Source of the DNA: a virus
Taxonomy: Duplodnaviria > Caudoviricetes
DNA: 29,894 nucleotides
Virus record (IMG/VR): IMGVR_UViG_3300017548_000014
Coordinates: 1-29,894 of that record
Direction: 5' to 3' (one strand)
The notes below the pieces were generated by a model that saw only the letters and a list, made by a program, of their open reading frames with translations, was not told the DNA's origin and did no database searches. This document shows positions 1 to 29,894 of this stretch, piece after piece. The position numbers and the translations under genes are program-made. Numbering within the stretch: position 1 is the first letter of the stretch; each line of letters opens with the position of its first letter.

Positions 1-32
1 TCTCCGTCGGGGATTTGCAGCATCGCGCTCAT
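1..32 (-). CDS. 5' end of next early-left gene (MSAMLQIPDG...), runs off the window
   Basis: ATG at 32..30 overlaps the TGA of the upstream gene (ATGA coupling). Confidence 0.5.
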   Translation of the reverse strand, partial: MSAMLQIPDG

Positions 33-544
33 GCCGCATCCCTCCGCAGGAACCCGGGCATCGGATCGTCGTCGTCGTGATCGCGCGCGCCGATCTGGTC
101 GATGACGATCCTCTCTGGACGCGTCGAGCTCTCACCGGCGCCCATCGGAATGCCCGCAGGATCATGCGGCGGCTCCACATCAAACGCCGTGAGCGCAGCC
201 CGCAGCGCTTCCTCCTGCCGTTCCATTTCTGCCCGGCGCTCGGCGTAGTGAGCATCAGACCGAGGAGCGAGGCGCTCCAGCGCCTGATTGGCGTCGGCCA
301 GCGCCAGTTCCAGCGCGCGGCGATCGAGAACGCCTTCCCGTGCATCCCTCTCCAGCACGGCACCGACGGTCTGCGTCAGCCTCTCGGCCAGCAGCCGGAA
401 ATCCGCTTCGGCGCGTTCAGCGAACTCCGCATCCGATCGCGCCCGGTGCGCGGCGTCGCGGAATTCCCGGAGCCTCGTCATCATGCCATCGGTGGCGGCG
501 TCGAAGCCGTCGAGGTCCAGATGCTTTCCCTTGCGCTTCGTCAT
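29..544 (-). CDS. Hypothetical helical phage protein (~171 aa)
   Basis: Start MTKRKGKH at ATG 544, 2 nt after the HNH stop; helical E/R/A-rich sequence. Confidence 0.75.
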   Translation of the reverse strand: MTKRKGKHLDLDGFDAATDGMMTRLREFRDAAHRARSDAEFAERAEADFRLLAERLTQTVGAVLERDAREGVLDRRALELALADANQALERLAPRSDAHYAERRAEMERQEEALRAALTAFDVEPPHDPAGIPMGAGESSTRPERIVIDQIGARDHDDDDPMPGFLRRDAA

Positions 545-546
545 GG

Positions 547-930
547 TCAGCGTCCTTTCACGGGTTCGCCGGTCCGGCGGTCGATCACCGTGCCGTCCAG
601 CTTCAGCTTGAAGGGGGAGTTGCGGCTGCCGGGCATGCGGGAGGGCTTGCGGATGCCAAGGTGGCGCTGCTTCGCCCGCTTGGCCTTCGCGATGGAGCGC
701 AGGTCGTCCTTGGTCTTGTCGCGCGCGCATGCTTCATGCGCAGGGCCGCGGTTCGCCAGATCATTCGACCCGCCGAGAGCCAGGGGGATGATGTGCTCGT
801 CTATCCAGCGGTCGCGGGTGCCGTCGATCTTCTGCTTGCAGATGCAGCAGATGCCCTTGTGCCGCTCCCACATGTCGAGGCGCTGGCGCGGGGTCAGAGG
901 CTTGCGCGGTGTGGTGCCGACGTCGGTCAT
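547..930 (-). CDS. Small HNH endonuclease
   Basis: CCICKQ...DEHIIPLALGGSNDLANRGPAHEAC: CxxC plus HNH motif. Confidence 0.9.
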   Translation of the reverse strand: MTDVGTTPRKPLTPRQRLDMWERHKGICCICKQKIDGTRDRWIDEHIIPLALGGSNDLANRGPAHEACARDKTKDDLRSIAKAKRAKQRHLGIRKPSRMPGSRNSPFKLKLDGTVIDRRTGEPVKGR

Positions 931-1214
931 GCCGCGATCTCCACGGCACGACGGCGGGTCTTGTTCTTCGGGCGCTGTCCCTCGCCAAGAACCGTCACGA
1001 TGCGACGGTCCTCGATCATGAGCCAGATCGGCGGGATGCGGACTCCCGCGGCACCGGCCTTGATGGCCTCGCAGATGGTCGGGGTCAGAACCTTCCCGCA
1101 GACCTCGCCATAGCGCAGCGGGGCGGCGGCGATCGCGTCTGCCTGGGTCATGCCTTCGACGCGCTCAAGCCAGCGGGCCGCGGCATGTAGGGTGAGGGGA
1201 GCGAGGCCGGTCAC
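927..1214 (-). CDS. Hypothetical phage protein (95 aa)
   Basis: Coupled at both ends; HAAARWLERV...IVTVL pattern. Confidence 0.7.
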   Translation of the reverse strand: MTGLAPLTLHAAARWLERVEGMTQADAIAAAPLRYGEVCGKVLTPTICEAIKAGAAGVRIPPIWLMIEDRRIVTVLGEGQRPKNKTRRRAVEIAA

Positions 1215-1804
1215 AGAACCACCTCGATCAGGTTCTGGCGCTTGAGTTCGAAGAACAGCCGGCGCACGCGCTGCACGTCGTCATGCGCGCTCTTGGGGCC
1301 TTCCCGCGACGGCTCGGACAGGAGGATCGAGCACGCCTCATCGATCTTCGGCTGGCGGTATTGCCCGTCTTCTGTCTCGCTCGGGATCTTGCAGGCGGCG
1401 CGCACCGCTTCCCTCAACTCGGGAAAGCACAGGCCGGGCCGCATCCATTTCTCGACGCTCTTGCGATTCCGGATCAGGATCGAGGCGACAACCTTTCGGG
1501 CATGATCGTTGAAGGACACCGCGACCTTCGCCTGGTTGGCCATGCCGATCAGGACGCCCAGCGCCGCGATTTCGCTGACGCCATGCTTGGCCGCATCCCT
1601 CGACGTGATGCCGTGCACCTCCGCCGCGCCGTCCTTGATCTTCCGGCCTTCCGAATTGATCGGGGACCAGAACGAGGCGAGGGGATTGCCGTCTGCATCG
1701 ACCAGCTCCGCCGCGATCTCGCATATCCAGGGCTGGCCCGGATCATCAAGAGGGAGGTCGGTGCGCAGAACGTCGGACGTGGCGCAGGCGAAGATGAGGA
1801 TCAT
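1211..1804 (-). CDS. DEDDh 3'-5' exonuclease-fold protein with degenerate catalytic motifs
   Basis: QPWICEIAAELVD, AAEVHGIT and SAHDDV match the DnaQ-like scaffold; ExoI DxE is replaced by ACAT. Confidence 0.7.
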   Translation of the reverse strand: MILIFACATSDVLRTDLPLDDPGQPWICEIAAELVDADGNPLASFWSPINSEGRKIKDGAAEVHGITSRDAAKHGVSEIAALGVLIGMANQAKVAVSFNDHARKVVASILIRNRKSVEKWMRPGLCFPELREAVRAACKIPSETEDGQYRQPKIDEACSILLSEPSREGPKSAHDDVQRVRRLFFELKRQNLIEVVL

Positions 1805-2937
1805 TTGCCGACGAGCTCCGCCAGCCGATCGGTGGCCGCCTGCGCCGTGATCTTGTTCTGCACCCGGTCGAGGTGGACCGCGTTGACGGCGCGGACCTCT
1901 TCAAAGGCTTCGGTCCCCTCCGGCGGGAAGCCGCCGTTCTCGTTCCAATAGGTCTTGATGTAGTCCTTGAGGGATTTCTCCGACGACGCGCGCCAAAGCA
2001 TTTTCGCGTAGCTCTTGAGAACATCGAGGGGCAGGCCTTCGCCTTCCGATCGGGCAGCGGAGCTTGCGTCGTCCTGCCCCTCGTCCTCGCCCCGCGACTG
2101 CGGATCGGAGGCGGGTTCCGACGAGCCGGAGTCATCCACGCCAGACGTGAACAGCCCCGGCTCTTCCGATGCGGCGCCATCATGGCTCGTGGTGTCGTCC
2201 TGCTCTGCAGGCCCTGATTCCACGACCTCGGCCGCGTCGGTTTCGATGATGTCTTCGCTGCCGTCGATCTCGCGATCGACATGTTGCTGCGAGAAGCCGC
2301 TTTCGCCGCCGCCGGTCAGCCGCGCCGCAATGCCGGGCGGGTTGACCTCGCGCGCTGCGTCGGGGCCGCGTTCGTCCAGCTCGTCGGGGGCATAGACGCC
2401 AAGCAGCACTTCCGGCGTATAGCGACGCGCCCAACTGCGGATGCTGTAGTAGCCGAGTTGCTGCTGCGGATCGGCCTTCCAGAGCGGGGAATTCTTGGTC
2501 CTGATCTCGCCAACGCGCGGGCTCTCGTAGACCTTCCGCGATCCGTCCTGCATTTCGCAGGCGACGGTGCAGCGCAGGTTTTCGCCCTCTCCGGTAAACT
2601 CGTATTCCGGCCGGCGGGCAATCGGCGCGCGGGTGTGCACCACGGCGGCGATCAACTGCGCCTCATAGGCGATCATGTCGTTGACGTTGTAGGACTTCGC
2701 CGCGACGGCGAATGGGTCCATTTCCCAGCGCAGGGCCTGCATCGCCACGGCCATGCAGGCGCCGGCATTGCCGCGCAGGTGCTTGGGGATGGCGTGCTGC
2801 GAGCGCGACATGGCTTCGGAGAAGGCCATGACCTCGCCGAAGGAGCGCGGCAGGAGCGCCGCGCCGCCATGGGTCTGCGTCATCGCGACCTGGCTGGCGC
2901 GCAGGGGCTCGACGGTGGCGACTTGGGTGTTGGTCAC
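1801..2937 (-). CDS. recT: RecT-family ssDNA annealing protein with acidic linker and C-terminal domain
   Basis: IPKHLRGNAGACMAVAMQALRWEMDPFAVA, YEAQLIAAV, SPLWKADPQQQLGY, WARRYTPEVLLGVYAPDEL; GTG start coupled to the upstream gene. Confidence 0.9.
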   Translation of the reverse strand: MTNTQVATVEPLRASQVAMTQTHGGAALLPRSFGEVMAFSEAMSRSQHAIPKHLRGNAGACMAVAMQALRWEMDPFAVAAKSYNVNDMIAYEAQLIAAVVHTRAPIARRPEYEFTGEGENLRCTVACEMQDGSRKVYESPRVGEIRTKNSPLWKADPQQQLGYYSIRSWARRYTPEVLLGVYAPDELDERGPDAAREVNPPGIAARLTGGGESGFSQQHVDREIDGSEDIIETDAAEVVESGPAEQDDTTSHDGAASEEPGLFTSGVDDSGSSEPASDPQSRGEDEGQDDASSAARSEGEGLPLDVLKSYAKMLWRASSEKSLKDYIKTYWNENGGFPPEGTEAFEEVRAVNAVHLDRVQNKITAQAATDRLAELVGK

Positions 2938-3851
2938 GCTGCTGTCTCCTCGGGAAGGCTGCCGGCCTGCGCGTCCGCTTCCATCTGGCGGCGGAGCCAA
3001 TCGGGCATGAGCACGCGGCGCTCGTCGGCGTAGCCGGGCCATTCGCCCGTCTCGACGCAGCGCGCGAAGGTGGTGATGGCGCGCTGAACCTGGCGGCCGG
3101 CGAAATAAATCCAGTCCTGATCGACCTCGACCACGCTCACGGCGTAGGGCGGCGCCTTCTCGACGAAGACGAGGACGAACATCGTCATGTCGATCTTGAG
3201 GACTTGCTTGAGGGCGCGGCGGGTGAGGGCGCCCTGCATGGCGTAGCCGTGGCTCAAAATGGCGCGCTGCACCGCCTCGGGCGATGCGTCGGCGCAGGTC
3301 TTGAGATCGACCACGCAGCCGTCGCTCACCGGCAGGACGTCCGGGCGGCTCTTGAGCCAGACCCCGGTTTCCTCGTCCTTCCAGATCAGGCTTCGCTCGA
3401 CCTCGCCCTGGAGGATGCCGGCCTGCACCAGCGGGTGCGCGCCAAGCGTGCGCGCCATGCCGCGGATATGCGTCAGATCATCCGGCACCAGAACCGTGCG
3501 GCCGGCGCTGATCTGCTCTTCGCGCCATTCCTTCGCGGCGGCGGTGCGCCAGTCGGACCATTGATCCGGCCGGACGGCGAACTGCTCGCGGAAGCCGCTC
3601 TCGCCAAGCAGCAGGGTGTGGCAGGCACGGCCCATATCGAGCGCGCGGGAGGCTTCCTCGGGCTCGCGGTCGGGGTTGAGGTAGGAGCCGGCGAAATAGT
3701 GCGCCGGGGTCTGCCGCTCGATGGTGCGTAGGCCGCTGGACGAGATCGACGGACCGACGCAGCAATCGCCATGGTAGAGCTCGATGTCGAGATCGTAGAC
3801 GCCGCTGGCGGAAACCTTCTCGCCAGACTTGAGCTTGAGAACCTTGGTCAT
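2934..3851 (-). CDS. RecE/exonuclease VIII-like PD-(D/E)XK nuclease (DUF3799 type)
   Basis: ISSSGLR, GRACHTLLL, ERSLIWKDEETGVWLKSRPD, VVDLKT, YAMQGA; adjacent to recT. Confidence 0.9.
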   Translation of the reverse strand: MTKVLKLKSGEKVSASGVYDLDIELYHGDCCVGPSISSSGLRTIERQTPAHYFAGSYLNPDREPEEASRALDMGRACHTLLLGESGFREQFAVRPDQWSDWRTAAAKEWREEQISAGRTVLVPDDLTHIRGMARTLGAHPLVQAGILQGEVERSLIWKDEETGVWLKSRPDVLPVSDGCVVDLKTCADASPEAVQRAILSHGYAMQGALTRRALKQVLKIDMTMFVLVFVEKAPPYAVSVVEVDQDWIYFAGRQVQRAITTFARCVETGEWPGYADERRVLMPDWLRRQMEADAQAGSLPEETAA

Positions 3852-4096
3852 GCCGCCCTCTTGGCTCTGCGCGCCGCGCGCTCTGCCGCGGCACGCTTCT
3901 GCGCCGCCAGCTTCTCCTGCTCGCCCAGAAGCCATTCTTCGGCTCTGGCACGCACCACCGCCTCGGTTGGGCCGGTGAACACCAGCGGCATGAGAATGCG
4001 GCGCTTGGCCTCGATCCCGCCGAAGTAGCCGACGCAGCGAACCGGAGCGTTTGGGCTGTTCGTCGTGAAGACGTGGAAGTCGTTCATGGAGGGCAT
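3848..4096 (-). CDS. Hypothetical phage protein (~82 aa)
   Basis: MPSMNDFHVF..., coupled at both ends. Confidence 0.7.
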   Translation of the reverse strand: MPSMNDFHVFTTNSPNAPVRCVGYFGGIEAKRRILMPLVFTGPTEAVVRARAEEWLLGEQEKLAAQKRAAAERAARRAKRAA

Positions 4097-4833
4097 CACG
4101 AGGCCTCCGCAGCGGCGCGGCGGCGCTCGATCTCGTGACGCACCGTGAACAGCACGTCCTCGTCGAAGTCGCGGTCGGACACCCAATGCAGGAAGCCCTC
4201 GTCGACTTCGGACCAGCGCAGACCGCGGTTCTTGCCGATGCCGCAGCGGACCTGCAACGCGGGCTCGCCGGTCCACTGGATCAAGGTTTCAAGCGGCGTC
4301 GTCTCCAGCATGTCGCGGAGTAGGAACGCCGTGACATAGGCGTCCGGCATGGCCCGGTGCGCGACGTTGGCGATCTCGCGGATCAGCCCCTCGGGCCGGC
4401 GCCAGTAACGCAGCGCCTGGTTGGAATGCGACGGGGCATCGGGCCAGAGCCGCAGCGCGCATTTATAGGTGCACACCCACGGCAGCCCGCCGGTCAGATC
4501 ATCGGTGATGAACTGCCGCTCGAACTTGGCGTTGTGCGCGGCGTAGGCGGCGATCGGAACGGCCGACAGGCTGAGAGCCGCGACCACATCCCGCCAAGAA
4601 CAGGCGCCGAACAGGTCTTCGTCGATGATGTGGTGGATCGCGCTCGTCTCGGGCGGGATCGGGCGCGTCGTGCGGACGAACAGGTCTCCGAACGGATTGT
4701 TGCTGATCCGCCAGTCGGCAGGGCCACCGAGCAGATCATGGCCGGCCTCAAGATCGACCCAGCCGATCTGGCAGACCTCGGCCTCGGGAGGCGTGAAGCC
4801 GGTCGTTTCCAGGTCAACAACTCTTACGAGCAT
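4096..4833 (-). CDS. Exonuclease X-like DEDDh 3'-5' exonuclease
   Basis: VVDLETTG, AAHNAKFE, AHRAMPDAYVT; C-terminal GKNRGLRWSEVDEGFLHW domain. Confidence 0.9.
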   Translation of the reverse strand: MLVRVVDLETTGFTPPEAEVCQIGWVDLEAGHDLLGGPADWRISNNPFGDLFVRTTRPIPPETSAIHHIIDEDLFGACSWRDVVAALSLSAVPIAAYAAHNAKFERQFITDDLTGGLPWVCTYKCALRLWPDAPSHSNQALRYWRRPEGLIREIANVAHRAMPDAYVTAFLLRDMLETTPLETLIQWTGEPALQVRCGIGKNRGLRWSEVDEGFLHWVSDRDFDEDVLFTVRHEIERRRAAAEAS

Positions 4834-5399
4834 GATGCATCCCCCTCGTTCACATGCCGCCATGCACGGCCGTCTCTGACTTGTCGGATGGTCGACTCGT
4901 TCACGCCGAAGCGGCGCGCCAGTCGCGAAATGCTGCCGCGACCCGAGCGACATTCGCGCCTGATCTCGGGGATGTCGGCTTCGGAAAGTTTGGATTGCCG
5001 AGTGCGATCACCGACCGCCTTACGCCCGTTCCGCACAGCGTCGAGCAGGTTCTCGGATCGCGTTCCCCAGCGAAGGTTCACGAGGCGATTGTCGTCAGGG
5101 ATATCGTTGGCGTGGAGGGATTCATGTTCGCTCGGGCAGGGGCCGACGAACGCCTCCAGAACGAGGATATGAACGTCCACCGAGTGCCCGCGCCCGAGGG
5201 CCACGCTCACGTGACCAGACGGCTTTCGGCCCGGACGCAGCAGTTGCCCCTTGCGGGTGCGGTGTACCGTGATCTCGCGCCCCGAATATTGGTCGATGCG
5301 CTGATAGGGCAGGATGCGATCAAGGCTGCGGACGCGGCCGTGATCGGAGACCTCGTAGAGCCCTTCAAAGCCCTTAATCGGAAGCCAATGCTCGGCCAT
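4824..5399 (-). CDS. NUMOD4-HNH homing endonuclease with C-terminal HTH
   Basis: WLPIKGFEGLYEVSDHGRVRS (NUMOD4); VHILVLEAFVGP...HANDIPDDNRLVNLRWGTRSEN. Confidence 0.92.
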   Translation of the reverse strand: MAEHWLPIKGFEGLYEVSDHGRVRSLDRILPYQRIDQYSGREITVHRTRKGQLLRPGRKPSGHVSVALGRGHSVDVHILVLEAFVGPCPSEHESLHANDIPDDNRLVNLRWGTRSENLLDAVRNGRKAVGDRTRQSKLSEADIPEIRRECRSGRGSISRLARRFGVNESTIRQVRDGRAWRHVNEGDASCS

Positions 5400-5506
5400 C
5401 AGATCAGGCCCTTCCACATGCCGATGATTGAGAGGAGGACGGCCATCTGCAGCGCGCAGTTGATCGCAGCACAGGTCGTCTCGGGATGGTTGAGGGGGAG
5501 GCGCAT
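5399..5506 (-). CDS. 35-aa hydrophobic small protein (not in ORF track)
   Basis: MRLPLNHPETTCAAINCALQMAVLLSIIGMWKGLI*, TGATG-coupled at both ends. Confidence 0.7.
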   Translation of the reverse strand: MRLPLNHPETTCAAINCALQMAVLLSIIGMWKGLI

Positions 5507-5958
5507 CAGGCGGCCTCGTCGGGAATGGCGAACTCGTAGTTCGCGTAGGTGCTGTCGCCGTCGTCGGTCTCGCGGCTGCGATAATTCGGATTGCGGATCG
5601 CTCCGACGCTGATGGAGTCCACCCCGTTCTCGCGGGTGCAGACGTGCAGCGTGTTTCCTTCGCGGTGGACATGCCGGAAGCGCACGAAGTCGTCGTGGGC
5701 CAGACCGCAGAGCCGGAGAAGCGCGGCTTCCTGCTTATGTTCGGCCTTCTGGCGGGCCTCGCGTTCGGCCTCCGCAGCCTCAAAGGCGGCGATCTCTTCC
5801 GGCGTCGCTTCGCGGAAGCCGGACGCGTCCGGTGCAAGGTCTTTGCCGCCGAGCGTGTATGTGCCGAAATGGCAATAGAAGGGCTTGGCCTCTTCGAACC
5901 AGCAAACGGCCTCGCGTCCAAGTTCGACGCGAACACGATAGATGCGATCCGGCTTCAT
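5506..5958 (-). CDS. Hypothetical phage protein (150 aa)
   Basis: Coupled ORF with globular composition (RFRHV...VCTRENG...DDGDSTYANYEF). Confidence 0.8.
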   Translation of the reverse strand: MKPDRIYRVRVELGREAVCWFEEAKPFYCHFGTYTLGGKDLAPDASGFREATPEEIAAFEAAEAEREARQKAEHKQEAALLRLCGLAHDDFVRFRHVHREGNTLHVCTRENGVDSISVGAIRNPNYRSRETDDGDSTYANYEFAIPDEAA

Positions 5959-6191
5959 GCCGCGCTCCTCGTTCTGGCGCTCGCGACAAGCTCGGCATGG
6001 CGGAGCTTCGCGGCTGCGGTGGAAAGGGTGTCGATCCGGTCGTGCTCGACCTGGGCGAGTTCAGAGAGACCGGCATTCGAGACCTGCGCGGCAAGGCGGC
6101 GCCGATGCTCAACGGCCATGTCCACGGCGTTGATGATCTCGACCAGTTCGCCGGCGGTCAGAGTGGCGATGAATTCGGTGGCGGGGGTCAT
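5955..6191 (-). CDS. Hypothetical helical protein (78 aa)
   Basis: ATG 6191 with GGAGG RBS; ATGA coupling at both ends. Confidence 0.75.
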   Translation of the reverse strand: MTPATEFIATLTAGELVEIINAVDMAVEHRRRLAAQVSNAGLSELAQVEHDRIDTLSTAAAKLRHAELVASARTRSAA

Positions 6192-6787
6192 GAGCGACCC
6201 TCCGCCTCGCGCTCGGCATCCTTGCGAGCCCACATCGTCCGCGCGCCCATGCCGCCGGGAGAGAGCGGGCCGCGATAGCCCGGAACCTCATCCCGCATGT
6301 CGAACTGCGGATCGAAGAAGCGGCCCGTATAGGTGCAGCGGACGAGCGGGTTCAGGACTTCCGCCAGCTTGGCGCAGGAGCGCAGCGCGTCCTGCTGGAC
6401 ATAGCCGACCGAGTAACCGTAACCGGCGTCCCGATCCCAGACGTGGCCGTAATCGCAGCCAACCTTGATCCAGCGATGGTCGCTATCGGGTGTCTGGCCC
6501 TTCTCGTAGAAGGTGATCCCGCCGTGGAACTCGCCTGCCGACAGGATGCTGTCGTATTCGTTGTAGACGGGCTGCCGGAGGCCGCTTGAGCGATCCATCA
6601 TATGTTCGACAGGGAGCCAGACCTTCGCCCAATCCTCCGGCCGCAACTGCTGCTCGGGAATCGTGACGTAGTAGTTCCACATGCCCTTGCCGTCGCACAT
6701 GTGGCCGACCCCCCAATGGGCGATCTCATAGGCGAGGCCTTCGGGGCTGGTGCCGTTCCAGAGGCGCTTTTCGTTGAGGCTTTCCAT
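6188..6787 (-). CDS. Hypothetical phage protein (199 aa)
   Basis: WNYYVTIPE, FHGGITFYEK, IKVGCDYGH motifs; starts immediately after the upstream stop. Confidence 0.85.
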   Translation of the reverse strand: MESLNEKRLWNGTSPEGLAYEIAHWGVGHMCDGKGMWNYYVTIPEQQLRPEDWAKVWLPVEHMMDRSSGLRQPVYNEYDSILSAGEFHGGITFYEKGQTPDSDHRWIKVGCDYGHVWDRDAGYGYSVGYVQQDALRSCAKLAEVLNPLVRCTYTGRFFDPQFDMRDEVPGYRGPLSPGGMGARTMWARKDAEREAEGRS

Positions 6788-7171
6788 TTAGGCCGCCTCC
6801 CCGTTGGCATAGACGAACTGACCTTCCTCGATCCCGCTGGCGTGGCCAGCATCGGAGTCGTGCTCGGCGCAGAAGTCGAACAGGTTGTCGGGCATGGTGC
6901 GGTGGCCGTCTCGGGCGTCTTCCACGAGCAGCCGGGCGATCTCGTCGCTGGCGTCGCGGCTGGTGCCCTCGACCACGTTGAAGCGCACGACCTTGAGAAT
7001 GTCGCAGCCGTCAAATCCCCAGATCTGATCCGCCGCGTCCCGCGCGTTCTGGAACAGGTGCGTCTCGTTGATGACGACCGGCTTGCCCGTCTGGTTCTTC
7101 CAGCGGGTCACGACGACGTAGGTGTCGTGGTCCCAGTCCAGACCGGTATCGGTCAGAAAAGCCTTCTGCAT
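6788..7171 (-). CDS. Hypothetical phage protein (127 aa)
   Basis: ATG 7171 with GGAGG RBS. Confidence 0.8.
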   Translation of the reverse strand: MQKAFLTDTGLDWDHDTYVVVTRWKNQTGKPVVINETHLFQNARDAADQIWGFDGCDILKVVRFNVVEGTSRDASDEIARLLVEDARDGHRTMPDNLFDFCAEHDSDAGHASGIEEGQFVYANGEAA

Positions 7172-7172
7172 C

Positions 7173-7331
7173 TCATCGCCTCCGCAGTGCGACGTTGAAG
7201 CCATGAGGCAGACGGGGCGTGCTGATGCCGTCCCAATGCCCTCCGGCGCTCTCGACGGCGGCGTGGATGCAGGCGCTCCAGGTCTCGAATTCCTCGACCT
7301 CTTCGCCGTGGATCAGGAAGACCCAAGCCAT
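7173..7331 (-). CDS. 52-aa first gene of the PL operon (not in ORF track)
   Basis: MAWVFLIHGEEVEEFETWSACIHAAVESAGGHWDGISTPRLPHGFNVALRRR*; GAGG RBS; high GC3. Confidence 0.7.
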   Translation of the reverse strand: MAWVFLIHGEEVEEFETWSACIHAAVESAGGHWDGISTPRLPHGFNVALRRR

Positions 7332-7355
7332 GCCGTCGCCTCGTCTGTTGGGACC

Positions 7356-7408
7356 AAGCTAAGCATGATAGAAATATCACGTCAACAACAATGATGATAA
7401 AAATATCT
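7356..7408 (-). promoter_or_regulatory. PL-like promoter with two repressor operators (OL)
   Basis: -35 TTGACG (7385..7380), 17-18 bp spacer, TTAGCT/TAGCTT; operators TGATAGAAATATCA (7366-7379) and TGATAAAAATATCT (7395-7408). Confidence 0.8.
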
Positions 7409-7416
7409 TGCAGTCT

Positions 7417-7694
7417 GATATCGGCTCGGCTTACCCATATGGCGGGCTGTCACCGTGGCTGAGCCGGAATCCGGCGGAGCTTTCCCAGACAAGACGGCTG
7501 GCGTGGGGGTTAGATCATCCTACGGCGCGCTGGGGATCTGAGGACGGGCTATCCGAGAGGACGTCCTGCCAATGCGACCGACCGACACGACGGTTCAGGC
7601 CGCGGGCATGGGTTCCCTCCCTCTATGGTTCTCCATAGGGGGTAGGGGGTCTTTGCCTCGCTCCCTCCCTCCACTCGGGTTCAATCCCTTGGAG
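7417..7694 (+). ncRNA. Candidate large structured RNA (multibranch), family unassigned
   Basis: At least six nested helices with G-U pairs favouring the + strand, a GAGA tetraloop, and closing stem 7473-7479/7651-7657. Confidence 0.6.
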
Positions 7695-7701
7695 AAAGCC
7701 C

Positions 7702-7883
7702 ATGGCCAGACTGAACAACCTCAGTGCCAGATTGAAGGTGAATCAGTTCATGCAGGAGAACGGAAAACCACCGATCTCCGCCGACGCTCCTACGAAGAGT
7801 TCGCGAACGAACTGCGGAAACGGCTGGCGCCCGGCCAAGTGCAGGTGCCATTCGCAAGCGCCCTTATCGCGCAGGGGAGATAG
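7702..7883 (+). pseudogene. Probable frameshifted ORF remnant downstream of the structured RNA
   Basis: GGAG RBS and MARLNNLSARLKVNQFM...; protein-like text continues in another frame (YEEFANELRKRLAPG) near 7790. Confidence 0.45.
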
Positions 7884-7886
7884 GCC

Positions 7887-8090
7887 GTGCCGATCTCAGT
7901 GGAGCGAATGGCTCGCTACCCAGGCGGGGCAATCAGATCGAAGGAATGGAAGTCGTTTCGGGCGCTCATCCTCGAGCGCGCGCGGAACCGCTGCGGGGCA
8001 GCCATCGATAAATTCGGCCGACGCGGCGCCCTGACCTCGAGAGGACAAAACACGCCGCGCGCGCAGCGCGTTCAATCCGCGTGGTTCTAG
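7887..8090 (+). pseudogene. Truncated N-terminus of an HNH-type phage protein
   Basis: MPIS.ERMARYPGGAIRSKEWKSFRALILERARNRC resembles the W..R..ILER...C lead-in of HNH proteins; similarity ends at the first Cys. Confidence 0.55.
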
Positions 8091-8094
8091 TGGT

Positions 8095-8511
8095 CTACAC
8101 GGGTGTCGATGCCTTGGGTGGAGCCGGGGCTGTCTGCTCATATGGAAGCCGGGCGACTTCCTTCGGGTCCTCATCATCAATGGCGAGCTTGAGGATGAAA
8201 TCGCCCCAATGCTGTACCCTCTTCCGAACAGCCGGCAACGCGATCACGGAAGGGATGCTTTCTCGGGAGACCAGAATCTCGCCCGTTGCCTCAGCCGTGT
8301 CGCCGTCCGGGTCTTGGATGATCGCCTTAAATGTGTGTTTCCCTTGAGCAAGATGACGCAGGCGGATCCAGATGCTTAGGCCAAAAGTCGCGGGCACAGA
8401 TTTCGTAGCGACGTTCTGAGGATATACCCCAATCAACATCATCTTCCCGTTAACTTCTTGCCGAATATCATCGCAAAAGATGACATCCAAAATATCGTAG
8501 CCGGCACTCAT
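8095..8511 (-). CDS. Beta-rich third component of TA-like cassette (DUF6941-like)
   Basis: IFCDDIRQEVNGKMMLIGVY motif; TAATG coupling to the HTH gene; lower GC. Confidence 0.75.
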   Translation of the reverse strand: MSAGYDILDVIFCDDIRQEVNGKMMLIGVYPQNVATKSVPATFGLSIWIRLRHLAQGKHTFKAIIQDPDGDTAEATGEILVSRESIPSVIALPAVRKRVQHWGDFILKLAIDDEDPKEVARLPYEQTAPAPPKASTPV

Positions 8512-8924
8512 TAACGCACGACCCCGGCGCTATATGGATTAGTGGAGGGTAAAACTTCGTCGATTTCGAGCGCATTTACTTCGGATTCGTCCGAATGCGA
8601 CCAAGGGGAGGAGGAAAATGTTACAGGTGCCAGATGATTGTTTCTCTCTGGCTTCGTTTTTGGGTCGTAGATTTCGACGTCGATGCAGCATCCCAGCGCC
8701 CAAACCATGTCGGCAATGCTCTCGACGGTCATGTTGGTGTGACCCATCAGGCGACGATGCACGACTGAACGGTCGACGCCCAGCCGTTCGGCAAGGTCGA
8801 CTTGGGTGAGACCGTCCTCATCATGCAGGACCGCATAAGCCTTTCGTAGTTGATGCTCAATCGAGTTCGACAGCGACAGAAAAACCTGACGCCTGAGGCT
8901 CGGCAATTTACGGAAAGAGCTCAT
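8511..8924 (-). CDS. XRE/HigA-like HTH antitoxin with disordered C-terminal tail
   Basis: GLTQVDLAERLGVDRSVVHRRLMGHTNMTVESIADMVWALG. Confidence 0.85.
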   Translation of the reverse strand: MSSFRKLPSLRRQVFLSLSNSIEHQLRKAYAVLHDEDGLTQVDLAERLGVDRSVVHRRLMGHTNMTVESIADMVWALGCCIDVEIYDPKTKPERNNHLAPVTFSSSPWSHSDESEVNALEIDEVLPSTNPYSAGVVR

Positions 8925-9387
8925 AATTATTGCCTCTCATAACGACATCATCGAGCCGATTATCTCGGATGAATTTACGAACTTCCCGCAGCTTGAGTGT
9001 GTTCACCCGGCCATCGCGTTTAGTTTCGATCTCTAACGCTCCCGTAACCGCGACAAAGGCTGCCCCCGGTTTGAGGCAGAACCCATAAATCCGCAGCCCG
9101 GGCGGATGCATTTTCCGCACTCCTTGCCCGGTCGGCTTCATGCGCTTTAGATCACCGGCGCCGGGGCGATCTGCGCACCGATAATCGGAAAACATCATTT
9201 CGAGGTGCTCGGCGTGGCTCCGCCGGCTGGTCCGGAACTCCTCAGCGAGGAAATCGTCAACAAGGTCCGTCCATTCGAGAAAGCTCCTGGTCATGTACAG
9301 GCACCGCTGTGGAGGGCGAGAGTCCCACTCGGGAACTTCGAAAACCTCCACCTCTCGACGTCGCAATAACAGGTCGAGTGTTGCCAT
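8908..9387 (-). CDS. Putative RelE/HigB-like toxin
   Basis: DLKRMKPTGQGVRKMHPPGLRIYGF resembles the RelE-fold LK.L..G+wEl....RifgF; directly upstream of an HTH gene; alternative TTG start at 9399. Confidence 0.65.
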   Translation of the reverse strand: MATLDLLLRRREVEVFEVPEWDSRPPQRCLYMTRSFLEWTDLVDDFLAEEFRTSRRSHAEHLEMMFSDYRCADRPGAGDLKRMKPTGQGVRKMHPPGLRIYGFCLKPGAAFVAVTGALEIETKRDGRVNTLKLREVRKFIRDNRLDDVVMRGNNYELFP

Positions 9388-9398
9388 ATAAGTCAACA
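9379..9398. promoter_or_regulatory. Imperfect palindrome over the toxin start; putative antitoxin operator
   Basis: TGTTGCCATATAAGTCAACA (8 of 10 positions complementary). Confidence 0.55.
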
Positions 9399-9563
9399 AG
9401 AGCCTTCGTAAAGGGTTAAGGAACCGGAAGGGTGCGGCAATTTCGCAATCGTGAAAGGCGCCCGAGCCCGCGCCGAATGATCTGAATCTGGATCCGTCCG
9501 CTTCATCGTTTTCGCCGGCCCGTCACTTCACCACGCCGAACCGCCGCACTACGCGGCCGGTGA

Positions 9564-10343
9564 TCACAGCTTGCATATCCTGCCCACGGCACGCCCGATG
9601 ATCCGGATTTCGTCTGCCTTGTAGACGTCCGAACCCTGTTTCGGATTGTCGGAGTCAACGGCGACCTCGGCGCCCTTCAGCTTGCGGAGGCGCTTCACCA
9701 GCACTTCGCCGTCAGGATCGAGCAGCACGAACACGCCGCCCTGGCCGATGGCCGTATCGGTTGTGTCCACCAGCACCCGGTCGCCGGAGCCCAAGGTTGG
9801 CTCCATGCTGTCACCGCGGACTTTGACGAAGTGCACGCGCTGCGATCCGGCGTGGGTGAAGTCTCGCAGCACATAATCCGGGAACACGAATTCGCCGCGC
9901 ACGGCATGGGCATCATAGACGACGCCACCACCGCCAGGCAGATGAGCGGGGAGCGACAGGCCGCCGGGCCCGGCACCGGCCGACACGTCGACGTCGGGCA
10001 TCGCCCCGGGAACCGAACCCTGATAGGGCGCTTCTGTCGAGACGCCGCCATTGGTGTTGGCCTCGAACACCGGATCGGGGTCGAACTCTTCGCCAGGAGG
10101 CACACGCCTCGGCTCATTGTCCGAAATCTCTTCGGGGCCCTCTTCCCTCAGCAGCCAAACTTCCGTGGTCTTCAGCACGCGGGCAATCTTCGCCAGGCCG
10201 TCGGCGCGTGGCGACACGGACTTCCCGTCGAAAATGTTCGTGATGAAGCGTTCGCTGAGCCCAGCCTCTAACGATGCGCCGCGGGGCGATTTTCCAACTG
10301 CGGCTAGGCGCTTTCGGATTCGGTCGGGGAGGGTCGTTTCCAT
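9564..10343 (-). CDS. cI: CI-like repressor (HTH plus S24 peptidase)
   Basis: N-terminal HTH (SPRGASLEAGLSERFITNI); VRGDSMEP (Ser) and LVKRL (Lys); IIGRAV end; start METTLPDR. Confidence 0.93.
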   Translation of the reverse strand: METTLPDRIRKRLAAVGKSPRGASLEAGLSERFITNIFDGKSVSPRADGLAKIARVLKTTEVWLLREEGPEEISDNEPRRVPPGEEFDPDPVFEANTNGGVSTEAPYQGSVPGAMPDVDVSAGAGPGGLSLPAHLPGGGGVVYDAHAVRGEFVFPDYVLRDFTHAGSQRVHFVKVRGDSMEPTLGSGDRVLVDTTDTAIGQGGVFVLLDPDGEVLVKRLRKLKGAEVAVDSDNPKQGSDVYKADEIRIIGRAVGRICKL

Positions 10344-10440
10344 CGCCGGGGAGTATGCCGACGAATTATCCCCCTCGTGAGTGATACCATTATCATGCTT
10401 TCTGTTGACGGCATGATAAAGATATCGCACTCTCTCGGGC
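10344..10440. promoter_or_regulatory. OR/PR/PRM control region
   Basis: Operators TGATACCATTATCA (10382-10395) and TGATAAAGATATCG (10414-10427); PR TTGACG(10405)-17-CACTCT; CATACT on - strand just upstream of cI. Confidence 0.8.
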
Positions 10441-10692
10441 ATGACGCTCGTTGAAGAAATCATCACCGTCTCCAAGGCCTATGGCACCGCCCGCGGCATC
10501 AGCCTCGGACGCGTCTCCATGCTCGCCTTCGGTGACGGAAACCTCCTGAAGCGCCTCGAAAGCGGTTCGGACCTCACCACGCGGCGCCTGGAAGGCGCGA
10601 TGCGCTGGTTCTCCGCCAATTGGCCCGAGAACGGCGAGTGGCCGGACGACGTGCCGCGCCCCGCGCCTGAGCCGGAAGGGGCGGCGGCGTGA
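10441..10692 (+). CDS. cro: Cro-like regulator
   Basis: Divergent from cI; SLGRVSMLAFGDGNLLKRLESGSDLTTRR...WFSANWP type. Confidence 0.85.
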   Translation: MTLVEEIITVSKAYGTARGISLGRVSMLAFGDGNLLKRLESGSDLTTRRLEGAMRWFSANWPENGEWPDDVPRPAPEPEGAAA

Positions 10693-10991
10693 CACCGCTG
10701 GGGGGCATCGTCTCGGGCATCATGGCCCGGCTCGCCGACAAGCGCCGACATCCGGTGCGCGTCACCATCATCGCCGAGTGCGTGCATGAGGTGATCGGCG
10801 CGGACGACGAGCGGATCATCCATGTGATGCGCCAGCTTCCGCCGCAGCGTGCCGCGCGCGGATCAGCACCGATCGAGCCCGCAGGCGCGCGGCTTCTTCC
10901 CGAAGCATCGGCTCCCGCAGGGACGCGAACTCCGTCTCATCCTCACCATCGGCCAGGCGCTCCAGGCGCCGGGCGAGGCATTCGCCCATGA
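10689..10991 (+). CDS. Possible hypothetical protein coupled to cro (3' half doubtful)
   Basis: GTGA coupling; first ~48 codons are protein-like, the rest is low complexity and overlaps an antisense ORF. Confidence 0.4.
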   Translation: MTPLGGIVSGIMARLADKRRHPVRVTIIAECVHEVIGADDERIIHVMRQLPPQRAARGSAPIEPAGARLLPEASAPAGTRTPSHPHHRPGAPGAGRGIRP

Positions 10992-11109
10992 ACGCGACGC
11001 GCTCCGAGCTCACCACCTTCGCCGCGATCAGCATGTCGAGCAGCGCATCGAACGTCTCGCGGGCGATGACCTCGCGGGTTGCTCCAATCTCTGCCGAGGC
11101 ACGGTCCAT
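10816..11109 (-). CDS. Antisense hypothetical helical protein (97 aa)
   Basis: MDRASAEIGATREVIARETFDALLDML...; high GC3, amphipathic. Confidence 0.5.
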   Translation of the reverse strand: MDRASAEIGATREVIARETFDALLDMLIAAKVVSSERVAFMGECLARRLERLADGEDETEFASLREPMLREEAARLRARSVLIRARHAAAEAGASHG

Positions 11110-11148
11110 CACGGTTTCGCCCACGGCGGCGGCTGGCGGAGGGCGGCG

Positions 11149-11391
11149 ATGAACTCCCTCGTCGTCATGATCCTGATCTCGGCGCCGCTCTTCGTCGCGC
11201 TCGTGATCGCCTTCCTGGCCGGGCGCTTCTTCTCCCGGGCTGCCCGGTCCTTCTTCTCGTCCACGGCTGAATCCTCCCAATTCGAGGCCGCAAACATTGC
11301 GCGGTCGGGGAAGGGGCGCACGGGAATAGTCGATGCGAACGTTCCCGGAACGGGGATGCTGCCGCACTCCAACCTATCGAGGGCATTATGA
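11149..11391 (+). CDS. Small single-pass membrane protein (80 aa)
   Basis: GGAGG RBS; MNSLVVMILISAPLFVALVIAFLAGRFF; ATGA coupling to next gene. Confidence 0.55.
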   Translation: MNSLVVMILISAPLFVALVIAFLAGRFFSRAARSFFSSTAESSQFEAANIARSGKGRTGIVDANVPGTGMLPHSNLSRAL

Positions 11392-11879
11392 GCGGAAGCC
11401 GTCAGCTCCCGGCGAGTGACTATGCGCGCCTGAAAGCCGCGACGCGCGATCTGGTGAAGATGGCCGGCGGTCCCAACCGCGCCTCCACCGTCACGCGCGT
11501 CGTGCCCTCCAAGCTGACCGAATACGGCAGCCCGCACCTGTCCACGCATATGCCGCTCGACGTCATTGCCGACCTCGAGGCGGACGTTGGCGAGCCCGTC
11601 GTGACGTCAGTCCTGGCCGACCTGATGGGCTTCGTGCTGGTGCCGAAGGCCGCCACGAAGCAGCCCGACCAGACCATCGCCGCCAGCATGGGCGAAGTCG
11701 CGAAGGACGTCGGCGACGTGCTCTGCAAGCTCGGCGCCGCGCTGTCCGATGGCAGCGTCACGGTCGAGGAAGCCCTCAAGATCCTGCCCAGCGTCCGCGA
11801 GGCCGAAACCGAGCTCTCCGAACTGGAAGAGGCGCTGGAAGCCAAGAGCAGCGTCGTGCCGCTCGGGAGGGCGTCATGA
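11388..11879 (+). CDS. Phage regulatory CII-like protein
   Basis: LKAATRDLVKMAGG...MPLDVIADLEADVGEPVVT...LSDGSVTVEE; position after cro. Confidence 0.75.
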   Translation: MSGSRQLPASDYARLKAATRDLVKMAGGPNRASTVTRVVPSKLTEYGSPHLSTHMPLDVIADLEADVGEPVVTSVLADLMGFVLVPKAATKQPDQTIAASMGEVAKDVGDVLCKLGAALSDGSVTVEEALKILPSVREAETELSELEEALEAKSSVVPLGRAS

Positions 11880-12481
11880 GCGCTTTCTGGACACCCGAGC
11901 GCATCGACACGCTCAAGCGGATGGCTGCCGACAAGTGCAGCGCCTCCGTCATCGCGCGGGAGATCGGCGCCACCCGCAACCAAGTCATCGGCAAGGCCGG
12001 CCGGCTCAAGGTCGGGCTCAGCCAGAAGAGGGCCATCGTATCCCAGGCCATGCGCGGCGCTCTGGCGTCGTCGGCCAAGGCCGCGGCCAAGCGCGCCAAG
12101 CCCTCGCTCCCCCAAGTTCTGTCCGCCCCTAACTCCCCCGTGTCCGACGCCGGCGCGGGCAACAAGGCTGAGGATCTGCGGGAAACCGTAGCAATGCTCG
12201 GGGCGGCGCCGGAGGAGATCGGGGAGGTTGCCTCCTCTCTCGATCAGCACCCCTCCGGCGACATGACGGGCCAATCCTCGGCGGGCGTCACCCTTTTCGA
12301 CCTGCGGCGGGACTCCTGCCGCTTCCCCGTCTCGGGCGAGGGCATCGGCACGATCTTCTGCGGCGAGAAGGCCGAGGAAGGCCGCTCCTACTGCCCGGTC
12401 TGCTACCCGCGCACGATCACCAAAAGCGCCGGTGGGGACTTCACGTTCAACCGCAAGAACGACGAGCGGGAGGCGGCGTAG
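11876..12481 (+). CDS. gcrA: GcrA-family cell-cycle regulator homologue
   Basis: WTPERIDTLK...SASVIAREIGATRNQVIGKAGRL; TLFDLRRDSCRFPV...FCG...SYCPVC. Confidence 0.88.
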   Translation: MSAFWTPERIDTLKRMAADKCSASVIAREIGATRNQVIGKAGRLKVGLSQKRAIVSQAMRGALASSAKAAAKRAKPSLPQVLSAPNSPVSDAGAGNKAEDLRETVAMLGAAPEEIGEVASSLDQHPSGDMTGQSSAGVTLFDLRRDSCRFPVSGEGIGTIFCGEKAEEGRSYCPVCYPRTITKSAGGDFTFNRKNDEREAA

Positions 12482-12483
12482 CC

Positions 12484-12864
12484 ATGGCGGAATGCAATGA
12501 GCATGGCGTCTACACCGCCGACGAAACGCTTGAATTGCCGCGCATGGTGAAGGGGTGGCGCGGCGTCCAGTTGGCGGAAATCAGGCTGGCCGACATGGGG
12601 ACGCACTGGATATGGGCGACCAGCTTCCAGATGTTCAGCGGCGACTGTTGGGGCTCTTCATCACCTCTGGTGGACCGTGATCCAACGCCTCTCTCGACGT
12701 GTCGAGCGCCGACCCGGGAGGCCGCCATCGAGCTTGCCAGCGCCAAACTTCGCAGATGCCTGTCCGGTCGCGCCGATGAAGGCGACCGCGATGCTCGTGA
12801 GGTCATTGCGTGGCTCGGCACCCTCATTCCCGATCAACTCGATTTATTCGGGGCCGCAGCATGA
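12484..12864 (+). CDS. Hypothetical phage protein (126 aa)
   Basis: Coupled ORF; ends QLDLF (clamp-binding-like motif). Confidence 0.75.
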   Translation: MAECNEHGVYTADETLELPRMVKGWRGVQLAEIRLADMGTHWIWATSFQMFSGDCWGSSSPLVDRDPTPLSTCRAPTREAAIELASAKLRRCLSGRADEGDRDAREVIAWLGTLIPDQLDLFGAAA

Positions 12865-13136
12865 CGACCCGCTGCCCCCATTGCGGCCATGAGATCGCCG
12901 ACAAGGACTTCGCCAAGGTCGGTGGTCTGACAGCAGTGCAGGCCGAGACGCTGGGCTTCATTCGCGCCTTCATTGAAGACAACGGATTCTCCCCGACCGT
13001 GCGCGAGATCAAGGAAGCGATCGGCTCGAACTCGACCAGCCGTGTTTTCGAGATCGTGCACGGCCTGGAAGAGCGCGGAGCCATCCGCCGTCTGCCGTAC
13101 CGCGCCCGCTCCATCCAGCTCGTCGAGGCGGCATGA
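12861..13136 (+). CDS. Stand-alone LexA-type DNA-binding (wHTH) protein
   Basis: LTAVQAETLGFIRAFIEDNGFSPTVREIKEAIGSNSTSRV...LEERGAIRRLPYRARSIQL; no peptidase domain. Confidence 0.85.
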   Translation: MTTRCPHCGHEIADKDFAKVGGLTAVQAETLGFIRAFIEDNGFSPTVREIKEAIGSNSTSRVFEIVHGLEERGAIRRLPYRARSIQLVEAA

Positions 13137-13333
13137 CCGCGATCGAAGCCGCATACGCCAAGCTCGGCACCGCCCGCGCTGCCTATGACAGCAAGCCCCA
13201 TGAAGAGGGGCGGTATGTCCATTTCCTGGAGTGCCAGAACCGGGCTCTGAAGCTGGAAGGCGAGAAGCTGCGCAAGCAGGTGCGGCGGCTTGAGGCGTTC
13301 GCGCGGCGGTCGGGGAGGGCGGCGGCGTGTTAG
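13133..13333 (+). CDS. Hypothetical coiled-coil protein (66 aa)
   Basis: ATGA coupling with GAGG RBS. Confidence 0.65.
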   Translation: MTAIEAAYAKLGTARAAYDSKPHEEGRYVHFLECQNRALKLEGEKLRKQVRRLEAFARRSGRAAAC

Positions 13334-14082
13334 CGCATGTGCTCCTCGTAGATTGCCGCAGCGCTTTTGCTGATGGTGCTGATTTCGCCCTCAAGGGCGA
13401 GCAGCATCTGCCTTCCGAGGACGACTGTGTTGTGTTTGGCGCGTTGGAGGCTCGGCCAGAGCTGTCGTCGCTTTTCCATGCGCTCGTCAATTTCTTGCTG
13501 AGGAAGGGCCCCCTGTGTGGCCGCAAGGATGCCGTCGCTTGCGAACAGGCCATCTGCATCCTCAAGGCAGATAACGAAGCTTTCCAAGGAGGCCAAACTC
13601 TCCCTGCCAGCGTTCTTCTCGCGCGCAAAACGGGTCACCTCGGGCAGCAAGCTATTGGCCCACGCTCTAAAGTTCCGCCGACCGGTGGTGCCCTCTGGCC
13701 ACTGAGGTTCATCTATACGGAAGCGCTCCACCTGATCGAGTTTCCTCGCGATGTCGGAGTGAAACTGGGTCATGGTCGTTCGGGCGCGCAGAAGGCGGTC
13801 TCTGAGGTCCAGAGCACTCTGGCGGCTTTGTATCGCTATCTGTTTCTTGACCGGACCAACCGCATAGAGCGCCGCAAAAAGGGCGATCAGCGCGCCGATC
13901 AGGGTCTGGTACCGGTTCAGCCAGTATTCCCAGCAACCGTTATCCGGATTGCCCGGGCAAGCGGCGCCGGTGTTCAGCGCGTGCACCAGCAACGGCAGGA
14001 CGATCAGAGCGATCGGTACTGCAACAATCGCGACTGCGATCAGAAAAGCCCGGCCGCCTTCGATCCATTCTTCTTTGTCCAT
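13330..14082 (-). CDS. Antisense moron: two-TM membrane protein with helical C-terminal domain (250 aa)
   Basis: FLIAVAIVAVPIALIVLPLLV and YQTLIGALIALFAALYAV hydrophobic segments; lower GC3; opposite to the operon. Confidence 0.8.
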   Translation of the reverse strand: MDKEEWIEGGRAFLIAVAIVAVPIALIVLPLLVHALNTGAACPGNPDNGCWEYWLNRYQTLIGALIALFAALYAVGPVKKQIAIQSRQSALDLRDRLLRARTTMTQFHSDIARKLDQVERFRIDEPQWPEGTTGRRNFRAWANSLLPEVTRFAREKNAGRESLASLESFVICLEDADGLFASDGILAATQGALPQQEIDERMEKRRQLWPSLQRAKHNTVVLGRQMLLALEGEISTISKSAAAIYEEHMR

Positions 14083-14164
14083 GAGCGGACCATGCCTCGC
14101 GCCGACGTCACGGTCGATGGCTGGCGACGCTCGTCCACATCCGAGGCAGCCTGAGGAGATCACC

Positions 14165-14722
14165 ATGCCGGACATCGGCCACAACAGCGACCTCACCGAA
14201 GACCAGCGCAAGGCCCTGTTCTTCCACCATCTCGGCACCATCGCATCGAAGAAGGAGAAGGCCGCCAGCGCCAGCGGTGAACTGCGTGCCGCGTACAAGG
14301 CAGCCAAAGCGGACTCCTTCACCAAGAAGGACATCGACTTCGCCCTCTCGCTGGAGAAGGACGAAGACGAGAAGATGGTCGAGCAGCGCAAGCGCGAGAT
14401 CGAAATCGCGGCGTGGTGCGGCCATCCAATCGGCACCCAGGCCGATCTCTTCGATGGCGTGGACCGGACGCCGATCGTCGAGCGCGCCGCGGCCGAGGGC
14501 CGGAAGGCCGGTGCCGAGGGCCAGAGCAGCAGCGCCAATCCCTATGACGGGGAAGCGGGGCAGGTCTGGATGCGTGAATGGCACGCGGGCCAGAAGGACT
14601 TGCACGATGCCTTCCTCGCGCTGAACCGCAACAAGGATGCTCTGGTGAAGACCGAGCGGCCGCGCGGCGCTGGCGACGATTTCGACGACCTTGAAGGCGT
14701 CGACGCCGAAGGGACGGCCTGA
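14165..14722 (+). CDS. GapR/DUF2312-like DNA-binding protein with RMF-like C-terminal motif
   Basis: IGHNS; ELRAAYKAAKADSFTKKDI; AAAEGRKAGAEG...NPY...WMREW; GAGGAG RBS. Confidence 0.6.
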   Translation: MPDIGHNSDLTEDQRKALFFHHLGTIASKKEKAASASGELRAAYKAAKADSFTKKDIDFALSLEKDEDEKMVEQRKREIEIAAWCGHPIGTQADLFDGVDRTPIVERAAAEGRKAGAEGQSSSANPYDGEAGQVWMREWHAGQKDLHDAFLALNRNKDALVKTERPRGAGDDFDDLEGVDAEGTA

Positions 14723-14723
14723 G

Positions 14724-15362
14724 ATGGCTCCGCAGCGCGTCGACATTACAGGGCAGCGGTTCGGAAAGCTTCGCGCCGTTCGGTTTCATCACCGCACGTC
14801 GGATCGTCGGAGCATGTGGCTTTGCGTCTGCGACTGCGGCAACGAATCCGTCGTCGCCCTTGGAAATCTCCGATCAGGAACGACGCAAAGCTGCGGGTGT
14901 GGGGTGCGAGCCGCCCACACGACGCACGGACATTCTCCGAAAGGAGCCATGTCGCCCGAGTACAGCACTTGGCACGCGATGAAGCGCCGGTGTTTTTCTC
15001 CCCAAGTGGCGAATTATGCCTACTACGGCGGGCGCGGCATCGGCGTATGCGAACGCTGGAAAGAGAGCTTCGGGGCCTTCCTCGCAGACATGGGACCGAG
15101 GCCGTCACCGGACCATACCCTCGATCGCATCGACCCCGATGCCGACTATTGCCCGGAGAACTGCCGATGGGCCACGCGGAGCGAGCAGCAAAGGAACAAG
15201 CGGAACAATCGGCTTGTGACCCTCGATGGGGAAAGCATCACGCTCGCAGAAGCATGTGAACGGCTGAATCTGCCTTACAAGACGATCCAGCACCGCCTCC
15301 AGCTAGGCTGGTCAGAGCACCGCGCCCTGCATGAACCTCTGCGCCGCCGGAGGGCAGCGTGA
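14724..15362 (+). CDS. HNH homing endonuclease (GQRFGKL/CDCG type)
   Basis: WLCVCDCG, SCGC, YGGRGIGVCERW, TLDRIDPDADYCPENCRWATRSEQQRN. Confidence 0.92.
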   Translation: MAPQRVDITGQRFGKLRAVRFHHRTSDRRSMWLCVCDCGNESVVALGNLRSGTTQSCGCGVRAAHTTHGHSPKGAMSPEYSTWHAMKRRCFSPQVANYAYYGGRGIGVCERWKESFGAFLADMGPRPSPDHTLDRIDPDADYCPENCRWATRSEQQRNKRNNRLVTLDGESITLAEACERLNLPYKTIQHRLQLGWSEHRALHEPLRRRRAA

Positions 15363-15955
15363 AAATCGCCGGATTAGACCAAGCAACCGTCTCCGGCCTC
15401 GCCATCCTCGACGGCGACAAGCTGCTGCATGCCGAAGCCTTCAAGGCCAAAGGGAACGGCGACGCCGAGATATTCACCGCGTTCCGCCGCTGGCTCCGCG
15501 CCATGCTGATCGCACACGAGGTCGAGTATCTGGCGCTCGAAGAACCGCTGCCGACCAACCTTGAGCGCACCGAGATCGTCTTTTCCGACAACGACGCCTT
15601 CGGGAAATCCACCCGCAAGATCAAGCGCCCCATGTCCAGTATGGTCACCTATCTGCGGCTCTACGGGCTGCGGGGCCATGCCATCCAGGTCTGCGACGAG
15701 CTCGGGATTCCGTGGCTGGAAGTGAACAACCGCGACTGGCGCGCCGTGATCCACGACCGCCGCTCGGCGCCGAAGGGCACGAAGGACAGCACCCAATGGT
15801 GGAAGAACGCCGCCTTGGAACGCTGCCGCCTCATGGGCTGGGACATCAAATCGAAGGACGCAGCAGAAAGCGCACTCATCGCCGAATGGCTGAGGATCAA
15901 GCTCAACCCGCGGCTTTCCCCGGCCGAGGGGCTGTTTGCGGGGGCGCGGGGCTGA
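15359..15955 (+). CDS. RuvC-like Holliday junction resolvase
   Basis: IAGLDQATVSGLA, LALEEP, KDAAESALIA. Confidence 0.8.
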   Translation: MKIAGLDQATVSGLAILDGDKLLHAEAFKAKGNGDAEIFTAFRRWLRAMLIAHEVEYLALEEPLPTNLERTEIVFSDNDAFGKSTRKIKRPMSSMVTYLRLYGLRGHAIQVCDELGIPWLEVNNRDWRAVIHDRRSAPKGTKDSTQWWKNAALERCRLMGWDIKSKDAAESALIAEWLRIKLNPRLSPAEGLFAGARG

Positions 15956-16944
15956 TGCTGCGCGTTCTCGACCTCTTCAGCGGCATTGGCGGCTTCTCTC
16001 TCGGCCTGGAGCGCACTGGCGGTTTCAAGACCGTCGCGTTCTGCGAGATCGAGGAGTTTCCGCGCCGCGTCCTGGCTAAACACTGGCCCGAGGTGCCCTG
16101 CTATCATGACGTGCGAGAACTCACCGCCGAGCGCCTGGCAGCAGATGGAATTGCCGTCGATGTCATCTGCGGAGGGTTCCCATGCCAGGACATCAGCACC
16201 GCGGGAAAGGGCGCTGGCCTCGCTGGCGAGCGAAGCGGCCTATGGCGTGAGTACGCCCGCCTTATTGGCGAGCTTCGACCCCGATACGTCCTCGTGGAGA
16301 ACGTGGCAGCTCTGCTTAGTCGAGGGCTTGGCGAGGTTCTCGGAGAGCTGGCCTCGCTCGGGTTTGATGCTGAGTGGCATTGCATACCAGCTTCCGCCGT
16401 TGGCGCCCCTCACAGACGAGATCGTATCTGGATTGTGGGCTACCCCAACAGTCAACGGGAATTACAATCGCAAGGGGGCGAGCAAATCCAGCGGGGATGG
16501 CCTCGCGACGCAGGTCCGCATGTGGCCGACGCCAACCCGCGTCTATACGAGGGCGGACTGGTCGCCGGAGCGCATCCATGCGCGCCAGGAGGAGGTCAAG
16601 GCGGCAACGCTGGCGAAGGGCAAGCACCACACGGGGAACGGCTTCGGCCTCAATCTGGCTCAGGCGGTGCGCATGTGGCCAACGCCGAACGCGGGGGATT
16701 ACAAGGCCGGGATGTCGAACGCGCCAGGTCGGCAGCAATCCTCCCTTCCGCGTACCGTGGGCATCGTAGAGGGGGTGAGTTCGGGGCGCCGTGGTGGTCT
16801 GAACCCGACGTGGGTCGAGTGGCTCATGGGGTTCCCGATGCGATGGAGCGAATTAGGGGGCTCGGAAACGCAGTCGTCCCGCAAATCCCGGAGCTGATCG
16901 GCTGCGCCATTCTCGCAGCAGAAGCGGGGAGGGCAGCCGCATGA
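15955..16944 (+). CDS. DNA (cytosine-5) methyltransferase, alpha polypeptide
   Basis: DLFSGIGG (I), GGFPCQD (IV), VENV (VI), PHRRDRIW (VIII), LGNAVVP (X); motif IX poorly represented. Confidence 0.95.
   Translation: MLRVLDLFSGIGGFSLGLERTGGFKTVAFCEIEEFPRRVLAKHWPEVPCYHDVRELTAERLAADGIAVDVICGGFPCQDISTAGKGAGLAGERSGLWREYARLIGELRPRYVLVENVAALLSRGLGEVLGELASLGFDAEWHCIPASAVGAPHRRDRIWIVGYPNSQRELQSQGGEQIQRGWPRDAGPHVADANPRLYEGGLVAGAHPCAPGGGQGGNAGEGQAPHGERLRPQSGSGGAHVANAERGGLQGRDVERARSAAILPSAYRGHRRGGEFGAPWWSEPDVGRVAHGVPDAMERIRGLGNAVVPQIPELIGCAILAAEAGRAAA
16106..16897 (+). CDS. Nested +1-frame ORF, putative methyltransferase beta subunit (TRD repeats plus motif IX)
   Basis: Three WxTP repeats and LNPTWVEWLMGFP..W; start uncertain (ATG 16106 or 16145). 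Confidence 0.7.
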   Translation: MTCENSPPSAWQQMELPSMSSAEGSHARTSAPRERALASLASEAAYGVSTPALLASFDPDTSSWRTWQLCLVEGLARFSESWPRSGLMLSGIAYQLPPLAPLTDEIVSGLWATPTVNGNYNRKGASKSSGDGLATQVRMWPTPTRVYTRADWSPERIHARQEEVKAATLAKGKHHTGNGFGLNLAQAVRMWPTPNAGDYKAGMSNAPGRQQSSLPRTVGIVEGVSSGRRGGLNPTWVEWLMGFPMRWSELGGSETQSSRKSRS

Positions 16945-18002
16945 CCCCCGACGCCGCCTTCACCGACTGGAAGCTCCGCGCGCAAGAAGCGGACATTCTG
17001 GAGGAAGCGCGCCGGGCTGGTGCGCAGCTTCGCCGGGCGGGCTCGGAATGGATCGGGCCTTGCTGTGCCTGCGGCGGAACCGACCGCTTCTCCATCCACC
17101 CCGGCAAGCGCGTGTTCAACTGCCGTGGCTTCGGTGGCGGCGGGGTCATCGACATGACCATGCACCTCCACGGCTGCGACTTCCTCAAGGCCTGCGAAAT
17201 CCTGACCGGAGAACCGCCGCCGCGCGGGCAGGGCAGGGACATTTCGCCGGAGGAGAAGGCGGCCCGTGATAGCCGCCGGGCCGATGCGGAACGGAAAGCC
17301 GCGCGCGAAGCTGAGGACGCGACGCGCAAGGCCGCGCGCCGGCGGGGAAGCGCGCGCGGTGTTTGGTGCGAAAGCCTGCCGCTGCCGGGCAGCATCGCTG
17401 AATCCTACCTGATCGGTCGCGGCGTTCCGAAGCCCCCGATGGGCTGGCCGGACGTCCTGCGGTTCCATCCCGACCTCGATTATGAGCTCGACCGCTCCGC
17501 TGCCCGGATGCCCGCGCTTCTCGCCAAGGTGCAGGGTCTGGACGGCAAGGGTTCTGCGGTCTGGCAAATCTACCTCGATCCGAAGGGCGGCAAGGCCAAG
17601 GTCGAGAACCCGAAGGTCGGGCGCGGGCCGGCCGGCGGCGGCGCGGTTCGCATCGGCGGGATTGCCTCGCACATCGGCGTTGCGGAAGGCGTCGAGACGG
17701 CTCTCGCGGCATGGACGCTTGAGGGCTATCGCATCCCGGTCTGGGCCACGCTTTCGACCTCGGGAATGCAGGGTTTCGAGCCGCCCCCGGAAATCGCGAG
17801 GGTCACGATCTTCCCCGACGGCGACCGGCCCAAGGAACGCCCGGACGGCAAGATCATGGACCCGCCGGGGATGAAGGCCGCGCTGGCCCTGCGGGATCGC
17901 CTCGCCGCCGCCGGCATCCGCGCCAGCATCACGCCTCCGCCCTTGGGCAAGGGGGATTTCCTCGACGTTCTGAACAAGGTTCGCAGCCGTGAAGCAGTCT
18001 GA
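16941..18002 (+). CDS. Phage DNA primase (Zn-binding plus Toprim)
   Basis: GPCCACGGTDRF...FNCRG; VAEGVETALA; IFPDGD. Confidence 0.9.
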   Translation: MTPDAAFTDWKLRAQEADILEEARRAGAQLRRAGSEWIGPCCACGGTDRFSIHPGKRVFNCRGFGGGGVIDMTMHLHGCDFLKACEILTGEPPPRGQGRDISPEEKAARDSRRADAERKAAREAEDATRKAARRRGSARGVWCESLPLPGSIAESYLIGRGVPKPPMGWPDVLRFHPDLDYELDRSAARMPALLAKVQGLDGKGSAVWQIYLDPKGGKAKVENPKVGRGPAGGGAVRIGGIASHIGVAEGVETALAAWTLEGYRIPVWATLSTSGMQGFEPPPEIARVTIFPDGDRPKERPDGKIMDPPGMKAALALRDRLAAAGIRASITPPPLGKGDFLDVLNKVRSREAV

Positions 18003-18534
18003 TCTCTTCAACCAGATGAGGCGCGAGGCCGTCATCAGTGAATGCTCGCTCTATCGCTACGAGCTGCGGCGCACATGGGACTTGGGACGGCGGCACCTGC
18101 CAGTGTGCATGTTGAACCCGAGCACCGCTGACCATCTGCAGGACGACCCGACGATCCGAACCCTGATCCACTTCGGTCGGCTGTGGGGCTACGGCGGCGT
18201 CATCATCGTGAACCTGTTCGCCTATCGCTCATCGACGCCGGAAGTGCTGCTCGGCACACCCGATCCCGTCGGCCCAAAGAACGGCCAGCACCTCGTGGAG
18301 ACGCTGGAATACGCGGCTGGATCATCGGGGAAAATGCTCGCGGCCTGGGGGAACGGCGGGACCCTCGGAGACCGCGCCAGCCTGTTTTGCTCCAGCGCGC
18401 GCGGCTACGGGGTCGATCTGGTCTGCCTGGGAACCACGAAGGACGGCAACCCGAAGCATCCGCTGGCTCGCGGACAACACCGCATCCCGCGTGACCAGCA
18501 GCCGATCCTCTGGCGCGGAGCCGCATCCGCATGA
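17989..18534 (+). CDS. DUF1643-family protein
   Basis: YRYELRRTW, MLNPSTAD..DDPTI, VNLFAYR, AAWGN, PKHPL. Confidence 0.85.
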   Translation: MKQSDLFNQMRREAVISECSLYRYELRRTWDLGRRHLPVCMLNPSTADHLQDDPTIRTLIHFGRLWGYGGVIIVNLFAYRSSTPEVLLGTPDPVGPKNGQHLVETLEYAAGSSGKMLAAWGNGGTLGDRASLFCSSARGYGVDLVCLGTTKDGNPKHPLARGQHRIPRDQQPILWRGAASA

Positions 18535-19916
18535 ACGCGCACTCCATGCCCGACCAGAACAGAATGATCGTGGACAGCGCGGAGAAAGCCGTGCTGGGCG
18601 CGTTGATGCTGTCCGAGCACGCTTTCTGGCAGGTCAACGACCGCCTCCGCGCCGACCACTTCCACAAGAAGATCCACCAGCGGATTTTCAGCGCCATCAA
18701 AGACGTGTGCGAGGAGGGGAAGAAGCTTTCCCAGACCATCGTGCAGAGCCGGCTTGGCGATGACGCGGAGGAGGATGGGTATTCCATCGCCGCCTATCTC
18801 GCTGTGCTGATGACGGGAGCGGAAGAGATCGACCTTTCCGTGCTCGATTTCGTCGACCAGGTCGTGGACGCGGGCGAGCGCCGGCGGCTGGTGCGGATCG
18901 CCGAGCAGTTGATGAAGGCGGCGCGCACTGGAGACAAGCCGCCGATCGACGTCGCGGGCGAGGCGGAATCCGCATTGCTCGACGTGATGCACGCCACGGC
19001 GCCGAAGCGGCCGCGCCGGCTCGGTGAACTGACATCGAGCGTGATGCGCGACGCCTTCCGCGCCAATGACGACAGCGCGTTCTCTCCCGGCTTCGATACC
19101 GGCTTGGCCTCGGTCGACGAGGTGCTGGGCCTCATCCTCCCCGGCGATCTCGGGTTCATCCTCGGCAGCCAGGCCGACGGCAAGAGCTCGCTCGGCGCCC
19201 AGATCGGAATGCAGGCGGCAAAGACATGCCCGGTCCTGACCTTCCAGCTTGAGATGACCGCCGAGCAGCAGGCCGCGCGCGAGCTGGCCGCGGCTTCTGG
19301 GATTTCCGTCGGGCTCATCCAGGAGGGCGGGTTCGACCTCATGGGGCAGGAACTGATAGCCACCGCCAATCAGGCGCTGCGCGACGTGCCGTTCTTCATC
19401 CACGACGAGGGCAAGCTGACCATCCGGCAAATGCGCGCCCAATGCCTCGCCATGAAGCGCACCACCGGACTCGGCATGGTCATCATCGACCAGCTCGACA
19501 AGATCAGATCGGAATCCAAGCACCGCGACCGCTTCGAGCGGCTGGCGGAGGTCACCGGCGATCTCAAGGGGCTGGCCAAGGAGCTCGGCGTGCCGGTCAT
19601 CACCCTGGCGCAGCGCACGCGCGGGGCCCAGCGCCGCGATGATCCCACGCCCATGATCGACGATGCCGACGCACCCTCGATCGAGCGCGACGGAGATTGG
19701 GTGCTTGCGGTCTGGCGCCGGGAGAATTGGTTGCGCAAGAACCGCCCGAATGCGAAGGCCGGCGGCGAAGCAATGGACGCATGGGAAGGCGAGATGAGCC
19801 GGGCGCGCGGCCGCGCCGACGTCATCTGCCTCAAGCGCCGTCGCGGCCAGGCTTTCGAGCAGCGCGGCCTCAAATGGAACGGCCCCCTGACCCGGTTTGA
19901 GGAGATCAGCGGGTGA
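18531..19916 (+). CDS. dnaB: DnaB-like replicative helicase
   Basis: AEKAVLGALM, GSQADGKS (Walker A), FQLEM, IIDQL, LKGLAKELGVPVITLAQ, IERDGD. Confidence 0.92.
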   Translation: MNAHSMPDQNRMIVDSAEKAVLGALMLSEHAFWQVNDRLRADHFHKKIHQRIFSAIKDVCEEGKKLSQTIVQSRLGDDAEEDGYSIAAYLAVLMTGAEEIDLSVLDFVDQVVDAGERRRLVRIAEQLMKAARTGDKPPIDVAGEAESALLDVMHATAPKRPRRLGELTSSVMRDAFRANDDSAFSPGFDTGLASVDEVLGLILPGDLGFILGSQADGKSSLGAQIGMQAAKTCPVLTFQLEMTAEQQAARELAAASGISVGLIQEGGFDLMGQELIATANQALRDVPFFIHDEGKLTIRQMRAQCLAMKRTTGLGMVIIDQLDKIRSESKHRDRFERLAEVTGDLKGLAKELGVPVITLAQRTRGAQRRDDPTPMIDDADAPSIERDGDWVLAVWRRENWLRKNRPNAKAGGEAMDAWEGEMSRARGRADVICLKRRRGQAFEQRGLKWNGPLTRFEEISG

Positions 19917-20326
19917 GCCAGATCGACCGCCTCTGCGATCAGGTCGGGGTCAACATCGTCTCCCCGTTCAAGAGGTTCCGGCCGGGCCAGACCCGCGCGA
20001 GGCGCGTGCTGCGCAAGCTCCTTCGCCATCATGGTGAAGGGCATGTTCTTTTCGTGCTGCGCACCATCGTGGAGAGCCGCAATAACAGGGCGGAGTTGTG
20101 GAGCGAAACCATCATGGCGGTGTCCGACATAGTGGTGATGCGTCCCGACCTTGCCGGCAAAGGCCTCGCCTTCATCGAAGCATTCGACGACATCCCTCTC
20201 GGGGAAGTGCGCGAGAGAGCCCGTAGGATGGCGCTGGGCAGCAAACGGCAGGTCATGCGTGTGCTGATAGCGGAAAAGCTGGAAGGGGCGCTGGCGGCGC
20301 CGGAGAGCCAAGGGAGGCTGCTATGA
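19913..20326 (+). CDS. Hypothetical phage protein (137 aa)
   Basis: Coupled at both ends; HGEGHVLFVLRTIVES. Confidence 0.8.
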   Translation: MSQIDRLCDQVGVNIVSPFKRFRPGQTRARRVLRKLLRHHGEGHVLFVLRTIVESRNNRAELWSETIMAVSDIVVMRPDLAGKGLAFIEAFDDIPLGEVRERARRMALGSKRQVMRVLIAEKLEGALAAPESQGRLL

Positions 20327-20856
20327 CCTGGACACCGGAAATCGTCTTCGCCCGCTTCATCGAGGCTGCCGACACGGAATGGCGTTCGCCTCGGGAGCGC
20401 TTCGGTCCCCGCGCCGCGCCTGCGTTCTGGCCCGAGTACCAGCACTCCTTTACCGAGATGCGGGAATGGGGCGACAAGCGCCTCCGCGAGCACCGGGCGG
20501 AGTTCTGGGGCGAGCGCAACCGGCCCTCTGCCGCCGCTATTTCCCGCATGGACGAAGCGCTAGGCTGGGGCATCACTCTCCTTGATGCAGACCACAACAA
20601 GGTGCTCTGGGGGAAGTGTTTCTGTCTCGTGGCGGGCCGCAAATTCACCGATTGGTGCCGCGTTAACCGGCTAAATCGGAGAACGGCATATCGGCATTTT
20701 AATGAAGCGCTCGAAACGATTAGCGCAAGCCTCTGTCGGAACAACGTTTTGCGACGCGACCCCGACTTCGATCTCGTGTCACAGATTTGCCTGGTGCGTG
20801 GTATTGATCCCGTCATGCTTGGCGGTTCTGCGGGCGAGATAGCCGAGGCCGCTTAG
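20323..20856 (+). CDS. Putative late-gene regulator (Q-position, DUF6362-like)
   Basis: WTPEIVFARFIEAADT...WPEY...PSAAAISRMDEALGW...RRTAYRHF; last early gene before packaging. Confidence 0.7.
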   Translation: MTWTPEIVFARFIEAADTEWRSPRERFGPRAAPAFWPEYQHSFTEMREWGDKRLREHRAEFWGERNRPSAAAISRMDEALGWGITLLDADHNKVLWGKCFCLVAGRKFTDWCRVNRLNRRTAYRHFNEALETISASLCRNNVLRRDPDFDLVSQICLVRGIDPVMLGGSAGEIAEAA

Positions 20857-20872
20857 AGCAACCAGTTTCAGT

Positions 20873-20957
20873 TCGGTAGGTCAGCAGGCAATCCGGTGCT
20901 TCGGCGGCCGGTACGCGCCACATGGGTTCGATACCATGCGAGCTGATGGCCCGACCA
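20873..20957 (+). ncRNA. tRNA-like element (T-loop hairpin, UUCG hairpin, 3' CCA), not a canonical tRNA
   Basis: CATGG-GTTCGATA-CCATG (20921-20938), GC-TTCG-GC hairpin, GTCAGC/GCTGAT and TCGG/CCGA closing stems, then CCA. Confidence 0.4.
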
Positions 20958-20958
20958 A

Positions 20959-21057
20959 GTTCTGACAGGCGAGAAAAGCCGACAGCGCATCGGCACCGGC
21001 TGAGAGGTCCATAGAGCGTCGTGGATAGCGCCACGGGCGCCGCTCAGATGTCAGAAC
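20959..21057 (+). ncRNA. Second candidate structured RNA in the late leader
   Basis: Perfect 9-bp closing stem GTTCTGACA/TGTCAGAAC enclosing GCCGA/TCGGC and TCGTGG/CCACGG hairpins. Confidence 0.4.
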
Positions 21058-21132
21058 GAAGTCTCCCGTCCATCGGGCTTGCGAGTCGTCTCGGATCACA
21101 CCGGGGCGGCTCTTCTCGTTTCAGGAGCCGTC

Positions 21133-21471
21133 ATGCGAAAGCTCACGCCAGAGCAGCGCGAGGCTCTTCTGACGGCCTATCTTGCAGGCGTGCCAGCAGC
21201 CGCTCTTGCCCGGCAGTACGGCGTTCGTCCCGAATATGCCCGCACTCTGGCTCAGCGCCGCGGTGTAGGCCGTGGAGGCTATGGACGCCGCCCGCGTCCG
21301 CGCACCGCCTTGCCGCCGCAGCAGCGCCGCGGGGAGCCCGACCCGATCACTGACGACACCATCGCCCGCGTGACCTGGCTCCATAAGGTGCAGGGCCTCT
21401 CGTCTCTCCGGATCGCGCCTCTGGTCCGGCTTCCGTACCGGGAGGTGGAGAGGATCATCGGGGCGGGTTAG
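21133..21471 (+). CDS. HTH DNA-binding protein
   Basis: AGGAG RBS; LTPEQREALLTAYLAGVPAAALARQYGVRPEYAR; second HTH-like C-terminus. Confidence 0.75.
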   Translation: MRKLTPEQREALLTAYLAGVPAAALARQYGVRPEYARTLAQRRGVGRGGYGRRPRPRTALPPQQRRGEPDPITDDTIARVTWLHKVQGLSSLRIAPLVRLPYREVERIIGAG

Positions 21472-21656
21472 ATGCCGGCGGCTGCTTTGATGTTCGCAAG
21501 CAATTCATCGTGCCGGGCAAAGAGCGGCTTCATGAGCCGAATCTTCTCCATGCGCTCGTCGGGGGAAAGCGCCGGGTCGGCGGCCTCATTGATCATTGGA
21601 GCAAGCGCGTTGACCACCGCCTTGTATTCCTCGATGTCGTGCTGAACCTCGTCCAT
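21468..21656 (-). CDS. Small antisense helical protein (62 aa)
   Basis: Purine-rich RBS, helical-hairpin composition, fills the gap before terS. Confidence 0.55.
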   Translation of the reverse strand: MDEVQHDIEEYKAVVNALAPMINEAADPALSPDERMEKIRLMKPLFARHDELLANIKAAAGI

Positions 21657-21699
21657 CTCTTCGCCCCGGCTTTTGATTAGAAATCAGAGGAAATCAAAC

Positions 21700-22071
21700 G
21701 TGGCACGAGGTGGCAAGCGGGATGGGGCTGGAAGGCCCAGAGGAGCCCGTACACAGCGAACGCGCGAAATCGCGGAGCGTGCTGCCAAGGAAGGCCTGAC
21801 GCCACTGGAGGTCATGCTGCGGGCAATGCGAGAGCATGCCGAAAAGAACGAGTGGGATGCCGCCGCCGGCATCGCCAAGGATGCGGCGCCCTACATGCAC
21901 CCGCGGCTTGCCTCGATGCAGCACAGCGGCCCCAACGGCGGCCCGATCCAGACCGTTGACCTGACCAAAGCGAGTGACGATGACCTTGCCCGTCTCGAAG
22001 CGCTCTTCGGTCCTCTTGCCGGTGCCGCCGGCGGAGATGCTGAAGGCGATCAGGGCGGAGAGGGCGCGTAG
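21700..22071 (+). CDS. terS: Terminase small subunit
   Basis: RGGKRDGAGRPRG, TPLEVML, AKDAAPYMHPRL, HSGPNGGPIQ; GTG with AGAGG RBS. Confidence 0.85.
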   Translation: MARGGKRDGAGRPRGARTQRTREIAERAAKEGLTPLEVMLRAMREHAEKNEWDAAAGIAKDAAPYMHPRLASMQHSGPNGGPIQTVDLTKASDDDLARLEALFGPLAGAAGGDAEGDQGGEGA

Positions 22072-23539
22072 GGCAGCAGAGCAGGAGCGGGAGCGGCTTC
22101 GCAACGACGCCGAGCGCATCCGCGAGCGGTGCAAGACGCTCTCCGGCTTCGTCCGCGAGGCCTGGCATGTGCTGGAGCCGACGCAGCCCTATGTGCACGG
22201 CTGGCACATCGACGCGATCTGCCGCCACCTCGAGGCGATCACCTGGGGCGAGTTCATTCGCATGGGGCTGGAGAACCGGCTCCTGATCAACGTGCCGCCC
22301 GGCACCATGAAGTCGCTGATCGTGTCGGTGTTCTGGCCGGCTTGGGAGTGGGGGCCGTGCGGCTTCCCGGCCATGCGCTACCTGACGACGTCCTACGCGG
22401 AGAAATACGTCAAGCGCGACAGCCGGCGAATGCGAGATCTGGTCGCGAGCGAGTGGTATCGCAGCCTCTGGCCCGAGGTGGATCTGGTGAGGGCAGGCGA
22501 GGCCTCCTTCGCCAACAGCAAGACCGGGTTTCGCGAGGGCATGCCGTTCGCGTCCCTGACCGGCGGTCGCGGGGACCGTGTGCTGATCGACGATCCGCAC
22601 TCGACCGAGACCGCGGAATCGGATGCCGAGCGCGAGAACACAACCCGCATCTTTCGGGAAGCGGTTCCGACCCGCCTCAACAACCCGGCCACGTCGGCCA
22701 TCGTCGTCATCATGCAGCGCCTGCACGAGCAGGACGTCTCGGGGCAAATCCTCAGCCTGAAGCTGGGGTACGAGCACCTGATGCTGCCGATGGAATTCGA
22801 GCCCGAGCGGCGGTGCCATACCTCGCTCGGCTTTGAAGACCCGCGCACCTATGAAGGGGAGCTTCTGTTCCCCGAGCGCTTCCCGCGCGAGGTAGTGGAC
22901 CGCGACAAGGTGCCGATGGGCTCCTATGCGGTCGCGGGGCAGTTTCAGCAGAGGCCGGCACCGCGCTCTGGCGGCATGTTCCAGCGCGGCGACTTCCAGA
23001 TCGTCGATGCGGTTCCCGCCGGTGCCCAACGCTGCCGAGCCTGGGACTTCGCGGCCACGGCACCCAAGAACGGCAAGCAACCGGATTGGACCGTTGGCCT
23101 GCGCATGGCCTATGCCGGCGGCATCTTCTACGTCGAGGACGTGGTTCGCGATCGTTGGTCGCCCGCCGATGTCGAGAAGAACCTGAAGAACACCGCCAGC
23201 CAGGACGGCCTCGAGGTGCGCATCCGCATCCCCGAAGACCCGGGGGCGGCTGGCAAGGCCGACGCCCAGACGAAGATCAAGTTGCTGGCCGGCTATGACG
23301 TCGCCGCGGTGCGCCCGACTGGGGAGAAGTCCGTGCGCGCAAAGCCGGCATCGGCTCAGACCGAAGCGGGCAATGTGAAGCTCGTCCGCGGCTCTTGGAA
23401 CGACGCCTTCCTCGATGAGGTCTGCACGTTCCCGAACGCCCAACACGATGACCAAGTCGACGCCTTCGCCGATGCGCTGAACGAGCTTGCCCTTGGCGTT
23501 GATGCCACCTCTGCCGTTGTCGAGACAGGATTCTACTGA
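21974..23539 (+). CDS. terL: Terminase large subunit (start uncertain, 21974-22037)
   Basis: NVPPGTMKS, LIDDPH, IMQRLH, RAWDFAAT, FPNAQHDDQVDA. Confidence 0.95.
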   Translation: MTMTLPVSKRSSVLLPVPPAEMLKAIRAERARRAAEQERERLRNDAERIRERCKTLSGFVREAWHVLEPTQPYVHGWHIDAICRHLEAITWGEFIRMGLENRLLINVPPGTMKSLIVSVFWPAWEWGPCGFPAMRYLTTSYAEKYVKRDSRRMRDLVASEWYRSLWPEVDLVRAGEASFANSKTGFREGMPFASLTGGRGDRVLIDDPHSTETAESDAERENTTRIFREAVPTRLNNPATSAIVVIMQRLHEQDVSGQILSLKLGYEHLMLPMEFEPERRCHTSLGFEDPRTYEGELLFPERFPREVVDRDKVPMGSYAVAGQFQQRPAPRSGGMFQRGDFQIVDAVPAGAQRCRAWDFAATAPKNGKQPDWTVGLRMAYAGGIFYVEDVVRDRWSPADVEKNLKNTASQDGLEVRIRIPEDPGAAGKADAQTKIKLLAGYDVAAVRPTGEKSVRAKPASAQTEAGNVKLVRGSWNDAFLDEVCTFPNAQHDDQVDAFADALNELALGVDATSAVVETGFY

Positions 23540-24957
23540 TGGCCTTCAATCCTGACGCCCGACACCCGCTCTATCTCGCGTTCGACCCCTCGTGGAAGCT
23601 GATGCGCGACGCGGTTGAGGGCGAGGACGCGATCAAGGCCAAGGGGACGCGCTATCTGCCGATGAAGTCGGGCATCGTCGCCATGACGGACCCGACGCAG
23701 AAGACCAAGGCCTACGACGCCTACAAGCTGCGGGCCGAGTTCCCTGAACTGGTCGCGCCGACGATCCGCGGCTCGGTCGGCACGATGCTGGAAAAGCCGG
23801 CCGTCATCGAACTGCCGGATGCGCTGGAGCCGCTGCGAGAGAAAGCCACACGGGACGGCATGACGCTGGACGCGCTGCACCGGCGCATCTGCGTCGAGCT
23901 GATGACGGTGGGCCGCTACGGCGTTCTGCCCGGCATTGGTCAGGACGGCGCGCCATACCTAGCCGGCTATGTCACCGAGGCCATCACCAACTGGGACGAG
24001 ACCGATCACGTCGTCGACTGGCTGATGCTGGACGAGAGCGCGCCGGTGCTGGATCGCTCGACCGGAGAATGGACCTGCCGGGAGCAGTATCGCGAGTGCT
24101 ACGTCGAGAATGGCAGCTATGTCGCTCGTGTCTGGACGAAGGGATCGGCGGGCTGGATATCTTCCGATCCTGTCGGGGCATCCGATCAGAAGCGCAAGCC
24201 GCTCGGCATCCTGCCATTCGTGTTCATCGACTCGGCGGACCTTTCCGCCAATCCTGACGATGTGCCGCTGTACGGCCTCGCCAAGCTCGCCGTGCGGGTC
24301 TACCGCATGGATGCGGACTATACCTTCGCGCTGCACATGACCTCGGAGCCGACGCCGGTCGCGATCGGGTTCGACAGCCCCAAGGACGCGGTCAAGGAAG
24401 GCCTGGCACCGAGCACGCTTGGCGCCTCCAAGCTTTGGCTCCTGCCCAAGGGCGGCGACGCGAAATATCTGGAGTTCTCCGGTCCGGGCCTGGAGCAGCA
24501 GGCCAAGGCCATCGACGCATCGCTGCAGCGGGCGATCATCTTCGGCGCCCAGCTTTTTGCCGACAACAAGAAGGCGGCGGAGAGCGGAGAGGCGATAAAG
24601 ACGCGGCTCGGCAATCAGCAGGCCACGCTGAAGTCGATCGCGCAGAACAGCGCGGCCGGGCTGGAGAAGGCGCTCAAGAACACGGCTCTCTGGGTCGGCG
24701 CTGATCCCGACAAGGTGAAGGTGACGCCGAACCTCGATTTCGCCGATCACACCCTCACGGCGCAGGAAATAACGGCCGTCGTGGGTGGCTGGCAGGCCGG
24801 CGCCTATTCGTGGCGCTCCGCCTTCGATCGGCTCCAGAAGGGCGGCGTTGTCCCCGACGACAGAACGCCCGAGGAAGAGCTCGAAATGATCGACCAGGAC
24901 GAGATCGATCACGAAGACGCCGCCGCAGCGATGCTGCCGGACCAGACCGCCGAATAG
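23539..24957 (+). CDS. Portal protein (DUF4055 type)
   Basis: 472 aa directly after terL; EGEDAIKAKGTRYLP, YDAYKLRAEFP, LPFVFI, AESGEA. Confidence 0.9.
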   Translation: MAFNPDARHPLYLAFDPSWKLMRDAVEGEDAIKAKGTRYLPMKSGIVAMTDPTQKTKAYDAYKLRAEFPELVAPTIRGSVGTMLEKPAVIELPDALEPLREKATRDGMTLDALHRRICVELMTVGRYGVLPGIGQDGAPYLAGYVTEAITNWDETDHVVDWLMLDESAPVLDRSTGEWTCREQYRECYVENGSYVARVWTKGSAGWISSDPVGASDQKRKPLGILPFVFIDSADLSANPDDVPLYGLAKLAVRVYRMDADYTFALHMTSEPTPVAIGFDSPKDAVKEGLAPSTLGASKLWLLPKGGDAKYLEFSGPGLEQQAKAIDASLQRAIIFGAQLFADNKKAAESGEAIKTRLGNQQATLKSIAQNSAAGLEKALKNTALWVGADPDKVKVTPNLDFADHTLTAQEITAVVGGWQAGAYSWRSAFDRLQKGGVVPDDRTPEEELEMIDQDEIDHEDAAAAMLPDQTAE

Positions 24958-24981
24958 GCGCCACCTAGATCAGCTTTCACC

Positions 24982-25005
24982 ACCCGCCCATTGAGGCGGG
25001 TTTTT
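24982..25005 (+). terminator. Rho-independent terminator after portal
   Basis: ACCCGCC-cattga-GGCGGGT followed by a T run. Confidence 0.75.
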
Positions 25006-25045
25006 CATGCCGGCGAGCCCGGTCACCAGCACAGGAGCAAGCCCG

Positions 25046-25816
25046 ATGGGCCTGAAAGCCATTCTCGAGACGATCGACGATCTCCCCGAGGAACAGAAGT
25101 CACTCTATTCCGAGAGCAAGGTCGGCGACAAAACCGTCTTCGTTCTCGACATCGACGACATCGACAACCACCCCAAGGTGCGCGGCGTGGTCACGGCCAA
25201 CCGCGAGAACGTCCGCAAGCGCGACGAGTACAAGGCCAAGGTCGAAGAGCTGGAGGGAAAGGTCTCGGCTCTGCCCGAGGACTTCGATCCCGACGAGTGG
25301 ACGCGGCTCAAGGCCGGCGAAGACGGCAAGCCCGACGAGGCCATTCAGGCGCTTAAGGATCAGCATGCTCGCGCCGTGGAGACCCTGAAGGCCAAGCACT
25401 CGAAAGACCTGGCCGACAAGGATGCGCTTCTCAGCGAGCGCGACGGCTATATCGATCGCACCCTGATCGATGGCGGCCTGAAGGACGCTCTGCTCGACGT
25501 TGGGGTGAACCCCGAACTTCTCGACGGCGCTCTGGCCAGCCTGCGCGGCTCGGTGAAGGTCCACAAGGCGGATGACGGCAACCGTACCGCCATCGTCGAG
25601 ACCGATCTTGGCGACGTGCCTGTGGCCGATTTCGTCAAGGAATGGGCCGGCACCAAAGGCAAGGCCTATCTCGGCAAGCCGTCCGGTCCCGGCGGCGAAG
25701 GCAACAACGGCAACGGCCGCGGCGGGATCAAGACCCAGAGCGGCGACTTCGGCGGCGATAAGAGCGCCCGCACCAAGGCTATCGCCAGCAAGTTCCCTGA
25801 ACTCGCTGACAACTAA
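25046..25816 (+). CDS. Capsid scaffolding protein
   Basis: AGGAG RBS; acidic coiled coil with Gly-rich C-terminus, directly before the capsid gene. Confidence 0.85.
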   Translation: MGLKAILETIDDLPEEQKSLYSESKVGDKTVFVLDIDDIDNHPKVRGVVTANRENVRKRDEYKAKVEELEGKVSALPEDFDPDEWTRLKAGEDGKPDEAIQALKDQHARAVETLKAKHSKDLADKDALLSERDGYIDRTLIDGGLKDALLDVGVNPELLDGALASLRGSVKVHKADDGNRTAIVETDLGDVPVADFVKEWAGTKGKAYLGKPSGPGGEGNNGNGRGGIKTQSGDFGGDKSARTKAIASKFPELADN

Positions 25817-25860
25817 GGCTCGCGGCGCCTCAAGCCGTGCACCCGCGTCTCGATGAGGCT

Positions 25861-25880
25861 CGGGCATTGGGCGATGCCCG
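25861..25880 (+). promoter_or_regulatory. Hairpin in the capsid leader
   Basis: CGGGCAT-tgggcg-ATGCCCG upstream of the AAGGA RBS. Confidence 0.35.
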
Positions 25881-25913
25881 TTCCCTCAACAAGCGACACG
25901 AAAGGACTCTCCC

Positions 25914-26903
25914 ATGTCGCTCTCTCAGATGCAGGTCTTCAACAAGTACTTCATGCCGGCGACGATCGAGACGCTGGCGCAGCTGGTGGAGAAGTTCAAC
26001 GCGGCTTCGGGCGGTGCGATCCGCCTGACCACGGAGGGCTTCGAGGGCGATTTCCTCCAGGAATCGTTCTACGCCGCCATCCACTCGGCCCGCCGTCGCG
26101 TGGACCGCTACGCCACCAATACGGACGCCACGCCGACCGACCTGACGCAGCTCAAGCATTCCTCGGTCAAGGTGGCTGGTGGCTTCGGCCCGGTTCGCTA
26201 CGAGCCGTCGCAGATGACCTGGCTCAACAAGCCCACCGCCGAGGGCGTCGAGGTTGCTTCCCGCAACTTCGCCGAGGCTCTGCTGCAGGACCAGCTCAAC
26301 ACGGCCATTGCCGCTCTCGTTGCGGCCATCGCCAATCAGAGCACCGCCACGACGGTCGATGTCTCGACCGGCTCCGGCGCCAAGAAGGTCGACTACCTCG
26401 CGGTGAACGAGAGCCATGCGCTGTTCGGCGACCATTCCAGCCTGCTCGTTGCTCAGGTGATGGACGGTGTGGCCTATCACAACTTCATCGGCCAGAACCT
26501 CGCCAACAACGAGACCCTGTTCCAGGCCGGCAACGTCCGCGTTGTCGATATCCTGGGGCGCACCTCGGTGGTGACCGATGCCCCGGCGCTTTACACCGCC
26601 GCAGTGGTCTCGCCTGCCGTCGCCGCCAAGCGTCGCGTTCTCTCGCTCGTGGCGGGCGCCGCGACGGTGACCGACAGCCGCGACATCATCTCGAACATCG
26701 AGACGTCGAACGGCAAGGAGCGGATCGAGACCACTCTCCAGATCGATTACACCTTCGGTCTGGGTCTCAAGGGCTACACATGGGACGAGTCCAACGGCGG
26801 CAAGTCGCCGACCGATGCCGAGCTCGCCACGGGCAGCAATTGGGACAAGGTCGCTACGTCAATCAAGCACACCGCCGGCACGCTGGCGGTTGGCCTGGCG
26901 TAA
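25914..26903 (+). CDS. Major capsid protein
   Basis: 329 aa, strong codon bias; FNAASGGAIRL, GLGLKGYTWD, SPTDAELATGSNW; follows the scaffold gene. Confidence 0.92.
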   Translation: MSLSQMQVFNKYFMPATIETLAQLVEKFNAASGGAIRLTTEGFEGDFLQESFYAAIHSARRRVDRYATNTDATPTDLTQLKHSSVKVAGGFGPVRYEPSQMTWLNKPTAEGVEVASRNFAEALLQDQLNTAIAALVAAIANQSTATTVDVSTGSGAKKVDYLAVNESHALFGDHSSLLVAQVMDGVAYHNFIGQNLANNETLFQAGNVRVVDILGRTSVVTDAPALYTAAVVSPAVAAKRRVLSLVAGAATVTDSRDIISNIETSNGKERIETTLQIDYTFGLGLKGYTWDESNGGKSPTDAELATGSNWDKVATSIKHTAGTLAVGLA

Positions 26904-26910
26904 CCAAACG

Positions 26911-26938
26911 AGAGGCGGGGTTTCGATCCCGCCTCTTT
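26911..26938 (+). terminator. Terminator-like hairpin after the capsid gene
   Basis: AGAGGCGGG-gtttcgat-CCCGCCTCT then a pyrimidine run. Confidence 0.7.
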
Positions 26939-26945
26939 CTCTCCG

Positions 26946-27782
26946 ATGAAGACAGCTCTCTGCCTCGGCGGCGCGGTCAGCGTCCGCGATGAGTGGGCAG
27001 ACGCGCTGTCTCTCGGATCATTCGATTATGTCGTGGCCTGCAACGATGTGGGCGCGATCTGGCCCGGTCGCCTCGACGCCTGGGTGACGCTGCATCCCGA
27101 GAAGCTGGCGGCATGGCGGGATCAACGCCGCGCCAACGGCCATCCCGATGCGGCCCGCTACCTCGTCCACGGCGACTATCCGCCGGAGTGGACCGAGTTG
27201 GTCGAGTTCCGGTTTCCTGGACAGGACAACAGCGGATCATCCGGGCTCTTCGCGGCAAAGGCTGCGCTGATCGATCTCGGAGCCGACAGAGCGGTTCTGG
27301 CGGGTATCCCGCTGGTTCGGACCTCACATTTCTTCGATGCCGTCCAGTGGGACGCCGCGGGCGGTTATCGCGCGGTCTGGGAAAGGCTCCGGCCAGAGTA
27401 CCGGACGCGCATCCGATCCATGAGCGGCTGGACCGCGCATTTCTTCGGGCTTCCGACAAGCGAATGGCTGGCCACCGGCGCGACTGACGCCGACGTGCCG
27501 GCCCCAACTCTGGAGAACACCAGAATGACCAAGATCAAGCTGGACAAGATCGCCTATGAGCGGCACCCGGTTTTCCCGGAGCGCAAGCGCGAGCTGAACG
27601 CCCAGGGCTACAAGGTGATGGATATCGCCTTCGCGCCCAAGGGCGCCGCCCCGATCAAGTCGATGACTGCTCCCGCCAGTTCCGAACTCGGAGATCTACG
27701 CAAGCAGTACCGCGCCAAGTTCGGCAAGAATGCTGGCCCGAAATGGACCGCCGACCAGATTCGCGAGAAGCTTTCCGCGTGA
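26946..27782 (+). CDS. GT29/GT42/Maf-like Rossmann domain fused in frame to a small head accessory protein (internal start 27525)
   Basis: ALCLGGA.SV, VVACND, GSSGLFAAKAALIDLGADRAVLAGIPL...HFFD; second part MTKIK...YERHPVFPERKRELNAQGYKVMD has its own GGAGA RBS. Confidence 0.7.
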   Translation: MKTALCLGGAVSVRDEWADALSLGSFDYVVACNDVGAIWPGRLDAWVTLHPEKLAAWRDQRRANGHPDAARYLVHGDYPPEWTELVEFRFPGQDNSGSSGLFAAKAALIDLGADRAVLAGIPLVRTSHFFDAVQWDAAGGYRAVWERLRPEYRTRIRSMSGWTAHFFGLPTSEWLATGATDADVPAPTLENTRMTKIKLDKIAYERHPVFPERKRELNAQGYKVMDIAFAPKGAAPIKSMTAPASSELGDLRKQYRAKFGKNAGPKWTADQIREKLSA

Positions 27783-28357
27783 CCGAGAAGAGCCTGGATG
27801 CGGTCGCTCGGGCCGAGCAGGCGAAATACCGGAAGATGTGGGACCAGCCGGAATACCGGGTCTGGTCTCCCGGCGAAGAGAGCGCCGATGAGGCGATGGA
27901 AGCCTTCGGGCGGTCCTCGGTCATCGACTTCGGATGCGGTGAGGGCCGGGCGCTGGATCGGTTTCTGGCGGCCAGCATGATTGCGGTCGGCGTCGATCTC
28001 GTGCCGCTCCACGACGCCGCGATCGAGGCCTGCCTCTGGGATTTGCCCGACAGTCTGAAACCTGCGGCGTGGGGCTTCTGCGCCGATGTGATGGAGCACC
28101 TGCCAGAGGACAAGGTGGATGCCGTTCTGGCGAACATCGCGTCCAAGGTGCGGATGGGCTGCTACTTCCGGATTTCCACCCTTCCTGACGGGATGGGATG
28201 CCTGATCGGCGAGACGCTGCATCTGACCGTCCGCGATGGCCAATGGTGGCGGACGAAGGTGGTCGGGTGTTTCGAGAGCGCCAAGGTCCGGGTCGCCCCG
28301 GATCACGTCGTCATAGTCGCGCGCAAGAGTATGGGATCGGAACGGGCCGCTGCATGA
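27779..28357 (+). CDS. Class I SAM-dependent methyltransferase
   Basis: VIDFGCGEG, VGVDL, CADVMEHLP; GTGA coupling. Confidence 0.88.
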   Translation: MTEKSLDAVARAEQAKYRKMWDQPEYRVWSPGEESADEAMEAFGRSSVIDFGCGEGRALDRFLAASMIAVGVDLVPLHDAAIEACLWDLPDSLKPAAWGFCADVMEHLPEDKVDAVLANIASKVRMGCYFRISTLPDGMGCLIGETLHLTVRDGQWWRTKVVGCFESAKVRVAPDHVVIVARKSMGSERAAA

Positions 28358-28731
28358 AACACGAGGTCATCTGGATCGAGCGCGGCTGGCAGCCGGTGCA
28401 CATCGGTTTCTGCCCGAGCCGGAAGGCCTGGCGCCGGGAAATGAAGCGCCTCGGGATCAAGGGCGAGGCCTATCCCGAGAGCGACGGCAGGGCGGTGACC
28501 TTCGATCACAAGGACGGCACGGTACTCGTTCTGGTGACGGTGAGGGACGGTTCCGAGAAGGAACACGATCAAGCCGAGATTGCCGGCATCATCGCGCATG
28601 AAGCCACGCATGCCTGGCAGCGTGTGCGACTGACGATGGGCGAGACCGAGCCATCGGCCGAGTTCGAGGCCTATGCCATGCAGGCGATCTTCCAGGGTCT
28701 CTACAGCGCGTTTCTCGAAACGAGAGGATGA
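28354..28731 (+). CDS. Small HExxH zinc-metallopeptidase-like protein
   Basis: IIAHEATHAW...EFEAY; ATGA coupling. Confidence 0.75.
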   Translation: MKHEVIWIERGWQPVHIGFCPSRKAWRREMKRLGIKGEAYPESDGRAVTFDHKDGTVLVLVTVRDGSEKEHDQAEIAGIIAHEATHAWQRVRLTMGETEPSAEFEAYAMQAIFQGLYSAFLETRG

Positions 28732-28734
28732 GCC

Positions 28735-29247
28735 GTGGCCGATTTCTACGGCACCGTCGAGGGCGCCACTACCTATCATGCCGCCCGTGGCAATGCGGCA
28801 TGGTCCGCTTCTGGCGTCACCGATGACCAGCGGAGCGCGGCTTTGTTGCGGGGCAGTTCCGCCCTTGATGGTCAATACGGCAGTCGCTATCCCGGCACCA
28901 AGACTGCCGGGCGGGCGCAGGTTCTCGGATGGCCCAGAACGGGCGCCCAGGACGCCTGTGCGGACGAGGACATTCCCGACGATGAAATCCCGCAGGCGAT
29001 TATCAACGCCGCCTACGAGCTCGCGCTGGCTGAACTGCAGGCGCCGGGCTCTTCCTCCCCATCGGTAACGCTGGGCAGGGTGGTCAAGCGCCAGAAGGTC
29101 GACACGATCGAGCGCGAGTTCTTCTCGGCGACCGAAGGCGCGGCCATGTCGGCGGGATCAATGCGTCCCGTGCTGATGACGGTGGAGGACGCACTGCGCT
29201 GCGTTCTGGTTCCGGCGAGCGCATCAGTCGATCTGTTGAGGATCTGA
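28735..29247 (+). CDS. Head-tail adaptor (DnaT-like family)
   Basis: YHAARGNAAW, ALLRGSSALD, QVLGWPR, IPQAIINAAYELAL, KVDTIEREF. Confidence 0.8.
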   Translation: MADFYGTVEGATTYHAARGNAAWSASGVTDDQRSAALLRGSSALDGQYGSRYPGTKTAGRAQVLGWPRTGAQDACADEDIPDDEIPQAIINAAYELALAELQAPGSSSPSVTLGRVVKRQKVDTIEREFFSATEGAAMSAGSMRPVLMTVEDALRCVLVPASASVDLLRI

Positions 29248-29248
29248 C

Positions 29249-29614
29249 GTGACGGACTTCTATGACGAGATGGCCGGCGTGGCCACGGAGCTTCTGACCG
29301 AGTTCAAACAGGGCTCGGTCGTCCTCCGCCGCACCACCCAGGCCGCGGGCGATAACCCCTGGGAGCCGGGCACCGAGACGACGGTGGACTACCCGCTCAG
29401 CGCCACGGTGCGTCGGGTGCAGCAGAAATACATCGACGGCACACTCATCGTCGGCACCGAGGACCAGATCACGTTCGCCGTGGTCAACGGGATCGCGCCG
29501 AGCATGACGACGGATCGCTTTGTCGTGGATGGCCACGCGCGGGTGCTGAAGGATCTTCGGCCGCTGCCCGCCGCCGGAACGCCGGTGGCCTATATCGCTT
29601 TCGTGGAGGCGTGA
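29249..29614 (+). CDS. Head completion/closure protein
   Basis: FYDEMAGVATELLTEFKQG...YIDGTLIVGTED; follows the adaptor gene. Confidence 0.75.
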   Translation: MTDFYDEMAGVATELLTEFKQGSVVLRRTTQAAGDNPWEPGTETTVDYPLSATVRRVQQKYIDGTLIVGTEDQITFAVVNGIAPSMTTDRFVVDGHARVLKDLRPLPAAGTPVAYIAFVEA

Positions 29615-29894
29615 GTGGCTTTCTCCAACCGCTCCCGCGTCGAGCAGCTTCTCGACCAGTGGGAGCCGGAGATTCGCAATGCCTTCCTCGACGCCATCGA
29701 CGACGTGCGCTCCAACGTGACGTTCAAGGTGATCGTCGAGAAGCTGGAACGGGGCGACATCGACGGCGCGATATCGGCCCTGCAGCTCGATCCCGAGGCC
29801 TTCGCGGATTTCGAGGACGCGCTGTTCCAGGCCTATGTCGACGGCGGCCGCTCCGAGGTCGAGAACCTGCCCAAGCTGCGGGACCGAGACGGCA
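29615..29894 (+). CDS. 5' part of probable minor head morphogenesis (MuF/gp7-like) protein
   Basis: GTG 29615; LLDQWEPEIRNAFLDAIDDVRS...LERGDIDGAISALQLD...AYVDGG; open to the window end. Confidence 0.65.
   Translation, partial: MAFSNRSRVEQLLDQWEPEIRNAFLDAIDDVRSNVTFKVIVEKLERGDIDGAISALQLDPEAFADFEDALFQAYVDGGRSEVENLPKLRDRDG

Follow-up and report, generated by a model that had tools for sequence, protein, structure and literature searches.

The window analysed here, the whole 29,894-nt stretch of the Caudoviricetes record IMGVR_UViG_3300017548_000014, carries at positions 7446-7671 of the plus strand a member of a conserved non-coding family, which, as the comparison of sequences supports well, would be a structured, RNA-type element of approximately 225 nt. 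The same element was found in the same place in seven other records (eight loci in total), namely four IMG/VR proviruses, prophages on two Pseudochrobactrum plasmids and one "Synechococcus" phage. An earlier sequence-only reading of the window had taken this region for a functional plus-strand non-coding RNA beside the PL promoter, and that claim is well supported by the conservation, the covariation and the non-coding indels described below. The family is missing from Rfam 15: the cmscan check suggested by that reading gave, with 4227 models at the gathering score, no matches in the whole window and none over the element in the seven homologous loci, with only miRNA and snoRNA noise at E-values up to 10. 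In the literature searched by titles and the beginnings of abstracts, nothing was found on such an element, nor were any papers found that name the phage Yong-M2-251; passages of the preprint 10.64898/2026.09.22.753630 concern UG27 reverse-transcriptase RNAs and TwoAYGGAY, not the element of ~225 nt.

The homologues came from several kinds of search. Matches by blastn were two Synechococcus phages and four Pseudochrobactrum plasmids; nhmmer reached the loci L002 (E 1.3e-12) and L312 (E 3.2e-63), while L324 and L325 were found by a pattern scan. The profile of the eight sequences found only the seven foreign records among the 341 loci searched (1.98 Mb), the element being present in 1 of 64 cI-related and 2 of 12 RecT-related loci, and among soil DNA contigs with near-identical sequence it was covered in run X5 only; of the sequencing runs with the region, none was of RNA. 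An exact 22-mer of the long hairpin had no match in viral contigs; blastn of 7340-8095 had none in the phage collection, in which later queries from the homologues found two phages; the 138-aa first gene of the PL operon, taken as an anchor, matched only itself among three candidates scored and gave no distinct loci, and for the DUF6941 protein as an anchor no relative was found. The pattern GAGGACGGG-N2-5-TCCGAGAGG gave 120 and 119 stretches in genome and metagenome contigs, respectively, rejected as chance matches in high-GC coding DNA, none of which reaches E 0.01 with the profile, and one further chance match in viral contigs (L066). The pattern TCCTACNGNGC-N8-16-GAGGAC was likewise discarded, since its 12 matches in 10 of 401 alphaproteobacterial genomes did not exceed those of the reversed control pattern and none matched the profile. 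The family comparison comprises eight sequences only, several of them close kin, and the element is mosaic.

The element is retained as a unit. Between the 3.8-9.5 kb part of the window and the provirus G001 it is the sole match (71% identity by blastn, no hit by tblastx), the flanking genes and operators vary from record to record over the eight loci, and the hosts of the homologues are as far apart as 46% and 64% GC. Relative to L002 the indels measure 1, 2, 3 and 5 nt, and those of 1, 2 and 5 nt, not being multiples of three, are evidence against coding. The GC content is flat over the three codon positions of 7415-7670, no ORF with codon periodicity covers the region, and the ORFs that overlie the element are "conserved" merely as translations of the RNA. 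A protein-coding gene was rejected because of this lack of periodicity and the lengths of the indels, in agreement with the first impression that no convincing ORF lies over the element.

The stems listed by the sequence-only reading are present in the window at about the positions it gave them, and the comparison of homologues suggests the following predicted fold on the plus strand: a 5' pseudoknot made of Pb, hairpin H, Pa and hairpin P1, and then the hairpins P3 (with a GAGA loop), P4 and the long P5. In Pb, the strand GCUGUC (7446-7451) pairs with GACGGC (7493-7498), with six sequence versions in the eight homologues and the innermost 4 bp paired in 32/32 cells, against 36% with foreign partners. 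Hairpin H (7457-7481; GGCU-GA-GCCG/CGGC-GG-AGCU) likewise shows six versions, paired in 24/24 cells (foreign partner 42%). The strands of Pa, UUCCCAG at 7482-7488 and CUGGGGA at 7530-7536, were already recognized as a stem and occur in seven versions, all of which pair (32/32 cells; foreign partner 61%); as Pa crosses Pb, the two form a pseudoknot. Pb and H replace the 5' hairpin TCGGCTCGGC/GCTGAGCCGG that had been proposed first and that is not conserved, and the proposed closing stem GGCGGAG/CTTTGCC is not conserved in the homologues either. The inner hairpin of Pa, the near-invariant P1 (7501-7528; GCGYGGGG...UCCUACGGYGC), is borne out by the comparison of seven homologues, its GAAA tetraloop being found in seven of the eight sequences and absent from the window. 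A joining strand (7537-7545) follows, which ends in GAGGAC in 8/8 and contains one side of the predicted helix P2, GAGG 7540-7543 with CCUC 7664-7667, proposed by RNAalifold; P2 could not covary since both its strands hardly vary. For hairpin P3 (7546-7566; GGGC/GUCC, then UCC/GGA), the comparison upholds the GAGA-capped hairpin described earlier and corrects its register, the conserved outer pairing being GGGC/GUCC and not AGGACG/CGTCCT; P3a has seven versions with 24/24 cells paired, and the GAGA tetraloop is invariant.

The 3' half contains three short strands, X (UGCC, 7567-7570), Y (GGCA, 7605-7608) and Z (UGCC, 7654-7657), of which Y may pair with X or with Z. Between X and Y lies P4 (7574-7603), with outer GCGAC/GCCGC and inner ACCG/CGGU, so that the arm GACCG/CGGTT of the first reading is supported as its inner part; P4 exists in two sequence versions in the family, the window having version A, and P4a has five versions with 31/32 cells paired (foreign partner 28%). 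The long hairpin P5 (7613-7649; UUCCCU-CCCUCUAUGG/CCAUAGGGGG-U-AGGGGG), also noticed earlier, is supported by the comparison: its G5-UA-G5 strand is near-invariant and the C-rich strand varies between C and U, retaining G-C or G.U pairs. The UCUU tract behind it (7650-7653), kept as UCUUU in 8/8, has two possible roles, that of a weak terminator tail and, when it pairs with 7605-7612, that of the base of a lengthened P5. The C-rich tail CCCUCCCUC (7663-7671) is the 3' limit of family-wide conservation; it resembles an anti-Shine-Dalgarno sequence. A last hairpin, CUCCA/UGGAG (7669-7694), thought to sequester the ribosome-binding site of the next ORF, is indeed present in the minimum free energy fold of the window, over the GGAG before ATG 7702; it is no family feature and recurs only in L324, which has no downstream ORF. 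A tRNA or tmRNA, the two-piece alphaproteobacterial form included, was found neither by ARAGORN nor by the Rfam models. A tRNA-like 3'-end motif, ACCA, occurs in three of the eight homologues.

The evidence for this fold comes from the covariation; single-sequence folding of the window element is barely above chance: the plus strand gave -127.4 kcal/mol and z -1.79, eight of 200 dinucleotide shuffles being as good, so that the shuffle control proposed with the sequence-only reading was marginal (minus strand z -1.03; L002 z -2.14). Pairs were counted on a hand-anchored alignment of the eight sequences, chosen because MAFFT shifts Pa, X-Y and P4a by 1-2 columns. In these counts, which lean towards the model because helices and alignment were picked by hand around the pairings, 35 of the 69 proposed pairs have changed on both sides and are still paired, and pairing with the own partner is complete in seven of eight helices (the exception being P4a), against 28-93% with foreign partners. 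Shuffled partners reached the observed pairing in 0/1000 trials for the nested helices, 0/1000 for Pb and 1/1000 for X-Y. On the plus strand 463 of 487 cells pair, 71 of them as G.U, versus 393 of 487 on the opposite strand; this agrees with the G.U bias noticed earlier, and the covariation of the element fits an RNA read from the plus strand. The reading that the element has no function, being the decayed remains of a coding sequence or a recombination linker that chance or recent common descent has preserved, would accommodate the modest z of the single-sequence fold, the rarity (0 true matches in the 401 alphaproteobacterial genomes and 4-5 IMG/VR records besides that of the window) and the mosaic character of an element at a gene-exchange hot spot. 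However, homologues from hosts as far apart as 46% and 64% GC keep every helix by compensatory changes, the flanks have diverged past recognition and the indels disrupt any reading frame, so it is regarded as scarcely credible.

It had been suggested that the region belongs to an RNA-plus-nuclease mobile module, or that it is a ribozyme or a primer RNA. The reading as a nuclease guide or scaffold RNA of the HEARO/omega kind, a self-cleaving ribozyme or an R-loop origin primer is very improbable on the present comparison. The size and multi-helix build are like those of omega RNAs, the HEARO/omega RNA of IscB being, as the element, a multi-helix RNA of a few hundred nt located 5' of an ORF; but no nuclease gene travels with the element, the downstream genes differ over the eight loci and include no adjacent IscB-, TnpB-like or HNH gene, the setting is not that of IS200/IS605, and neither a HEARO nor a ribozyme model of Rfam matches when E-values of up to 10 are admitted. 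A resemblance of 7887-8000 to an HNH remnant was dropped for want of Pfam support, the ORF 7887-8087 having no Pfam match. The high conservation of the joining strands would be compatible with catalysis; no known self-cleaving core was seen by eye or by Rfam; a hammerhead core was considered for the CUGAGGA present and rejected, by eye only, since no GAAA stands after the next helix. For the primer, the near-invariance of the G5-UA-G5 tract speaks in its favour; against it, the tract is the base-paired 3' strand of a covarying hairpin, opposite C/U variation that retains the pairs, and the site adjoins PL, a long way from the replication genes, which lie right of cro/cII.

Besides the 5' pseudoknot and the outer helix of P4, the comparison adds a three-strand element to the stems listed first. 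Strand Y pairs with either X, which closes P4, or the identical strand Z, which extends P5 over the U tract, and the three strands covary jointly in four versions: UGCC-GGCA-UGCC, UGGC-GCCA-UGGC, UAGC-GUUA-UAGC and UUGC-GCAA-UUGC, with Y-Z paired in 32/32 cells. When forced, the X-Y and Y-Z folds are 0.7-3.4 kcal/mol apart in seven of the eight sequences (6.3 in L328), and are predicted to be mutually exclusive and nearly isoenergetic; when the RNA is truncated immediately ahead of Z, its predicted fold contains X-Y in 8/8, with 3-4 of the 4 X-Y pairs. Since Z sits 3' of the U tract, Y-Z would form only once the polymerase is past the tract, hence the switch cannot decide termination at UCUUU and the element cannot act as a classical antiterminator; the hairpin over the ribosome-binding site is, as said, not conserved in the family. 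If an intrinsic terminator is understood as a GC-rich hairpin with at least 5 U in the 8 nt directly behind it, the hairpin is kept, there are 4 T in the window tail TCTTTGCC, and L328 has 5 by eye; the terminator scan of the window did not flag the UCUUU tract. The likeness to riboswitches and attenuators consists in the covarying multi-helix domain, the pseudoknot, the invariant joining strands, the predicted exclusive helices and the GC-rich hairpin with its U tract, behind which an ORF follows in 5/8 loci. A conserved aptamer-like fold with covariation is found in the family, with compensatory change in the 35 of 69 pairs counted on the hand-made alignment. A defined ligand with coherent regulated genes is not: the downstream genes, unrelated or (in 3/8) without a co-oriented member, do not make up a coherent regulon; the U tract, too, is weak.

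The genomic position of the element is constant. In 8/8 temperate-phage loci it stands back to back with PL, flanked on one side by the PL/operator region of a RecT-type early-left operon and on the other by the 3' end of the repressor operon; the side of PL and the orientation do not change, and it points at the repressor operon. In the window, two OL repressor operators (7363-7378 and 7392-7407) are 16-mer repeats found also in the cI/cro intergenic region (10383-10398 and 10411-10426), and between them the putative -35 hexamer of the leftward PL, TTGACG (7380-7385, minus strand), was read from the sequence. A promoter for the RNA, a weak match to the consensus, is predicted at 7408-7436 on the plus strand (TTGCAG, 17 nt, TTACCC), where it would abut the operator and diverge from PL. 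A TTGNNN hexamer stands ~38-40 nt ahead of the first helix in most of the eight homologues, judged by eye, and a strict -35/-10 pattern at this site in 3/8 (L312, L324, L328); the consensus scan of the window reported no sigma-70 site.

Behind the element the loci differ: a 60-aa ORF, an 84-aa ORF, DUF5131 twice, DUF488 and a convergent gene three times. These downstream ORFs are mutually unrelated, apart from DUF5131 in two loci. A co-oriented ORF is present in 5/8 and absent in L312, L324 and L325, for which reason action on a cargo gene in cis alone cannot apply to all loci. In the window, the variable cargo is a small plus-strand ORF (7702-7883) with a GC3 signal and no Pfam family, and the decay of ORFs claimed in the sequence-only reading is borne out in part: this one does run out of frame, from about 7787, one soil contig having an extra T behind that position that gives an intact 60-aa frame, while the ORF 7887-8087 matches no Pfam family.

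With this setting, the explanation tentatively put first, at somewhat less than even chances, is that the element is a leader RNA under repressor control, with a folding switch of its own that acts on transcription towards the repressor operon. Transcription would start from the promoter overlapping OL, and because of that overlap the phage repressor would set the level of the RNA. During synthesis X-Y would pair first, and after Z emerges the X-Y and Y-Z folds would compete, the choice exposing or burying the U tract and the C-rich tail and so possibly gating termination, processing or translation of the downstream sequence, which would be the cargo ORF in loci that have one or else a read-through transcript antisense to the immunity operon. 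The trigger might be a protein, a small molecule or the folding kinetics. The main rival, possible yet less probable, is a stand-alone, trans-acting sRNA with its own promoter, whose 3' end would be formed at P5 and the U tract or by processing, the downstream genes being unrelated insertions and the targets host or phage mRNAs or a protein, for example via the C-rich tail or the two-version P4 arm. It would suit the element being whole in the three loci with a convergent gene directly after it, the unrelatedness of the downstream ORFs and the GC-rich hairpin with UCUUU kept in 8/8; moreover, C-rich anti-Shine-Dalgarno motifs are typical of alphaproteobacterial sRNAs. On the other hand, conservation extends ~20-40 nt beyond the U tract, into sequence that an RNA stopping at that tract would not include, the C-rich tail has no terminator-like site behind it, and the triple covariation of X, Y and Z requires Z within the RNA. 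A search for complementary targets that recur, covering ~9 kb to each side of the element, gave none in any of the eight loci, which removes one trans mechanism and does not thereby prove a cis mechanism.

Processive antitermination or anti-immunity, whereby the leader would modify RNA polymerase to read past terminators and transcription from the OL side would, in lytic growth, continue into the repressor operon, antisense to it, is judged improbable. Structured RNAs just after a phage early-region promoter are known as put of HK022, located inside the PL and PR transcripts, and EAR of Bacillus, which is pseudoknotted. The element would resemble them in being promoter-proximal, pseudoknotted as EAR is and indifferent to the downstream gene, and it aims at the 3' end of the immunity operon in 8/8; further, in L324 a convergent gene of the XRE-type HTH class, possibly the repressor of that phage, ends 15 nt past the element, and the window has a terminator-like palindrome downstream (8049-8072). 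However, the element diverges from PL, is three times the size of put, is unlike both put and EAR in sequence, size and fold and matches nothing in Rfam, and the co-oriented protein genes in 5/8 suggest ordinary expression rather than pure antisense.

A further comparison is offered by the immunity-region RNAs c4 of phages P1/P7 (Rfam C4, RF01695) and CI of the satellite P4, which lie at the 5' end of a transcription unit; in c4, one RNA segment (a'b') is complementary to two copies of a short sequence, a1b1 upstream and a2b2 downstream. The place in the immunity region at a 5' end is shared with the element, and the relation of a1b1 and a2b2 to a'b' is formally like that of X and Z to Y. In contrast, the element gives no cmscan match in sequence or structure, it has ~225 nt with a pseudoknot instead of ~70-80 nt, its complementarity is of 4-9 nt and intramolecular, no icd/ant antirepressor operon follows it and no ant-like gene was seen, and its hosts are Alphaproteobacteria.

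The regulatory RNAs of phage immunity regions are known from a few enterobacterial examples (oop, sar, c4, CI, put), and, to our knowledge, almost nothing comparable has been described for alphaproteobacterial temperate phages. By the standards of phage regulators the element is large and elaborate, combining a pseudoknot with two GNRA loops and junctions that do not vary, and it is retained while every neighbouring gene, even the operators, is exchanged; evidence for alternative folds seldom takes the form seen here, of three strands covarying together. It also appears to mark a prophage slot for cargo genes, such as DUF5131 and DUF488 and, on the opposite strand, the DUF3800, acyltransferase and restriction enzyme genes found there. 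A bolder and rather unlikely extension of the leader reading is a phage-borne RNA sensor of a new class in the lysis-lysogeny switch, which would give prophage commitment an RNA-level input and in which the 5' pseudoknot and junction would bind a host or phage signal, the X/Y/Z toggle would gate read-through into the cargo and antisense to the repressor operon, and the whole would recombine as a cassette. Two carriers are available in culture, which makes the element directly testable: the phage Yong-M2-251 and Pseudochrobactrum sp. XF203, in which the element lies at about 107,590-107,870 of the plasmid NZ_CP084393.1, within a prophage. If the element does gate transcription towards the repressor operon, it would be a new input to the lysis-lysogeny decision and a portable control part, and if it is a trans-acting sRNA, it would be a prophage tool for host reprogramming.

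The 29.9-kb IMG/VR virus record belongs to a temperate phage with a GC content of 64.6%. By Pfam and PHROGs, it has an S24/LexA-type cI repressor gene on the minus strand (9564-10475; likely ATG 10343, as read from the sequence), the cro-like, cII-like and GcrA-like genes rightward on the plus strand from 10441, and an early operon of exonuclease, PD-(D/E)XK nuclease and RecT leftward from 7331. The copies of a 16-mer repeat at 7363-7378 and 7392-7407 are the operators OL, and the two further copies between cI and cro, one of them inverted, are the operators OR. The hexamer TTGACG is read on the minus strand between both OL copies, and the sequence-only reading, which had set a large multibranch structured RNA (7417-7694) beside the early-left promoter PL, was therefore right as to the position. 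Some 750 bases, in which no convincing gene is seen, separate PL from the DUF6941 gene (8095-8511), the last of the repressor operon, and the GC content is equal at all three codon positions over 7415-7670. The end of this operon (8095-9399) is a lower-GC block (51-58%) that codes for three proteins (DUF6941, a small HTH protein and one of 163 aa assigned to no family), followed by a terminator-like palindrome on the minus strand (8049-8072); the block looks like prophage cargo co-expressed with the repressor. The gene for a GcrA-like cell-cycle regulator (11876-12481; PF07750, E 2.9e-20) adjoins the cII-like gene and points to an alphaproteobacterial host.

All the stems proposed in the sequence-only reading occur in the window, while its comparison of folding with shuffled controls turned out weak: the plus strand folds at -127.4 kcal/mol versus -118.0 +/- 5.3 for the shuffles (z -1.79; 8 of 200 shuffles as good), and the opposite strand gives z -1.03. 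For the whole window Rfam 15 gave no match at gathering scores, and relaxing the threshold to E 10 brought up nothing beyond miRNA/snoRNA noise; the element in seven homologous loci matched no Rfam 15 family, and ARAGORN found neither tRNA nor tmRNA.

The first direct searches with the window sequence returned no homologue, and the proteins flanking the element are orphans. The repressor as anchor led to 64 IMG/VR loci, one of which, L002 (provirus G001, cI 52% identical), carries the element (nhmmer E 1.3e-12); RecT as anchor led to 12 loci with the element in two, G001 again and the provirus L312 (E 3.2e-63). The proviruses L324 and L325 were found by a pattern made of the invariant blocks, and blastn queries from L312, L329 or L324 added two 'Synechococcus' phage records (OM868082.1 and PP438429.1) and four Pseudochrobactrum plasmids, one of strain XF203 and three of P. 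algeriensis. Eight sequences were aligned, and three other records with near-identical match statistics were left unaligned. Among 341 loci (1.98 Mb), the eight-sequence profile matched only the seven foreign records. The family is rare: when large collections of genomes and of metagenomes were scanned, in two runs, with an 18-base pattern, only chance matches in coding DNA came up, and a sample of 401 alphaproteobacterial genomes contained no true match. The locus of the 'Synechococcus' phage L328 (OM868082.1, 12174-20348) has a GC content of 60% and an immunity/RecT module built as in alphaproteobacterial prophages; the GC content of PCC 7002 is much lower, and the host assignment or ancestry of this phage is worth a look. 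Both Pseudochrobactrum loci carry at the edge a tRNA gene and a glycine riboswitch aptamer (L329, 1-600; L330, 1-620), probably host DNA near one prophage end.

The relationship between the window and G001 is mosaic: their terminase proteins are 83% identical, and the RecT, nuclease, cI and cII segments match as well. The element (7446-7671, plus strand) may be considered a functional, non-coding unit, because it is the sole similarity to G001 between 3.8 and 9.5 kb of the window (blastn, 71% identity; no tblastx match over this interval), the adjoining operators differ from record to record, the indels relative to L002 are of 1, 2, 3 and 5 bases, and the GC content of the carriers ranges from 46% to 64%. 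That such a unit has no function is scarcely credible.

The helices were placed by their near-constant offset from the invariant UCCUAC. The 5' half is ordered as the Pb 5' strand, hairpin H, the Pa 5' strand, 4-5 nt, the Pb 3' strand, 2 nt, P1 and the Pa 3' strand; therefore, Pa and Pb cross and constitute a pseudoknot. Pa occurs as CCCAG/CUGGG, CUCAG/CUGAG, CCGAAC/GUUUGG, CUGG/CCAG, CAGG/CCUG and UUCUGG/CCAGAA, and Pb as GCUGUC/GACGGC, UCCGCC/GGCGGA, UCCGCU/GGCGGA, UCAUGAU/AUUGUGA, GUGG/CCAC and GCGG/CCGC. The 3' half comprises the invariant GAGGAC, P3 with its invariant GAGA loop, strand X, P4 (two sequence versions of the same build), strand Y, the long hairpin P5 with a nearly invariant G5-UA-G5 strand, UCUU, strand Z and the tail CCCUCCCUC. 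Every cell pairs with its own partner in seven of eight helices, and 31 of 32 cells do so in the outer helix P4a, the pairing dropping to 28-93% when the partner is swapped in from another version. With the alignment anchored by hand, pairing is seen in 463 of 487 cells on the plus strand (71 as G.U) versus 393 of 487 on the opposite one, and 35 of 69 pairs are compensated, with both sides changed and the pairing kept. The observed pairing was equalled by none of 1000 partner shuffles for the nested helices and for Pb, and by one of 1000 for X-Y. All these figures are biased towards the model, since the helices guided the alignment and the sequences share ancestry. The conserved fold fits an RNA read from the plus strand. 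RNAalifold on the same alignment puts Pa around P1 and predicts a four-way junction that encloses P3, P4 and an extended P5 and is closed by GAGG/CCUC, a helix that varies in neither strand and hence shows no covariation. The comparison bears out the first, third and fourth arms of the multibranch proposal (Pa with P1, the inner helix of P4, and P5) and the GAGA-capped hairpin of the second, whose outer register AGGACG/CGTCCT gives way to the conserved GGGC/GUCC; the 5' hairpin and the closing stem did not survive it, and the last hairpin, present in the window, recurs only in L324.

The strands X (7567-7570) and Z (7654-7657) have the same four letters within a member, each complementary to Y (7605-7608), and all three vary in concert: UGCC-GGCA-UGCC in the window, L325, L324 and, with UGCU as Z, L330; UGGC-GCCA-UGGC in L002 and L312; UAGC-GUUA-UAGC in L329; UUGC-GCAA-UUGC in L328. 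The X-Y pairing closes P4, the Y-Z pairing extends P5 across the U tract, and the two are mutually exclusive. Forcing the 3' domain into one or the other gives folds 0.7-3.4 kcal/mol apart in seven sequences and 6.3 apart in L328. Left unconstrained, five sequences have Y-Z in their optimal fold and three have X-Y, and all eight, if the RNA is cut immediately before Z, are predicted to form X-Y (3-4 of 4 pairs). By these predictions, X/Y/Z looks like a bistable element, both pairings of which are maintained by selection.

In the c4/CI immunity RNAs, a single RNA segment likewise faces two identical complementary sites, and a platform of the riboswitch type is the other closest formal likeness. 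The element is placed in neither class: the defining features of c4/CI were tested for and not found, and of those of a riboswitch platform a covarying fold is present but a defined ligand and a coherent set of downstream genes are not. No description of such an element was found in the literature searched, which does not prove that there is none. The element is rated as a predicted regulatory RNA of the phage immunity region, with a fold of its own; the readings as a nuclease guide, a primer or a ribozyme are, even jointly, very improbable.

All eight loci have the element beyond the operators as seen from PL, on the strand opposite to PL and directed towards the 3' end of the repressor operon, which runs leftward. 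What follows it varies: a 60-aa ORF, frameshifted, in the window; an 84-aa ORF in L002; DUF5131 in the Synechococcus phage and P. algeriensis; DUF488 in XF203; and convergent genes for an acyltransferase-like membrane protein in L312 (judged from the sequence without a Pfam scan), an XRE HTH protein in L324 (ending 15 nt past the element) and a DUF3800 protein in L325. An extra T behind 7787 in one 151-base contig of the soil run X10 turns the window ORF (7702-7883) into a single 60-aa frame, and contigs of X5 and X8 match the window here. The length polymorphism may reflect either a genuine frameshift allele or a low-depth assembly error. In L325, a DUF3800-VII RNA (RF02967, 58.9 bits; 5344-5433) is located 3' of the DUF3800 gene, between it and the element, so that this cargo slot also contains a structured RNA that is already known. 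The element itself is a mosaic: its 5' domain comes in two types, P4 with the tail in two versions, and all four combinations occur. The nearly identical prophages L329 and L330 differ from exactly P4 onward, the cargo gene included, which suggests that the invariant core serves as a recombination joint for cargo exchange.

A TTGNNN hexamer, seen by eye about 38-40 nt ahead of Pb in most members and overlapping or abutting the nearest operator, would belong to a putative promoter of the element; three members have the strict -35/-10 pattern there. The main rival to the leader reading favoured below, and less likely than it, is a stand-alone sRNA that would end at P5 and the U tract. In its favour, three loci have no co-oriented ORF; against it, conservation and the covarying Z extend past the U tract, and no recurrent complementary target was found nearby. 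The geometry would also fit a put- or EAR-like antitermination role, which is unlikely. We tentatively favour, at somewhat short of even chances, a repressor-controlled leader or switch RNA. Transcription would start from a promoter that diverges from PL and is controlled by the repressor, X-Y would form first and Z would compete once made, and the outcome would set the fate of the downstream RNA, which could be that of the cargo gene or a read-through against the repressor operon.
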